Numbered from the stretch's first letter, positions 1 to 64,000 are shown. The stretch: DNA of 64,000 nt from Cloacimonetes bacterium UBA5284 (GCA_002410505.1 DHSO01000052.1:288-64287), one strand, 5' to 3'. The notes: a model not told the origin generated them from the sequence alone. Made by a program: numbers and translations.

Positions 1-228
1 CGCTTCTACCTTGTGGCAAACAGAGCTTGCCACCCTAAAGCCTGGAAACGCTACAACTCTACAACCCCAAAACCTCAAAACGCCAAAACTCTACAACCTT
101 AAAACCTTATAAAACCTTCCACCCTTTATCATGAATAATGACACCAATCTCCGGTGTGTATCGGAGGAAGCTGATTGCGGGCTCAGCTCCGTAGCGGAGG
201 ATTATTATGCCCGGCATAGCGATTTATC

Positions 229-257
229 TTGACGAAATATGTATAGCATCAATAATT
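229..257 (+). promoter_or_regulatory. candidate sigma70-type promoter for the methyltransferase-rho operon
   Basis: TTGACG at 229-234, a 16-17 nt spacer, then AATAAT/ATAATT at 251-257, about 95 nt upstream of the first CDS. By-eye match only. Confidence 0.3.
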
Positions 258-353
258 GGACAGAGTTAATAAACGATATTAAAAGCTATATGTACAGGTA
301 TATGGCATCTCAATTTGCCAATCCATATTATAATCACAAGCGAGGTAAGAACC

Positions 354-1082
354 GTGAAAGACGTATTCCAAATCCTGAATCAGATCGATGGCGGTGTTGT
401 ATTGGATGCAGCAACGGGGCGGGGAGAATTCATCAACCTGCTGAAACAATACCTGAAAAGCTATACCCAGATCATCGGAGTGGACTATTCCGAGAAAAGT
501 GTAGCTTACGCGCAGAAACTGTTCCCGGAAAATAATGTGGAGATTTACCGTATGAATCTGGAAGATTTACCCTACGAGGACGAGCATTTTGATACCGTTT
601 GCGCTTCAAACTCACTACATCATTTTGAGAACCTGAATAAGGTGATGACGGAGATAATGCGGGTGCTGAAACCCGGAGGTACTTTTATCCTCAGCGAAAT
701 GTACGCGGATGGTATCCAGAGTCAACCCCAGCTAACTCATATAATGATGCATCACTGGGTAGCAAAGGTGGATAGTCTGAGCGGAGTATATCACGCAAGC
801 ACATTCACAAAGGATGAGCTCATCCGCATCGTAAAGAGGCTGAAGCTCAAGAAAATACACATCGAAGATTTTTATCACGAGGTGGATGATCCCAAAGACC
901 CCAAAACAAGTATCAGTTTGGTGAAAAACTGTCAGGATACCATCAAACGTCTGGAGCAGCTTGGTGAATATCCTGAACTGATAAAAGAAGGCGAAGCGCT
1001 GATAGCCCGGATCAATGATATTGGTTTTGCCGGCGCTTCCCGCATCCTGATTACAGCTTACAAATCAAAAGGAGATAAATAA
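354..1082 (+). CDS. class I SAM-dependent methyltransferase (Methyltransf_11-like)
   Basis: Frame of ORF 315..1082. VLDAATGRGEF (SAM-binding motif I) and LKPGGTFILSE are typical of class I methyltransferases. GTG at 354 has GAGGT 8 nt upstream. TTG at 315 is the longest alternative start. Confidence 0.75.
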   Translation: MKDVFQILNQIDGGVVLDAATGRGEFINLLKQYLKSYTQIIGVDYSEKSVAYAQKLFPENNVEIYRMNLEDLPYEDEHFDTVCASNSLHHFENLNKVMTEIMRVLKPGGTFILSEMYADGIQSQPQLTHIMMHHWVAKVDSLSGVYHASTFTKDELIRIVKRLKLKKIHIEDFYHEVDDPKDPKTSISLVKNCQDTIKRLEQLGEYPELIKEGEALIARINDIGFAGASRILITAYKSKGDK

Positions 1083-2341
1083 TGCTGATAGAAGACGATC
1101 TATTTGCTATGACGCAAGCCCAGCTGACAAAGCTGGCAAAAAAGATATCAATCCCCGGATACTCTCAATATAAAGGTACAGAACTCATATTCAAGATATT
1201 GGAGTTTCAGGCAGCTCAAGAAGGCCTTGCTTTTGTGACCGGTTGCTTGGAGATAATGGACGATGGCTTCGGATTCTTGAGATTCCCGAACAATAGCTAT
1301 CTGCCCGGCAAGGATGATGTGTATGTTTCTCTTACGCAAATCCGTAGATTCAGCCTGAAGAACGGTCACATGGTCTCCGGACCGGTGCGTTCACCCAAAG
1401 AAGGTGAGAAATACTATGCCTTGTTGCGCGTGGAGGCAGTGAATTATATGTCTCCCTCCGGCTTGCAGGATATGCGTACTTTCGATGAACTCACCCCCTA
1501 CTACCCCACCGAGCGCTTGAACTTGGAATTTGATCCTGAAAACTATAGCACCCGCATCATCAATCTCTTCACTCCGGTGGGCAAAGGCCAACGCGGTTTG
1601 ATCGTAGCAGCTCCCAGAACTGGAAAGACTACTCTGTTGCAGGATATCGCCAATGCCATCCTGAGCAATCATCCGGAAGTATATCTCATCGTACTGCTGG
1701 TAGATGAACGCCCGGAAGAAGTAACTGAGATGAAAAAAGTGCTGAAGCCCGGAAACAGTGAAGTGATATCCTCCACTTTCGACGAATCACCAAAGAACCA
1801 CACCAACGTGGCGGAGATCATCCTGGAAAAATCCAAACGTATGATCGAACTGGGGCAGGATGTAGTAATTGTATTGGACAGCATCACCCGTCTGGCTAGA
1901 GCTTACAACAATATCACTCCCTCCAGCGGAAAAGTGCTCTCCGGTGGTATCGACGCTAACGGCCTGATCAAACCTAAAAAATTCTTCGGTTCTGCCCGTA
2001 ATACTGAAGAAGCCGGCAGCCTTACCATCATAGCCACCGCACTCATCGATACCGGCTCAAAGATGGATCAAGTGATCTTTGAAGAGTTTAAGGGAACCGG
2101 TAATATGGAACTGGTGCTGGATCGCAGCATCTCCGATATGCGCCTCTACCCCGCCATCGACCTTGTGAAATCCGGTACTCGGCGCGAAGAATTGTTGCTC
2201 ACCAAAAACGAGATCAATCGTATGTATGTGCTGCGCAAATACCTCAAAACGATCAGCCCGATCCAGGGTATCGAAACCCTGCGTAAACAGATGAAGGCAT
2301 CAAAGAGTAACGACGATCTCTTGAATTCGATGAGTAATTGA
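1082..2341 (+). CDS. rho: transcription termination factor Rho
   Basis: 419 aa. N-terminal RNA-binding region (GFGFLR), Walker [10 protein letters not shown] and Walker [24 protein letters not shown] just upstream. Confidence 0.97.
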
Positions 2342-3543
2342 TGGAACTAACTGCCCCCGGTGGAGATTTAAATAAAATCAAAACTGCCATCAAGTATGGA
2401 GCTGATGCTGTGTATTGCGGTTACAAGCTCTTTGGCTTGCGTGCAAGCGCGACTAATCTATCCAAAGCAGAATTGATGGAAGCCATAGCTTTTGTCCATA
2501 ATCACAAAGCGAAGCTCTATCTTACTCTGAATGCCTACCTGAAAAATTGCGATTATCCTGCACTGAGGGATTTTTTGCTCTGGCTGAAAGATAGCGGGAC
2601 TGACGCTGTAATCGTATCAGATCCCGGAGTGTTCACAATGGTGCAGAGTATCACCCAAATACCCATCCATGTAAGCACACAGGCCAACATATGCTCGGTT
2701 CAAGCGGCTCACTTCTGGCACAATCTGGGGGCAAAACGCATCGTGGTAGCACGGGAAATGAGCTTCGCCGAGATTGTGGAAACTAAGGCAGCCCTGCCGG
2801 ATCTGGAAATCGAGTGTTTCATCCACGGAGCTATGTGTGTGGCCTATTCAGGGCGCTGTCTGCTAAGCGCATACTTCAATCGGCGCAGTGCCAACAGCGG
2901 GGCCTGTACTCAGGTTTGTCGATGGAATTGGGCACTTACTCAGCAAGAGAGACCGGGTGAATATCTCCCGGTGGAAGAAGATCAATATGGCAGCCATATC
3001 CTTAGCTCCAAAGACCTTTGTATGCTGAGTAAAATCCCATTGATGCAAAAAGCGGGTATTGATGCGGGAAAGATCGAAGGACGCATGAAAAGCGAATACT
3101 ATGTGGCACAGTTGTGTCGTGTATATCGCAAAGCTATGGAAAGCTCCGGACAGGATTCCTCTGTGTGGGAGATGCTGCGTGAAGAACTGCAAAAGGTTTC
3201 GCATCGTCCATATTGGGAGGGCTTTTATGACTTTCCTGCTGGTGACGCTGGCATCGTGGAAAAAAGCGACCAAAGCGCTTACATCTCAAAAAGCGAGTAT
3301 TGTGGAAAAGTAATTGCACATGAAGATGGCAATATGGTTTTCGACTGTCTGGCAAAGATATCTCTGGGCGATACCATTGAATTGATTTTCCCGGAGATAA
3401 ACCAGGATATCAGACTGCAGGTTAACAAGATATATGATAATGATTACAAAGAACTTGTGTGCACAAAGCCAAACGCACGCTTTAGAGTGCCTTTGGCCCA
3501 AAAAGACGTGTTGGGAGCATTGATTCGCCGATGCTTGGATTAA
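2341..3543 (+). CDS. peptidase U32 family protein
   Basis: 400 aa containing the U32 signature region ECFIHGAMCVAYSGRCLLS. ATG overlaps the rho stop by 1 nt. Confidence 0.88.
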   Translation: MELTAPGGDLNKIKTAIKYGADAVYCGYKLFGLRASATNLSKAELMEAIAFVHNHKAKLYLTLNAYLKNCDYPALRDFLLWLKDSGTDAVIVSDPGVFTMVQSITQIPIHVSTQANICSVQAAHFWHNLGAKRIVVAREMSFAEIVETKAALPDLEIECFIHGAMCVAYSGRCLLSAYFNRRSANSGACTQVCRWNWALTQQERPGEYLPVEEDQYGSHILSSKDLCMLSKIPLMQKAGIDAGKIEGRMKSEYYVAQLCRVYRKAMESSGQDSSVWEMLREELQKVSHRPYWEGFYDFPAGDAGIVEKSDQSAYISKSEYCGKVIAHEDGNMVFDCLAKISLGDTIELIFPEINQDIRLQVNKIYDNDYKELVCTKPNARFRVPLAQKDVLGALIRRCLD

Positions 3544-4673
3544 GAGTATTCCTCTCCCTGCTTTTGCTAAGTGCGATCAGCTTGGGAGCGCAGATCCGCA
3601 AAGACTTCAGGAACCTTGAAAAGCTATTTGATGAAGGCAAGATAAGCGAACTGCAAAGAGAGCTGACAACGCTGAAACCAAATAAAGACGACGAACGTGC
3701 TTTGATGCTGTATTATGATGCAATGCTCAGCACCGGCAAAAGCGACGCCCTAAGTAAATTCAATACTTGCGTGGAGCAGTATCCCAAGACTCTTCATGGA
3801 CAACTGGCCATGCTGGAAGCTGCCAAGATCCACATACTGGAGAGGGAAATGCAAAAAGCAGGATCTCTATTGCGCCGCATCAATTCTCCTGATATCGTTG
3901 AGCGTTTTTATTGGTCAGCAGTGGTGTTTTACTGGTTGGAAGACTATTCTGCCGCGATCGCGAATGCCGAGAATTATATCCGGCTGAGTCCCAAGGGTAA
4001 AGAGGTAGAACCTGCGCATTACCTGGTGGTGGAATCATACCTGAACCAGAGAAAATACCAGAGTGCCATCTCCAGTCTATCCAAAATACGCCATATCAAA
4101 GCTTATGACCGGCAGTACTATCACTACAAGCTGGGCATGGTATATGAATTGAACTCAAACGCCAAAGAAGCATTGAAGGCATATCGTGAAGGCTATGAGC
4201 TGGACAAATACTCTCAAGTGGCATTCAATATCGAAGAACGGCTGTTTGCAATGCGCGGTCGTGCCCCGTCTCTGGATCTAAGTTTTCTATATCCTTATAC
4301 ACCTCTGGACATCCCCGTAGAAATAGCGTCGGATAGCCTTGACACAGAATTGGATGCCGGAACTGAGGTCACAGAAGAGCCAAATCTGCCGGATTTGCCG
4401 CCTATCGGCGACTTCCTACCCGTAAAGCTGATAGCCAAGCCCTTGAAAGGTTTCTTTTTGCAGGCGGGCAGATTCTCTGTGGAAACCAACGCAGAACGCT
4501 TGTGTCACACAATCCGGGAGATGAATGTCCCCGCTTCATATTATGAGGACAAGTCCCAGGGAAAAACCACATGGGTCGTTCTGGCCGGGCCCTTCAGCAA
4601 TCGTGAACAGACAGACGGAGCCAAAGCCCGTCTAATAAATCGCGAAATCAACAGCTTTATAGTACAGTACTAA
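3531..4673 (+). CDS. secreted TPR-like / SPOR domain protein
   Basis: N-terminal signal-like hydrophobic segment and helical TPR-like repeats. C-terminal SPOR-like segment (FFLQAGRFSVETNAERL ... WVVLAGPFSNREQ). Confidence 0.6.
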   Translation: MLGLRVFLSLLLLSAISLGAQIRKDFRNLEKLFDEGKISELQRELTTLKPNKDDERALMLYYDAMLSTGKSDALSKFNTCVEQYPKTLHGQLAMLEAAKIHILEREMQKAGSLLRRINSPDIVERFYWSAVVFYWLEDYSAAIANAENYIRLSPKGKEVEPAHYLVVESYLNQRKYQSAISSLSKIRHIKAYDRQYYHYKLGMVYELNSNAKEALKAYREGYELDKYSQVAFNIEERLFAMRGRAPSLDLSFLYPYTPLDIPVEIASDSLDTELDAGTEVTEEPNLPDLPPIGDFLPVKLIAKPLKGFFLQAGRFSVETNAERLCHTIREMNVPASYYEDKSQGKTTWVVLAGPFSNREQTDGAKARLINREINSFIVQY

Positions 4674-7304
4674 ATGGAAAACACCAAACTCACACCCATG
4701 CTTCGCCAGTATTTTGAGGTCAAGCAGGCACATCCGGATAAATTGGTCCTTTTTCGCATGGGTGATTTTTATGAAACTTTTTTTGAAGATGCTGTTACTG
4801 CCTCCAGAATCCTGAACATAACCCTCACCACTCGCAATAAGAATGACGATAAACCCATCCCGCTGGCTGGTTTCCCCTATCACGCTCTGGAGAACTATCT
4901 GGACAAATTGATCAAAAGCGGTCTGAAAGTGGCAATCTGTGAACAAACCGAGGATCCCAAAAAGGCCGTGGGGTTGGTGAAACGTGAGGTAACCGAGATC
5001 ATAACTCCCGGTGCAGTGCTGGATCAAAACCTTTTGGAAGGCACAGCCAACGTGTTTCTGAGTACCATGTATCGTTCCGACAGGCAAAAACTATGTGGAC
5101 TTGCTCATTTGGATCTCTCCACCGGTGAGTTCTTTTTTACTGAACTGGCTGAAGAAGAATTGGCCAATGAGTTGCAACGCCTCCGACCCGCAGAGATATT
5201 GGTGGACAGCAGCGTCAATGAAGCATATGTGAAAGAATTGAAGCTCGAGCACAATCCCACCATCAGTATCTTTGACAACTGGCAATTTCAACCCGCGGAA
5301 GCCAAAGCGCTCCTATTGAAGCATTTCGGCGTCAGCAGTTTGGAACCTTTCGGAGCACATAATCGACCCTATGGCGCCACGGCTGCGGGAGCCACACTGG
5401 CTTATGTGATGAGCCTTTACAAGGTTCCTCTCACGCATATCACTGCACTGAGGTTTTATTCATTATCCCAATATATGCAATTGGATGAGATCAGCCGCCG
5501 CAATCTGGAGCTGACTCGCAGTATCCGATATGGTAATCGACATGGAAGCTTACTCAGCGTTATAGATCAGAGCCAAACCCCCATGGGCAGCAGGCTTTTA
5601 CAACAGTGGCTATTGCACCCCTTGATCGAACTGGATCAGATCCTTGCCAGACAAGCCATCGTCTCCGCCTTTATGAAGCAGAGTGCCTATTTGAAAGATA
5701 TCCGCGTCTCACTAAAAGAAATTGGAGATATCTCCCGGATCGTATCCCGTCTGGGTTCTTTGCGCATAAATCCCCGTGAGCTGTTGGCATTACAGAGTTA
5801 TCTGATCAGCGCGAAAGAATTGAAACACAAGCTGGAAATCTTTTCTGAAGACCTTTTTGCGGATTGGATAAGCATGCTGGATACTTTCGAGGATATCGAT
5901 GCCATGATCGACAAAGCCATTGCGGAAAACCCGCCAAACACGATCACCGAAGGTGGCATTTTCAAGCAAGGATACCAGAATGATCTGGATGAACTGATGG
6001 AACTGGTACATGATGGTAAAAGCTGGATTGCCAGATTGGAGGACGATGAAAAACGTAAGACCGGCATTCCCAGCCTGAAAGTTGGATACAACCGCGTTTT
6101 TGGCTATTACATAGAAGTGACCACGACCCATAAAAGCAAGGTTCCGGACTACTATATCCCCAAGCAGACCCTGGTCAATTCCGAGCGCTATATATCTCCC
6201 CGATTGAAAGAATTTGAAGCCAAGGTGCTCTCCAGCGAAGAAAAGATTAAGAATCTGGAGTATGAATTGTACAAAGAGCTGCGAACAGAGCTTGCCACGC
6301 ACCTGCCCCGCTTGCAGCGGCTCAGCGACATTATTGGCGAGATCGACGTATACAGCTCCATGGCATATCTGGCATGGCAAAACCACTATTGCTGCCCTGT
6401 CTTCAGCGAAAACCGAAATCTGCACATTGAGGCTGGCAGGCATCCTGTGATTGAGAAGCTGATGGGCGAAGCGGAATTTATTCCCAATGATACTCAGCTA
6501 GACTATCCTGAGACCTGTATCGCTTTGATCACCGGACCCAATATGGCAGGCAAATCCACCTACCTGCGACAGGTAGGACTCTTGGTAATCCTTGCCCAAA
6601 TTGGCAGCTACGTTCCAGCGAATGCTATGCAAATGCCCATCTTTGACCGGGTTTTTACCAGAGTGGGAGCCTCAGACAACCTTGCACAAGGCCAAAGCAC
6701 TTTTTTGGTGGAAATGATCGAAACGGCAAACATCCTTAATTCCGCCACTCCCCAATCTCTGATCCTTTTGGATGAGATCGGACGCGGAACATCTACTTTT
6801 GACGGGCTCAGCCTGGCCTGGGCTATCATAGAGCAAATCCAGAAACAAATCAAAGCTCTCACCCTTTTTGCAACTCATTATCACGAACTTACAGAATTGG
6901 AAAACATATATCCAGACATCAAAAACTACAATGTGGCAGTGAAGCTATACGATGAACAAATGATATTCATCCGCAAGATCGAACGCGGTGGTGCAGATCA
7001 AAGCTATGGCATTCAGGTAGCTCGTCTGGCAGGAATACCCAACCGTGTGATCCGCAGAGCCCAAGAGATACTGAAAAACCTGGAGGAACACGAGATCAGT
7101 CCCCAAGGACTGAGTAAAAGCCTACGCAAGAAACTGGCCAGCAGCACTCCACAATTGGAAATCTTTGAAGTAATGATAGATAAAGCAAATGAACACGAAG
7201 CCATAATAAATCAAATCCGCGAACTGGAGCCCGAAGAATTGAGCCCAATCGCCGCCTGGCAACTGCTCAGCGAACTCCAGAAGCAAATCTTGGGAGAATC
7301 ATGA
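4674..7304 (+). CDS. mutS: DNA mismatch repair protein MutS
   Basis: 876 aa. N-terminal mismatch-binding motif (GDFYETF), Walker A GPNMAGKST and DEIGRGTSTFDG. Confidence 0.98.
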   Translation: MENTKLTPMLRQYFEVKQAHPDKLVLFRMGDFYETFFEDAVTASRILNITLTTRNKNDDKPIPLAGFPYHALENYLDKLIKSGLKVAICEQTEDPKKAVGLVKREVTEIITPGAVLDQNLLEGTANVFLSTMYRSDRQKLCGLAHLDLSTGEFFFTELAEEELANELQRLRPAEILVDSSVNEAYVKELKLEHNPTISIFDNWQFQPAEAKALLLKHFGVSSLEPFGAHNRPYGATAAGATLAYVMSLYKVPLTHITALRFYSLSQYMQLDEISRRNLELTRSIRYGNRHGSLLSVIDQSQTPMGSRLLQQWLLHPLIELDQILARQAIVSAFMKQSAYLKDIRVSLKEIGDISRIVSRLGSLRINPRELLALQSYLISAKELKHKLEIFSEDLFADWISMLDTFEDIDAMIDKAIAENPPNTITEGGIFKQGYQNDLDELMELVHDGKSWIARLEDDEKRKTGIPSLKVGYNRVFGYYIEVTTTHKSKVPDYYIPKQTLVNSERYISPRLKEFEAKVLSSEEKIKNLEYELYKELRTELATHLPRLQRLSDIIGEIDVYSSMAYLAWQNHYCCPVFSENRNLHIEAGRHPVIEKLMGEAEFIPNDTQLDYPETCIALITGPNMAGKSTYLRQVGLLVILAQIGSYVPANAMQMPIFDRVFTRVGASDNLAQGQSTFLVEMIETANILNSATPQSLILLDEIGRGTSTFDGLSLAWAIIEQIQKQIKALTLFATHYHELTELENIYPDIKNYNVAVKLYDEQMIFIRKIERGGADQSYGIQVARLAGIPNRVIRRAQEILKNLEEHEISPQGLSKSLRKKLASSTPQLEIFEVMIDKANEHEAIINQIRELEPEELSPIAAWQLLSELQKQILGES

Positions 7305-9001
7305 TACGCAATATATTTTTTGCCATTATCTTAGTGGCTCTTTTTGCCTGTTCCGGCCCACGGGGAAACAGCGCCGGAATCATCAATTCCGAAAGAATAT
7401 CAAAGACCGAATTCATCAATACATATCGGAGCTATACGGCAAACTTTCAGCTGCAAAACCAGCGTATGCCCACCACAGAAGAAAAGGTGGATGTTTACAA
7501 GGACTCATGGAATTACCTTACCCGTAAGGTTGTCTTACAACAGCATTTTAAGCGCCATCAAATCTCAGCAAGCGAACAGGAAGTAATCGACACTTTGCTT
7601 ACAAACATTCCGCCTTTTCTACTGAATAATCCGGCTCTGATGATTAACGGTAAATTCAGCCATGATCTCTACAATCAATCTGTCCGATATGACAGCCCTC
7701 TGAATATGAGTGCCATCCGCAATTCATACCGGGAATCCTATGTGCCGGTGCAGAAGCTGAAAGAGAAGATGATAGACGAGGATCTGTCAAGCAAAAAGAA
7801 GAGTGGCAGAATAGCCGACATAGTGGTGAGTAAAGCCGATTTTGAGCTTGTAGTATTTGATCCCCTGGCCATGGAACCTATGCTTAGTGATAGCGAGATC
7901 GAAGCGTTTTATCAGAGAAATTTGCAGCGCTTTGCCATGGATCCCATCTACAGCTTAGAATACCTCAGTCTGCCGGTGAAACCCAGAGATGAGGACAGAA
8001 TCTACACTGAGGCCGTAACAGACAGTATCTACAGACAAGTCCTTGCGGGGAAGAGCTTTGAAACTGTGATCGAAGAAAAACAGGAACAAGTGCCGGGAAT
8101 CAATCTGCTGGACCCGGGCTTTGTCCTGATCGAAAATATCGATGAGGACATTCTGGAAACTCTGGAAATTCTGGATAATAATAAATATAGCAGTCCCATC
8201 GCTTTGGGGCATGGTTTTGCCATCTTCCAGAAACTCCAGCGCACAAAGTCCATGCTGAGCTACAGAGCCTTACAGATACCGCCCATACTTTCGCCCAATA
8301 CCATCAACTCCCATCACAGCCAGGCTGTGGGAGCACTCAATCTCGCTCGGGATCTGGGAGCGAAAACTGCAGCGGATGAATTGGAACTGGAACTGACGCG
8401 AAAGGACACACTTAGTGTCAATGACCTGTGGTACAGTGACAAATTGGTGGTAGATAAAGTGATCAGCGAATTGATGAACCATAAAAAGGGAGACTTTCTG
8501 GAGCCGGTGTATTCTACGATCACCGGAAACTGGCTGGTGATTCGCCTCACAGAGAATCAAGTTAACCGCGTGTATCCGCTAGAAAATGTGAGACATATCA
8601 TAGTACCCGAACTAATGGCTATGCGGCAACGAAGCATGGCACTTCAGAAAGCAGAGTCCTGGCTGATGGAAAACCCCGATCTGGAAACCGATATTCTCAG
8701 GGATCGGGTGCAGCACTACCACAAATCCGGCATCGAAAGCCAATATGCCGGCAAATCTTTGGAGCTGATATATCTCAGAGCTATCGACCGTCATTTGCAA
8801 AATAAAAGTCCCGTGGTCGACACTTTGGGAGATCTGCAAGTAATCCTGATCCCGAGAGCATATTACAAGAATAAAGCTGAAACAGCAGATCGCGAAACCC
8901 TGAGAAAGCTATATGTACAGCAATTGCCCAGAACCTGGTTTGAAGATTGGTTGAACACTCAGATCAACAAGGCCAGAATACAGGTTTTCGTTAGCCCATG
9001 A
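7301..9001 (+). CDS. PpiD/SurA-like periplasmic chaperone lipoprotein (degenerate parvulin-like region)
   Basis: Lipobox-like LFACSG at the N-terminus. Size and layout resemble SurA_N/PpiD-type chaperones, but no clean rotamase motif was seen. ATGA overlap with mutS. Confidence 0.45.
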   Translation: MIRNIFFAIILVALFACSGPRGNSAGIINSERISKTEFINTYRSYTANFQLQNQRMPTTEEKVDVYKDSWNYLTRKVVLQQHFKRHQISASEQEVIDTLLTNIPPFLLNNPALMINGKFSHDLYNQSVRYDSPLNMSAIRNSYRESYVPVQKLKEKMIDEDLSSKKKSGRIADIVVSKADFELVVFDPLAMEPMLSDSEIEAFYQRNLQRFAMDPIYSLEYLSLPVKPRDEDRIYTEAVTDSIYRQVLAGKSFETVIEEKQEQVPGINLLDPGFVLIENIDEDILETLEILDNNKYSSPIALGHGFAIFQKLQRTKSMLSYRALQIPPILSPNTINSHHSQAVGALNLARDLGAKTAADELELELTRKDTLSVNDLWYSDKLVVDKVISELMNHKKGDFLEPVYSTITGNWLVIRLTENQVNRVYPLENVRHIIVPELMAMRQRSMALQKAESWLMENPDLETDILRDRVQHYHKSGIESQYAGKSLELIYLRAIDRHLQNKSPVVDTLGDLQVILIPRAYYKNKAETADRETLRKLYVQQLPRTWFEDWLNTQINKARIQVFVSP

Positions 9002-9441
9002 ACGATGATTTTTACATGAGAATCGCTTTGGAAGAAGCGCGCTTGGCTGCCGAAGAGGATGAAATCCCCGTGGGCGCTTGCTTGGTAAGAGATCAATCTG
9101 TGATCCTGAGAGACCATAATCGAAGCAGACAGACACAAAATCCCATGGCACACGCCGAAAAGCTGATTCTGGACAAAGCACAAGATCTGGATTACAAATA
9201 TCTGCAAGAATGCAGTCTCTTCATAACATTAGAACCCTGCCTGATGTGCAGTGGTATGATTATCCTCAGCCGGGTGGGGCGCGTGGTCTTTGGCTGTTAC
9301 GATCCCAAATCGGGTGCAGCAGGTTCCATTTACAACAGCCTTTGGGACAAAAGTTTCAATCACCGTCCGGCTCTTAAGCGAGGAGTATTGGCCGAAGAGT
9401 GCGCTTTGGTCTTGACAGATTTCTTCAAGAAAAAACGTTGA
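8998..9441 (+). CDS. tadA: tRNA adenosine(34) deaminase TadA
   Basis: 147 aa with the CDA zinc motifs HAE ... PCLMCSG. ATGA overlap with the upstream gene. Confidence 0.93.
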   Translation: MNDDFYMRIALEEARLAAEEDEIPVGACLVRDQSVILRDHNRSRQTQNPMAHAEKLILDKAQDLDYKYLQECSLFITLEPCLMCSGMIILSRVGRVVFGCYDPKSGAAGSIYNSLWDKSFNHRPALKRGVLAEECALVLTDFFKKKR

Positions 9442-9451
9442 ACATAGGCGT

Positions 9452-9541
9452 GGAGAGTTGCCGGAGCGGTTGAACGGGACGGTCTCGAAAACCGTTGTAT
9501 CCTTTCGGGTACCCAGGGTTCGAATCCCTGACTCTCCGCCA
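9452..9541 (+). tRNA. tRNA-Ser (anticodon CGA)
   Basis: Manual cloverleaf. Acceptor GGAGAGT/ACTCTCC. Anticodon stem ACGGT/ACCGT with loop CTCGAAA (anticodon CGA). Long variable arm GTATCC-TTTC-GGGTAC. T-arm CAGGG-TTCGAAT-CCCTG. Discriminator G and an encoded CCA. Confidence 0.93.
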
Positions 9542-9558
9542 TTTATATGGGAGTGTAA

Positions 9559-10521
9559 ATGCATAGTATCCCTTCAGATATCGTTCAAAGCGCAGCGAAG
9601 CTCTTTGCCCTGAGCCTCTCTCCCAGTTTCTTTTCCCGTAGCCATCAACACTCTGCTGGCAGCTTGTTTGAATGCGGGAATGTCTTGCTCAAAGTAAGCA
9701 AACAAACCTCAATGAATGATATGGATGATATGGATGAACGCCTGCACTACGCACTCCATCTGAGACAAAATGGCATCACAGTACCTGCGTACATTTTGTC
9801 GATCAATAAGAACATGATAGAGAGCATTCCGACAGATTCCGGATTGTATCTGGCATATGCATGGCCCAAGGCCCCCGGAAAACCGCTGGCAGACCCACAT
9901 CCGCGACATCTGGAGCAATACTATCGGAACTGGGCTGCTCTTTTGGCCGCCTGCCACAATGCTGCCGGGACTTACAGATCTGACTTGCTTCCGGATTGGC
10001 ATGCAGAGTGGCAATCATGTTATAATGATTTGCCCGACAATGAGATGAAGGATTGCTTTGAAGTTCTGAAGGGCGAACTCGATCGCCGGGAAAGAAATAT
10101 CCTTAACTTTGGAGCCATCCACAACGATGCCCATCCCAGAAACATCCTGCAAAATGGGCAAGTACTCACTCTGATCGATTTTGACCGATGCTGTTACCAT
10201 TACTTCGTTCAAGACATCGCCAATGCCATTTACAGCGAGTATTCTCGCATAGGATTTCATTCCGGGCACAAATCTGCCTTGATAGAGATGCGAGAGCTTT
10301 TCCTGATACCATTTATCCAAGCTTATCTCGCCGCTCACCCACTCCCAAAGGTAGATATATATGAGGTCGAGATTTTCCTGTTGTACAGACAATTCGTGAT
10401 GTTTAGCAACTTCCAGAGGGAGATTAATGAGGCTGCGCCAGACTATCTGAAAGTCTTCCGTCAGAGGATTATGACCAGAGTTCCCTTTCTTCCTTTTAAT
10501 ATAGAGAGTCTCTTATTCTGA
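9559..10521 (+). CDS. phosphotransferase enzyme family protein (APH/choline-kinase-like)
   Basis: 320 aa with the catalytic loop HNDAHPRNIL and the metal-binding LIDFD motif of the aminoglycoside phosphotransferase-like kinase fold. Substrate unknown. Confidence 0.7.
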   Translation: MHSIPSDIVQSAAKLFALSLSPSFFSRSHQHSAGSLFECGNVLLKVSKQTSMNDMDDMDERLHYALHLRQNGITVPAYILSINKNMIESIPTDSGLYLAYAWPKAPGKPLADPHPRHLEQYYRNWAALLAACHNAAGTYRSDLLPDWHAEWQSCYNDLPDNEMKDCFEVLKGELDRRERNILNFGAIHNDAHPRNILQNGQVLTLIDFDRCCYHYFVQDIANAIYSEYSRIGFHSGHKSALIEMRELFLIPFIQAYLAAHPLPKVDIYEVEIFLLYRQFVMFSNFQREINEAAPDYLKVFRQRIMTRVPFLPFNIESLLF

Positions 10522-10998
10522 CATTCATTCCAAGCTTTCGCTCATGGTCTCAGCCTCACCTTCATCGTGCTTATCTTCAACTCAACATCCATAGCTAAGT
10601 GCGCAATACTACACAATATTACGAAATGCCCGGGGTATACAGCGGGATGAAAGGCCTGCGTCTGGCTGAATAAGTATAGCATATCCTTGGACGATAGAAT
10701 ATCTTTTCTTATTGGATCACAAATCTATGTAGTATCTAATATCCAATCTTCCGGGTGACATTGCCTGATTATTATACTATGCAGTAAACAGGTAGAAGCT
10801 CCTCGAATGTGGCAGTCCAATATCAGACGAATAGATATTTATTCATCCTATCTGCATGACCATCAGCGTGTTGTGTTATATCGATATAAATTAAGTAGAT
10901 TTATCTTGACAGATTTATCCGATATTTATTTATTGAAAACAGAAAGCTGAATACGCCGTTCTGATTCGTCAGGAGATATTATCAGCAAAGGAGATGCG

Positions 10999-11637
10999 AT
11001 GGACGCGATACCGCTTTTAACCTTAAAGCGCTTGCCCAAATACCTTGATGTTTTAAACAGATTCAAGAAAGCCGGACTCAAGATGGTTTCTGCCACAAAG
11101 ATAGCCGTCTTTACTGATGTCCACATGACTCAAGTGCGCAAAGATCTATCCTTTACCGGCGTGGTTGGCACTCCAAAGATCGGACACAATATTGAGCAAC
11201 TGATCATAGCCATCGAGAACTGCCTAAATTGGAATGATATTTCTTCCTGCTTTCTGGTGGGTGTGGGACATCTGGGAAAAGCATTGATGGGATATCAGGA
11301 ATTGCACAAAAAAGGTTTGCGCATCATCGCTGCCTTTGATACTAATCCGGCGCTTTCGGACACCTATTATCAGGGTATACCGATTCACTCGATGGAGAAA
11401 TTCAGCAACCTTCTTTCCCGCTTGCATGTGCACATTGGCATTCTCACAGTTCCAGCCGATGCGGCGCAAGGAATTGCCGATCAGATGGTGGAAAATGGAG
11501 TTTTGGCTATATGGAATTTTACTCCGGCAAAACTAATACTTCCGGAGGATATCATCATAGAAAATGTAGACATGAGTTCTTCCTTGGCAGTACTCTCGCG
11601 TAGAATCGCCGAAAGGTTGCATATCGATAAAGCTTAA
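10999..11637 (+). CDS. rex: redox-sensing transcriptional repressor Rex
   Basis: 212 aa. N-terminal winged-helix region (LKRLPKYLDVL) and a Rossmann NADH-binding domain (VGVGHLGKAL). AAAGGAG RBS. Lies directly upstream of the hydrogenase genes. Confidence 0.92.
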   Translation: MDAIPLLTLKRLPKYLDVLNRFKKAGLKMVSATKIAVFTDVHMTQVRKDLSFTGVVGTPKIGHNIEQLIIAIENCLNWNDISSCFLVGVGHLGKALMGYQELHKKGLRIIAAFDTNPALSDTYYQGIPIHSMEKFSNLLSRLHVHIGILTVPADAAQGIADQMVENGVLAIWNFTPAKLILPEDIIIENVDMSSSLAVLSRRIAERLHIDKA

Positions 11638-11724
11638 GCCGTCTTAAGCCAAGTATAAAAAATCAAAAAATAAATGAATCTCATATTCCCGAAATACATG
11701 AAAAATACATATACAGGAGTAGAC

Positions 11725-12225
11725 ATGAGTGCCGAATACGCAGCCGCTCACAGCTTCAACAAGGTGATCGACATTCTGGATCGTTTCGACAGAAGCGAAG
11801 CCAAGATCATCCCCATTCTTCAGGCAGTACAAGAAGAATACCGTTACCTGCCTCAAGAAGTACTTACTTTTATAGCCACATCTCTGCGCATCTCCCCTGC
11901 CAGACTATTTGGTGTAGCAACTTTTTACAGTCACTTTTCATTGGAACCCAAGGGAAAGCACATCATAAAGATGTGTGATGGCACAGCCTGCCATGTCCGT
12001 GGCTCCTCAGCGGTAATTGATGCCATTCGCAATAAATTGAATCTCAGTGACAAAAAGATTACTACAGACGACATGATGTTCACATTTGAAACCGTATCCT
12101 GTTTGGGTGCCTGTGGATTGGCCCCGGTTTTGGTGGTGGATGATGAAGTTCACGGCCAGATAACTGCTGAACAGGCTTTGGAACTGATAAGCAACATCGA
12201 AGAAAAGGAGAAGGAAAATGCCTAA
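11725..12225 (+). CDS. hydC: NuoE-like [2Fe-2S] subunit of bifurcating [FeFe]-hydrogenase (HydC)
   Basis: Thioredoxin-like 2Fe-2S cysteine pattern (MCDGTACHVRG ... SCLGACGLAP). ATG at 11725 is preceded by an AGGAG RBS. The longer ORF start at 11674 has no RBS. Confidence 0.88.
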   Translation: MSAEYAAAHSFNKVIDILDRFDRSEAKIIPILQAVQEEYRYLPQEVLTFIATSLRISPARLFGVATFYSHFSLEPKGKHIIKMCDGTACHVRGSSAVIDAIRNKLNLSDKKITTDDMMFTFETVSCLGACGLAPVLVVDDEVHGQITAEQALELISNIEEKEKENA

Positions 12226-14110
12226 ACTCGAAGAGCTCCGTGATGCTTATAATGAAGCTCGCGCGCTATGTGACAAGCGCATTATCGTTTGTGCCGGAAC
12301 AGGTTGCATTGCCAATGGTTCCATGAAGGTTTTTGAAGCTCTTAAAAACGCCATTGCCTTAAGTGGATTGGAAGTAACCGTCTCCCTGAAATCTCATGAT
12401 CCCAAAGAACATAAACATCACGATGTATATATGATTGGCAGCGGATGTCAGGGATTCTGCCAGGTCGGTCCCCTGGTTACCATCGAACCAGCCGGGATAA
12501 TGTATGGTCATGTAAAACCGACAGACGCCGAAGAAATTGTGGCTCAGTCGATCGTAAAAGATGAAGTGATAGAGCGTTTGCTGTATCATGATCCCGTGTC
12601 TGGAACCGCTTATAAAGGACCGGGTGAGATTCCTTTCTACGTCCGCCAACAGCGTACCGGATTGAAAGATTGCGGTAGGATAGATCCCTCCAACATCTCT
12701 GAATACATAGCTCATGGCGGGTACTTTTCAGCCCGAGACGCATTTATGAAATATGATGCTGAAGCACTGTGCAATTTATACAAAGAAAGCGGGTTACGCG
12801 GTCGTGGTGGCGGTGGTTTTTTAACCGGTCTGAAATGGGATTTTGCACGCAAAGAAAACAATGAAAAGAAATACGTGGTCTGCAATGGTGATGAAGGTGA
12901 TCCCGGAGCTTTTATGGATCGTTCCATATTGGAAGGTAATCCGCATAGTGTGATCGAAGGCATGATGATCGCCGCCAAAGCAATCGGAGCCAACGAAGGT
13001 TATGTATATGTTCGCATGGAGTATCCCCTGGCTTGCTCAAGAATTCGTGAAGCCATAGCTACAGCTGAAGAATACGGCATTTTGGGAGACCATGTGTTTG
13101 GCAGCAAAGAGAGTTTCCATATCAACGTGATGGAAGGTGCCGGAGCATTTGTCTGCGGAGAGGAAACCGCTCTTATAGCCTCGATCGAAGGCAAACGTGG
13201 TATGCCCTCACCCAAACCTCCATTCCCTGCTCAGAAGGGACTCTTTGGCAAGCCCACCGTGATCAACAATGTGGAAACCCTGGCTTTGGTGCCGATTGTA
13301 ATGCAAAAGGGAGTAGAAGACTTCCGCAAGGTGGGGAGCGCCAAATCTCCAGGCACGAAGACTTTTGCGCTAACCGGGCATGTGGCCAACACCGGACTGA
13401 TCGAAGTACCTTTCGGCACCACTATCCGCGAGATCGTTTTCGAGATCGGAGGAGGCGTATTTGACAAAGATGGCAAGATTAACAATGATGCCTTCAAAGC
13501 CGTTCAGATCGGTGGTCCCAGCGGTGGTTGCCTCACTCGTGAACACTTGGATCTACCCCTGGATTTCGATTCTTTGGGATCGATCGGAGCGATGGTTGGT
13601 TCAGGTGGGATGGTAGTGATGAACGACAGCACCTGTATGGTGGAAACAGCCCGCTATTTCATGACATTCACTCAGCACGAATCCTGTGGTAAATGTGTGC
13701 CTTGTCGTGAAGGGACGCGTCAGATGCTGGAGATTTTGGAAGACATCACCAAAGGCGAAGCCGATGAAGAGAGCCTAGAGCTCTTGCAGGAAGCTGGAGA
13801 AGCCGTAAAGATCACCTCTTTATGTGGTTTGGGCAAATCCGCTCCAAATCCCGTGCTATCCACTCTGCGATATTTCCGCGACGAATATGAAGCGCATGTG
13901 AAGGCGAAGTATTGTCCCACGAAGACTTGCAAAGCCCTCAGTCCCATCAGCATTGATCCTACTCTTTGCCGTGGCTGCACCCTGTGTAAGCGGGTCTGTC
14001 CGGTTGGAGCGATCTCCGGTGAAGTGAAAAAACCGCATGTCATCGACCCCATGGTTTGCATCAAATGCGGAGCTTGTATCGCAACCTGCAAATTCAAAGC
14101 CATCAGCTAA
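12218..14110 (+). CDS. hydB: NuoF-like NADH-binding flavoprotein subunit of bifurcating hydrogenase (HydB)
   Basis: 630 aa. GLRGRGGGGF FMN/NADH site, a SLBB region, the ESCGKCVPCREG 4Fe-4S motif and C-terminal 2x[4Fe-4S] ferredoxin motifs (CRGCTLCKRVCP, CIKCGACIATC). Confidence 0.93.
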   Translation: MPKLEELRDAYNEARALCDKRIIVCAGTGCIANGSMKVFEALKNAIALSGLEVTVSLKSHDPKEHKHHDVYMIGSGCQGFCQVGPLVTIEPAGIMYGHVKPTDAEEIVAQSIVKDEVIERLLYHDPVSGTAYKGPGEIPFYVRQQRTGLKDCGRIDPSNISEYIAHGGYFSARDAFMKYDAEALCNLYKESGLRGRGGGGFLTGLKWDFARKENNEKKYVVCNGDEGDPGAFMDRSILEGNPHSVIEGMMIAAKAIGANEGYVYVRMEYPLACSRIREAIATAEEYGILGDHVFGSKESFHINVMEGAGAFVCGEETALIASIEGKRGMPSPKPPFPAQKGLFGKPTVINNVETLALVPIVMQKGVEDFRKVGSAKSPGTKTFALTGHVANTGLIEVPFGTTIREIVFEIGGGVFDKDGKINNDAFKAVQIGGPSGGCLTREHLDLPLDFDSLGSIGAMVGSGGMVVMNDSTCMVETARYFMTFTQHESCGKCVPCREGTRQMLEILEDITKGEADEESLELLQEAGEAVKITSLCGLGKSAPNPVLSTLRYFRDEYEAHVKAKYCPTKTCKALSPISIDPTLCRGCTLCKRVCPVGAISGEVKKPHVIDPMVCIKCGACIATCKFKAIS

Positions 14111-14125
14111 TCAGGAGTATATAAA

Positions 14126-16126
14126 ATGGAAAGATATGTATATATAAATGACCGTCCCGTTGTCTGGGAAGACGAGAAGAATATTCTTGAACTGGCCCGG
14201 AAAGCCCACATCGATATCCCCACTTTCTGCTATCATAGCGATTTGAGCCTGTATGGCGCTTGCAGATTGTGCATGGTGGAAGTTGAAGGACGCGGTTTGG
14301 TGACATCCTGTTCTACCGCTCCATTTGAAGGCATGAAGATCAAAACCCATACCGAACAGATTTTGAAATTGCGCAAAACTATCGTGGAAATGCTGCTGGC
14401 AAATCACGATCAAGAATGCCCTAAATGCTCACGTGCCAACGATTGTAAGCTTAGAGATATTTCAAATCGGCTGAGCATCGACAAGGTGCGTTTCCGTAGA
14501 ACCCGGCAAGCCAAGCCGAAGGATCTGGGCAGTGAATGTCTGGTGAGAGACCCCAATAAATGCGTTCTCTGCGGCGATTGCGTGAGATTCTGCAGCGAGA
14601 TCCAGGGCATTGGTGCTATCGATTTTGCTGCACGCGGACAGAATGTATGTGTAGCCGCGGCATATGGCAAAAGCCTGGCTCAGGTAGATTGCATCAATTG
14701 CGGACAGTGTGCAGCAGTGTGCCCTACCGGAGCAATAGTGGTAAAAAGCCATATTCCTCAGACATGGGAAGTGATTCACGATTCAACCAAGACAGTTGTA
14801 GCTCAGATCGCTCCCGCGGTGCGCGTGGCCTTGGGTGAGATGTTCAACCTTCCTGCCTGTGACAATACAACCGGCAAAATGGTCGCCGCTTTGCGTATGA
14901 TCGGATTTGATCAGGTATACGATACAGCTTTTGCGGCTGATCTCACTGTGGTTGAAGAAGCCAACGAATTCATCGCCCGCAAATCCAAAGGCGAAAAACT
15001 GCCGATCTTCACTTCATGCTGTCCAGCTTGGGTGAAGTTTGCCGAACAAAGCTATCCGCAATTATTGGAGAATCTTTCCAGCTGCCGTTCTCCTCAGCAG
15101 ATGTTTGGTGCCATTGCCAAAGAGCGTTTACCGAAACTGTTGAAAGTGGACAAAAAGGACTTGGTGGTAGTATCTATAATGCCTTGTACCGCCAAAAAGT
15201 ATGAATGCAAGCGCCCAGAATTTACTCATGACGGCATCGCAGACGTGGACATCGCTCTCACCACACAGGAACTGGGCAGGATGATCAAAGAAGCCGGAAT
15301 TGACTTTGAAGCTTTGGAACCGGAATCCATGGATCTACCCCTGGGCTTTGCTACCGGAGCGGGCATGATCTTTGGCAACAGTGGCGGAGTGTCCGAAGCA
15401 GTACTCCGTTATGCTGCTGACAAATTTGACATCCCCGTGCCCGAAAACATTGTTTTGCAAGAAGTGCGGGGCGAATCCGGAATACGTGAAGCTGTGTTGG
15501 CGGATGGAAATCTAAAGATGGCCGTAGTTCATGGCATCAAAAACGCGCAGGAATTGTGCGACAAGATACTGGCCGGGGAAGCCGAATATGACATCGTGGA
15601 AGTGATGGCATGTCCAGGCGGATGCACCGGAGGGGCAGGACAGCCGATCGTGATGGATCGCATCAAACGCAAGAAACGCACCACATCTTTGTATCACGCG
15701 GACAAAACCATGCCTATGCACAGAGCTCAGGACAACCCTTTCATTGGTGAATTGTACGAGACACTACTGGACACACCCAACAGTCACAAAGCCCATGAAC
15801 TCTTGCACACTGCCTACAAGCATCGCAAACGCATTGACGATGACGAGCTGTCTTTTTCCGGAGCCGGTAGCGAAGACCGTTGCAAGATAAGAGTTTGCGT
15901 GGGCACATCCTGCTATCTGCGTGGTTCCCAGGATATCCTGGCCAAAACCTTGCAAATGGTAGAAGAAAACGCTTGGGGCAGCCATTTCGATATCGCCGCC
16001 ACATTCTGCAGCGAGAAATGCGACAAAGGCCCAAATGTGCGAATTGGTGAAGAAGTGATTCATAGAGCCACCCTGGAACAGGTAAAAGATCTCATCAGCA
16101 AAGAAGCGAAAAAGAGAGTACAATGA
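14126..16126 (+). CDS. hydA: [FeFe]-hydrogenase catalytic subunit HydA (group A3-like, with an extra C-terminal 2Fe-2S domain)
   Basis: 666 aa. N-terminal 2Fe-2S and 4Fe-4S domains. H-cluster motifs FTSCCPAWVKF, IMPCTAKKYE and EVMACPGGCTGGAGQP. C-terminal thioredoxin-like segment VCVGTSCYLRG ... CSEKCDKGPN. Confidence 0.93.
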   Translation: MERYVYINDRPVVWEDEKNILELARKAHIDIPTFCYHSDLSLYGACRLCMVEVEGRGLVTSCSTAPFEGMKIKTHTEQILKLRKTIVEMLLANHDQECPKCSRANDCKLRDISNRLSIDKVRFRRTRQAKPKDLGSECLVRDPNKCVLCGDCVRFCSEIQGIGAIDFAARGQNVCVAAAYGKSLAQVDCINCGQCAAVCPTGAIVVKSHIPQTWEVIHDSTKTVVAQIAPAVRVALGEMFNLPACDNTTGKMVAALRMIGFDQVYDTAFAADLTVVEEANEFIARKSKGEKLPIFTSCCPAWVKFAEQSYPQLLENLSSCRSPQQMFGAIAKERLPKLLKVDKKDLVVVSIMPCTAKKYECKRPEFTHDGIADVDIALTTQELGRMIKEAGIDFEALEPESMDLPLGFATGAGMIFGNSGGVSEAVLRYAADKFDIPVPENIVLQEVRGESGIREAVLADGNLKMAVVHGIKNAQELCDKILAGEAEYDIVEVMACPGGCTGGAGQPIVMDRIKRKKRTTSLYHADKTMPMHRAQDNPFIGELYETLLDTPNSHKAHELLHTAYKHRKRIDDDELSFSGAGSEDRCKIRVCVGTSCYLRGSQDILAKTLQMVEENAWGSHFDIAATFCSEKCDKGPNVRIGEEVIHRATLEQVKDLISKEAKKRVQ

Positions 16127-16365
16127 AGAAGATCCTGATCTGTATGGGGAGCTCCTGTTTTGCCCGTGAAAACAGAGATAACCTCCGCGTGATCGAGGAG
16201 TTTCTGAAGAATCACGGGATCAGTGATAGTGTGCATATCGAAGGCTCGCTCTGCATGGGGCAATGCCATCGGGGACCAAACATAACCATCAACGGCAATG
16301 AATACCACGAAGTACGTGGTGAAGAACTGCCCGAGATACTGAGAAAAGAACTGATAGAACTATGA
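16123..16365 (+). CDS. small thioredoxin-like (2Fe-2S) ferredoxin
   Basis: 80 aa with the cysteine pattern CMGSSCFAREN ... CMGQCHRGPN. ATGA overlaps on both sides. Confidence 0.7.
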   Translation: MKKILICMGSSCFARENRDNLRVIEEFLKNHGISDSVHIEGSLCMGQCHRGPNITINGNEYHEVRGEELPEILRKELIEL

Positions 16366-18056
16366 ATAAGCCGATTTACACCGAGAAAACACAGTGTCAG
16401 GATTGCTACAAATGTGTTCGTGGATGCCCGGTAAAGGCTATCCGCGTGGTGGATGGCAGCGCCCAGGTGATGCCGGAAGCGTGCATCCTTTGCGGGCATT
16501 GCACCGAAGTATGCCCCGTGGGAGCCAAAAAGATCAGAGACGATCTAAGCTTGGCTATGCAGCTGTTGAAAGACAAGAAGCATGTGTATGTTTCTTTGGC
16601 TCCTACCTTTCGAACAGAATTCAACGGGATGAATGAGGCGAAGCTGATCGGGGCGATCCGTAGCCTTGGTTTTGCCGGTGTATCGGAAACAGCATTGGGA
16701 GCGCAGGTGGTGTCATCTGCCTGCGCTCAATTGCTCCGTGAGGGGGATCATTCGCTGATGATATCCTCAGCCTGTCCCAGCGTAATCCATCTCATTGAAC
16801 AGTATTATCCGCAGCTGGTGCCCTTTATAACTCCGGTTTCCTCACCTCTGCAAGCTCATTGTAAGCTACTTAGAGAGGAATATGGCGCAGATATCGGAAT
16901 AGTATTTATCGGACCATGTATTGCCAAAAAGAACGAAAGCACAGACAGCTTTGATGTCGCTCTCACTTTTGCCGATCTCAGGCGTTGGTTCAACATGAAT
17001 GTCATCGATTGGGATAAGGTGAGCCTCGAAGATAGTTTTGTACCAGAAGCCGCCGCGGAGGGTGGATTGTATCCCATCGATGGCGGCATGATCGAAGGCA
17101 TCAAGTACTATGGCGTTCCCGAAGACACCCTTTTTATGTGCTTCTCCGGAGTCGAAGAGATAATGGAGGCATTTGATGAAATTGATACCAGAGGTTTTGA
17201 TCACCCGGTATTCGTGGAAACTCTAGCCTGCGTAGGTGGTTGCGTGAATGGCCCCGGAGTAAGCAAAAGAGGGTCGATAGCCCAGAAACGTTATAAAGTA
17301 CAAACACTCACACCATCCGCCCCTGCCAGCCGCGATATGCAGCCTCTGGACATCGGAAAAACATTTCATGAAAGGGAAATCGTAAAGGGAGCTCACAGCA
17401 AACAGGAGATAGCCGCGGCACTATTGAGAATTGGCAAAAAACGTGTGGAAGAAGAGCTGAATTGTGGTGGTTGTGGATACGATACCTGCAGGGATTTTGC
17501 CTGCGCCTTGATAGAGGATAAGGCCGAACCGGCAATGTGTGTATCGTATCTGCGCAAACTGGCTCAGAACAAGGCTGCCGCATTGATTAAGGCAATGCCA
17601 TCCGGGGTGGTAATCGTAGATGAGAATCTGAAGATTATAGAAAGCAACGCCCGCTTTATCCAGATCATCGGTGGCGATGCCAGCATCATCTCTGAAGCGG
17701 ATCCTGACCTGGAAGGCGCGTATCTGGAACGCCTAGTAGATTTCCACGAGCTCTTCGCCGAAGCACTGCGGGAAGGCACTGAAGTTAAGATTCAAGATAT
17801 TCGCCGAAATGGGCGCATCATCCGCTTGACGCTGTTTTCGATCCAGAAGCATCTGGTCTTGGGTGGTATCCTGCAAGACATCACAGAGCCGATGATACAA
17901 AGTGAACAGATCATCGAAAAGGCTAACGAAGTGATGAAAAAGAACCTCACTACAGTACAACAAATTGCCTTTCTTTTGGGAGAAAACGCCGCGGACAGCG
18001 AGGTCTTGCTCTCATCCATCATCCAGAGCTTTGCAAACAAGGATGCACCAAAGTGA
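16362..18056 (+). CDS. hydS: sensory [FeFe]-hydrogenase-like protein with PAS domain (HydS, group C-like)
   Basis: 564 aa. Two N-terminal 4Fe-4S motifs. H-cluster-like motifs have SSACP in place of TSCCP, plus IGPCIAKKNE and ETLACVGGCVNGPG. A CGGCGYDTC cysteine motif and a C-terminal PAS-like segment (MPSGVVIVDENLKIIESNARF) follow. Confidence 0.82.
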   Translation: MNKPIYTEKTQCQDCYKCVRGCPVKAIRVVDGSAQVMPEACILCGHCTEVCPVGAKKIRDDLSLAMQLLKDKKHVYVSLAPTFRTEFNGMNEAKLIGAIRSLGFAGVSETALGAQVVSSACAQLLREGDHSLMISSACPSVIHLIEQYYPQLVPFITPVSSPLQAHCKLLREEYGADIGIVFIGPCIAKKNESTDSFDVALTFADLRRWFNMNVIDWDKVSLEDSFVPEAAAEGGLYPIDGGMIEGIKYYGVPEDTLFMCFSGVEEIMEAFDEIDTRGFDHPVFVETLACVGGCVNGPGVSKRGSIAQKRYKVQTLTPSAPASRDMQPLDIGKTFHEREIVKGAHSKQEIAAALLRIGKKRVEEELNCGGCGYDTCRDFACALIEDKAEPAMCVSYLRKLAQNKAAALIKAMPSGVVIVDENLKIIESNARFIQIIGGDASIISEADPDLEGAYLERLVDFHELFAEALREGTEVKIQDIRRNGRIIRLTLFSIQKHLVLGGILQDITEPMIQSEQIIEKANEVMKKNLTTVQQIAFLLGENAADSEVLLSSIIQSFANKDAPK

Positions 18057-19228
18057 ATTCCTACTTCCTTGAAGCCGATCACTTTCAGATATGTAAAAAT
18101 GGATATCTTTCCTGCGGAGACACCTTTTACAGTATAAAGAACGATAATGGAATCATCTGTGTGTTGGCAGATGGCTTGGGCAGCGGAATCAAAGCCAGTG
18201 TGCTCTCCACTTTGACCACTACCATGGCAGCGGGCTTCATGTCCTCAAAAGTAGATATCAAAAGAGCAGCAGAGATCATATTGGAAACTTTGCCGGTATG
18301 TTCTTACAGGCAGATTGGCTATAGCACTTTCACCATAATTGAAGCCAGTAACAGCGGACACATTAAGGTGATTGAACACGACAACCCTCCTTATATGCTT
18401 CTGAGGGCCGGGAAAAGCATCCCGGTGGAAAAGCAGGAAATCCCCATCAAGACATTCCGTAAAAGCCATTTATACTATTCAGAATTGGATCTCTTGCCCG
18501 GCGACAGAGTGGTTTACTTCTCTGATGGTGTAAGCCAATCCGGGATGGGTTTGCCACACCTGCCATTGGGCTGGTTGGAAAGCGGAGTGGAAAAATACTT
18601 GGAAAAGTTGCTGATAGACAGCCCCGCAATATCTGCCAGTGATATCTCTCGTAGAGTGGCATACAAAGCCAGAGAGTATGACGGCAACAAAGCTGCCGAC
18701 GATATCAGCTGTGCAGCCCTATATCTGCGCAACCCCCGCCGAACTATGCTGGTTACAGGGCCTCCCTACAAGAAGGAGCATGACAGCACTCTGGCAGATA
18801 TGGTAAGCAATTTCGATGGCAAAAAGCTGGTATGTGGGGGCACTACTGCCGCGATCCTTTCACGGGAATTGAAAACTCCCATCAAAGTGAATCTGAAAGA
18901 GATAAAGTCTTCCTCCGAGGTACCACCCAGCGCGGAGATGAAGGGTTTTGATCTGGTTTGCGAGGGAACCATTACCCTATCTCGCTGTTTACGTGCTTTG
19001 CAAGAAGGCCAAGTGCCGGATAAGATGCCGGAGGACGCGGTAAAGCGATTGATAACAATCCTTTTGGAAAGTGATATTATAGAATGTGTGGTTGGCACCA
19101 AAATCAATGATGCCCATCAAGATCCCGCGCTTCCCAAAGATTTGGAGATCCGCCGAAACTTGATGAAGCAATTCTGCAAAGTATTGGAAAAGAAATATTT
19201 AAAATCCACAAGAATAGTGTTTATATAG
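18053..19228 (+). CDS. PP2C/SpoIIE-family serine phosphatase
   Basis: 391 aa. Metal-binding motifs CGDTF ... ADGLGSGIKASV ... SDGV ... DDIS. GTG start overlaps the hydS stop. An extra C-terminal domain of about 150 aa has unknown function. Confidence 0.78.
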   Translation: MNSYFLEADHFQICKNGYLSCGDTFYSIKNDNGIICVLADGLGSGIKASVLSTLTTTMAAGFMSSKVDIKRAAEIILETLPVCSYRQIGYSTFTIIEASNSGHIKVIEHDNPPYMLLRAGKSIPVEKQEIPIKTFRKSHLYYSELDLLPGDRVVYFSDGVSQSGMGLPHLPLGWLESGVEKYLEKLLIDSPAISASDISRRVAYKAREYDGNKAADDISCAALYLRNPRRTMLVTGPPYKKEHDSTLADMVSNFDGKKLVCGGTTAAILSRELKTPIKVNLKEIKSSSEVPPSAEMKGFDLVCEGTITLSRCLRALQEGQVPDKMPEDAVKRLITILLESDIIECVVGTKINDAHQDPALPKDLEIRRNLMKQFCKVLEKKYLKSTRIVFI

Positions 19229-19247
19229 TTTGAAAATCGGACAAGAA

Positions 19248-19664
19248 CTATCGGACAGTTGATTCTGGAAAGATAATACTTATCTCCCTCTGCGCGCTTT
19301 GCTGCGAATCAGACGCGTGAGCGCCGTTATCCGTAATCCCTTCACCATACAATGCCCGTATGGTTCCCGCATTCCGCTTTGCAGGAATCACATCTCCCAT
19401 TATCTCCCGCAAGAGATGAATGGCATTTTCCTTTTCCAGAAGCAAAGCGACAGTAGGTCCGGAGCGCATGAAGCTCTCCAACCCGGTATAGAAATCCTTC
19501 TGTAAATGTTCCGCGTAAAAGAGCCGGCATAGCTGAGTATCAAAGTGGACCAGCTTCATATCCAATATTCTGAAGCCGTGCTCTTCCAATATGCTGATGA
19601 TGTGCCCGATATGCCGATGGTACACCGCGTTTGGTTTGATCAGAAAGAGGCTGCGCTCAATCAT
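19248..19664 (-). CDS. ndk: nucleoside diphosphate kinase
   Basis: 138 aa with ERSLFLIKPNAV, IRALYG and the active-site region NGAHASDS. Confidence 0.92.
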   Translation of the reverse strand: MIERSLFLIKPNAVYHRHIGHIISILEEHGFRILDMKLVHFDTQLCRLFYAEHLQKDFYTGLESFMRSGPTVALLLEKENAIHLLREIMGDVIPAKRNAGTIRALYGEGITDNGAHASDSQQSAQREISIIFPESTVR

Positions 19665-19984
19665 CTCTTTACGTAAATAGTCTCGATATAATCCAGGGCT
19701 GCTACTTTGATGGAGATGTCGCGGCTCAAAACCCTGCTCATTTTGATCTTATGGAGCAGGATCTCGGTCCAGATTTCATACACTTCGCCAGCTTTGAATT
19801 CCTGACCGGTATAGAGCTTCAGCATGTCCGGATAAAAATCATCACGATCGGAATCGACCCGGGCGATAACAAGCTTTTGGGTGTCTGAGCAGAGGTCATA
19901 TTCTTTATACCTGATGTCGATCACGGCATAGCCAAGCTTCAAGAGATTTTCAAAATTGATCTGTAATTCAACGTTGTTCAGCAT
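19661..19984 (-). CDS. hypothetical protein
   Basis: 107-aa ORF with a 4-nt overlap onto ndk on the same strand. No motif recognised. Confidence 0.45.
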   Translation of the reverse strand: MLNNVELQINFENLLKLGYAVIDIRYKEYDLCSDTQKLVIARVDSDRDDFYPDMLKLYTGQEFKAGEVYEIWTEILLHKIKMSRVLSRDISIKVAALDYIETIYVKR

Positions 19985-20109
19985 ATTCGGAACTCCCGAT
20001 TTTAATTTTCTCGACAGATTTGCATCTGCTTGATTTCTTGGTATCCAAACTGAAATTCTTCCTTATTACGTCAAGTAGAATTTCAGAATAAATGCTCAAA
20101 GGAGCCAGG

Positions 20110-22143
20110 ATGTCCTCTTTCCGGATGATTAGTGATTACGCCCCCGCCGGGGATCAACCTCAAGCCATCGATGAGCTGGTGAGCGGCATACAAAATGGTA
20201 AACAGTTCCAGGTGCTTTTGGGAGTGACAGGCAGCGGAAAAACCTTCACGATCGCCAATGTAATCCAGAAATTGAACCGCCCCACTCTGGTGCTTTCTCA
20301 CAATAAAACCCTGGCAGCTCAGCTATATGGCGAATTGAAACAACTGTTTCCGGATAACGCTGTGGAATATTTTATCTCCTATTACGATTACTATCAGCCT
20401 GAAGCCTATATACCGGGTAAAGACATCTATATCGAAAAGGATTCGGATATCAATTCCGAGATCGAAAAGCTGCGTCTGCGCGCAACCATGAGCCTGATGG
20501 AACGACGGGATGTGATCATCGTTGCCTCGGTTTCCTGCATATATGGACTGGGGGTTCCCGAAGAATACCGGGAAGCTCTCATCCGCCTGAAACGAGGTAT
20601 GCACATGGAGCGGGATGAACTTTTAAAGAAGCTTATCACTGCCCACTACTCCCGCAATGACATCGCTTTTGAGCGCGGTGCCTTCCGGGTTCGCGGAGAT
20701 ACGGTGGATATCTATCCCGCATATCTGGAACACTGTCTACGCGTGGAATTCTTTGGCGATGAAATTGTGAATCTGGAAAAGCTGCATCCCATATCTTATA
20801 AAAGCCTAGGCGCTGTGGATGAATATCCGGTGTATCCTGCCATCCATTTTATCATGAATGAAGAAAAAATGGCAGGCGCTTTACACTCTATCGAAGCCGA
20901 GATGAATCAACGGGTACAATACTATCTGGACAATCAACGCTATGTGGAAGCAGATCGCCTCAAACAACGCACAATGTTCGATATCGAGATGCTGAGAGAA
21001 CTGGGCTTTTGCAGTGGCATAGAAAACTACAGTCGTCACCTCACCGGTGCTGCGCCGGGCGAGCCTCCAAATTGCCTTTTAGACTACTTCCCCGATGATT
21101 TCCTGTTCGTAATCGACGAATCCCATGTGAGCATCCCGCAGGTTCATGGTATGTACGGCGGAGATTTTACCCGTAAAAAGAACCTCGTAGAGTACGGCTT
21201 CAGATTACCTTCCGCTTTTGACAACCGACCTCTTCGCTTCGAAGAATTCGAAGAATATCTGCACAATGTGATCTTTGTGTCTGCCACACCTGCAGATTAT
21301 GAATTGCAAAAGACCGGTGGCGAGATCGTGGAACAAGTGATCCGCCCCACTGGTCTCACCGATCCGGAGATCGAGGTCAAACCTATCAAAAATCAGGTTG
21401 ACGATCTCATCGCGCAAGCCAAAGATCGAGTGGCAAAAGGGCACAAGGTTTTGGTGATGACCCTCACCAAACGCATGGCAGAGGATCTCAGTACCTATCT
21501 GAATAAAGCCGGAATCCGCAGCAAATATCTTCACAGCGACATCGACAGCATTGGCAGGGCAAAACTCATTCGAGAGTTGAGGTTGGGAGAATTTGACGTG
21601 CTGGTAGGCGTGAACCTGCTTCGCGAAGGGCTTGATCTACCGGAAGTATCTTTAGTAGCCATTCTCGACGCGGATAAGACCGGTTTCCTTCGCTCCGCCC
21701 GATCCTTGATCCAGATTTCCGGTAGAGCCGCTCGAAACGTTGAAGGTAAAGTAGTATTTTATGCTGATGTAATCACTGATGCCATGCAGCATACTATCGA
21801 CGAAACCAACCGGCGTCGAAAAAAGCAACTGGGCTTTAATGTGACTCACAATATCACCCCCACCACGATTATGAAAACAGTAGAGCAAATCATGCAATCC
21901 ACCGCCATCGCCGAAGGTTACGAAAAGAAAGAAGAAGATGTGCAGCCTCAAAAAGAGGAATTTCAAGAATACCTCAATCTGGATTCCGTGTCCAAGGTAC
22001 TGGAGCTATTGAAAAAAGAAATGCAAAAGGCCGCAGCTAATCTGGATTTTGAACGTGCAGCAGAATTAAGAGACAGGATCTGGGAGATGGAAAACTATAG
22101 TAAAACTCCCGAGAAGGAAAATCTGAATCCAGCTGACAGCTAG
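20110..22143 (+). CDS. uvrB: excinuclease ABC subunit B
   Basis: 677 aa. Walker A GVTGSGKTFT, DESH box (VIDESHVS), helicase C region and a C-terminal UVR motif (FERAAELRDRI). AAAGGAG RBS before the ATG at 20110. Confidence 0.97.
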   Translation: MSSFRMISDYAPAGDQPQAIDELVSGIQNGKQFQVLLGVTGSGKTFTIANVIQKLNRPTLVLSHNKTLAAQLYGELKQLFPDNAVEYFISYYDYYQPEAYIPGKDIYIEKDSDINSEIEKLRLRATMSLMERRDVIIVASVSCIYGLGVPEEYREALIRLKRGMHMERDELLKKLITAHYSRNDIAFERGAFRVRGDTVDIYPAYLEHCLRVEFFGDEIVNLEKLHPISYKSLGAVDEYPVYPAIHFIMNEEKMAGALHSIEAEMNQRVQYYLDNQRYVEADRLKQRTMFDIEMLRELGFCSGIENYSRHLTGAAPGEPPNCLLDYFPDDFLFVIDESHVSIPQVHGMYGGDFTRKKNLVEYGFRLPSAFDNRPLRFEEFEEYLHNVIFVSATPADYELQKTGGEIVEQVIRPTGLTDPEIEVKPIKNQVDDLIAQAKDRVAKGHKVLVMTLTKRMAEDLSTYLNKAGIRSKYLHSDIDSIGRAKLIRELRLGEFDVLVGVNLLREGLDLPEVSLVAILDADKTGFLRSARSLIQISGRAARNVEGKVVFYADVITDAMQHTIDETNRRRKKQLGFNVTHNITPTTIMKTVEQIMQSTAIAEGYEKKEEDVQPQKEEFQEYLNLDSVSKVLELLKKEMQKAAANLDFERAAELRDRIWEMENYSKTPEKENLNPADS

Positions 22144-22274
22144 CCTCTTTCTGAATAGCAGGTTGCGATAAGACTGATCCCGAGCAACATTCTGCCATTG
22201 TCAATATATGCCTCACACTCAAACAGCCACCGCGGAGGACTATGCCTTATCCCGTGCCCAGTCCAATATGGACA

Positions 22275-22312
22275 GAAAAAGAAAGGCAGAACCGAAGCTC
22301 CGCCTTTCCTTA
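22275..22312. terminator. putative bidirectional intrinsic terminator between uvrB and hup
   Basis: GAAAGGC (22281-22287) pairs with GCCTTTC (22302-22308). The hairpin is flanked by an A-run on one side and T-rich sequence on the other, between convergent genes. Confidence 0.45.
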
Positions 22313-22334
22313 CTAGTTGTCAAAATGCTAAGTA

Positions 22335-22610
22335 TTACTTTTTGACAGCGTCTTTCAGTTTTTTACCCGCTTTGAAAACAGGAACTTTGCGTGCCGGAAT
22401 CTTCAAAGGAGCTTTGGTTTTGGGATTGATACCTTTACGAGCTTTGCGGTGTGCAACGCTGAAAGAACCAAAACCAACCAGTGAAACCTTTCCGCCCTTC
22501 TTAAGGGTCATGGTGATTCCTTCAAGAACGGATGCGAGAGCAAGGCCGGCAACTTTTTGGGTTACGCCGGCGTCGGACGCGATCTTTTTTACTAATTCAT
22601 CTCTGCTCAT
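22335..22610 (-). CDS. hup: DNA-binding protein HU
   Basis: 91 aa (MSRDELVKKIA ... GFGSFSVAHRKARKGINPKT ... PVFKAGKKLKDAV). AGGAGGTAAA RBS directly upstream of the ATG at 22610. The longer ORF start at 22739 is rejected. Confidence 0.93.
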   Translation of the reverse strand: MSRDELVKKIASDAGVTQKVAGLALASVLEGITMTLKKGGKVSLVGFGSFSVAHRKARKGINPKTKAPLKIPARKVPVFKAGKKLKDAVKK

Positions 22611-22907
22611 TTTACCTCCTCTTGTAGTTTGGATAAGCGTTAGAGATATTTCAAAGTATAGAGAATGCGATCTTGGAAATTCTGTCAACCAAAAAAATCC
22701 GTTTGTAGCCTTGATTTCAGGCATTTTGGCCCATATCAACAGGTGCGAATGATGTTATAGTATTATACGGCAGCCAGTTAGCCCATGTTTAAAATTATGC
22801 ACAAATATCCCTATTTTTTTTTATGTCAAGGCTCTAGCTCATATTTTTAGGTTGACAAAATAGGCTGATATCAGATGATGCGCATAGATTAAAAACTGGA
22901 GGATTTA

Positions 22908-24089
22908 ATGCTGAATCACAGATTTCTCGCTCTTGTCGCACTGATGGTGTTGATAATCCTGAGCGCTTGCTCCTCAAATAAACAAATAGAAGTGGAACCT
23001 GAGCCGCAAAGAGACCCGCTCGCGCTGGCGCGTGAAGCAGCCCTTGAAGGTTCAGATAACTATGATAGCGGGATGTTTGAAGCTGCTATAATGTCATTTG
23101 AAGAAGCGATCGCCCTCTTCTCTGAAGCCGCCCCCACAGCAGCTCCCGGCGATTCCATCGCTTACAACCTGGAAAGTATGCAGCTCAATATTGCCAAAAC
23201 GCATGTGGATCTCGCATACGAAAGCATCGAAGCCAGCATATTCACTGAAGCCATCCAACACTATGAAACTGCGTTAAATATCTACAAAAACCACACCCCG
23301 GTACGCATCAGTCAGGATGAGTTGGACGAATATGTGAAAGGCGCGTTAAACAATCTAGCCATCGCATCAAAAAGCTCCTACGATTTTGAAGCTGCGCTTA
23401 CTTACTACGACCAGCTTTTGGAAATGGAACCCAATAATGCCGACGTCTTAAATGCAAAGTTCTTTGTCCTGAAAGATGACATCAAGGACAACGCGCGCGC
23501 GTTCCAAGTTCTGGAAGACTACGCGACTGTATCCAATGACGCCGCAGCATACATCATGCTTGCCGAAGGTTACGCTCAATCCGGGGATATCAGCCAGGCC
23601 GAGAAAGCCTATCTGAAAGCAGAGACTTTGCGTTCCGATGCCGATATGTTTACCCGCATTGCAAATTTCTACAGGGCCAACAGCCAGTGGGAAAAAGCCA
23701 ATATATATCTGGAGAAATTGGCAGCCACCCAACCGGAAGCTTCGATTTTGGCAGTGGTCTACTCTCAGATCGGTCAGAATTACAATAAATTGAACAACCG
23801 TAGCAAGATGATCGAGTATCTGGAAAAATCCGTGAACATCAATCCGGATCCCAGAATTGCTCTTTCGATAGCCGGGCACTACAACGGCGTAAAAAGCTGG
23901 AGCAAAGTAATACAATACAGCACAATCGTTCTCAGCGCTGAACCCAACAATTCCGACGCCCGCATCTTGCGCGGTGTAGCCTACTATCAGCAAAAGAATT
24001 ATACTGCCGCGAAAGCCGACTTGGAAAGACTCACCTCCGATCCCAAATACGGAAACCAAGCCCAGGCCATATTAAAAGCGATAAAGTAA
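22908..24089 (+). CDS. TPR repeat lipoprotein
   Basis: 393 aa with lipobox LSACSS and multiple TPR-like repeats (AxxxYxxAL patterns). GGAGG RBS. Confidence 0.7.
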   Translation: MLNHRFLALVALMVLIILSACSSNKQIEVEPEPQRDPLALAREAALEGSDNYDSGMFEAAIMSFEEAIALFSEAAPTAAPGDSIAYNLESMQLNIAKTHVDLAYESIEASIFTEAIQHYETALNIYKNHTPVRISQDELDEYVKGALNNLAIASKSSYDFEAALTYYDQLLEMEPNNADVLNAKFFVLKDDIKDNARAFQVLEDYATVSNDAAAYIMLAEGYAQSGDISQAEKAYLKAETLRSDADMFTRIANFYRANSQWEKANIYLEKLAATQPEASILAVVYSQIGQNYNKLNNRSKMIEYLEKSVNINPDPRIALSIAGHYNGVKSWSKVIQYSTIVLSAEPNNSDARILRGVAYYQQKNYTAAKADLERLTSDPKYGNQAQAILKAIK

Positions 24090-24103
24090 ATAACCTATTA
24101 TCA

Positions 24104-24140
24104 GGGCGGGCGGAATGCGATTTTCGTCCGCCGCTTTTTT
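24104..24140 (+). terminator. putative intrinsic terminator after the TPR gene
   Basis: GGGCGGGCGGA ... TCCGCCGC hairpin followed by TTTTTT at 24135-24140. It ends only 3 nt before the umuD-like ATG. Confidence 0.5.
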
Positions 24141-24143
24141 ACG

Positions 24144-24590
24144 ATGAATAAACTGAAGACCGACGGCTCCATAAAAGCTGTATATAAATACAGTGAAGGC
24201 AAAAAAATATCGCGACCGATTGTAGGCGCAATCGTACCGGCCGGGTTCCCTTCTCCTGCGCAGGACTACATAGAAGGCATGCTGGACATATCGGAGCATC
24301 TCATCCGCCATCCATCATCCACATTCTTCATGTACGCGGATGGCTATTCGATGATTGGCGCGGGAATTCAGCCCGGAGACCTTTTGATCGTCGACCGAGC
24401 CATTGAAGCCAAATCCAATAAAATCATAATAGCGATAGTGGATAACGAACTTACCTTGAAGAGGTTGCGGATAGAGGACGGACAATATTGGTTAGTACCC
24501 GAAAATGAGGAATTCGAACCCATTCGCATCCATGAGGAGATGGATTTCATCGTTTGGGGAGTAGTTACTTTTGTAATCCACCAACTTTGA
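24144..24590 (+). CDS. umuD: S24 peptidase, UmuD-like (LexA C-terminal domain only, no HTH)
   Basis: 148 aa with GFPSPAQDY, DGYSMIGAGIQPGDLLIVDR (catalytic Ser) and LTLKRL (catalytic Lys). Confidence 0.82.
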   Translation: MNKLKTDGSIKAVYKYSEGKKISRPIVGAIVPAGFPSPAQDYIEGMLDISEHLIRHPSSTFFMYADGYSMIGAGIQPGDLLIVDRAIEAKSNKIIIAIVDNELTLKRLRIEDGQYWLVPENEEFEPIRIHEEMDFIVWGVVTFVIHQL

Positions 24591-27500
24591 TGATACGCGC
24601 CGTATATCTCTGCATCCTGCTATTCGCGCTTTTCTTCACATCACTTTATGCCTCCGACTTCGCATTTCAAGAAAATGTCCGGCTGATTCCCGAACAAGAC
24701 ACCTACGATCTCACACATTCCCACATCGTATCGCTATCAGAAAAAGTAAGCGGAGATTCACTGATCTACATCAAGGATGTGGACTATGCCTTTGATTATA
24801 AAGCCGGCAAGCTAATTCTGCTGAAGCACATCACTAGCCCGGTCCTATCGGTCTCTTATCTTATAATCCCTCCGCAGCTGGCATCACAACGCAGTCTCTA
24901 CGAGCGAATCGCGATCACGGACAGCCTGGATATCGTCCACCGGCAAAGCACCCGGGATTGGTTTTCGGATAGCAGTAGATTGGACATCAGCGGTAGCAAG
25001 ACCTTCTCTCTCAGCTTTTCCGAAACCGGAGATACAGACCTGTTGCAATCTTTGTATGTAAACCTCAGCGGCGAGATATCAAAAGATGTACGGATAAACG
25101 CTCAGCTATCTGACAGTCAAAGCAAACTGAGTCCAGAAGGTGACAGCAAGGAACTCTCCAGCCTGGATCAAGTATTTGTGAGAGTATATGGAAAAAAGTG
25201 GGAACTGGGAATGGGAGATCTGGATCTGCAGTATGACAACAGTCGCTATCTGAATTATCAAACCAAGCTGGAAGGGATATCCGCCTCATACACAGCAGAG
25301 CACGAAGTTTTTGCTGCATTCAGTGCTGCCAGCGGGAAAAGAGCTTTCATGCAGATCAGTATTATTGATGGAAAACAGGGGCCATATTATCTGACGGCAA
25401 ATTCAAGTCAACGCAGCTTCATCGTGATTGCGGGCACCGAACAGATCTATCTGGACGGCAAGCTGATGGAGCGTGGAAGTGATTACTACATAGATTATAG
25501 CGACGGATCGGTGATGTTTCGCCGCACTGTAAGCTCCCTGAATTCAGTGAACGCCTGGTTCGAATATTCCGATGAAAACTACAAGCAGTCCAACTACTAC
25601 AGCAGTTCAAAGCTAAACCTCCTACCCGGCCTCAGCATCAGCCATCACATGATCCATCAGGTAGATGCCAAAAATCATCCCCTGTTGTTTATTTTCAGTC
25701 CCGCAGATCTGGACAGTCTTGCCGCCGCGGGGGATGATATGGTACTCGCGGATGGAGTAATGGAAAGCGAGCCCGGAAGCGGTAATTACAAGCTGTTGTT
25801 CGACGATATGGGTATGGCATATTATGAATACGCACCGGGAGATTCCAGTGCCATTTACAACATTGTTTTTAGCTTTATGGGGGCAGGAAATGGCGACTAT
25901 GAGGAATACTCGGTGGGTAGGTTCAGATATGTGGGCATGGGCCTGGGTTCCTGGCAAGCAGTCAAAACCATCATTGCGCCGGCTACTCGCAGCAATATGG
26001 AACTAAGCCTGGATTACAGCGGCACTTTCTTGAAAAGCGGAATTGACGCTCTATACAGCTTTAACGATGCCAATACGCTTTCTTCCCACGATGATAAGGA
26101 CAATTCTGCCGGGATTGTATCTATTTGGATGGCTTTGGCAGATAGGGATCAACCTTTCAAGGCCAAGATCGATGCCAGCCACAGATTTGCCAATACCTAC
26201 AGATTTGGCAGTGACGGAGCGCCCGAACACGATTTTGCCGCCTTGGCAGATAGTGACAGCCTCCGGATGAGCAATGTAGATCTCACTTTATCATATGCGG
26301 GATCCTTGTTCAAACCGGAGTTGTTACTGCGCTATCGGGATATCAGCACTCGCTACATCCAGCGGGCCATTCGTTTTTCGTCAGACAGTGCGGCCCGGTC
26401 TTTGTTGCCATACCTGAGATTACGCAATACGATATCCGATCAGGAAGGCAAACAAAGCAGCCTACTGATGTACCACAATGCCGAATTGGGCTGGCAATAT
26501 GGTATGTTTGGTCTCAATTTTTCCGGGTTGTATTCCAGTCTGGAAGAAGACAATAGCACTCTACCGGGCACCAGATTGATCCGATGGCAACCAGGATTTG
26601 ACATAAAAAGCAAAAGCCAATTGACCACAGTATCCTATACTGAGGACAGAAACAGCATCAAAACCACAGCTTGGAAGGAGATTAATTCTCAACAGACCTA
26701 TATGCTGAAACACAGCAGCAATTTCGATAAGCACAGATTGGATATGGATTTCAGCCACCGCATCATTCACAACCGGACCAGCGATAGCAATCCCAAAAGC
26801 AATTACGATCTTTTTTCCTACCACTCCAGCCACAATCTACTGAAAGGTGCTTTCAACCTCTTTGGCAACTATCAATTGAATCAAACTGAGTTTTATCCCA
26901 AAATCCGTGAGTTGGTCTGGGTGGGACAGAGTCAGGGCATATACGACAGCACGGGAGTAGTGGTTAACGACGGTGAATATATCTACGAATACATCACCTC
27001 TCCCACGGGAAGCCTGTCTTCGGAGATATCCGCCACCGCGGGTTTGTATATTAAACCCGGCTTGTATCTCAGCGCTCCGGTCTGGCAAAGAATTCACAGC
27101 GACATCACCCTAAACGCCAATGAGCAACGCGCCCAGGGAGCAAAATGGCAGAGCTATCTCTTGTTGCCACAATACTCATACAACAATAATACTATGTATG
27201 GCCGTAGGGCGTTACTACAAAACTTTTGGCTGGATATCTACCGCGGGCGGGTGTTGGCATATCTTAGTCTGGAGCGCAATCGCAGCCTGGATCATCGTTA
27301 TCAGGAGGATGAGAAAACTAGTGAAAGTCTCGAACAGCTCCAGTTTGATTTCCGGAATTTTTACGCTGTAAACACTCGCTTCGTGCTGGCTCACCAACAG
27401 CAAAGTGAGAGCCGTTACTCCTCCGAAATCGATCTTTTAAAAGCCTCTGTATTGATGGAGAAAATCCTGAATCCCCAAAACACGATACAGGTGGAAGGGG

Positions 27501-27826
27501 GATTTGAAACAGAGCGAGGGAAGCAGCAACAACAAACAGAATCTTACGACTTGAAGCACACATACTTGTCCGGCTCTCTACGCAGTGTCTTTATGCAGAA
27601 ATACAGGATCACGTTTTCCGCCAGTCTGGGCTACAATAAGCGAGAAGGAGATTCCTTTCTGCTGTTTCTACCCCAAAAACGAGAAGGACTGTTGGCAGAT
27701 GCCAATTTATCGGCTATATATAGAATAAACGACTTCAGTTCATTCAGCCTGGAATACCGCTTCGGAAAATACCCCGAAGATGACGCTAGGCACAATCTCA
27801 AACTGGAGTTTAAGGCGGAATTATAA
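24590..27826 (+). CDS. large secreted, probable outer-membrane beta-barrel protein (hypothetical)
   Basis: 1078 aa from the ATG that overlaps the umuD stop (ATGA). Signal peptide MIRAVYLCILLFALFFTSLYA. The C-terminal half is rich in alternating aromatic/polar beta-strand-like segments. No named domain recognised. Confidence 0.5.
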   Translation: MIRAVYLCILLFALFFTSLYASDFAFQENVRLIPEQDTYDLTHSHIVSLSEKVSGDSLIYIKDVDYAFDYKAGKLILLKHITSPVLSVSYLIIPPQLASQRSLYERIAITDSLDIVHRQSTRDWFSDSSRLDISGSKTFSLSFSETGDTDLLQSLYVNLSGEISKDVRINAQLSDSQSKLSPEGDSKELSSLDQVFVRVYGKKWELGMGDLDLQYDNSRYLNYQTKLEGISASYTAEHEVFAAFSAASGKRAFMQISIIDGKQGPYYLTANSSQRSFIVIAGTEQIYLDGKLMERGSDYYIDYSDGSVMFRRTVSSLNSVNAWFEYSDENYKQSNYYSSSKLNLLPGLSISHHMIHQVDAKNHPLLFIFSPADLDSLAAAGDDMVLADGVMESEPGSGNYKLLFDDMGMAYYEYAPGDSSAIYNIVFSFMGAGNGDYEEYSVGRFRYVGMGLGSWQAVKTIIAPATRSNMELSLDYSGTFLKSGIDALYSFNDANTLSSHDDKDNSAGIVSIWMALADRDQPFKAKIDASHRFANTYRFGSDGAPEHDFAALADSDSLRMSNVDLTLSYAGSLFKPELLLRYRDISTRYIQRAIRFSSDSAARSLLPYLRLRNTISDQEGKQSSLLMYHNAELGWQYGMFGLNFSGLYSSLEEDNSTLPGTRLIRWQPGFDIKSKSQLTTVSYTEDRNSIKTTAWKEINSQQTYMLKHSSNFDKHRLDMDFSHRIIHNRTSDSNPKSNYDLFSYHSSHNLLKGAFNLFGNYQLNQTEFYPKIRELVWVGQSQGIYDSTGVVVNDGEYIYEYITSPTGSLSSEISATAGLYIKPGLYLSAPVWQRIHSDITLNANEQRAQGAKWQSYLLLPQYSYNNNTMYGRRALLQNFWLDIYRGRVLAYLSLERNRSLDHRYQEDEKTSESLEQLQFDFRNFYAVNTRFVLAHQQQSESRYSSEIDLLKASVLMEKILNPQNTIQVEGGFETERGKQQQQTESYDLKHTYLSGSLRSVFMQKYRITFSASLGYNKREGDSFLLFLPQKREGLLADANLSAIYRINDFSSFSLEYRFGKYPEDDARHNLKLEFKAEL

Positions 27827-27827
27827 A

Positions 27828-28601
27828 ATGACCTTCACTCTTGCTCCACTGGATTATGCCATAGTCTTGCCCTTCATATATTTGGCGGGCTTCATTGATG
27901 CAATTGCCGGAGGTGGCGGATTGATATCACTGCCGGCTTATTGGAGCGTTGGGATACCGCCCCACATGGCTTTGGGAACAAATAAGTTCTCCTCCTGCTG
28001 CGGCACAGTGTTTAGCACCACCCGATACTTCCGGGCCGGGATGATCGATGTACCGGTGGCCCTGCTCAGCGCTCTAATGGCCCTGTTTGGCTCCTGGCTG
28101 GGCGCCAGCACAGCACTGATACTGTCGGCAAAATTCTTGAACTATCTACTCATTGTCCTCATTCCGGCAATTACAGTAATCACCTTAGTCCGCAAGCAAT
28201 TGGGATCCACAGACAATGCTCATCTACTCAAGCTGAGTTACAGACTGGTCCTGGCTACCGCTGCGGGATTGGTGGTTGGCTTTTACGATGGATTTTTCGG
28301 ACCGGGAACGGGAACATTTCTGATCCTCATCTATTCCGCATTGCTGCATTATGACTTCGTGCGAGCCAATGGTAACTCCAAAGTTGTGAACCTGGCGTCG
28401 AACGTTGCGGCCCTCATCACTTTCGCCAGAGCAGGAGTAATCTTCTATCCCCTGGCCATTCCCGCAGCTGTATGCGGAATTGCCGGGAATCTAATTGGAT
28501 CCAGAATGGTCATACTGCGAGGCAATAAAGTCATCCGAAAGGTTTTCATCCTGGCGTTGATCTTGCTGCTGGGCAGAGTATTGTACAATATCATCAATTG
28601 A
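27828..28601 (+). CDS. TauE/SafE family sulfite/anion exporter (DUF81)
   Basis: 257 aa, polytopic, with the duplicated GGGL / GPGTGTF motifs typical of the TauE/SafE family. Confidence 0.82.
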   Translation: MTFTLAPLDYAIVLPFIYLAGFIDAIAGGGGLISLPAYWSVGIPPHMALGTNKFSSCCGTVFSTTRYFRAGMIDVPVALLSALMALFGSWLGASTALILSAKFLNYLLIVLIPAITVITLVRKQLGSTDNAHLLKLSYRLVLATAAGLVVGFYDGFFGPGTGTFLILIYSALLHYDFVRANGNSKVVNLASNVAALITFARAGVIFYPLAIPAAVCGIAGNLIGSRMVILRGNKVIRKVFILALILLLGRVLYNIIN

Positions 28602-28907
28602 GAGCCCTTATAGAATTGCCACATTGAAGCATCGGCTAGAGTTTTCTTGGGGTTCCGGTGGCTGCCGCCTGCGCTGATAGTGAGAAATAAATGAGCAATA
28701 ATCGGGAGATGAAATATAATATACAATGGTGAACCGAAACTTCAAATCCGTTTCCCCCAACTCTTGAGCTATGGAAGATTGTCACTGCTAGTATATATTA
28801 TTCAAAGAGATAACTTTGCTTACTAAGCGACTTTCACAAATTATGTCTAGTTTGTTGATTATTATACACTAAGGAATAATTTATCGCCGCAAACAGAATC
28901 TTTGGTG

Positions 28908-28937
28908 TTGACACGTTCACTACACACCGATTATATT
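28908..28937 (+). promoter_or_regulatory. candidate sigma70-type promoter for the nqr operon
   Basis: TTGACA at 28908-28913, an 18-nt spacer, then TATATT at 28932-28937, about 30 nt upstream of the nqrB ATG in an AT-rich 370-bp intergenic region. Confidence 0.4.
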
Positions 28938-28968
28938 GTAATAAACGAAATTGAAGGAAAGTCTTTGT

Positions 28969-29892
28969 ATGTTTGAAAGAATCCTGAAGCAGCAGATGAT
29001 GAACCGAGTGCTTTACTCGTTGATTCCGATTACGCTGTTTGCCGTATTCCTATTCGGCTGGAGGGTGCTCGCCATAGTAGCAGTGGCAAATATCGCTGCA
29101 TTCATCAGTGAATATATCTTTGTAAGAAACAAGAAGCCGGGCAAGGTCTCGATGGCAGCGTTTGTAACTGCCAGTTTGGTCGCGCTCACTCTTCCACCCA
29201 GCATTCCACTCTGGATGTCCGCGCTGGCAGCAGTGATATCCATTGTCTTTGGTAAAATGGTTTTCGGCGGTTTTGGCACCAATGTATTCAATCCCGCCAT
29301 ATTGGGGCGCACCTTTGTGTATATATCATTCCCAAATCAGATGACGATCTCCTGGCTGAAACCCTATGTATTGAGTGATTTTCCCGGTGGTTTTGCGCGC
29401 TGGACAGTGGATAGTTCCATGCAGACGGGTGCAACGATCCTGAACAGCTTTCGTGCCAGCGGAGAGGCAATCTACAGTATGGGAGATGCCTTCAGCGGAT
29501 TTGTCTCCGGATCAGCGGGAGAGACCTCTGCTCTATTGATCATTCTGGCGGGAATATATCTGATCATTACAAAGACAGCCAAGTGGCAGCCCATGCTGGC
29601 CACCATTGTATCGCTGGGTATTTTTACCTGGATCTATTATCCCTCCGAAAATCCTTTGTATTTCATTCTCAGCGGGGGCGCGATGTTTGGGATAGTATTT
29701 ATGGTCACAGATCCTGTATCTTCACCCAAGGGCAACTGGGGAATCTGGATCTATGGCTTGTTGATCGGCTTCCTCACGGTCTTCATCCGCCGCTTCTCGC
29801 TGTTTGCCGAGGGCTTTATGTTTGCTTTGTTATTAACGAACGCTCTTATGCCGCTGATTGAATACTCTCTGGAGAAGGTGGGCAAGAAATGA
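28969..29892 (+). CDS. nqrB: NqrB/RnfD-family membrane subunit
   Basis: 307 aa, polytopic. Putative flavinylation motif TGAT (MQTGATIL) and the SGSAGETSAL motif. AAGGAAA RBS before the ATG at 28969. Confidence 0.85.
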   Translation: MFERILKQQMMNRVLYSLIPITLFAVFLFGWRVLAIVAVANIAAFISEYIFVRNKKPGKVSMAAFVTASLVALTLPPSIPLWMSALAAVISIVFGKMVFGGFGTNVFNPAILGRTFVYISFPNQMTISWLKPYVLSDFPGGFARWTVDSSMQTGATILNSFRASGEAIYSMGDAFSGFVSGSAGETSALLIILAGIYLIITKTAKWQPMLATIVSLGIFTWIYYPSENPLYFILSGGAMFGIVFMVTDPVSSPKGNWGIWIYGLLIGFLTVFIRRFSLFAEGFMFALLLTNALMPLIEYSLEKVGKK

Positions 29893-30563
29893 AAGACAGC
29901 TTCATCTTCCCCATCATCTTCATGCTGATTCTGGTGCTGATCTTCACCGGTATCATCAGTGTGATGTATCGCCTTAGTGAGGCCAGGATTGAAGCCTACA
30001 AAACCGAAACCTACGAGCGACGCATTCTCGGCACTTTGGCCCAAAAGATAGCGGAAACAGAGCAGAGCTCTCCGGAAGATATCATTGCAGCATATCCGGA
30101 ATCCTTTCACACATATGTAAGGGAAATCAAAGACGATTCTTTTGAGCGCAAAGTGTATAAAGCTGTTGTAAGTGACAGCACCGTAGCCTATTGCTTCGAG
30201 ATCGGCGGGAAAGGTCTTTGGGGCACCATGCAGGCATTGGTATCCACCAGCACAGATTTCCGCACTATTCTCAGCTTTGCTATCGTAGATCAAAAAGAAA
30301 CACCCGGTTTGGGCGCTCGCATCGAAGAAGACTGGTTTCTGAATCAATTCAGCAACCGGCTCTTTGTAGTGAATCCAAAATCCACTGAAGATGTTACCCA
30401 AAGTTATGAATTCATCGCCGAAACGCAAAGCCCGGAAAACGATCGTCAATTGAGACGCGTAACCGGAGCAACCATTACTTCCGATTCGGTTATCAAGATG
30501 TTACGAGACGAATTTAACTATATCTACAAGTACTACGGAACCACAGCATATGAAAAAGACTGA
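29889..30563 (+). CDS. nqrC: NqrC/RnfG-family FMN-binding subunit
   Basis: 224 aa with one N-terminal TM helix and an FMN-binding domain carrying the flavinylation motif TGATITS. ATGA overlap with nqrB. Confidence 0.85.
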   Translation: MKDSFIFPIIFMLILVLIFTGIISVMYRLSEARIEAYKTETYERRILGTLAQKIAETEQSSPEDIIAAYPESFHTYVREIKDDSFERKVYKAVVSDSTVAYCFEIGGKGLWGTMQALVSTSTDFRTILSFAIVDQKETPGLGARIEEDWFLNQFSNRLFVVNPKSTEDVTQSYEFIAETQSPENDRQLRRVTGATITSDSVIKMLRDEFNYIYKYYGTTAYEKD

Positions 30564-31146
30564 GATATTTAGCATTGCCGCCTTCAAAGAAAACTCCATC
30601 TGGAGACAGATCTTGGGGATCTGTTCAGCCCTGGCGGTTACGAACCTGATGATGAACAGCCTGATTATGGGCTTGGGCGTAATCTTTGTATTGGCTCTGG
30701 CAAATTTCACTATCTCCCTGATCCGCAATTGGACGCCCAGGAGCGTGCGTATGATGATCCAGACTCTGATTATTGCGTCCTACGTGATCATAGTGGATGT
30801 GTTTCTGAAGGCAAATATGCCGGAGATCAGCAAACAATTGGGACCTTATGTGGGCTTGATTATCACAAACTGTATCCTCATGGGCAGAGCGGAGGCTTTT
30901 GCTTCACAAAACAGTCCGCTCGATTCCCTGATCGATGGCATCGGCGCCGGCACAGGATACACGCTGGTCTTGCTATTGATCTCCTTTTTCAGGGAACTTT
31001 TTGGCTTTGGCACTATCTTTGGATTCAAGGTACTGGGCTCCTGGTGGACGAACTGGAGCATCATGGTAATGGCACCCAGCGCTTTCTTCCTGCTGGCAAT
31101 ACTCATCTGGATAATCAACACACATTATTATAAGGCAAAAGCATAA
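30550..31146 (+). CDS. nqrD: NqrD/RnfE-family membrane subunit
   Basis: 198 aa, six hydrophobic segments, conserved LGICSALAVT and GLIITNCILMGRAEAF. Confidence 0.88.
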   Translation: MKKTEIFSIAAFKENSIWRQILGICSALAVTNLMMNSLIMGLGVIFVLALANFTISLIRNWTPRSVRMMIQTLIIASYVIIVDVFLKANMPEISKQLGPYVGLIITNCILMGRAEAFASQNSPLDSLIDGIGAGTGYTLVLLLISFFRELFGFGTIFGFKVLGSWWTNWSIMVMAPSAFFLLAILIWIINTHYYKAKA

Positions 31147-31733
31147 TGGATATCAGCGCATTTGTTCTGTTTTGGGCAGCGATCTTTACCAGCAATATAT
31201 TGCTGACAAACTTTCTGGGTATGTGTTCATACCTCTCGGTTTCCCGAGAGCTGGAATCCTCCCTGGGCCTGGGTACCGCAGTAATCTTTGTTCTCACGGT
31301 CACGGCAGCTTTAAACTGGCTGGTCTACAATTACATCCTGGTTCCCTTTGAAATCGTGTATCTGCAATACATAGTCTTCATCATCGTAATCGCCGCCTTT
31401 GTGCAGTTTTTGGAGCTGCTCATAGAACGCTATGCCCCCGCACTTTACTACACTCTGGGTATCTTTTTGCCTCTGATCACAGTAAATTGTGCCATCTTTG
31501 GTGTCAGCCTCTTCATGATTATTCGCAATTACAGCTTCATCCAGTCTGTAGCATTCGCGGCCGGCAGCGGGATCGGTTGGTTACTGGCCATTTTGATGCT
31601 GGCAGGCATCCGCAGAAAACTGAAAGAGAAACTGGTGCCCGTTGGCTTGCGCGGAGCAGGAATCAGCCTCATTATCACCGGTATCATGGCACTTGGTTTT
31701 GTCGGTTTTTCCGGTATAGTGCAGATTCAATAG
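31146..31733 (+). CDS. nqrE: NqrE/RnfA-family membrane subunit
   Basis: 195 aa with conserved NFLGMCSYLSVS and LITVNCAIFGVSLF. 1-nt overlap with nqrD. Confidence 0.88.
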   Translation: MDISAFVLFWAAIFTSNILLTNFLGMCSYLSVSRELESSLGLGTAVIFVLTVTAALNWLVYNYILVPFEIVYLQYIVFIIVIAAFVQFLELLIERYAPALYYTLGIFLPLITVNCAIFGVSLFMIIRNYSFIQSVAFAAGSGIGWLLAILMLAGIRRKLKEKLVPVGLRGAGISLIITGIMALGFVGFSGIVQIQ

Positions 31734-31744
31734 GGAGAGCGCTG

Positions 31745-32848
31745 ATGTTTCAAAGAATTTTAAGTGATATCGCCCTGATGAGTGCGATCGGCGTAGTCCT
31801 GGCAGCTATTATGGTGATCGCCCAGAGGTGGCTCAGCAACTATGGTGAGGTAAATCTAAATATCAACGGCAAGAGAGATCTCACCGTGAAAGGCGGTAAT
31901 TCCCTGTTGGCCACGCTCAGCGACAATCAGATATTTATCCCATCTGCCTGTGGTGGCAGAGGTTCCTGCGGTGCCTGCAAATGTAAGGTAATCGAAGGAG
32001 GAGGCCCTCTGTTACCCACCGAAAAACCGTTGTTAAGCAAAGCAGAACAAGCCGGATCCATCCGTTTGGGCTGCCAGGTAAAAGTGAAAAGCGATATCAA
32101 AATTGAATTACCGGAAGCCATCTTCAACATTCGCAGATTCCACTCTGTAATCGAAGAGATAATAGATTACACCTATGATATCAAAGGCATCACATTCAAA
32201 CTTCAACAGGGCGAAACCATCGATTTCAAGGCCGGCCAGTATGTGCAACTGGAGACAGAGCCTTACGAAAAAGTAAAACAAAAGGTTATGCGTGCCTATT
32301 CGATTTCTTCCAAGCCCCAGATCAACGACCGGATCCAATTGATCATCCGCCTGGTACCGGAAGGAATTTGCAGTACTTGGGTGCACAAATACCTCAAAGT
32401 GGGAGACAAAGTCAATTTCACCGGTCCTTATGGAGATTTCTATCTGCGAGATACCGACGCGGATATCCTCTTTGTGGCCGGTGGCTCCGGAAAAGCCCCA
32501 ATCAAATCTATGCTTGAACACTTGAGGGAAATTGGAACCAACCGCAAAATGACATACTTCTTTGGTGCTCGCACCACAAAGGATCTCTATCTCACAGATG
32601 AGTTCCGGGCTTTTGAAGATGTTTTTGAACAGTTTGAATATGTACCCGTGCTTTCGCATACCCTTCCAGAAGAGAACTGGAATGGAAAGACGGGATTTGT
32701 AATGCCATATTTTAAAGATGCGATTCGCGACCCCAAAAACACCGAAGCATACCTCTGTGGCAGCCCCGGTATGATTAACGCGGTCACCAAATCACTGATT
32801 GAATATGGACTATCTGAAGACAAAATCTACTACGACAGTTTTGGGTGA
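31745..32848 (+). CDS. nqrF: NqrF, NADH-oxidising 2Fe-2S / FAD subunit
   Basis: 367 aa from the ATG at 31745. N-terminal TM helix, plant-type ferredoxin motif CGGRGSCGACKC, FNR-like FAD/NAD domain (RAYSISS, FVAGGSGKAP, YLCGSPGM). The longer ORF start at 31487 overlaps nqrE and is rejected. Confidence 0.9.
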   Translation: MFQRILSDIALMSAIGVVLAAIMVIAQRWLSNYGEVNLNINGKRDLTVKGGNSLLATLSDNQIFIPSACGGRGSCGACKCKVIEGGGPLLPTEKPLLSKAEQAGSIRLGCQVKVKSDIKIELPEAIFNIRRFHSVIEEIIDYTYDIKGITFKLQQGETIDFKAGQYVQLETEPYEKVKQKVMRAYSISSKPQINDRIQLIIRLVPEGICSTWVHKYLKVGDKVNFTGPYGDFYLRDTDADILFVAGGSGKAPIKSMLEHLREIGTNRKMTYFFGARTTKDLYLTDEFRAFEDVFEQFEYVPVLSHTLPEENWNGKTGFVMPYFKDAIRDPKNTEAYLCGSPGMINAVTKSLIEYGLSEDKIYYDSFG

Positions 32849-32852
32849 TGAT

Positions 32853-33305
32853 ATGAAAAGAACTCCGCAAGAATCCAAGATTATGACCAAAATGCAGCCC
32901 GGAGTAATTACTTATGGCGGCTTTTTGGGAACTGACCGAAGAGATTTTACCCAGATAATCGCCGATGATGAATTGACTCTAGAAAAGCTGGGTAAGACTG
33001 CTGAAGAGATCGCAGACAGACTGGAATACTTTCAGCAACAAAGCTTTGATGCCTTCGAAAGCAATACCATTGTAGAAGGCATTTACGAAGTGGAAACTGA
33101 GGTTGTGCGCGGATACCTGCCCTGTCCCTTTATGCATCAGGGAATATATCGCAAGAGCTATACAACCGTAACCAACACCAGAACCGGAAAAAGCTTCTCA
33201 TACTCGGCACTGAATATCCACTTGATCCGAGCACACCATTTCTTTGAAGGCAAGAAATCTCACTTTCGCATGGAACCGGACGAGTTGGTAAAGCAGCTCT
33301 TTTGA
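32853..33305 (+). CDS. hypothetical protein co-transcribed with nqrF
   Basis: 150 aa from the ATG 4 nt after the nqrF stop. No recognised motif. Contains GYLPCPFMHQG and a His-rich LIRAHHFFEGKKSH segment. Confidence 0.5.
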   Translation: MKRTPQESKIMTKMQPGVITYGGFLGTDRRDFTQIIADDELTLEKLGKTAEEIADRLEYFQQQSFDAFESNTIVEGIYEVETEVVRGYLPCPFMHQGIYRKSYTTVTNTRTGKSFSYSALNIHLIRAHHFFEGKKSHFRMEPDELVKQLF

Positions 33306-33391
33306 AAAATAATCATTGACTACATGCGCCCTTCGCCAAACTTGGCTCTCTCGTAAGATATTTATAGAGTAAAGAATATAAGGAGTTCCAC

Positions 33392-33568
33392 ATGGCGAAG
33401 AATAATCGTGGCAAAACCCTCAGAACTATGCCCTATCATGCACGTGGCGAATGCCCGCACTGCCATCGTACCGGCGTAAAGCTGATGTACGAAATAAAAG
33501 CCGGTGACAAGACCATCAAGGTCTGTAAGGTATGCAAAAGCACTCCGGCCGAAAAGCTTGGGGCCTAA
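33392..33568 (+). CDS. small zinc-ribbon protein (58 aa), not in the ORF track
   Basis: Hand-translated: MAKNNRGKTLRTMPYHARGECPHCHRTGVKLMYEIKAGDKTIKVCKVCKSTPAEKLGA. AAGGAG RBS 6 nt upstream. CxxC-N20-CxxC pattern. An intrinsic terminator follows directly. Confidence 0.6.
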   Translation: MAKNNRGKTLRTMPYHARGECPHCHRTGVKLMYEIKAGDKTIKVCKVCKSTPAEKLGA

Positions 33569-33586
33569 GATCTCAATGCAAGGTTT

Positions 33587-33613
33587 GGGAGAGCGCTGCT
33601 CTCCCTTTCTTTT
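33587..33613 (+). terminator. intrinsic terminator
   Basis: GGGAGAG (33587-33593), loop CGCTG, CTCTCCC (33599-33605), then TTTCTTTT. Confidence 0.7.
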
Positions 33614-33627
33614 AGCAGGTTACTATT

Positions 33628-34410
33628 TTGAAAGCAATTAAAGAACTCGGACAGCATTTCCTGAACGATCCCGCCCTGGCAGCGAAGATCGCTGATCTTG
33701 GTGAGATCTCACCCGGAGAAAGGATTTGGGAGATAGGCCCCGGACCCGGAATTCTCACCAACGAGATTCTATCCCGTGGCGCTACTCTGGAGGCTTTTGA
33801 ACTGGATAAACGTATGGCAAGCCTGCTGTATGAACGCTTTGGCGGAAACCTGGAATTGGTCATCACAGACATCCTGAAACTAAACTGGGCCGAACAAATC
33901 GCCACAGGAAGCTCTCCCATCAAGGTTATAGCAAACATCCCTTACCAGATCACTTCCCCCTTGCTTTATATGATACAGGAACATAGCGAGCATTTCCGCC
34001 ACCTGGTGCTGATGGTACAGAAAGAAGTCGCGGAACGTCTCTCTGCCAAACCCGGCAAAAAAGACTACGGCCCCCTCACCATCAAATTGGGCCTGTGTTA
34101 CGAGATCCATACCGCTTTTATGGTAGGACGCGAGTGCTTTGATCCCGTGCCCAAGGTAGATTCCGCGGTAATAACTCTGCGCGCCCGCACAGATAGTCCC
34201 TCCATCACTAATCCCCACTTATTCTATAAAGTGCTCACTGCTGCCTTTGCTCACAGACGCAAGACCTTGCGTAACAATCTTATCCCCCTGCTGGGAAGGG
34301 ATGAGATGCAAAGCCTGGAACAAAAGTCTGACATAGATTTCAACCGTCGTGCGGAGACTCTGGATGAAAAAGAATTCATTCGTCTTAGCGATATTGTTGC
34401 TGAGTTGTAG
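33628..34410 (+). CDS. rsmA: 16S rRNA (adenine1518/1519-N6)-dimethyltransferase RsmA/KsgA
   Basis: 260 aa with LGQHFL, EIGPGPGILT and NIPYQITSP motifs. TTG start. Confidence 0.93.
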   Translation: MKAIKELGQHFLNDPALAAKIADLGEISPGERIWEIGPGPGILTNEILSRGATLEAFELDKRMASLLYERFGGNLELVITDILKLNWAEQIATGSSPIKVIANIPYQITSPLLYMIQEHSEHFRHLVLMVQKEVAERLSAKPGKKDYGPLTIKLGLCYEIHTAFMVGRECFDPVPKVDSAVITLRARTDSPSITNPHLFYKVLTAAFAHRRKTLRNNLIPLLGRDEMQSLEQKSDIDFNRRAETLDEKEFIRLSDIVAEL

Positions 34411-36151
34411 TGCTTTTCTAAGCGGCCAATCTCGCGGGATAGAATTCTATCATTATAACAGCGACAACGTGCGCCTTTTGGAATCCATTCTGCAGTATTC
34501 TGTCAACCCGCTTTCGAATACAAACTTAAATATTTTGGGGCAAAGCTCTTGGGAAGACAGGCTGAATTTCAATCAGGAGACCCGCCGTTCGATGTTGGGC
34601 AGTTCCCTCACATACGGGATGAATCGCCTCAGTCACACATTATTGATGGATTACGAATCCTATTTCGATTCCAGCGATCTGGAGCCCACTGCCTACATCA
34701 ACAAAAACGGCAAGATGGGCTATCAACTGTTTTGGTCTCCGCTGGACAGTCTTGTTTTGAGCTTGCAAGCTCACGGTCTGATCCGCAACGAACAAGACCG
34801 CTATCTGCAAGATAACTATCGTAATAGCAATGGATATCAACTGTCCTCAAACAGCTCCTACCGTTACGAAGGATCTTCTGTATCAGCCGGTATCCGCGGC
34901 TATGTGGATGCCAAAGAGATGAATTGGGAATCCTATCGCACTGTAACTGCTGCTGCAGATTTTAACGCCGAATCCGAGCGTTTCATCTGGGATAGCGGTA
35001 TGGACATCAATCACCGCACGGACGACATATACACCATCAGCCATTACTCGGATGAGGATCGTAGCATATACGAGAAACATGATGAGCAGAAACGACAAGG
35101 CCTTAGTATTTACGGTAGGGCGCAATACATGGCTTCACCAAAGCTAGTGCTCAGTTTTGGAGAAAACTACCGAGAGAAACGAATCCGATTGAAAGAGAAT
35201 ACCATACGCAACAACGGTGAGTTCAACAACGATCTTGACCTGGCTCTGAATTACGAAATCATGCCTCATCTCAATATGGAAATTAGCGCAAACCACAATC
35301 TTGCCATCAAGGATTTCAATATCGACCAAAACACCCGCCACATCGAGAACCGCGTTCTGAGCGCGACAACAGGGTGGGAATACAGCCCTCGGGATTCTCT
35401 GTTTACCGCACTAGGTGTAAGCCTGCAACGCACCAGCTTTCCCTCCAATGAATATTGGGACAACGATCTGCGAACCCAAAGCGCTCGTTTGGGCTGGAAG
35501 CATTACTACCACGATTATCTGCGCCTCTCAAACTGGTTCAACTACTCCATGCGGGACGATATCTATATGAACGCGCTGCTTTCCGCCAATAACCACAGTC
35601 TGGAAAGCTTCAGCTTCATCCCCGAAGCGGAAATCCTGTTTGGAGATAGACTCGCTCTCGTCCAAAGCTATCAAGTCCGCACAGATTATACCAATTATCA
35701 CTATAAAAACGCACGGACAGATAAACTATACCGGCAATTGAGTTGTAGATACAACCTGATCTTCGACAGCTATCCTTACGTAGCTCGCGCCGGAGATGAG
35801 CACTGGATTACCCTCCCCTATCGCGGCAATTCCGGCTCAGCTTTCTTGTGCGATATCGGCTTTTCCTATGAAGAAAACCAATATGGTGAAAAAATGGGAG
35901 AGTTTTACGACATCCGCAGCAAAAACCGCATCTACCTGGCCGAATTGACCATCAAACACGACATCGATACTTTCTACTACAGCCTGGCTCCACGCTACAG
36001 GTGGGGTACCTGGACGGAATACTCAATCACCGCAGGAACCTATTGGTCCTTCAACGACGGAAGCTATCTGGAGCTGAGCCTCAGCCCCATATCTGAAGAT
36101 CTGAAGGAGATTGACTGGCGCAGTTCCATAAACCTCAGCCTTGTATTCTAA
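34364..36151 (+). CDS. putative outer-membrane beta-barrel protein (hypothetical)
   Basis: 595 aa. Signal peptide MKKNSFVLAILLLSCSAFLSGQ, Tyr/Asn/Ser-rich alternating segments and a C-terminal ...NLSLVF ending in Phe, as in many OMPs. Confidence 0.5.
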   Translation: MKKNSFVLAILLLSCSAFLSGQSRGIEFYHYNSDNVRLLESILQYSVNPLSNTNLNILGQSSWEDRLNFNQETRRSMLGSSLTYGMNRLSHTLLMDYESYFDSSDLEPTAYINKNGKMGYQLFWSPLDSLVLSLQAHGLIRNEQDRYLQDNYRNSNGYQLSSNSSYRYEGSSVSAGIRGYVDAKEMNWESYRTVTAAADFNAESERFIWDSGMDINHRTDDIYTISHYSDEDRSIYEKHDEQKRQGLSIYGRAQYMASPKLVLSFGENYREKRIRLKENTIRNNGEFNNDLDLALNYEIMPHLNMEISANHNLAIKDFNIDQNTRHIENRVLSATTGWEYSPRDSLFTALGVSLQRTSFPSNEYWDNDLRTQSARLGWKHYYHDYLRLSNWFNYSMRDDIYMNALLSANNHSLESFSFIPEAEILFGDRLALVQSYQVRTDYTNYHYKNARTDKLYRQLSCRYNLIFDSYPYVARAGDEHWITLPYRGNSGSAFLCDIGFSYEENQYGEKMGEFYDIRSKNRIYLAELTIKHDIDTFYYSLAPRYRWGTWTEYSITAGTYWSFNDGSYLELSLSPISEDLKEIDWRSSINLSLVF

Positions 36152-36605
36152 ACCATAAGGTTTGTTCAGCGTAGATCACCCGACCTCACAGCTCCCATCG
36201 TAGACGGCACTATCACCTACACCGAGTATCCTCAAAATATTCAAAAACACAGAGTTCCCAAAAAGGGTCTCAGGATGTCCCCCGATGCCCCATTCTACAA
36301 TTCTCGGGGATTCATTAGCTGATTAATATGCTTCATAGCTGATCCTGCAATATTCAATATTCATTCACTATGCATTATACATTTCCAAACAGTCAAAATC
36401 CCTCAAAATCCGTCATAATCAGAAAAACCAAAGAAATCCCCGGATTTCTCTATAAATTGTCGCCCAAAACTGTAAATGGGCGTCGGCGTGACAAATGGGG
36501 ATAAAACATTGATTGGTGAGGGCTTATGACGGACTGGTTTTTGAGACTGTGTTACAGCGAGCGAGTTTGTGGAAACCGAGATTGAAATCGATGGCATGGC
36601 AGTGG

Positions 36606-36631
36606 TCAGTGTCCTGATCAGTGTCCTGATC
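36606..36631. repeat. short tandem repeat (12-mer x 2.2)
   Basis: TCAGTGTCCTGA at 36606-36617 and again at 36618-36629, followed by TC. Confidence 0.9.
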
Positions 36632-36779
36632 TATGCGTATGCGCCTGTAGATGAGGCGGGAGCTTCTGATGAGCTTCTATAATGTTAGCTCCTCCGAACT
36701 AAAATAACGAACTAAAATCAGGAAAAGACCAAAACTTTCTCAGTTTTCACCCTGTCTTTGTGGCGTTCATCAGCTCTTT

Positions 36780-36828
36780 ATCAAGCGTTCATCAAGCGTT
36801 AATTATTAACGCTTGATGAACGCTTGAT
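36780..36828. repeat. perfect 49-bp palindrome (24-nt arms, 1-nt centre) built from iterated ATCAAGCGTTC units
   Basis: Left arm ATCAAGCGTTCATCAAGCGTTAAT (36780-36803), centre T (36804), right arm ATTAACGCTTGATGAACGCTTGAT (36805-36828). Degenerate extra copies flank it (GCGTTCATCAG at 36763-36773, CTTGATTAAC at 36834-36843). Confidence 0.95.
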
Positions 36829-37274
36829 GACCACTTGATTAACACTGTCTACAGAGCTGACAGTTAGCCGGGCAAAATGGTCATTTTTTCAGCCAAATTT
36901 TTAAGCCAGGATGTTGATTCAGAATTCATATTTTTGTGTTGAGTTTAATTGATTGCCAAAGTCAGGATCGCCCCGTCAGGCATCCCGGGAAGACGCGATA
37001 GCTGCCAAATCATGCAGGGCCAATCACAACCGAGGGGGAGAAGGTATGCTTGAAATATCTTTATGATTGACAAAAAATCAGTATTGAATTGAGCTGCACA
37101 CGCCAGGTACAGCCAATGTCTGAATGTGAATCATGTCAGGTCGGGAACGAAGCAGCATTAAGCAATCTCAGATGTGTGCGCTGCCACCTGGCTTTTTTTT
37201 GCTGTTCGGCTGTGAAATTGCTTTATATAGTTAAGATTATCTTCCAGATCGAAGGTAGACAAAAGGATCGTTAC

Positions 37275-40124
37275 ATGAAGAAATTACTCTTTTTGGTGCT
37301 GTCGCTATGGTCTCTGGCATTACTCCATGGATATCCTGTGCACATCCAAAGCTGGAAACCGGACCAGGATGTGAAAGCTATAAATGCCTTGAATATAAGT
37401 ATAGACAGCGTAAACCGGCGCAGCGGTGCCATCATTGCCTATGTCCGGGATGAAACTGAACATGATCTTTTAAGGTCGCATGGCTATGATGCCCGGCGCA
37501 TTCCGGATGCTTCCCATGAGTATTACGAGTATCTTCGGGATACGGTTTGGGCGTCCAAAACCTTGGTGAACGAATATTATGACATCACAGAATACACAGA
37601 GTTCATGCAGAATATCGCGCTGGATTATCCCAATATCTGCCACTTGGAGCAATTTGGCAATTCCATACAGGGCCATCCCCTCTACTTCATGAAGATTTCA
37701 GATAACGTAAGTGTAAACGAGGCAGAACCGGAAGTAAAGCTAGTTGCCAGCATCCACGGCGACGAAACCGTTGGTTACATAATGATGCTCCGTCTGATTG
37801 AACACCTGACCGAAAACTACAATATTGACCCCCAAATCACCGATTTATTGAACAACACTGAGATCTGGATATGCCCCTTGATGAATCCTGATGGCTATGT
37901 AAACGGTGAAAGATACAATGCAGCAGGTATAGATTTGAACCGCAACTTCCCCATGCCCAATGGTATCACAAATCCGGACGGCAATCCCACTGCTGTGGAA
38001 AACATCGCAATGATGGATTTCAGCCAGGACCACAATTTTGCCATCGGGATAAACTTTCATGGTGGCGCTTTGGTGATAAACTACCCATGGGATTACACTT
38101 ACACCCTCACGCCGGACAATCAGACGATAGTGGATATGTCCCTCACTTACTCATCTCAAAACCAACCCATGTACAACAGTTCGGAATTTGAGGACGGCAT
38201 CACCAACGGCGCTGCATGGTATGTGATTACCGGTAGCATGCAGGATTGGAATTACGGTTTTACAAACAACATCGAGCTCACGGCGGAGATCAGCAATATT
38301 AAATGGCCGCATGCATCAACGCTGGATGGTTATTGGGAAGATAACCGACAAGCGATTCTGGATTTTATCGCATACGCTCAGAATGGCATCAAGGGCTTGG
38401 TAACAGATGATATGGGCACAGCTTTACTCGCCTTCATCAGCATAATCGGAAACAACAAAGTGATCCAAAACGATTCCCAATTGGGAGATTACCATCGGAT
38501 AATGCTGCCGGGTACATACACCATCAAAGCCTCTTCACCTGGATACATACCTCAGACTGCGGAAGTAACCGTGCCAGCAAGCGGATATACAGAACACAAT
38601 TTTGAGCTGCAAACCGCAGCCTATATGAATATATCAGGAATCATCCGAGACAGTGCCGGCTTTCCCATACCCAACGCGTCCATCAAGATCGATACCGAGC
38701 CGCAAACCCTGCTCCAAAGCGATGCCAACGGTGAATTCAGCCTGATAAACATCCCTGAAGGAGATTACAAAGTATCCGCTTGGGGATCCGGTGGCGTGTT
38801 CCAGAAGACTTTGGCCCTGCGCAAACATGGACCTGAAGATCTCCTGGTACTTATTCTGCAAAACCCCATCTTTGCCGATTATTTTGAAAACGGCATATCA
38901 AACTGGAATCCCAGCGGCACATGGTCCATAATCCCGGATAATGGCAACAATGTGCTTACAGATTCCCCCTCCGGAAACTACGGCGCAAATCAAAACCGGC
39001 CCATCAGCCTGGCAAGCCCATTGTCCTTACAAAGCATCTCCGATTGTCAGCTTAGCTTCAGGGCAAAGTGGGATCTCGAATTCGGTTGGGATTACGTGTA
39101 TGTGGAGGCATCTTCAAATGGCAGCGATTGGGATCAACTGGATGCAATCACCGGAGAACAGGAAGAATGGACAAATCTGAACTATTCTCTGGAATCATAT
39201 TCAAATTCGGATCTTTACCTGCGCTTTCGCCTACGCAGCGACTGGTCGGGATCAGGAGATGGTATATATATAGACGACATCATCATCACGGGAATCAATA
39301 GCTCTCACGCCATCTATGGCGATGTGGATATGGACACTGCCATCAGCAGCGCCGATCTTCAGTTGATTCTGGATTACAGTGTGGGTGGATCCCTGGATGC
39401 AGCTCAATTGATCAATGCTGATACCGACCTGACAGATGGTGTAAGCACTCTGGATGCCTACAACATTTTGCGCTATATGAAGCAAAGCAGTTACATGTTC
39501 CCTGCCCAGGATCCCACTTCCCCGTTGTTGCCGGAGACAGAGATCAGCGCTTATATGGAAGAGGGTGCCCTGCTTATCAGCCCTTCGGATGAGCTTCGCA
39601 GTTTGCACCTTGATATACCATATGTTATTCAAAATGCCGATTCCATCGAAAGCCCGCATTATTTTGCCATGGATGCAGCTAATGGCCTGATGAGCCTGGT
39701 AAGCTACTATAGTATGGCAGATCAGCTGATGCCTATCTCTCTACAAGATCCGGACAGCAGTTTCGAGCTGCCCGCTGAGATTAACGGATACACGAGTGTC
39801 CTGGATGTGCAACCCTCTGATATTGAGGACGACATCAGCAGCGTTGCCCTGCTCACACTGTCTCAGAACTATCCCAATCCCTTCAATCCCAGCACTTTGA
39901 TCAGCTTCACACTGGCAAAGGCAGAACCTGTGAAACTGGAGATTTTTAATATGAAAGGACAATTGGTAACTCAAATGCTGAATGCGAACTTGCCTGCCGG
40001 CTCTCACAGCGTCGTTTGGAACGGCATAGATTCGCATGGCAAAGCCGTCAGCTCCGGTATCTATTTCTATCGCCTCAGCGCCAATGGAAGCAGACTCAGC
40101 AGAAAAATGGTACTAAGCAAATGA
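37275..40124 (+). CDS. secreted M14 zinc carboxypeptidase with T9SS C-terminal sorting domain
   Basis: 949 aa from the ATG at 37275. Signal peptide MKKLLFLVLSLWSLALLHG. M14 motifs HGDETVG, NPDGY and INFHGGA. Also a CarboxypepD_reg-like segment and a dockerin-like pair of Ca-binding loops. C-terminal NYPNPFNPSTLISF ... GIYFYRL matches the T9SS type A CTD. Confidence 0.85.
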   Translation: MKKLLFLVLSLWSLALLHGYPVHIQSWKPDQDVKAINALNISIDSVNRRSGAIIAYVRDETEHDLLRSHGYDARRIPDASHEYYEYLRDTVWASKTLVNEYYDITEYTEFMQNIALDYPNICHLEQFGNSIQGHPLYFMKISDNVSVNEAEPEVKLVASIHGDETVGYIMMLRLIEHLTENYNIDPQITDLLNNTEIWICPLMNPDGYVNGERYNAAGIDLNRNFPMPNGITNPDGNPTAVENIAMMDFSQDHNFAIGINFHGGALVINYPWDYTYTLTPDNQTIVDMSLTYSSQNQPMYNSSEFEDGITNGAAWYVITGSMQDWNYGFTNNIELTAEISNIKWPHASTLDGYWEDNRQAILDFIAYAQNGIKGLVTDDMGTALLAFISIIGNNKVIQNDSQLGDYHRIMLPGTYTIKASSPGYIPQTAEVTVPASGYTEHNFELQTAAYMNISGIIRDSAGFPIPNASIKIDTEPQTLLQSDANGEFSLINIPEGDYKVSAWGSGGVFQKTLALRKHGPEDLLVLILQNPIFADYFENGISNWNPSGTWSIIPDNGNNVLTDSPSGNYGANQNRPISLASPLSLQSISDCQLSFRAKWDLEFGWDYVYVEASSNGSDWDQLDAITGEQEEWTNLNYSLESYSNSDLYLRFRLRSDWSGSGDGIYIDDIIITGINSSHAIYGDVDMDTAISSADLQLILDYSVGGSLDAAQLINADTDLTDGVSTLDAYNILRYMKQSSYMFPAQDPTSPLLPETEISAYMEEGALLISPSDELRSLHLDIPYVIQNADSIESPHYFAMDAANGLMSLVSYYSMADQLMPISLQDPDSSFELPAEINGYTSVLDVQPSDIEDDISSVALLTLSQNYPNPFNPSTLISFTLAKAEPVKLEIFNMKGQLVTQMLNANLPAGSHSVVWNGIDSHGKAVSSGIYFYRLSANGSRLSRKMVLSK

Positions 40125-40606
40125 ATAGAATACTCGTCAGCTTCGGCTTGTTGATTTCGATTCTTTTTGCCTGTGGATGCCCCAAGGCTCCTATGGAAGA
40201 GAAAGATAACTCCGGCTACTCTTTTCGCAAGGATGGCACTTTGCAAATTCACTCTGCTACCGGTATACTGAAAGCGGAATTCGATATCGAGATTGTGGAA
40301 AGCCAGAGTGAATTGGCGCAAGGGCTTAAATACCGCGAAAGCATGGCAGAAACCCAGGGAATGCTCTTTATCTTTGAACAAATAGACTACCATTCCTTTT
40401 GGATGCAAGATACCTACCTCAGCCTTGATATGATCTTTATAGATCACTACAACAAGATCATCAATATAGCCAAAAACACCACTCCTTTCAGTGAAGATCC
40501 CATTTTCCCTGAAAAACCAAATCAATACGTACTGGAGCTTCTTGCCGGTACTACAGATAAACTAAATATTACAGACACGGACGAGGTAACATGGCAAAGA
40601 AACTGA
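40121..40606 (+). CDS. DUF192 domain lipoprotein
   Basis: 161 aa with lipobox LFACGC and the DUF192-like core GLKYRESMAETQGMLFIF ... FWMQDTYLSLDMIFID. ATGA overlap with the upstream stop. Confidence 0.75.
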   Translation: MNRILVSFGLLISILFACGCPKAPMEEKDNSGYSFRKDGTLQIHSATGILKAEFDIEIVESQSELAQGLKYRESMAETQGMLFIFEQIDYHSFWMQDTYLSLDMIFIDHYNKIINIAKNTTPFSEDPIFPEKPNQYVLELLAGTTDKLNITDTDEVTWQRN

Positions 40607-41472
40607 TTTTCCCATTACTTCTGCTACTGGTACTTTTTGCCTGCAAGAGCAAACCGAACGGGCAGAATCACGAAATCAAGGCAGAACCCGAGCAGGGTGA
40701 AGAAAGCATTTACAATCCGGAAAAAGAGACGGTTCCGGTAGCTGAAACACCTTTGCAAAGCTATCAATACTCATGGACAAATTCCGATGATATGCCCGAT
40801 GTGGTAATCATAATCGACGATTTTGGCAATAGTGGCGGGCAGCTTCTGGAAGATTTTGCCGATCTGCCAAAAGAAGTGGTTTTTGCCGTATTACCGGATC
40901 TTTCTCATAGCGAAGAAGCTGCCAGAATGGCTAGTTCAAAAGGGCACGAAGTGAGCATCCACGTTCCCATGGAAGCGGAAAACAGCAGTATAAGTCCCGG
41001 TGAAGAGTATATATCTAAAAACATGGATGAAAAAGACATTATGAAAACACTGGATTCATTTATAGCCCAAATGCCTATGGCAATTGCTGCCAACAATCAC
41101 ATGGGAAGTGCCACTACCGCAAGCTTGCCCACGATGAAGGCAGTGCTGAAGCATATGACAAAAAAGGGGCTGCTGTTTGTAGATAGCGCCACCACTTCCA
41201 AAAGCGCGGTTTATAGCGCCGCTCAGGAATTGGGAATATTTACGGCCAGACGTGATATCTTCCTGGATGTACCGGATGTAAGTGATGCCACGATCATAGC
41301 AAAGATAGAATCGCTGGCAAAGTATAAAGGGCGCAAAGAACCTATAGTCATCATCAGTCACTGTCACAATCGTGAAAAACTGGATGCCCTGCGCAAATTC
41401 ATTACGCAGATACAGAGCATGGGCTTGCGCATTGTCTCGTTGCGGGACGCTTATCCCAGAGTTCGGGCTTAG
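40591..41472 (+). CDS. divergent polysaccharide deacetylase family protein (YibQ-like)
   Basis: 293 aa with lipobox LFACKS and motifs VVIIIDDFGNS, FAVLP, HVPME and ANNHMGS. Confidence 0.8.
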   Translation: MAKKLIFPLLLLLVLFACKSKPNGQNHEIKAEPEQGEESIYNPEKETVPVAETPLQSYQYSWTNSDDMPDVVIIIDDFGNSGGQLLEDFADLPKEVVFAVLPDLSHSEEAARMASSKGHEVSIHVPMEAENSSISPGEEYISKNMDEKDIMKTLDSFIAQMPMAIAANNHMGSATTASLPTMKAVLKHMTKKGLLFVDSATTSKSAVYSAAQELGIFTARRDIFLDVPDVSDATIIAKIESLAKYKGRKEPIVIISHCHNREKLDALRKFITQIQSMGLRIVSLRDAYPRVRA

Positions 41473-41591
41473 CGTCATGCACATCGCTCGCGACACAGAT
41501 TATGTGGAAAGATATCCACAAGTCGAAAAAGACCTTGTGATTTTGCTTGACAGGAATCAGATGAATATAAACTGAGTTTTAGAGGAGATAT

Positions 41592-42311
41592 ATGAGAAAG
41601 TATCTATTACTTATAACCCTGTTTACAGGTTTGATTGTTTCGGCCTGGAGCCTCTCTATATACGACATTCAGTATACCGCTTCCCCCGGTAGTGACAATA
41701 CATATCCCTCCCCCTACGCCGGTAATAGAGTAAGCACTGAAGGCATCGTGACCGCCGTGAACTACAAATCTGGCGGTTTCTTCATCTCAGAAGCAGTAGC
41801 GGGGCCGTTTAGCGGTCTGCTGGTATTGGATCGGCGTAGCGATGTCCGCGTGGGAGATCGCATCCGAATTTCAGGGCTTGTGCAGGAAAGCTTTGGCATG
41901 ACTACGCTGCAGGATGTCACCGCGCTTAGCATCTTAGAACGCAATCATCCTTTGCCCATACCCGCCAAACTCACTACTGCACAAATCACACACTCTGTGG
42001 AAGCAGAATCCTACGAAAGTGTGTATGCCCGGGTATATTCGGTCAGCGCTTCGGGGCAGAAAAGTTCCCGTAACCGCCTTATGGTGAGCGATGGTACCGG
42101 TATGTGCAGTATCACTATGGGTAGTTTCGGCCCTTCCAAAATTGATTTTGGTAAAAGCACCGGGAATCAATTTTCTTCGATTACCGGCATTGTAACTTTC
42201 AGCTTTGGTGAATTTTCTTTGAATCCGGTTTCCGGTACAGATATTGAAGTAAACCAGCCTGTTTCGGTGCAAAACCGTAGCTGGGGAAGAATCAAATCCA
42301 TCTACAAATAA
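41592..42311 (+). CDS. secreted hypothetical protein (OB-fold-like N-terminal module, as seen in extracellular nucleases)
   Basis: 239 aa with a signal peptide. IYDIQYT ... G.RVSTEGIVTAV ... GFFISE resembles the N-terminal module of ExeM/NucH-type nucleases, but no catalytic domain is present. Confidence 0.4.
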   Translation: MRKYLLLITLFTGLIVSAWSLSIYDIQYTASPGSDNTYPSPYAGNRVSTEGIVTAVNYKSGGFFISEAVAGPFSGLLVLDRRSDVRVGDRIRISGLVQESFGMTTLQDVTALSILERNHPLPIPAKLTTAQITHSVEAESYESVYARVYSVSASGQKSSRNRLMVSDGTGMCSITMGSFGPSKIDFGKSTGNQFSSITGIVTFSFGEFSLNPVSGTDIEVNQPVSVQNRSWGRIKSIYK

Positions 42312-42324
42312 TGAGGTTTAAATA

Positions 42325-42690
42325 ATGAAAAAGTTCTTCAAAGCTCTGCTCTTCATTGGTGGAACTGCTGCAGCCGCGCACTTTGGCATGAAAGCATACC
42401 GTCGTGTAAGTGGAACAGTAAAACTCTCCAAATCGCTTCCAGAATTTCTGTCCAATGTGTATGGTGAACAGCCCAAGATAGACATCAATCAGACTATGAA
42501 CTATCTCTCAATAAAAGTTCGTTTTAGCCAGGAGATCCTGGATAAACACGATGACATCGAAAACACCATCCGTGAGTACATCGACGATTTCTATCCCGAA
42601 GTAGCCAAATGCTCTGTGGATATAGACATCCAGGCCAAGGCCGAAGAAGCCGAAAGCCACACGGAAGAGGAGCCCGTAACCGAGGAATAA
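42325..42690 (+). CDS. hypothetical membrane-anchored protein
   Basis: 121 aa with one N-terminal hydrophobic helix and an acidic C-terminus. No recognised motif. Confidence 0.45.
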   Translation: MKKFFKALLFIGGTAAAAHFGMKAYRRVSGTVKLSKSLPEFLSNVYGEQPKIDINQTMNYLSIKVRFSQEILDKHDDIENTIREYIDDFYPEVAKCSVDIDIQAKAEEAESHTEEEPVTEE

Positions 42691-42820
42691 GCTTGGGTTT
42701 TGCCTTGGTAAATCTTATGGTGGAGTAAATTACTCCACCATTTTAGTATGCATTTAACTGGCACACAACGCTAAAACACTTATCTTGTTCATAAACAAAG
42801 AAAACAACTGGAGGAATCAC

Positions 42821-43216
42821 ATGAAAGTAGTTCACTATGACAACGTGGAACTGGAACCCGTAGATGTTGAAGGGGCCAAAGGTGCTCAGATCCGCTGGCT
42901 GATCAGCCAAAAAGACGGCGCGCCAACTTTTGCCATGCGCATGTTCGAAGTGGAACCCGGTGGCCATACTCCCTATCATCAGCATGAATGGGAACATGAA
43001 CTCTATTGCCTCTCCGGCACGGGAGCCCTAGTTACAGAACGCGGAGAGCTTCCCTTTGCCGAAAACGATATAATGTATGTAGACCCCGGCATGATGCATG
43101 CCTTCAAAAACGTTGGCGAAGATACTCTGAAGTTTCTCTGCCTCATCCCCAATGAAAAACCTGTGGTAAAGAAGACGGTGAATCCCTTTGCCGATGAAGA
43201 AGCAAATAACTGCTGA
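42821..43216 (+). CDS. cupin domain protein
   Basis: 131 aa from the ATG preceded by GGAGGAATCAC. Cupin motifs GGHTPYHQHEWEHELYCLSGTG and MHAFKNVG. Confidence 0.85.
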   Translation: MKVVHYDNVELEPVDVEGAKGAQIRWLISQKDGAPTFAMRMFEVEPGGHTPYHQHEWEHELYCLSGTGALVTERGELPFAENDIMYVDPGMMHAFKNVGEDTLKFLCLIPNEKPVVKKTVNPFADEEANNC

Positions 43217-43225
43217 GGACGGGCG

Positions 43226-44284
43226 ATGAACAAGAGCAATAAAGAATATCTCTACAAGCTGTTGAAAGTAGCCAGTCCCTCCGGATTTGAAACTGATGCC
43301 CAGAAGATTACCCGGGAATATCTTCGCGGCACCTGTGATGATATTTCCTCGGATGTAAACGGCAACCTGATCGCCTTCAAACGTGGACAAAGCGATCTGA
43401 AGGTAATGATCGTAGGCCATGCCGACGAGATCGGTTTTATGGTAAACTACATCGATGAAAACGGATACATCTACGTGAAGCCCTTAGGTGGCTTCGACGT
43501 AAGTCTCTTGCCCGGTTTGCGTCTGGACATCCATCACGCGGGTAAGATTGTGCGTGGGATCATCGGTAAAAACGCACCCCACATGAGCCGAGGTGATTCC
43601 GATACTCCCAAACTCAAAATGGAAGATATCTGGATCGACATCGGTGCCAAAGACAAGAAGGATGCCGAGAAAAAAGTCAGCATCGGGGACATCATTACTT
43701 ACCACAGCCAAATAGAAGAACTCAGCGAAGACTTGATCGTAAGCAAAGCTACCGATAATAAAGTTGGTGTATATATCGCCGCGGCAGTAATGAAGGCTCT
43801 CGCCAAGACCAGCATCCAGGCGAACTATTATGCCGTTTCATCTGTGGGAGAAGAAACCACCATGAAAGGCTCCCGTACCAGTTCTTACAAGATCGAGCCG
43901 GACATAGCCATAGCAGTGGACGTAACCTTTAGCTCGGATGTCCCCGGCGCGGATAAACGCAAATTCGGAGACGTGAAACTGGGCAAGGGCCCTACTCTTG
44001 CTCTAGGTGCAGCTCTGCACCCCGGCTTGAACAAACATCTGCAAGCACTGGCCAAAAAACATAAAATACCGCTGCAATTGGAGATATCTCCCAGTTATAC
44101 CGGAACGGATGCCGATGCCATTCATGCCCAACGCAACGGCGTTGCAACCGCTGTGCTGAGCATACCGAATCGTTATATGCATTCACCCAATGAAATCATC
44201 AATTTGCAGGATCTGGATAACGCAGTCTTACTACTCACCGAATTTGTGAAGACTGTGGATGCAAAAATCGATCTAAGTAGATAG
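43226..44284 (+). CDS. M42 family metallopeptidase (FrvX/CelM-like aminopeptidase)
   Basis: 352 aa with GHADEIGFMV, DNKVG and VGEETTMKG motifs. Confidence 0.85.
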   Translation: MNKSNKEYLYKLLKVASPSGFETDAQKITREYLRGTCDDISSDVNGNLIAFKRGQSDLKVMIVGHADEIGFMVNYIDENGYIYVKPLGGFDVSLLPGLRLDIHHAGKIVRGIIGKNAPHMSRGDSDTPKLKMEDIWIDIGAKDKKDAEKKVSIGDIITYHSQIEELSEDLIVSKATDNKVGVYIAAAVMKALAKTSIQANYYAVSSVGEETTMKGSRTSSYKIEPDIAIAVDVTFSSDVPGADKRKFGDVKLGKGPTLALGAALHPGLNKHLQALAKKHKIPLQLEISPSYTGTDADAIHAQRNGVATAVLSIPNRYMHSPNEIINLQDLDNAVLLLTEFVKTVDAKIDLSR

Positions 44285-44303
44285 AACAATCTTACCAATC
44301 CCT

Positions 44304-44332
44304 GCACCGCCCATCCGGGCGGTGCTTTTTTT
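44304..44332 (+). terminator. intrinsic terminator
   Basis: GCACCGCCC (44304-44312), loop ATCC, GGGCGGTGC (44317-44325), then TTTTTTT. Confidence 0.8.
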
Positions 44333-44572
44333 CTATAGTCCCCTGTTCCTTAATCTGTGCCGAATCCGGTGGGTATAACGGTCTTGCTGCGTTGCGAAAC
44401 ACAGGGCCTCTGTGTATCAAGGTGTAGTGGACCAGAGCGAAATGCCACGGCTTAAACTATGTTTACTCTGCTTGTTTATTTTTTGCTTGCAATTCACTTG
44501 ACAGAATTATATATGTATTTAAACAGGCAGGGTGGGTGTTACAACCGCGATTAATTCCAGAGGAAGAGGATA

Positions 44573-47500
44573 GTGGAAAAAATAGTATCTAAGGCCCTTA
44601 CGGAGAACTTGCGCGCTACCAAAGTGGCCAGGATCCCGCTGGATGAATCCGCTCAATGGCTGCTTGATATATCCCGAGATTTTTATGGCGTAAACCAGCG
44701 ATTGCGCAGTTTTCTGGACGAGCTGTACCATCCTTTCGTGAATCCCGGAATTACGCTAAGCCTGATGCGTGCCAGCGTCTTGGGTGATCTGTGGTGGTTT
44801 ACGAAGCAGAATGAAAATCCGGACAAGAGCATTCGCATCATTCTGGATATGTATCGCAAAGCTGAAACTCTATGTCAGAAGGATATAGAACGTAAGCAGC
44901 TGTTCAGTGACTTTCTGGAATTTAGCCAAGCTTTGTGTGAACAGGATCTGCCCGATGTGTACCACGATTTGCTGCTACTGCTGAAAGACTTTATCGAGCA
45001 AAATCTCCCCCTCTTCATTCGGCTCAGCACCCAGGCACGCAGAACCTTGATATCTCTGGGCAACAAATGTCCTGAACCCGATATTGCCCCGCCACTGCTG
45101 CGTATGATCCTCACCGAAGACCTGCACTATTGGCAGCAGAGTACAGACATCAACCGTTGGCTGAATGCATTGAAAAACAGACCCGATGATATGGATCTCA
45201 GCCATTTGCCAAACGATAAGTTCTACGCTCATTGGCAAGCGCATTTAAGCCGGGCATTGGAGCCCAATGATTATAAGATCGTGCCGGCATTCACCGAAAT
45301 AGCCACTCTGCATCGCGATTATATCCGCGAATTCTCCTCCCTGAGCCACAGAGTGCAATACATATTCTTCCTTTTGGGACAAGCTACCATGCTGGACATG
45401 ATGGATCACCTTCTGTGGGATCTGAACCGGCAATTGGCGGATATGTATCAGGAACTTTCTGTGGATGAAGTACACGACATGATCGATACTGTGTTTGAGA
45501 CATTAAAACACTTCATCCATACGCACATGAGCATCGTGCTGGATTGCGTGCTAACGATCGGCAAAGCTGTGTTGAAGGGAAACAACAGCTCTTTGCACAA
45601 GCACATTATTGAGCATATTATCGATCTGGGCTTTACCCCCCCGGGAGAGGTGCGGATATCCGGAGACTGGCAGATCGAGGTGGACAAAAACCATGTGAAA
45701 CACCTTCGGATCTTACTGGAACTGATCGCCATCAATCCTATGCAAAATAAAGATTTGCTTGCCTTCACCATCATCAGCCTCAGCAAGTATGGCGTTTTCA
45801 TATCCGATACAGACCTCTTTCAAAAAGATGTATCTGCTTTTTTGGGCGCGAACCTCAAGCCCATATTCGTGCAAAGCAAGCACCTTCTGCGCATGTTTCC
45901 GGTCTTTTTCAATGAAATAGGGGCAGAGGGAGAGATCCGGGACGCCAGCACAAACCTGGACGAGATGTCCCAAAGAAAAGACCGCCTCATCCACTTTTTG
46001 CGCAAACAGGTTCACACCGAGAGCAATAATACCCATATCACATTGATCGAGCGCATTCTGCGCTATTGGATCACACAAGATCCCGCTCCCCTGGAACACA
46101 TCATCCCCGCGGATGTGTGGGAAAACATTCAGGAAATCGATGAGCGTACACTCCAGCAAAGCCATGCCACCAAACAGTTTTTGGCAGATAACCATCTTAC
46201 TGATACCGAATTGCTCTCGCTCTCCTGGCAAAAAGTAGAGATCATCTTTGCAAATCTGGAAGAGGACTATTACAATAAACGCCTCAAATTACTGTGTTAC
46301 TGTCACTTCCTGTTAAAAGACAAGTACAACCTGGATCCCTATGATATTGTGAAATTCCTTTCCCGCTATAGCTTCTTCGATGGCAACGAGCAGAACCGCC
46401 TGCGCAGCAGTCTAACTCGCCGGGATTACGATAGTTCCATTCGCCAGATGCTGAACTATATTGGCAGGCTGAATACTCAAATCCTGGATCCGAAACCTAC
46501 CAGCCCCTGGGAAAACATCTATTACAAACGCCATATCGCCGCGGGAATCCCCTCCATGTATGGCATGTACCGGGAACCAAAACTGGAAGCCATGGGCATG
46601 GTATTCCGCTTGGAAAATGTAATCCGTCGACTCTTTGAACGCAGTGTAGGGCAATTGAACTTGAATTATATAAACGGTAAAACCATGCGTCGCATAGTGC
46701 GCATCCTGGAAATATACGATTTTGCCATGCAGCAAGAGATGGTTTCCAGCGACGCCTTCAGCACCGCGCTGGCTATGCTGAGTTCGGTGCAGAACATCTC
46801 AAATCTGTCTTTGGAGCAATATCTGGATATCTTCAATCTGCTGAAAGACAGCGTGAACGAACTAGCCAATGAATACTATTACCGCTTTTACGACAGCCAA
46901 TTGGCAAGGGCCAGAACGGATGATGACAGCCGCACAACAAGCGAGATCTTTGCCGAGGAATTCTATCGAAATCTGCTCTCTGCTTCCTTTTTGGTACAGG
47001 GCTTGGACAATTTTATAACCCGAATATTGGAATCCCTCACCCAGATGCGCCGGCTATTCAGTAAAGAGAACATCGTGAAGCTGATGTCCTACGATCCGGA
47101 TCGTCTGTTTTTCCACCTTTACACTCGCAATTCACGCATCGAAAACCAAGTGTTGCTGGGCTCCAAGGCATTCTTTCTAAAACGTATGCACCAATATGAA
47201 TTTCCCATCCCCCCCGGTTTTGTAATCACTACAGATCTCTTTAGAAACAGAGAAATCATCAATACTCACCCAGACATCTCCAGCGAGTTTGATCAGCTAT
47301 TGTGGGACAATTTGCGCAAAATGGAGCGGTATACGGGCTTGGGATTTGGAAATCCACAAAAACCATTGCTGTTTTCGGTACGCTCCGGGGCACCGATGAG
47401 TCTGCCCGGCGCGATGGATACCTTTTTGAACATCGGACTCACAGACCAGATTACGTTACAGCTTTCACAACGCCCGAATTACGGGTGGACCGCCTGGGAT

Positions 47501-48613
47501 TGCTACCGCCGCCTGATCCAAAGCTGGGGCATGGCATACGGCATCTCCCGCGACGAGTTTGACAACGTGATGATAGACTACAAAAAACGCTATGACATTC
47601 AGCAAAAAACGCAATTCAGCCCTCAACAGATGCGAGATATGGTGCAAGACTACAAAAAGGTTCTCTCCCGCTATAATGTTGCTTTGGAACAAGATCCATA
47701 TCGCCAGCTATACAAATCCATCTCACACGTGCTGGATAGCTGGAATACCAAACGCGCCAAGATGTACAGGGCAAAGCTGCATATCGCCGAAGAATGGGGC
47801 ACTGCTGTGATCATCCAGAAAATGGTCTTGGGAAACATCTCACTACAGAGTGGTACCGGAGTATTGTTTACTCACGCTGATTGGTCCAAGGAACCGGGTA
47901 TATTCCTCAATGGAGATTTTACCTTATGCAGCCAGGGTGAGGATGTGGTGGCCGGATTGGTTCATACCATGCCAATATCCGAAGCAGAGCGCTTTCACCG
48001 CAATGGTGATATGTCTTTGGAAAAAGACTTTCCCGCGCTCTATCGGAGACTCTTGCGCTACGCCAGACAACTGATCGAGGAGCACAACTATCCCCATCAA
48101 GAGATCGAATTCACATTTGAGGGAAGCTCTGAAAAGCAGCTCTATATATTGCAGACTCGGAACCAGGTAATCCACAAAAACCCAGAATATCAGGTTTTGG
48201 GCACCTCGGATACGCAATTGGAGAGTATGGGCAGCGGCATTGGAATCGGTAAAGGCGCGGTGAGCGGAATCATCGTGATCAATCAAGAAGATATAACTTG
48301 CTTCAAAGACCGGGGCGAAGCGTTGATCCTGGTGCGCCCGGATACTGTTCCAGACGATATGATGATGCTCTTTGAGTGTCAGGGATTACTCACTTCCCGC
48401 GGAGGAGTGACCTCACACGCTGCCGTTACGGCCACTCGCCTGGGCCTCATCGGAGTGGTCAATTGCAGAGACCTGGTGGTAAATGAGGAAAATTCCACCT
48501 GCCGCATCAAAGATGTGGAATTGAAAGCCGGGGATATGATAACGGTGGACGCAAATGGAGGCACCATATACATGGGTAAATATCCGCTGCAAAGCGTACA
48601 ATCTTTGGTATAA
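44573..48613 (+). CDS. PPDK/PEP-synthase-like phosphotransferase: about 800-aa unknown N-terminal region + ATP-grasp nucleotide-binding domain + phosphohistidine swivel domain, with no PEP/pyruvate TIM-barrel
   Basis: 1346 aa, GTG start after AGGAAGAGGA. The C-terminal ~530 aa align by eye to pyruvate phosphate dikinase: PPGFVITTDLF, LLFSVRSGAPMSLPGAMDTFLNIGL, GTAVIIQKMVLGN, SQGEDVVAGL, LYILQTRN and GGVTSHAAVTATRLG (catalytic His). The protein ends about 55 aa after the swivel-domain His motif. Confidence 0.8.
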   Translation: MEKIVSKALTENLRATKVARIPLDESAQWLLDISRDFYGVNQRLRSFLDELYHPFVNPGITLSLMRASVLGDLWWFTKQNENPDKSIRIILDMYRKAETLCQKDIERKQLFSDFLEFSQALCEQDLPDVYHDLLLLLKDFIEQNLPLFIRLSTQARRTLISLGNKCPEPDIAPPLLRMILTEDLHYWQQSTDINRWLNALKNRPDDMDLSHLPNDKFYAHWQAHLSRALEPNDYKIVPAFTEIATLHRDYIREFSSLSHRVQYIFFLLGQATMLDMMDHLLWDLNRQLADMYQELSVDEVHDMIDTVFETLKHFIHTHMSIVLDCVLTIGKAVLKGNNSSLHKHIIEHIIDLGFTPPGEVRISGDWQIEVDKNHVKHLRILLELIAINPMQNKDLLAFTIISLSKYGVFISDTDLFQKDVSAFLGANLKPIFVQSKHLLRMFPVFFNEIGAEGEIRDASTNLDEMSQRKDRLIHFLRKQVHTESNNTHITLIERILRYWITQDPAPLEHIIPADVWENIQEIDERTLQQSHATKQFLADNHLTDTELLSLSWQKVEIIFANLEEDYYNKRLKLLCYCHFLLKDKYNLDPYDIVKFLSRYSFFDGNEQNRLRSSLTRRDYDSSIRQMLNYIGRLNTQILDPKPTSPWENIYYKRHIAAGIPSMYGMYREPKLEAMGMVFRLENVIRRLFERSVGQLNLNYINGKTMRRIVRILEIYDFAMQQEMVSSDAFSTALAMLSSVQNISNLSLEQYLDIFNLLKDSVNELANEYYYRFYDSQLARARTDDDSRTTSEIFAEEFYRNLLSASFLVQGLDNFITRILESLTQMRRLFSKENIVKLMSYDPDRLFFHLYTRNSRIENQVLLGSKAFFLKRMHQYEFPIPPGFVITTDLFRNREIINTHPDISSEFDQLLWDNLRKMERYTGLGFGNPQKPLLFSVRSGAPMSLPGAMDTFLNIGLTDQITLQLSQRPNYGWTAWDCYRRLIQSWGMAYGISRDEFDNVMIDYKKRYDIQQKTQFSPQQMRDMVQDYKKVLSRYNVALEQDPYRQLYKSISHVLDSWNTKRAKMYRAKLHIAEEWGTAVIIQKMVLGNISLQSGTGVLFTHADWSKEPGIFLNGDFTLCSQGEDVVAGLVHTMPISEAERFHRNGDMSLEKDFPALYRRLLRYARQLIEEHNYPHQEIEFTFEGSSEKQLYILQTRNQVIHKNPEYQVLGTSDTQLESMGSGIGIGKGAVSGIIVINQEDITCFKDRGEALILVRPDTVPDDMMMLFECQGLLTSRGGVTSHAAVTATRLGLIGVVNCRDLVVNEENSTCRIKDVELKAGDMITVDANGGTIYMGKYPLQSVQSLV

Positions 48614-48642
48614 CACAAAAAAAACATAAGGAGATCGCAAGC

Positions 48643-49893
48643 ATGAACCTCAGCTTACGGAACAAGAACCTCTTGGGTATCAATGGCTTGGGAAGAATCG
48701 GCAAGCTCTTGCTGTGGAATCAGATTCACCTGAGACACTTCGAAGGTATAGTAGTCAATTGTGGTCGCGATGTGGGCAAAACACTGGACGACCTGATTCA
48801 AGTGATCGAAACAGATAGCACTTATGGATCAATTCATAAGTTTCTGCATGGTGTAGTGGGAGGAAAAGCTGAAATCAAGGTCCTGGACAAAGATAAACCC
48901 ATTCTGGAAATCGATGGCATTCCTGTAAAGATACTCAGAACGGCTAGAGACCCCAAAGATATCAATTGGCTGAATGAAGGGGTGAAAGTGGTAGTGGATT
49001 GCACCGGTAACTTCCTGGATCCGACCATAGCCTCGGAAGGCGGCAAGCCTTGCCTGCGCGGACATCTGGACGCCGGAGCCTTGAAAGTGGTTTGCAGCGC
49101 TCCCTTCAAGATCAAAGGGACTGCTCAAACACCCACCGATGCCAGAACCATGATTTATGGTATCAATCACCTGGAATTCAACCCTTCCGAACACCATATC
49201 GTTTCAGCCGCGTCCTGCACCACCACCGGACTCTCCCACATGATAAAGCCTCTATTGGAAAACAACCTTACCTCCAGAATCGTAACGGCTTCAATGAGCA
49301 CCATCCATGCCGCCACAAACACACAGTCCATTCTGGATAGCGTACCCAAAACAGGAGCTACCGATCTACGCAAATCTCGAAGTGTGATCAACAACATCAT
49401 CCTCTCCACCACGGGAGCTGCGAAAGCTTTAGAACTGGTGATGCCGGAGATCAAACACATCGGTTTTATGGCAGATAGCGTACGCATCCCCACAAACACG
49501 GTCTCCCTGATCAACCTCAATGTAACTTTCTACACAAAGCTGGATGAACTGGGCGAGCCTCTCCTCAACCGAAAAGTAATCAATGATGTATATGCGGCAG
49601 CTTCCAAAGGCCCACAAAAGGATCTTTTGATCTATAGCGAACGCCAAAATGTATCCGCAGATCTGATCGGCAGCTTGGCAGCAATCACCATCGAAGCTCA
49701 CGAAACCCATACCAGAACCGGCTTTATCAGCTTCCCCCCGGAAGCCCTCGCCCAACAGGGACTGAAAACAGATAAACAACTGGAAATGCCCGTGACTCAT
49801 GCCAAGATATTCGGATGGTATGATAACGAGCTCGGTTCATACGTAAACAGTCTTTCAAAACTGACTAATTACATCGCCGATAAGAGCATGTAG
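48643..49893 (+). CDS. glyceraldehyde-3-phosphate dehydrogenase family protein (long, atypical)
   Basis: 416 aa with NGLGRIGKLL (NAD binding), SAASCTTTGLSHMIKPL (catalytic Cys; canonical is SCTTNC), STIHAATNTQS and STTGAAKAL. AAGGAG RBS. Confidence 0.78.
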   Translation: MNLSLRNKNLLGINGLGRIGKLLLWNQIHLRHFEGIVVNCGRDVGKTLDDLIQVIETDSTYGSIHKFLHGVVGGKAEIKVLDKDKPILEIDGIPVKILRTARDPKDINWLNEGVKVVVDCTGNFLDPTIASEGGKPCLRGHLDAGALKVVCSAPFKIKGTAQTPTDARTMIYGINHLEFNPSEHHIVSAASCTTTGLSHMIKPLLENNLTSRIVTASMSTIHAATNTQSILDSVPKTGATDLRKSRSVINNIILSTTGAAKALELVMPEIKHIGFMADSVRIPTNTVSLINLNVTFYTKLDELGEPLLNRKVINDVYAAASKGPQKDLLIYSERQNVSADLIGSLAAITIEAHETHTRTGFISFPPEALAQQGLKTDKQLEMPVTHAKIFGWYDNELGSYVNSLSKLTNYIADKSM

Positions 49894-49922
49894 ATACTTG
49901 CCGAAATATGGAAGCCCTGTTA

Positions 49923-49952
49923 GAAAAAAACGGGGCTTTTTTATTATGTGGA
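49923..49952 (+). terminator. intrinsic terminator
   Basis: AGCCCTG (49923-49929) pairs with CGGGGCT (49941-49947), including one G-U pair, across an 11-nt loop. TTTTT follows. Confidence 0.55.
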
Positions 49953-50108
49953 TTATTTTCAACACACATTTAAGCTCCATTAGTCAAATGCTTTGACGTC
50001 TTTTCAAATACAGAGCTTTTATCGGATATACAGATACGACTAAAAATTTGTTGACACAGAAAGCGAAATCGTTTTTTATATACTTATCTTTTTTGTTGGA
50101 GGATAGAA

Positions 50109-51413
50109 ATGAAAAAGTATTGTGTCTTTGTTTTGTTAGTTTTACCTCTTCTGTTAAATGCTGTATCAATCCGCGATTTCCTCAGGAACAGCGGGCCATC
50201 AGCCGGTCAACGTGGTACCGGTTATCGACTTCATGAGTCCATTGAATATCAAGAAAGCTTTTCAGAATGGATTCCGGCCACCAAGTATACCATGTACTAT
50301 GGGGGTGATACCAGTGCTCAACCGGATTCATTGTATTTCAATTACTACTATAACTCAGAATGGTCAGAAAACCCCTTTCTCTCCCGTCTCAGCTATAACG
50401 ATCATGGTCAGTTGATTGAGTCTGTCACGTCTATTTCTATATACGGGATGGAATTTCTCAGCACAAAAATGACCTTTGCCTACGACTCGCAGAATCGCCT
50501 CGTCCATGCCTACACATATGCTTATAGTTTGGATTATAATAACAGACAGGCTTGGGATCCGATGCATAGGTTGCATATAGTATATGGAGAGGGGACAGAA
50601 TTCTCCCTATACCAATGGGAAATCAGCGAAACTAAAAATGAAATGTATCAACGCAGCATATTTGATTTTGATTCCCAAGGTAGAATGACAACTGAATATT
50701 ATCAGATCTCTCAGGATTCTCTCTCATGGCAGAATGATGGCAAGTATGTAACCGAGTATCTACCCCAAGACAATAGCACCGGGGCAGTTTTTGTGAATTA
50801 CCTGACCGAGTTTTACCCTTTGGCAATGACGTATTTTCAGGATAGTCCCATTCCCGCATTGCTGGATGTGGAAACAGATTATAGTTATAATGGCTCTGAA
50901 TATATCCTGGATTCAAAGACTGAGCATCTCTATAACAGTAGCATGCAGCGCATCGAAAAAATCGATTTCTATTGGACGGGAGACAGCTGGCAGGAAGACT
51001 GGAAAGAAAGCTATGATTACGATGATATGGGAAACCTGACCCTATTGATGCAATTCGAATTCAATATGGATGACTGGAATGAGTCCAGTAAAAAAGAGTT
51101 TTATTGGGAAACCTATACCTCTGTGGATGATCCCACTACTCCAAGCTCAAACCTAATGCAAATCAAAGCATATCCTCAGCCTTTTAACAGCAGCATCACG
51201 CTGGAAGCTTCCGGCAAGACGGGAGTGGCAGATAGATACGATGTCTACAACGCCAGGGGTCAACTGATCCGGACAATCAACAGCAACGGCGTCGGCTCCG
51301 TGATCTGGGATGCCAAAGACAACCATGGCAGAGCTGTGGCAAACGGCATCTACTTTGTCCGCGCCACAAAAGACAATCAGCACAGCATCAAGCGTATCAT
51401 CAGAGTAAGATAA
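50109..51413 (+). CDS. secreted hypothetical protein with T9SS C-terminal sorting domain
   Basis: 434 aa with a signal peptide. Tyr/Trp/Asp-rich repeats. C-terminal IKAYPQPFNSSITLEA ... GIYFVRA is T9SS CTD-like. GGAGG RBS. Confidence 0.6.
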   Translation: MKKYCVFVLLVLPLLLNAVSIRDFLRNSGPSAGQRGTGYRLHESIEYQESFSEWIPATKYTMYYGGDTSAQPDSLYFNYYYNSEWSENPFLSRLSYNDHGQLIESVTSISIYGMEFLSTKMTFAYDSQNRLVHAYTYAYSLDYNNRQAWDPMHRLHIVYGEGTEFSLYQWEISETKNEMYQRSIFDFDSQGRMTTEYYQISQDSLSWQNDGKYVTEYLPQDNSTGAVFVNYLTEFYPLAMTYFQDSPIPALLDVETDYSYNGSEYILDSKTEHLYNSSMQRIEKIDFYWTGDSWQEDWKESYDYDDMGNLTLLMQFEFNMDDWNESSKKEFYWETYTSVDDPTTPSSNLMQIKAYPQPFNSSITLEASGKTGVADRYDVYNARGQLIRTINSNGVGSVIWDAKDNHGRAVANGIYFVRATKDNQHSIKRIIRVR

Positions 51414-51432
51414 AGTTCGTTTCCCTTATATC

Positions 51433-51463
51433 GGCCCGGGAGTTTGTAGCCCGGGCCTTTTTT
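51433..51463 (+). terminator. intrinsic terminator
   Basis: GGCCCGGG (51433-51440), loop AGTTTGTAG, CCCGGGCC (51450-51457), then TTTTTT. Confidence 0.85.
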
Positions 51464-51638
51464 GCCCGTATCCCCTGTATCACGTTTGGAAACAATTGCC
51501 ATAATCCATACCCGGTCCACCACCCGTTATTGTATGGAACTTCAGCCCTGAACTCCCGCAAGACTATATCATTTCAAAGAAGAAAGCTCATATTACATTG
51601 TTCTTGACTGTTTACTACGGCTACTGAACTTGGGGTTT

Positions 51639-52061
51639 ATGAAGAAAGTACTGATAATCTGTACGGGAAATTCCTGCCGCAGCATAATGGCAGAAGCTGT
51701 TATAAACCATTTTTTGAAGAAGCAATGGCAGGCCTTTTCGGCGGGGACACATCCCTCACACGTGCATCCCTATGCCATCAAAGCTTTGCAGGAATTGGGA
51801 ATAGAGGTGCAAGGTCTGCGCAGCAAATCCATCTCGGAGTTTTGGGATTCTGAGGATCTGGATCTGGTAGTTACAGTGTGCGACAGCGCCAAAGAAAACT
51901 GCCCTGTATTCCATAAACCGATCCCCCGCGTCCACATGAGCTTCGAAGATCCGGTAAGATACGGCGCACTGGATATTGATGAAGCCATGCAGGGCTTTCG
52001 CAAAGTTCGAGCCGATATCGTTGCCAGATTGTTACCTCTGTTGCAAGCATATGAACATTGA
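51639..52061 (+). CDS. arsC: arsenate reductase, thioredoxin-coupled LMW-PTP family
   Basis: 140 aa with the P-loop CTGNSCRS and a downstream cysteine pair VCDSAKENCP spaced as in pI258/Bacillus-type ArsC. Confidence 0.8.
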   Translation: MKKVLIICTGNSCRSIMAEAVINHFLKKQWQAFSAGTHPSHVHPYAIKALQELGIEVQGLRSKSISEFWDSEDLDLVVTVCDSAKENCPVFHKPIPRVHMSFEDPVRYGALDIDEAMQGFRKVRADIVARLLPLLQAYEH

Positions 52062-52740
52062 AGAACTAAAGCTAGAGCTGAAATATACAAGCAGGCGTGG
52101 TTCCCTCTGCTACTCCGTGAAGGATCACAATACACTTGCCGTAAAAGCGCCACACGGTACATCCTTGGATTACATCAGGGAAGATATATCTCGCAACTGG
52201 GATAAAGTCCATAAACTCTTTGAAAGTTACTATCTGGATTTTCCTGTTTGTGGCTTTGCAGATGGTATGAAACTCTTTCTAATGGACACTGAGATTATTC
52301 TCCGCTACAAGACTATGGACGGCATTGCGTTTCACTTTAATCCGGATGAAAACACTCTGTATGTAGCAAAGGACCTTCAAAATGAGGTGGAATCCTTGCT
52401 GAAGTGTTTCTTTTCCCACAAAGCCGAATACTTACGCGTAAGATGCCGGTATCTGGCTATGCAGCACAACTTCAGGATAAACCGCATAAATCTGCGCTGG
52501 GTTAGCTCAAAATGGGGATCATGCTCTGTGAAGGGGAATGTAACTCTAAGCAATTACTTGATTATGGCCCCCAAAGCCATTCAGGATTACATCATCCTGC
52601 ATGAACTGTGCCACCTGCGGCACATGAATCATTCCAAGGATTTCTACACGCTATTACAGAAACTGGATGCGCAGTACAAGGAGCACAGAGCATGGCTGAA
52701 AGACAAAGGTAGGGCCTTGAGAATATTCCATCAAAAATAG
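52051..52740 (+). CDS. YgjP-like M48/DUF45 metal-dependent hydrolase
   Basis: 229 aa from the ATG at 52051. WGSC ... HELCHLRHMNHSKDF (HExxH) is typical of the YgjP/DUF45 family. Overlaps the arsC end by 11 nt. Confidence 0.8.
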   Translation: MNIEELKLELKYTSRRGSLCYSVKDHNTLAVKAPHGTSLDYIREDISRNWDKVHKLFESYYLDFPVCGFADGMKLFLMDTEIILRYKTMDGIAFHFNPDENTLYVAKDLQNEVESLLKCFFSHKAEYLRVRCRYLAMQHNFRINRINLRWVSSKWGSCSVKGNVTLSNYLIMAPKAIQDYIILHELCHLRHMNHSKDFYTLLQKLDAQYKEHRAWLKDKGRALRIFHQK

Positions 52741-52750
52741 CAAAGACACA

Positions 52751-53530
52751 TCATGCTTGAGTTCTTTTGGGCTCTACATATTCATCCATGTGCTGATAGC
52801 GCCAGCGCAAAAAGAAGCTATCCAGCAAGGCCACAATGCCAAACAAAGTCATTGATAGCAAGATGATTACGATGATCACCGCAAATACATGAGCCGTGTG
52901 AAAGGACTTTGTAGCCCTGGTCATGTATATGCCCAATCCAGCTTTGCCCCCCAGCCATTCACCGATCACTGCGCCCATCACACTGTAGGTGGCAGCCAGC
53001 TTCAGTCCTGTAAAAAAGCCCGGTAATCCCGCCGGAAGCTTGAGATAGCGAAAGCACTTGTATCCCGACGCTCCCAGGGCTTTCATCAAGCGCAATTGAT
53101 CCACTGTAACCTGTTGAAATCCCTCAAACATACCTAAGGCAATGGGGAAAAAACAGACTAATACCACGGTGAATACCTTGGCGGAAATGCCATAACCGAA
53201 CCAGATGATGATAAGTGGTGCCACCGCGATGATCGGCACTGTCTGAGATACGACCAGATATGGATAGATAATCTGTTTAAACAGCTTTGAGACATCCATC
53301 AGAATTGCAGTAAGCGAGCCTATCACAATGCTGATAAGCAAGCCGGATATTGCCGCAGTAAGTGTGGGTTTCAGATGATGCCAGATCAGTTCATGGCTTT
53401 GGGTGAAAACCTCCATTACCGCTTTGGGATTTGGAATGATCCAAAATGCGATAACTGCTTTGGAGCTGATAATATGCCAGATTGCTAGCAGTATCAGCAG
53501 AAATCCCAGTGGGAGCAAAGACTTTTTCAC
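52751..53530 (-). CDS. ABC transporter permease (NitT/TauT-like family)
   Basis: 259 aa, six hydrophobic segments and an EAA-like loop (LMKALGASGYKCFRYLKLPAGLP). No ATPase or binding-protein gene is adjacent. Confidence 0.82.
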   Translation of the reverse strand: MKKSLLPLGFLLILLAIWHIISSKAVIAFWIIPNPKAVMEVFTQSHELIWHHLKPTLTAAISGLLISIVIGSLTAILMDVSKLFKQIIYPYLVVSQTVPIIAVAPLIIIWFGYGISAKVFTVVLVCFFPIALGMFEGFQQVTVDQLRLMKALGASGYKCFRYLKLPAGLPGFFTGLKLAATYSVMGAVIGEWLGGKAGLGIYMTRATKSFHTAHVFAVIIVIILLSMTLFGIVALLDSFFLRWRYQHMDEYVEPKRTQA

Positions 53531-54453
53531 ATCTCGCCAACCTGACGGATCTCGGTTTCCAGATGTACTTTAAAACGTTCATAAACAGTGCTCTGCACGT
53601 GTTCGATCAAGTCTTTCACATCTTTGGCAGTGGCCCCTCCCAGGTTTACGATGAAGCCACAATGCTTGTTGGAAATCGATGCACCACCAATTCTGAAGCC
53701 GCGCAATCCGCAATCGTCCACCAGTTTTCCGGTGAAATGACCTGGAGGTCGCTTGAAAACTGAGCCGGCACTGGGCATATCCATTGGTTGTTTATCGTTG
53801 CGCATTTGATCCAGCTCTTCCATACGTTTCAGTATATCTACACGGGGAGCGGGACTCAATTTAAACACTGAACTGAGGTGGATCAAACCCCTGTCTTGCA
53901 GGGCACTGTGACGATAACTGAACATATGAGCTTCTTTTTTCAGATGCAAAATGGGATTTGTACTTTGAAGGCTTTTCAGAGTAGGCGTAAGGCATTTGCT
54001 GCAATACAACACATCTTTGATCTCGCCTTCGTAGGCACCGGCATTCATGAACACTGCGCCGCCCACAGATCCAGGTATTCCACAGGCAAATTCCAGTCCG
54101 GAAAGCCCTTCTTCCATACAGAAGCGGCAAAGCTCCTTCAGGCTTTGTCCCGCGAAGGCGGATACATAGTTCTCGTCGCGCGTGATCTTGTTGAAGCCTT
54201 CCATACTGATCACTAAACCCCGAATGCCCTTATCCCCTATTAAGAGATTGCTGCCTTTGCCCAATATGAACCAGGGTATCTCGCGTTTGATGGCATATAT
54301 CAGCAGGTCGATCAGGTCCTTTTGAGTATCCGGTTTTGCCAGCACATCTGCCGGTCCACCGATCTTAAAACTGCTATATGGTGCCAGCGGTTCGTCAAAC
54401 AGCAGTTTTCCCTGTTCGGATAGCCGCAAAAACCTATCTATTATCTGTTTCAT
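53527..54453 (-). CDS. murB: UDP-N-acetylenolpyruvoylglucosamine reductase
   Basis: 308 aa. FAD-binding PCMH domain (GKGSNLL, GIPGSVGGAVFMNAGAYG-like) and C-terminal MurB domain (PSAGSVFKRP). Confidence 0.93.
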   Translation of the reverse strand: MKQIIDRFLRLSEQGKLLFDEPLAPYSSFKIGGPADVLAKPDTQKDLIDLLIYAIKREIPWFILGKGSNLLIGDKGIRGLVISMEGFNKITRDENYVSAFAGQSLKELCRFCMEEGLSGLEFACGIPGSVGGAVFMNAGAYEGEIKDVLYCSKCLTPTLKSLQSTNPILHLKKEAHMFSYRHSALQDRGLIHLSSVFKLSPAPRVDILKRMEELDQMRNDKQPMDMPSAGSVFKRPPGHFTGKLVDDCGLRGFRIGGASISNKHCGFIVNLGGATAKDVKDLIEHVQSTVYERFKVHLETEIRQVGEM

Positions 54454-57272
54454 ATCTTGCTAAAGAACCTCGTTATTTCGTCCATAAGCTGTAGTTCATC
54501 TTTGAGTTCCAGGTGTTTACCGGGCAGGATTTCCTTGAAATATGTGCCGTAGCGCTTGCGGCTGACTCTGCTGTCTAGGATCAATACTATGCCTCGATCA
54601 TTCTTTGAGCGAATCAACCGACCAAAGCCTTGGCGGATTTTGAGTAGAGCGTTTGGCAACATATAATGCATGAAGGAGTCTTTGTCTTCGCGCTCCAGCT
54701 TGTCGATATAAGCCTCCACCAAAGGCTCAGACGGCACTTGGAAGGGGATCTTGTACAAAATCAAAAGTGATAGCGATTCTCCCTGAACGTCCACACCTTC
54801 CCAAAAAGAGGAAGTACCCAGCAGTACTGCATTTTGTGCCTTTTTAAACTCTTCCAGTATACTGCTGCGGCTAGCCACTTTTCCCTGTGCGAAAAGCGGT
54901 CTTTGGCTGTAGTACATATGATCCGCGACCTCGTTATAGGCCATATCCAGATCCCGATACGCGGTGAAAAGCGCCATCGTCCCCACATCCACCGTCTGAA
55001 AGATCTGCTTCAAGCAAGACATCGCCTGAGGCTGAAAAAACTTGTCTTTGGGCTCCGGCAAAAAGCTGGAGATCAGCAATTTTGACTGCTTGTCATAATC
55101 AAAAGGAGAATCCACAATCCGCTCTATCACATTTTTATCTTCCAAAAGGGTCAAACCGGATTGATTGAGGAAATATCGGAATGATCCCCTCAGGGCCAGA
55201 GTGGCGGAAGTAAACACGATGGAAGGCACTTGAGTATAGAGCAAGCGTTTCAAGAATGTGTTTACCTCGATGGGAGCGTAATTCAGGATCGCGGCAGGCA
55301 CATTACGATCCGGACGCGGATTGTTCTCTATCCATAGGGCAAAATTGTCCAGGTCCGGTTCGGAGAAATACAGCAAGACCTCTTCCATCTCCGATAGCCG
55401 CATCACAAAGGCCGTGATGGACTCCATAAGTTGATCGTAAGAAGCTACCTGCTTACTTTCAAGCGCATTGATTACATTTTCCAGGGCCTTAGCAGCTTTC
55501 AATATCTCTTTGAACAGCAAGACGAACTTGCTGAGAAGCCCAAACAAGTCTTTGGCTTCAGCTTTGTTTTTGATGCGCAGTTTGTTGTAAGAATCTGCCG
55601 CAGTGCACATTGTTGAAGCCAGATTAAAGATATCCATAGAAGGTTTGCGAGCTTCTTCGATTACATCTTCCAAATGCTTTGCCACTGATATACACTGGTC
55701 TTTTTTGGCATCGGGCAGGGGACTCTTGATCAGTGCCTTTTCCAGACCCCCCAGAAAACTGCCGCTATGACGTCGTGACGTTCCGGCGATTTGATTTAGC
55801 AGGATGATAACATCCGCGTAAGACATTGATGAACCGAGATGTTTGGAGGCAGAAGACATCAGATTGTGCGCTTCGTCGATCACCAAATAGCGATATTCAC
55901 CCAGACTACTGTTTTCCATCCGCATATCTGCCAGTAGCAGCGCGTGATTTGCCACCACCACGGATGCATTCTCGATCTCCCGTCGCAATATCATAATGTG
56001 ACAATTACGATAGTGCTGGCATCTTCTATTGCCGCACAAGTATCTGTCCGAGCAGATCTTGCGCCAGGTGATGTTGAAACGTCCCCGGTCAAAGGAGGAA
56101 TTTTCCGAGATATCTCCGGTAACAGTCTGCAACTTCCAGATATAAAGATACAAAAGAGCCTGAGCGTCCCAAGAGCTTAGCTCCCTGCTGCTTTGATTGA
56201 TCAGCTCTTCCCAGCGCCGTTCGCAAATATAATTCTCCCGTCCTTTGATGAGTACGGCTTTGAATGGCACTGGTAGAATTTTTGCCAATTGCGGCAGATC
56301 CTTGAAAAAAAGCTGTTCTTGCAGGTTCTTGGTATTTGTAGATACCACCACCTTGGCTTTACTGCGATGGGCAAATTCCAGCGCGGGAACCAGATAGGCG
56401 AAGGATTTTCCCACTCCCGTTCCGGCTTCCACCACCAGATGATCCTCGTTGTTAAATGCATCTGATACCGCTTGAGCCATCTGTACCTGACCCCGGCGAA
56501 ATTCGAAATTGGGGAATTTGTGGGCAAAGATGCCGTCCTCGGAAAACACCGCATCGATCTGAGGATTTGCTGCAGCCGGCAAACTGTTGTCGATCACATT
56601 ATAATAGGGACTCTTCTTTGTGGACGAAGGAGGAGTTGAGATTGCCGATTGTCGCTGGAAGCGAACTATCTCCTCAAAGAAACCCGTGCTTTGGATCTGT
56701 GCCATTTTGGCAAAGGAATGCAGTCTCGCGTTCACGATCATGCTGAAATTCTCGCAGGCAAAATCTCCCAAAGCCATCAGCAATTCTCCGGTAGCTTTGG
56801 CATCTGCATCTGCCCTGTGCGCGTTTTCCAAAGTGATGCCAAACTGTTTTACCATCGTGCCCAGCTTGTGATTTGCGCCAAAAGGGAGATAGGTTCTGCT
56901 TAATTCCACTGTATCCCAAGCAGTATTTTCCAGGGGAAAATCTCCGATTTTTCCGTAGTTGTAGTTGATGAAGCCCAGATCGAAGGACACATTGTGCCCC
57001 ACCAGGGTGTCTGAGCCTAAAAATTTCTTTAGTTTTGCCAATACCTCAGCTACGTCCGGTGCGTCTTTCACGTCTTCCGGCTGGATATGAGTGAGGAACA
57101 TGATAAATTTGGGCAGAGCAATCGTAGGCTTCACAAAGCTATCAAAGACTTCCACCACCTTGCCCCTGCGAAAGCGGACCGCGGCTATCTGAATGATTTC
57201 GTCTTTGCGTTCGGACAGCCCGGTAGTCTCTATGTCCAGTGCAGTAAAATTCAACGAGTCAGAAAACTTCAT
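54450..57272 (-). CDS. dinG: bifunctional DnaQ-like 3'-5' exonuclease / DinG-family ATP-dependent helicase
   Basis: 940 aa. N-terminal exonuclease motifs (ALDIETTGL, GHNVSFD, HRADADA). Helicase Walker A AGTGVGKS, DEAH box VIDEAHNL and the C-terminal helicase_C_2 region. Confidence 0.9.
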   Translation of the reverse strand: MKFSDSLNFTALDIETTGLSERKDEIIQIAAVRFRRGKVVEVFDSFVKPTIALPKFIMFLTHIQPEDVKDAPDVAEVLAKLKKFLGSDTLVGHNVSFDLGFINYNYGKIGDFPLENTAWDTVELSRTYLPFGANHKLGTMVKQFGITLENAHRADADAKATGELLMALGDFACENFSMIVNARLHSFAKMAQIQSTGFFEEIVRFQRQSAISTPPSSTKKSPYYNVIDNSLPAAANPQIDAVFSEDGIFAHKFPNFEFRRGQVQMAQAVSDAFNNEDHLVVEAGTGVGKSFAYLVPALEFAHRSKAKVVVSTNTKNLQEQLFFKDLPQLAKILPVPFKAVLIKGRENYICERRWEELINQSSRELSSWDAQALLYLYIWKLQTVTGDISENSSFDRGRFNITWRKICSDRYLCGNRRCQHYRNCHIMILRREIENASVVVANHALLLADMRMENSSLGEYRYLVIDEAHNLMSSASKHLGSSMSYADVIILLNQIAGTSRRHSGSFLGGLEKALIKSPLPDAKKDQCISVAKHLEDVIEEARKPSMDIFNLASTMCTAADSYNKLRIKNKAEAKDLFGLLSKFVLLFKEILKAAKALENVINALESKQVASYDQLMESITAFVMRLSEMEEVLLYFSEPDLDNFALWIENNPRPDRNVPAAILNYAPIEVNTFLKRLLYTQVPSIVFTSATLALRGSFRYFLNQSGLTLLEDKNVIERIVDSPFDYDKQSKLLISSFLPEPKDKFFQPQAMSCLKQIFQTVDVGTMALFTAYRDLDMAYNEVADHMYYSQRPLFAQGKVASRSSILEEFKKAQNAVLLGTSSFWEGVDVQGESLSLLILYKIPFQVPSEPLVEAYIDKLEREDKDSFMHYMLPNALLKIRQGFGRLIRSKNDRGIVLILDSRVSRKRYGTYFKEILPGKHLELKDELQLMDEITRFFSKI

Positions 57273-60200
57273 CCCTCATCCCTAAATAGATTATAGCGTT
57301 GCAGCTTTTTGATGAGTCCCTGACGTGAAAGCCCCAGTTCCCGAGCAGCTTGAGTTTGGTTCCAATCGTATTTATCCATGCACGCAGAGATCATTTTCCG
57401 TTCCAGCTCTTCGACTGCTTCCTTCAAGTTTTGCTTCGTGCTCAGAAGGTCGATGGTCTGGCTGTGCTCATAGTGTCGATGCACTTCTTCCGAGAAATCC
57501 GAGGCATGGATGAAGGTATTATCTTCCACCAGAGTTACAGCACGCTCAATTTCATTTTCCAATTGCCGCACATTCCCCGGAAAATCGTAGTTCTCAAGGA
57601 TTTTCATAGCTTCTTCGGTGAAGCCCGATACATTCTTTCGAATGCGTTTGTTGTATTTATCCAAAAAGTGAATAGCCAAAAGTGGAACGTCTCCCGGCCT
57701 GTTTTTGAGCGGTGGTACTTGTATGCGGATCACGTTCAGACGATAGTATAGATCCAAACGAAAATCGCCATTATTCACTTTTTCCAATAGCGGGACATTG
57801 GTGGCACACAATACCCGCACATTCACTTTCTCGGTCTTGGTAGCGCCGACCCGTTTCACCTCACCTTCCTGCAAAAAGCGCAAAAGCTTGGCTTGAGTTG
57901 ACTGGCTTATGTCTGCTATCTCGTCTAGGAAGAAGGTACCTCCATCAGCGATCTCAAAGAGGCCTTTCTTATCGTAGGCTGCACCGGTGAAGCTGCCTTT
58001 CACATGGCCGAACAGCTCGCTTTCCAAAAGAGTCTCGGGCAGAGCGCCACAATATTGGGCCACAAATGCCTTGCCGGCACGATTGCTGCTGTAGTGCAAG
58101 GCTCTGGCAATCAATTCCTTACCTGTTCCGCTATCACCCTCCAAAAGCACCGTTGTAGGCGTATCTTTCACCTTTTCGATGATCTCAAAGATCTTCATCA
58201 TCTCCGGGCTTTTACCTATTATATTTGCATAGAGATTGCCTTCGTGAAGCTGTTCTCGGATGATGGCATGGGTTTTTTCCAAGTTTGCGCTGCGGATGTT
58301 TTCAATGATTACGATTATCTGGTTCGAAAGCGCGTTCAACAGGTTTATGATGCGCTCACTGAAATAGTGCGATCCGCTTTTACAAAAGAGCAGCACCACG
58401 CCCAAGTTGTTTTTTCTGATGGATAGAGGTAACAGCAATATGTTGTTGTAGGCAGAGGCAAAATGTGGTTGTTTAAAATTCTCCACCTTGTTTTCGCGGT
58501 GAACCTTCGCGCACAGATTCATAAAGACGTCAAAATCCTTGTCTTCGGCAGAGAAATTTCTGAAAATCTTATATTCCCAAGCATCAGGCAGATTGGCACT
58601 GTTTTGCAAGCACAGAATGCCGCCGTCTGCCTCTGAGATATCGATCAGGCTTGTCAGGGATTGATCGATAATCAGATCCAGATCTGTTATTGTATTCAGC
58701 TTCTGGGTGATTTCATAGAATTGATTGAGCAGGTTTTCTTCAAATTGTACTTCCTGCATTTGCGAGGAATATTCCCGGGATATCCGCTGCATCAGTATAT
58801 CGTTCTGTTCCAAAAGCTTGATGGAGCCATATTGCTGAATCACTTTCTTGTTGTTCTTCAAAATCTGCAAGGCCTGTTCCCATTCTTCCAGGTCCAACAG
58901 CACTCCAGCCAGCTCGTAATTTGCCAGAGACAGCTCGTAGTAACTGTTTGTGGCCACAAAGAACTTGATTGCCTCATCCAGATGCGTTCTGGCACTCTGT
59001 GGGTTCTTACGCTCCAGCAGTGCGCGCAGGTAGTGGGTCCAGCCCATCTCAAATTCGTTCTGCTGTTCAGTAGCCAGGCGGAAGGCTTCATTCAGGAAAT
59101 AATCTGCGCTCTCAGCGTTGTGAGTCATAATGAAGTAATAGGCCTGGTTTTGACAGCCTTCTATGATCTTGTCCCTAGCGCCCAGAGCCTTGAAGAAATC
59201 GAAACTCTCCATCAGGTAACGATACGCGTCTTTAAATTTGTGCAATTTTGTGAGCACAGAACCCAGATTGCCGTAAAGCTCTGCCTTGATGTATTCATCG
59301 CTCACTCCGGGCAACAGCTCCAATCCCTTGAAATAGAGATCGTAAGCCAGATTCAGCTCATTGCTTTTCTCATACACTTCTCCCAGGTTGTTAAACGAGC
59401 GCAAGAGTCCTTCACTAAAGCTGTTTTCCTCGCTAAGCTTGATGGCTTTTTCATAATAGCTGATGGATCCTTTCCAATCTCCCTTTTTGAAGCTGAGGGC
59501 GCCCAAGTTGTTCAGGGACGCTACGGTATTGCGGAAGAAATTGAATTCAACGGCAGTTTCCAAGGATTTCCGCAGAGCGTCTTCAGCCCGCTCAAAATCC
59601 CCATGATCCATCATTGTAACGCCGATGTTATTGTATATATTCGTTATATTGTAGGGTTCCGAAAGCAAGCGCTGAATCTTGAGAGCTTCCTCCAAGTAGT
59701 ACAATGAACGGGCGGCATCGCCTTTATCGTCCATCAAACCACCCAGATTGTTGAAACATACCGAGATTCCATTGAGGTTGAAGTAGTCTTTTTCCAGGGC
59801 CAGACTTTTCAGAAAGTAGGTCTCGCTTTGCTCCCAATCGCCCTGAAACATATACAAAACACCTAGATTGTTATAGATCGCCGCCAGTCCTGTGTGATCA
59901 TCGGCCAGCCCATACATGGTTTCAGATTCTTTGAAAGCTTCTTCAGCTTGATCCCATTCATTGATGTAATAGTGGATCTTGCCCTTTATCTTTTTGGCTT
60001 CGGCCTGGATCAGATAGCGGTGATGCTGATCTTCGATGTTGATCATGGATTGCAACACATTGTCCAGAGTCTCAAAAGCCTCGTTAAAATCTTCACTTTC
60101 TGCCAGAATATCGCCTTTCAGCAAAAGAATTCTGGATTTCCAATAAGCCTCGATGGTGGCAGGGGAGTATTTCTTGATTATCTCCAGTGCAAAACTGTTC

Positions 60201-61546
60201 GAATTCACTGCAAACAGTGTGTTTGAAAGATTGTATACAATCTCCTCGGCGGGGAAGTTGTTTTCAGTGCAGATGTGAAGGCATTGCCTGTAGTAGTCTA
60301 TCGCCTTGTCCTTTTGGCTCAGGTCCGAATAACAGGCAGCCAGCTTTGCCGTGTATTGCAGCTTTTCCTTTGCGTTCTTGCTGATCGAGAGCAAATAGTC
60401 GTAGATACTGATGCAGCTATCACCGTCTGAGATCAGCATAAATAGCTGCAGCATCTCATTGAATAACTGCTCGTTGTAAGCCTCTTGATGGATGGCAAGA
60501 CGCAGTAATACCTGTGTCATCTCATCGTGCTTTTTCAGAAAGACGCTTATCTTCTTTAGCAAAGCGTTTGATGAGCCCGGGTTTTCTTCAAGCCACAAAC
60601 CGAAAGCGCGTTTTTTTTGAACCACGCAAGAGTCTTCTACTATGGCCAACAAACCGCGTTCCACCAAAGCCTTGCTATCGTTCTTGATCCCTTTGCGTCC
60701 CAAGGCTTCAGTGATGTCACTCAATTCCATGCCGTCCATGGCATAAGCGGCAGTCAATAACTCCATCTGGCTGTTATTGAGATCGGCCAGACTCTGATAG
60801 TATACCTCATGTGGGTCGTAAGTCTTTTCCAGATACGGACTCAGATCAAATCCACCCTTGGGCTGGTGTTCTCTCATCTCCGAAAAGATGCGCTCCAGGA
60901 TCATCAGATTACCCCCGGAAATCTTGTGTAAGATCTCGCCTTCGGAGATGTAGCTCAAACCCGCGTCCGGGAATATGTTGCTAAGCAGCTTTTGCAGATC
61001 TTCTGCTCCCAAAGTGGGCAGGTTTTCTTCCACTGAAAATGGAAACAAACGCTTCTGCGACAGAGCAATGATCTGAATCCCAGTATCTGCTGCGTATTGC
61101 ACCAGATACTGCAAGAAATCTCTACTGTATGCATCCAAGACGTCACTATCGTCCACGATCAGCACTCTGGGCTTCAATAAATCACGCTTCAGCAGTTGCT
61201 CAGTGAAGTAATAGAAGAAATCATACTGCTTGCCCGTGCGGTACTTGGCAAAATGCTCATTAAACAGCTCCATTTGTGCCGCTTCATCCAAGCCCGTCAA
61301 GATCCTTACCAACTCGGTAAAATGGTTGAAATACAAGGGATGTGGGCTGAAATACTCGATTTGGGCATACTTCTCTTGCAAAGCGGATATTATGGGCGTA
61401 ATGAGATAGGATTTGCCGGAACCTGATTTGCCGGTGATCTCCAATAAGTGACTGTGACTACTGTCTTGGATCGGCTCCAGCACGCGCGACAAATTAAAGC
61501 GCTCGGAAACAAATTCGTGCATCTGTTGATATAGCTTTTCAGGCAT
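57269..61546 (-). CDS. sigma54-dependent transcriptional activator fused to an N-terminal STAND-like P-loop NTPase, TPR array and GAF domain
   Basis: 1425 aa from the ATG at 61546 (AGGAG RBS). First P-loop ITGKSGSGKSY and Walker B VLIVDDSD. At least 6 TPR-like repeats with recurring NNLG motifs. A GAF-like segment. Sigma54 AAA+ core (LLEGDSGTGKE, GSFTGA, ESELFGH, DLYYRLNV). C-terminal Fis-type HTH (QTQAARELGLSRQGLIKKL). Confidence 0.88.
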   Translation of the reverse strand: MPEKLYQQMHEFVSERFNLSRVLEPIQDSSHSHLLEITGKSGSGKSYLITPIISALQEKYAQIEYFSPHPLYFNHFTELVRILTGLDEAAQMELFNEHFAKYRTGKQYDFFYYFTEQLLKRDLLKPRVLIVDDSDVLDAYSRDFLQYLVQYAADTGIQIIALSQKRLFPFSVEENLPTLGAEDLQKLLSNIFPDAGLSYISEGEILHKISGGNLMILERIFSEMREHQPKGGFDLSPYLEKTYDPHEVYYQSLADLNNSQMELLTAAYAMDGMELSDITEALGRKGIKNDSKALVERGLLAIVEDSCVVQKKRAFGLWLEENPGSSNALLKKISVFLKKHDEMTQVLLRLAIHQEAYNEQLFNEMLQLFMLISDGDSCISIYDYLLSISKNAKEKLQYTAKLAACYSDLSQKDKAIDYYRQCLHICTENNFPAEEIVYNLSNTLFAVNSNSFALEIIKKYSPATIEAYWKSRILLLKGDILAESEDFNEAFETLDNVLQSMINIEDQHHRYLIQAEAKKIKGKIHYYINEWDQAEEAFKESETMYGLADDHTGLAAIYNNLGVLYMFQGDWEQSETYFLKSLALEKDYFNLNGISVCFNNLGGLMDDKGDAARSLYYLEEALKIQRLLSEPYNITNIYNNIGVTMMDHGDFERAEDALRKSLETAVEFNFFRNTVASLNNLGALSFKKGDWKGSISYYEKAIKLSEENSFSEGLLRSFNNLGEVYEKSNELNLAYDLYFKGLELLPGVSDEYIKAELYGNLGSVLTKLHKFKDAYRYLMESFDFFKALGARDKIIEGCQNQAYYFIMTHNAESADYFLNEAFRLATEQQNEFEMGWTHYLRALLERKNPQSARTHLDEAIKFFVATNSYYELSLANYELAGVLLDLEEWEQALQILKNNKKVIQQYGSIKLLEQNDILMQRISREYSSQMQEVQFEENLLNQFYEITQKLNTITDLDLIIDQSLTSLIDISEADGGILCLQNSANLPDAWEYKIFRNFSAEDKDFDVFMNLCAKVHRENKVENFKQPHFASAYNNILLLPLSIRKNNLGVVLLFCKSGSHYFSERIINLLNALSNQIIVIIENIRSANLEKTHAIIREQLHEGNLYANIIGKSPEMMKIFEIIEKVKDTPTTVLLEGDSGTGKELIARALHYSSNRAGKAFVAQYCGALPETLLESELFGHVKGSFTGAAYDKKGLFEIADGGTFFLDEIADISQSTQAKLLRFLQEGEVKRVGATKTEKVNVRVLCATNVPLLEKVNNGDFRLDLYYRLNVIRIQVPPLKNRPGDVPLLAIHFLDKYNKRIRKNVSGFTEEAMKILENYDFPGNVRQLENEIERAVTLVEDNTFIHASDFSEEVHRHYEHSQTIDLLSTKQNLKEAVEELERKMISACMDKYDWNQTQAARELGLSRQGLIKKLQRYNLFRDEG

Positions 61547-61570
61547 TATCTCTACTCCTGAATCAGTTTG

Positions 61571-61833
61571 TTGACAGTGCAACTGTAAAAAGAATTGACA
61601 TACTGTCAAGTAAAAAAAGGTTTGCCGCTCCGCGAAGCTCTTTCTATAGTAGTTGCAAAGCAATTCCCCTTTATAGTGACACCTGAAATGTCAAATCGTG
61701 ACACCCACTTGACAAAACAGCGGAAATGCCCTCAGTTTGTGACAGCAATATGTCCATTCACCGGAATCCAAGGACGGTCAGAAGTGACGGATTTTTGTCA
61801 AATCATGACAGCAAAACGGCAGGTTGTGACACA
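61571..61833. repeat. dense array of TGACA/TGTCA motifs (iteron- or operator-like) in the intergenic region upstream of the sigma54 activator
   Basis: TGACA at 61572, 61596, 61677, 61699, 61710, 61740, 61806 and 61828. TGTCA at 61604, 61689 and 61796. GTGACAC occurs three times. Inverted pairs are TTGACA-N3-TGTCAA (61595-61609) and TGACA-N7-TGTCA (61677-61693). Confidence 0.85.
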
Positions 61834-61859
61834 CTTTTATAAATACCTGATCGCTAATA

Positions 61860-62693
61860 CTAGTCAAAGTATTTACTATACCCATCTAGCTTAAGGTGCT
61901 TATCAGATATTTTGCTCAGAATTCTCATATAGCTCAATTTTACTTCTCTTAATGATGCCATAAGAGTAACACAGAGAATTGCTATTATACTAAATAGGGT
62001 ACCAACAAATGATCCTCTTGCCCATAATGAATTGCATGAAAAGGCTTCGAATAATCCCAACTTCGATATTTCCATTGGAAGCATCATTAGGGGAATACAA
62101 ACTGATGTTAATGAACCGATAAGGAGCAGAACAACAATTCCATTGATAGTTCTAAGCCTTTTTATGGACCCACTGATATCATTCTTTACAAGCCCATACT
62201 TTCTCATTAGCACTTTACATTCATGTCTTAGATTCTCAATGTTTTTGTGAGTGTTTTCGATCTTATCGAAGCTAACAGAACAAATTGGAGAGTTACAGCC
62301 GGAATATTCATACTCATCTATTGACTTATTTCTTAAGACTAGTCTTGTAGCAAAGCCAAGATTATCAGGACTATCGTATAATCCATAGACTTCCAATAGA
62401 CATTCCGCAGCAATTGTCTCGGGATCATCGCTGCTAGCACTCTCAAGTTGTAATAGCTTATCCCAGAATTCTTGGCTTTGAAGAATAGTGTTTCTATTGT
62501 ACCATTCGAAGGGTATATTATTAATGTCATTTAGAACATTAGTCCTCTTGAATGCAATTTCACGAAATTCGTAGAGAATTCTGTTACTTACATCTTTTTC
62601 GTTAAGAACTCTCGAGATTAGAAATGCTCCAATAATCCCAATTAGCGCTGCACCACTTTGAGCTAAAGCTGAAAAAAACCAATTCCAATCCAT
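61860..62693 (-). CDS. hypothetical 3-TM membrane protein (candidate effector partner)
   Basis: 277 aa. TM1 FFSALAQSGAALIGIIGAFLISRVL, then about 150 aa of soluble helical region, then TM2 INGIVVLLLIGSLTSVCIPLMML and TM3 GSFVGTLFSIIAILCVTLMASL. Lies 19 nt downstream of the TIR-like gene on the same strand in low-GC DNA. Confidence 0.6.
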   Translation of the reverse strand: MDWNWFFSALAQSGAALIGIIGAFLISRVLNEKDVSNRILYEFREIAFKRTNVLNDINNIPFEWYNRNTILQSQEFWDKLLQLESASSDDPETIAAECLLEVYGLYDSPDNLGFATRLVLRNKSIDEYEYSGCNSPICSVSFDKIENTHKNIENLRHECKVLMRKYGLVKNDISGSIKRLRTINGIVVLLLIGSLTSVCIPLMMLPMEISKLGLFEAFSCNSLWARGSFVGTLFSIIAILCVTLMASLREVKLSYMRILSKISDKHLKLDGYSKYFD

Positions 62694-62712
62694 AATAATC
62701 TCTCAACAAATA

Positions 62713-63915
62713 TCATCTATTATTCCACTCAAGAAACTCGGGATCGTTTGAATCTTTGCCTCTGCCCATGCTGATATCCCGATTCTTGCGGTCAATCTTG
62801 AATTGGTCTAGGGATTTGTATGGTATTGATTTCTCATCGTCTTTGTAATGGACAATATAAAAATGGAAGTTTAAATCATAGTGAGGTCCGGTTGTGATAA
62901 AGATACTCCCAGTATTAATCAGAAACAACGGATCGATTTCTCTACGATAGACGTCTAGGATAAAGTTTGTTGCTCTACAAAGCTCTATAGCAAGGTCTTG
63001 GATAAGTGCTACACGAAAGTCATAATCTTTGGCTAACCTTTCGTACTTTTCCGGATTCCACTCTATCTTATGATATCTCTTTTCAACGCGATAGATTTCT
63101 CGATCATTAATCACAGAACTGTCCATAATAACATCTAGTAAATCTTGGAGAATTAATCTAAACCGGTAAAACGCTTCAGAGTACCTTTGATGATTAAACT
63201 CCCAATTCCGTGAAAGAATCCATAGTTTTAGGTTTTCGAGTTGTTCATATTTTTGGTGAGAGATCCATGGGGATGCAGATGTAAGATGAGATATCCAGTT
63301 GGACATCTCATGCACCTCCAAAATATCAGACCATTTAGTAATGTTATACTTAACAATTTCATTTGCTTTACTTGCAGCCACTGCTACAGGACTATCACTT
63401 TCCAAGACCCATTCTTCAAGCAGTTTTGCGTGTAGTTGTCTGACAAACAAATCCTTAAAACTGTCTGAACCTTCATAGTCTTTGTACATACAGTTGCCGG
63501 ATATTGATTCTTTGTACGCCTTGAGAGCAGCAATTTGTTCTTCATCATTGTGTTCTTGTGGTATTGGCGCTGTTGAGAAGAACAACATTGTTTTCTTTCC
63601 TTTCTCAGAATGCAGTTTAATCTCTTCTACCGTTCCGCTTAGGGAATGATCAGTAGGAGTACCCACTTTTGACCAGAATACTCCTATCAATAAGTCGCAT
63701 GACTCAAGCAGCTTGGTGTTAATCTCATCTTGTGGAGGAGCACCATAGCTTGCTACAGAATCGGTTTCCCAACCTACAGGCATTAAGACTATCCCTCTAC
63801 TAAATGAGTTTATAGTGTTCCACTCATAAATAGTATCTCTTATTAGATTCCTTTCCTTCTGTACATCTCCTGGGGATGCAATGAATATTCTGATCACTTT
63901 AGCATCATAAGCCAT
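62713..63915 (-). CDS. hypothetical protein with DUF4062/TIR-like N-terminal domain and unknown C-terminal domain
   Basis: 400 aa from the ATG at 63915 (GGAGGT RBS 5 nt upstream). The N-terminal string RIFIASPGDVQKER ... LMPVGWE ... CDLLIGVFWSKVGT ... GTVEEI ... TMLFFS matches, by eye, the strand-loop-helix pattern of DUF4062 / TIR-like Rossmannoid domains. The remaining ~270 aa carry no recognised motif. Confidence 0.55.
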   Translation of the reverse strand: MAYDAKVIRIFIASPGDVQKERNLIRDTIYEWNTINSFSRGIVLMPVGWETDSVASYGAPPQDEINTKLLESCDLLIGVFWSKVGTPTDHSLSGTVEEIKLHSEKGKKTMLFFSTAPIPQEHNDEEQIAALKAYKESISGNCMYKDYEGSDSFKDLFVRQLHAKLLEEWVLESDSPVAVAASKANEIVKYNITKWSDILEVHEMSNWISHLTSASPWISHQKYEQLENLKLWILSRNWEFNHQRYSEAFYRFRLILQDLLDVIMDSSVINDREIYRVEKRYHKIEWNPEKYERLAKDYDFRVALIQDLAIELCRATNFILDVYRREIDPLFLINTGSIFITTGPHYDLNFHFYIVHYKDDEKSIPYKSLDQFKIDRKNRDISMGRGKDSNDPEFLEWNNR

Positions 63916-64000
63916 TCTTACCTCCATTCTGGTTTACTCATTGCTATTCATAATGTTCTTTGTTTATTCGATGTATATGCTTTGGCCAGTTGTTCTTGTC

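Follow-up and report, generated by a model that had tools for sequence, protein, structure and literature searches.

Do the two low-GC genes at the end of a stretch of Cloacimonetes bacterium UBA5284 DNA encode a defence module, and if so, do they work as an obligate pair? We addressed this question in a window of 64,000 nucleotides (GCA_002410505.1 DHSO01000052.1:288-64287), for which an initial annotation had proposed a candidate defence cassette joining a TIR-like protein to a membrane partner. Two ORFs were confirmed on the minus strand, 62713-63915/63927 and 61860-62693, separated by 19 nt as annotated (spacer 62694..62712, -). Gene 1 (62713..63915, -) encodes a 400-aa protein that comprises a DUF4062/NIR domain and a C-terminal auxiliary (AUX) domain. 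Read from its first ATG, it spans 62713..63927 and encodes 404 aa; the start of most homologues (MAY/MSY) corresponds to the second ATG, at 63915, and a Shine-Dalgarno-like GGAGGT hexamer (63920..63925, -) lies 4 nt upstream of this ATG. Gene 2 (61860..62693, -) encodes a 277-aa membrane protein with three transmembrane (TM) helices that belongs to a large unannotated family. Like the hexamer, the gene-1 strings quoted in the annotation (RIFIASPGDVQKER, PVGWE, CDLLIGVFWSKVGT and RNWEFNH) are all present on this strand.

The low-GC cassette, annotated from about position 61860, was borne out. GC content of 61860-64000 is 0.371, against a mean of 0.467 (sd 0.018) among sliding windows of the same size (n=310), none of which was lower. 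That is, the cassette is the lowest-GC stretch of the window. On a longer contig, the flanking genes have normal GC content (0.492 for the DrmMI-like methylase upstream and 0.461 for a sigma-54 regulator downstream), whereas genes 1 and 2 are low (0.385 and 0.356); the compositional island therefore consists of exactly these two genes. The 3' end of the DrmMI-like/type IIG methylase gene (63944..64000, -) lies outside the low-GC cassette, and its frame ends with WPKHIHRINKEHYE and the stop codon TAG (63946-63944), 16 nt before the first gene-1 ATG. We found no direct repeats flanking the cassette as insertion scars, no terminator-like site in 61400-64000 and no convincing separate promoter for the cassette. 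Gene 2 is probably co-transcribed with gene 1.

The surroundings fit the proposed defence role. Besides the methylase 16 nt upstream, the island holds a DrmD/DpdE-like helicase and SoFic. On the longer contig (L001), the full methylase gene encodes 1432 aa and was matched by PADLOC to DrmMI (1.4e-75) and REase_MTase_IIG (9.8e-53). Gene-1 orthologues were found in DrmMI/DrmD/SoFic, AbiLi/AbiLii, PglZ/GmrSD (BREX-like) and DarT/DarG contexts, and all gene-1 contexts examined are defence islands. According to published work, 20% of DUF4062 genes lie near defence genes (versus 3.9% expected).

The N-terminal part of gene 1 (aa 1-165; 63421..63915, -), annotated as DUF4062/TIR-like, is a genuine DUF4062 domain. 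Pfam PF13271 matches aa 13-103 of the 404-aa form with 27.4 bits, above the gathering cut-off of 24.7 (E 4e-06), and PADLOC, homologues and structure prediction place the domain (a predicted TIR-like NADase) in the same part of the protein. The N-terminal part of the PADLOC candidate PDC-S60 matches gene 1 at 3.7e-31 (profile positions 3-201 of 906). Nine full-length homologues share 48-100% identity with gene 1, and about 95 shorter ones, many with a precomputed PF13271 call, align to it in the DUF4062 region only. Against solved structures, a mixed-domain profile (A4) gave MarR and trigger-factor matches, which were spurious and came from the differing C-termini of the shorter homologues. 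The AlphaFold model of gene 1 has two domains (mean pLDDT 79.9), of which the DUF4062 domain shows alternating beta-alpha elements at high confidence. When this model was searched with Foldseek, generic flavodoxin-like and GTPase folds ranked first, and TIR domains followed at ranks 22 (4c6s, TMt 0.58) and 40; the chain of the Swarozyc protein KpSwz was not returned from the PDB, and a phmmer search of gene 1 against solved structures gave no match.

That neither gene resembles a named system, as first annotated, is outdated: three preprints of 2026 gave DUF4062 proteins names (Swarozyc, Evangelion, Vulcan, Vesta and NIR-Avs) and tested them. In the published experiments, such proteins depleted NAD+ and gave protection through abortive infection, which required both the catalytic Glu and the AUX region. 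Since these preprints establish DUF4062 as a TIR-like NADase in abortive-infection defence, gene 1, as judged from its sequence, belongs to a kind already named and is a new member of the DUF4062/NIR anti-phage proteins.

The predicted catalytic residue is Glu98 (SGTVE-E98-I in the 400-aa numbering; codon 63622..63624, -). It is the sole invariant column in an alignment of 105 homologous sequences, and it aligns with the mutated Ala of the KpSwz E97A chain 10wc_A in a profile alignment that is itself marginal (E 0.05). The catalytic glutamates of the named proteins are E97 in KpSwz, E98 in Vulcan, E103 in VstA, E108 in PsAvs2 and E87 in Eva01. In addition to SGTVEE98, the residues F11 and W49-E50 (PVGWET) are invariant or near-invariant among gene-1 homologues, and they match the conserved F11 and W51-E52 of Eva01. 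The GWE glutamate, which had been named as a target for mutation, aligns as part of a separate conserved "Q/W/E" motif; the Glu required for defence in the preprints corresponds to E98 in SGTVEEI.

The C-terminal region of gene 1 had been called unassignable, and so it is: the AUX domain (aa ~170-400, ~230 aa; 62716..63408, -) belongs to no Pfam family, and a Pfam search with the C-terminal 235 aa gave no match, HEPN included. Its conserved motifs are FRxxLxDL, KxY, ELxRAxNxxxDxxR, PY and RxxRDxxxG, with 21 invariant columns across 11 sequences. The RNWEFNH string, in which a HEPN motif had tentatively been seen, does not carry this reading: R236 and W238 never vary, but Q replaces the His in P0003, P0004 and P0009, the motif is rearranged in P0008, and the invariant columns of the wider AUX alignment do not include it. 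A profile search with AUX returned only the nine gene-1 orthologues and three further proteins, P0113, P0114 and P0115. AUX is joined to an N-terminal HNH domain in P0113 and P0114 and in ORFs of Pseudoalteromonas and Rhizobium; HNH-AUX fusions were seen in five proteins, all from other phyla. HNH-type motifs are present at the N-terminus of P0113, and Pfam HNH_2 matches the HNH-AUX homologue in L113 with 23.5 bits (cut-off 21). In the neighbourhoods examined, the HNH-AUX proteins seem to stand alone. Because AUX is also fused to HNH nucleases elsewhere, we infer that it is a sensor or regulatory domain. A DUF4062 match on P0113 obtained with a custom N-terminal HMM was an artefact, as P0113-P0115 had been in the alignment from which the HMM was built. 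A 200-aa (Y/C)RNTI(A/T)H protein preceding one gene-2 homologue is unrelated to AUX (BLASTP E 0.4).

Among the named systems, Evangelion (Eva01; bioRxiv 10.64898/2026.06.25.731849) resembles gene 1 in its N-terminal DUF4062 core followed by an unannotated C-terminal auxiliary region, in the conserved F11, the W-E motif and the later catalytic Glu, and in its mobile, defence or MGE contexts. Evangelion-positive plasmids have been reported in Enterococcus and Synechococcus, among other genera (bioRxiv 10.64898/2026.06.25.731849), and the DUF4062 domain of gene 1 matches plasmid proteins of both, namely a DUF4062 protein of 155 Enterococcus plasmids (32.7% identity, E 2e-24) and one of a Synechococcus plasmid (46.7% identity). 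Staphylococcus (Eva01) gave no match among the organisms listed in the plasmid search with gene 1. However, the AUX of Eva01 is described as a "short C-terminal segment", whereas that of gene 1 comprises ~230 aa and occurs fused to HNH too. Gene 1 furthermore differs in being chromosomal, in an uncultured anaerobe phylum, and in being followed by a tightly linked 3-TM gene. Swarozyc (KpSwz; bioRxiv 10.64898/2026.05.01.722283; PDB 10wc/11cq/11cv) likewise combines a DUF4062 NADase with a C-terminal AUX, which in KpSwz senses a phage protein, the portal (bioRxiv 10.64898/2026.05.01.722283), and its catalytic Glu is at nearly the same position (E97 versus E98). But in sequence the two are related only marginally (profile E 0.05) and not beyond the NADase domain: gene 1 showed no similarity to the KpSwz AUX, and PDB profile searches aligned the NADase domain alone, at E 0.05 to 0.4.

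The NIR systems comprise Avs2-NIR, Vulcan (NIR plus HEAT repeats) and Vesta (VstA plus the alkaline phosphatase VstB; bioRxiv 10.64898/2026.09.04.749371). These and PDC-S60 share the effector domain with gene 1, and Vesta resembles the cassette in that a small NIR protein is part of a conserved two-gene operon. Its partner VstB is an alkaline phosphatase, whereas here the partner is a 3-TM membrane protein in which Pfam and NCBIfam recognised no phosphatase (VstB-type) family. Gene 1 has no STAND NTPase and no HEAT or TPR repeats. PDC-S60 differs as well: 201 of its 906 profile positions are covered by gene 1, which has 400 aa and no repeat-family match; no mention of PDC-S60 was found in the literature searched. 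Thoeris type II, CBASS and Pycsar share with the cassette a TIR-like protein beside a multi-TM protein in a defence island, but the cassette has no Macro, SAVED or cyclase component, and, unlike in Thoeris type II and CBASS, the pairing of gene 1 with gene 2 is not conserved across either family. Membership of gene 2 in the SLATT or PycTM families was not found.

For gene 2, the annotated topology, with a TM helix at the N-terminus, two at the C-terminus and a soluble region of ~150 aa between them, was confirmed. TM1 (aa 6-31; 62601..62678, -) follows a near-invariant MDWNWFF and holds the invariant Gln12, TM2 (aa 180-209; 62067..62156, -) contains the invariant Pro201 and Pro206 of a YPLxFLP motif, and TM3 (aa 223-254; 61932..62027, -) was located by hydropathy. 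The AlphaFold model is all-helical (pLDDT 72.4) and agrees with three hydrophobic segments; the soluble domain is probably cytoplasmic. An exhaustive profile search collected 735 representative clusters at E<=1e-3, and among 60 diverse family members conservation was highest in the TM1 region (0.76 versus 0.33 in the soluble region).

No Pfam, NCBIfam, PADLOC or PHROGs family was assigned to gene 2, and no Macro, SAVED or SLOG ligand-binding domain is recognisable in it. The suggested likeness to SLATT proteins was not upheld, with no SLATT match to gene 2 at E<=1 and none in the 60 family members or among the PADLOC matches. Weak matches to SUR7 (below the Pfam cut-off), XhlA (1/60 members) and PHROGs (0.0012) were treated as noise, and a PycTM match in 1/60 members (0.0018) is at chance level. 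Foldseek returned no structural match better than E 0.038 in the PDB and 0.06 in BFVD; we rejected the hits (bestrophin, TolQ, ClyA and designed bundles; E >= 0.04, TM <= 0.4) as long-helix look-alikes. Searched by tblastn, phage and plasmid records contained no match to gene 2.

Is gene 2, then, the partner of gene 1? A DUF4062 gene lies next to the gene-2 family at 2/50 genome loci and 0/21 viral loci, that is, it is absent at 48/50 and 21/21. The gene-2 family has no recurrent neighbour; integrases, UmuDC, Cas4/Cas1, HerA, AbiJ, Eco57I and lysis genes were all encountered. Conversely, three gene-1 orthologues, P0003, P0004 and P0008 (81%, 75% and 58% identity), are followed by an unrelated soluble gene of ~260 aa ("partner B"), and P0009 (48% identity) has neither gene 2 nor partner B but an HD-domain gene downstream. 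Because the pairing is rare and the downstream gene varies among gene-1 orthologues, the annotated logic of a TIR signal plus a TM effector is unsupported. Gene 2 is better described, in our moderately confident view, as a separately mobile, facultative neighbour than as an obligate partner of gene 1.

The spacing of 19-21 nt between genes 1 and 2 nevertheless recurs in L085, L087, L088 and L004, across three gene-1 lineages, and the pair was found at two chromosomal sites. Cassettes that have diverged elsewhere are 100% identical over the 3' end of gene 1 and the beginning of gene 2. Compared with the L004 and L085 variants, identity over this junction is 92-100%, versus 52-54% in the most divergent part of gene 1 (~63130..63500, -; approximate coordinates from sliding nucleotide identity), which reaches from the last part of the NADase domain through the linker into the first part of AUX. 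The kept spacing, the common deviant GC content and the identical junction speak against gene 2 being a mere chance neighbour in this lineage. Moreover, partner B accompanies gene 1 into an unrelated (BREX-like) island, a hint that the system may truly consist of two genes, the second of which can be exchanged.

The explanation that we favour, with moderate confidence, is that gene 1 is a single-polypeptide DUF4062/NIR sensor-effector and gene 2 a facultative, separate membrane protein. Together, the two genes would be a low-GC cassette that is exchanged horizontally and, in this Cloacimonadota genome, has settled at the end of a DISARM-like/SoFic island. Like Evangelion and Swarozyc, gene 1 would carry NADase and sensor in one chain, with the TIR-like NADase domain (putative catalytic residue Glu98) kept inactive until AUX detects an infection cue. 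On activation, NAD+ would be hydrolysed and the infected cell would arrest or die (abortive infection). AUX would thereby be a portable sensing or regulatory module that elsewhere drives an HNH nuclease in place of the NADase. Gene 2, conserved in its membrane core but variable in its soluble domain, would most likely act alone at the membrane, by exclusion or permeabilisation, or else as an optional accessory.

Several of the above observations would also suit an obligate pair, in which gene 1 senses infection and switches on a membrane-permeabilising gene 2 via an NAD-derived product or by contact, with partner B as an alternative effector in the same slot, following the TM-effector logic of Thoeris type II and CBASS. 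The conserved spacing with no terminator-like site in the scanned region, the low GC content common to both genes, the junction kept through recombination, the occurrence at two chromosomal sites and the co-travelling partner B all point this way, as do the TM-rich ORFs that follow L091, a distant gene-1 homologue, as well, and a gene-2 relative in a holin position, which fits membrane-lesion activity. The authors of the Swarozyc study also point out that DUF4062 genes are in some cases part of operons and may have functions beyond NADase activity (bioRxiv 10.64898/2026.05.01.722283). We still regard this reading as unlikely: the gene-2 family occurs without DUF4062 at almost all loci, P0009 has neither second gene, HNH-AUX proteins appear to stand alone, and gene 2 has no recognisable domain of the Macro, SAVED or SLOG type. 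Furthermore, the characterised DUF4062 enzymes yield ADP-ribose and nicotinamide, with no signalling product reported, and Vesta, the sole tested two-gene system, has a dispensable second gene. A looser version, in which gene 1 is a sensor with a swappable second gene and its DUF4062 domain or AUX switches on a holin-like gene 2 or partner B, seems to us distinctly improbable. If true, a DUF4062 enzyme would stand upstream of a separate killing device and not kill by NAD+ depletion alone, and the gene-2 family with its 735 clusters would represent a widespread and new class of immune effectors that act at the membrane, working alone or recruited by sensors (DUF4062-AUX, an HNH protein or CRISPR adaptation operons).

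Two further readings detach the cassette from a defence role of its own. Gene 1, with or without gene 2, could be an accessory of the upstream DISARM-like/type IIG system, for example a back-up abortive module that fires once the restriction module is inhibited. In the P0001, P0003 and P0004 lineages, gene 1 begins 13-16 nt past the DrmMI-like methylase gene or overlaps it, the 3' end of that methylase persists as a remnant upstream of P0007, and a separate promoter was not convincingly found. But P0008, in a PglZ/BREX-like island, and P0009, after tsaD, are without DrmMI, the cassette is 11-14 GC points off the methylase and was thus added later, and other DUF4062 proteins function as single genes according to published work; we hold this reading to be the least probable of all. 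The cassette might instead serve no defence purpose, as an addiction/toxin module or as an element-encoded NAD/nucleoside enzyme beside a membrane protein whose function is unrelated. According to published work, DUF4062 has nucleoside 2-deoxyribosyltransferases among its relatives; gene 2 matches no assignable function, and part of its family adjoins housekeeping genes, for example G6PD and Tex. This is very unlikely in view of the defence-island setting of every gene-1 context examined, the published enrichment of DUF4062 near defence genes and the exchange for an HNH effector, which is typical of immune sensors.

Current ideas are not overturned by these findings; the locus enlarges a young family and offers two candidates that can be tested. 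That DUF4062/NIR NADases are immune effectors became known only in 2026, and most of the sensing domains that they carry are still unmapped. To these, the locus adds an AUX common to NADase and HNH effectors, and thereby a natural experiment in which one putative sensor would be coupled to two unrelated killing activities. We know of no defence system tested in Cloacimonadota, an uncultured anaerobic-digester phylum. The gene-2 family, large and so far without annotation, turns up repeatedly in defence islands and prophages and even within cas operons; it may reasonably be considered a candidate for a new defence or exclusion gene that acts at the membrane. One gene-2 relative (n=1) occupies the holin position of a phage lysis cassette, and gene-2 relatives adjoin endolysin genes in two independent phage lineages, which we take as a lead only.

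Gene 1 (62713-63927, minus strand) is an open reading frame of 404 aa, or of 400 aa if the second ATG (63915) is used, which lies 4 nt past a GGAGGT and is the start position in most homologues. After a 19-nt spacer it is followed by gene 2 (61860-62693, minus strand, 277 aa), and the initial annotation was correct in placing two same-strand genes at this distance; both lie in the final 2.1 kb of the window. The low-GC cassette it had described was also recovered: 61860-64000 has a GC content of 0.371 against a mean of 0.467 ± 0.018, and none of 310 equal-size windows was lower. On L001, the longer contig carrying the window, gene 1 (0.385) and gene 2 (0.356) stand between an upstream methylase gene (0.492) and a downstream regulator gene (0.461) of normal composition, so the compositional island consists of exactly these two genes. 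The upstream gene ends in a stop codon at 63946-63944, 16 nt ahead of gene 1, and no flanking repeats, terminator or convincing private promoter were found around the cassette. The window sequence recurs identically in metagenome contigs from anaerobic digesters and fermentations, and its close relatives carry the label Candidatus Cloacimonadota.

The N-terminal part of gene 1 had been called a DUF4062/TIR-like domain, and rightly: gene 1 scored 27.4 bits against Pfam DUF4062 (PF13271, gathering score 24.7). The PADLOC candidate PDC-S60 matched at 3.7e-31, limited to profile positions 3-201 of 906. The AlphaFold model (pLDDT 79.9) displays a beta-alpha repeat; Foldseek ranked generic flavodoxin-like folds at the top and TIR domains at 22 and 40, which is compatible with a TIR-like fold without discriminating it. 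Searching 5.8 billion proteins yielded 105 relatives, 9 of them full-length (48-100% identity), while about 95 are 280-330 aa long and have only the first ~165 residues in common. Glu98 (motif SGTVEEI) is the sole invariant column of the 105-sequence alignment, with F11, W49 and E50 nearly invariant among homologues. Using tblastn, we detected two plasmid-borne DUF4062 proteins, one present on 155 Enterococcus plasmids (32.7% identity across aa 7-162, E 2e-24), the other on a plasmid of Synechococcus elongatus (46.7%).

In published work, the DUF4062 domain of Swarozyc is a TIR-like NADase that the phage portal switches on, and its catalytic E97 and auxiliary domain are each required (10.64898/2026.05.01.722283). 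NAD+ is likewise depleted by Avs2-NIR, Vulcan (E98) and Vesta (E103), and DUF4062 (NIR) lies near defence genes in 20% of cases versus 3.9% expected (10.64898/2026.09.04.749371). The gene-1 N-terminal profile matched the sequence of the Swarozyc structure (KpSwz, 10wc_A) marginally (E 0.05), and in this marginal alignment E98 falls on the alanine of the E97A construct. The Evangelion preprint defines single-gene DUF4062 + AUX systems, names Enterococcus and Synechococcus among the genera with positive plasmids, and gives F11, W51-E52 and E87 as conserved, versus F11, W49, E50 and E98 in gene 1 (10.64898/2026.06.25.731849). The GWE glutamate, earlier singled out for mutation, lies within a conserved motif, yet it is not the glutamate required for defence in the preprints.

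Gene 1 is thus of a kind now known, with an undescribed C-terminal auxiliary domain (AUX). Residues ~170-400 matched no Pfam family. An AUX profile search recovered the 9 gene-1 orthologues plus three further proteins (P0113, P0114 and P0115). P0113 and P0114 carry an HNH nuclease N-terminal to AUX in place of DUF4062, an architecture also present in Pseudoalteromonas and Rhizobium replicons (Pfam HNH_2 23.5 bits, cut-off 21). The alignment of 11 AUX sequences contains 21 invariant columns, including ELxRAxNxxxDxxR and RxxRDxxxG. Since AUX is fused to two unrelated killing domains, the usual signature of sensing or regulatory modules, we infer that it is such a module. Neither a counterpart with HNH nor a partner in the membrane is mentioned in the DUF4062 preprints that were text-searched (Evangelion in part). 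The RNWEFNH string, proposed as a HEPN Rx4-6H motif, was rejected, its His being replaced in 4 of the 9 orthologues. P0115 is an AUX-only ORF (239 aa, possibly truncated) on metagenome contig L020, flanked by a DUF4062-nSTAND1 protein and another DUF4062 protein (98-2044 and 4672-5847), which suggests local shuffling of DUF4062/AUX modules.

For gene 1 itself, the analysis establishes the identity of the domain and the conserved Glu. By analogy with the homologous systems, on which activity, trigger and outcome are modelled here, gene 1 would act as a one-protein sensor-effector. AUX would detect an infection cue, oligomerisation, as in KpSwz, would then probably release the NADase domain, and the resulting fall in NAD+ would stop the infected cell.

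Gene 2 has the predicted layout of one N-terminal and two C-terminal hydrophobic segments (aa 6-31, 180-209 and 223-254) around a helical soluble region; the placement of its basic residues points to a cytoplasmic location for this region and the C-terminal tail. It matched no family in Pfam, NCBIfam, PADLOC or PHROGs and no structure. Word-indexed search gave 7 relatives only; exhaustive profile search gave 735 representative clusters with E <= 1e-3, of which 332 reach E <= 1e-10. Almost all are 280-330 aa long and align over their full length. Conservation resides in TM1 (MDWNWFF, invariant Gln12) and a YPLxFLP motif in TM2; the soluble domain is variable (0.33 versus 0.76 for TM1). In Pasteurellaceae/Haemophilus, a member lies between cas4 and cas1 of a type I-C-like CRISPR-Cas operon (L048 6001-6948, L055 6001-6951; Cas4, Cas1 and Cas7 confirmed by Pfam and PADLOC). 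On an IMG/VR contig (L109 2586-3563), another directly follows a UmuD-like gene and directly precedes an endolysin and an Rz-like spanin, the usual holin position; in a second contig of the same phage (L111) it is frameshifted. With lysis adjacency in only two independent phage lineages, this holin-like position is no more than a lead.

The initial annotation had likened the pair to systems of TIR signal and TM effector, which the neighbourhoods did not bear out. Among 50 genome loci of the gene-2 family (Bacteroidota, Pseudomonas, Vibrio, Haemophilus, Acidobacteriota and others), DUF4062 lies upstream in 2, both Cloacimonadota, and it adjoins the family on none of 21 IMG/VR viral contigs. No neighbour recurs across the family; the genes closest to its members are integrases, UmuDC, Cas4/Cas1, HerA, AbiJ, Eco57I-type enzymes and lysis genes, and housekeeping genes too. 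Cloacimonadota homologues also occur after a 200-aa protein (P0110), after an HNH protein (P0111) and between AbiL and Fic (P0112). Downstream of gene 1, gene 2 follows in the P0001, P0005 and P0007 lineages, an unrelated soluble ~260-aa partner B follows P0003 (81% identical to gene 1), P0004 (75%) and P0008 (58%), and HD/UvrD/DarT/DarG genes follow P0009 (48%). The two genes are thus paired facultatively, and in certain lineages only.

Pure coincidence is argued against by the conserved junction spacing, by the deviant GC common to both genes, and by a block, comprising the 3' end of gene 1 and the first ~350 nt of gene 2, that is 100% identical between the window type and the cassette variant L085 (rest of gene 1, 52-80%). 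A further argument is that partner B accompanies gene 1 in an unrelated island as well (P0008); its copies after P0003 and P0008 share 55% identity. That gene 1 and gene 2 act together as two components appears unlikely, and a design with exchangeable second effectors and a new family of membrane effectors more doubtful still. Most likely, gene 2 would be a membrane module that works on its own or a dispensable accessory.

Partner B (L021 11234-12019, L084 2273-3076, L115 9248-10003; soluble, ~250-267 aa) takes the place of gene 2 directly downstream of the three orthologues, one of them in a BREX-like island. Searches with one to three copies per library gave no match to a family in Pfam, PADLOC or PHROGs, and plasmids of Bradyrhizobium, Sphingobium and Streptomyces encode distant relatives. 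A protein of 200-210 aa with a conserved (Y/C)RNTI(A/T)H string, an Rx4H pattern (L014 320-922, L012 7259-7894, L084 3073-3705), without Pfam, PADLOC or PHROGs match, precedes a gene-2 homologue at one locus and follows partner B at another. P0081, a different short DUF4062 protein (305 aa), occurs on many contigs of gut metagenomes and in every case has a conserved protein of 513 aa without family after it (L080/L081/L082 5990-7531), possibly another two-gene DUF4062 arrangement; its locus adjoins Rhs/CdiA toxin, SIR2 and TIR genes.

Upstream of the cassette on L001, PADLOC models annotated a DrmMI/type IIG methylase (1.4e-75), a DpdE/DrmD-like SNF2 helicase (1.6e-244 and 3e-84) and SoFic (1.3e-116). 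By PADLOC, the neighbours of the P0007 pair are AbiLi/AbiLii, and PglZ, UvrD-type helicase, Mrr and GmrSD genes surround P0008. Upstream of the P0007/P0108 pair, a 112-codon ORF (L004 9546-9884) has a start 83% identical to the C-terminus of the DrmMI-like methylase, a remnant suggesting that here, too, the pair formerly adjoined that methylase gene. From tsaD to the TPR-sigma54 regulator, several Cloacimonadota genomes hold different cargo each time. This TPR/GAF/sigma-54-activator/HTH_8 gene (1417-1464 aa; window 57269-61663, minus strand) is one edge of the variable defence hotspot and tsaD the other; the cargo (L001, L023, L012) is DISARM-like genes with SoFic and the gene 1/gene 2 cassette, a DUF4062 gene with HD, UvrD and DarT/DarG, or small unknown genes with a gene-2 homologue. 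Gene 2 and the regulator gene are separated by 196 nt of intergenic DNA (61664-61859), which contains two copies of an imperfect palindrome, TGTCAAATC(G/A)TGACA (61689-61703 and 61796-61810), and several GTGACA half-sites, together resembling an operator array for the regulator gene.
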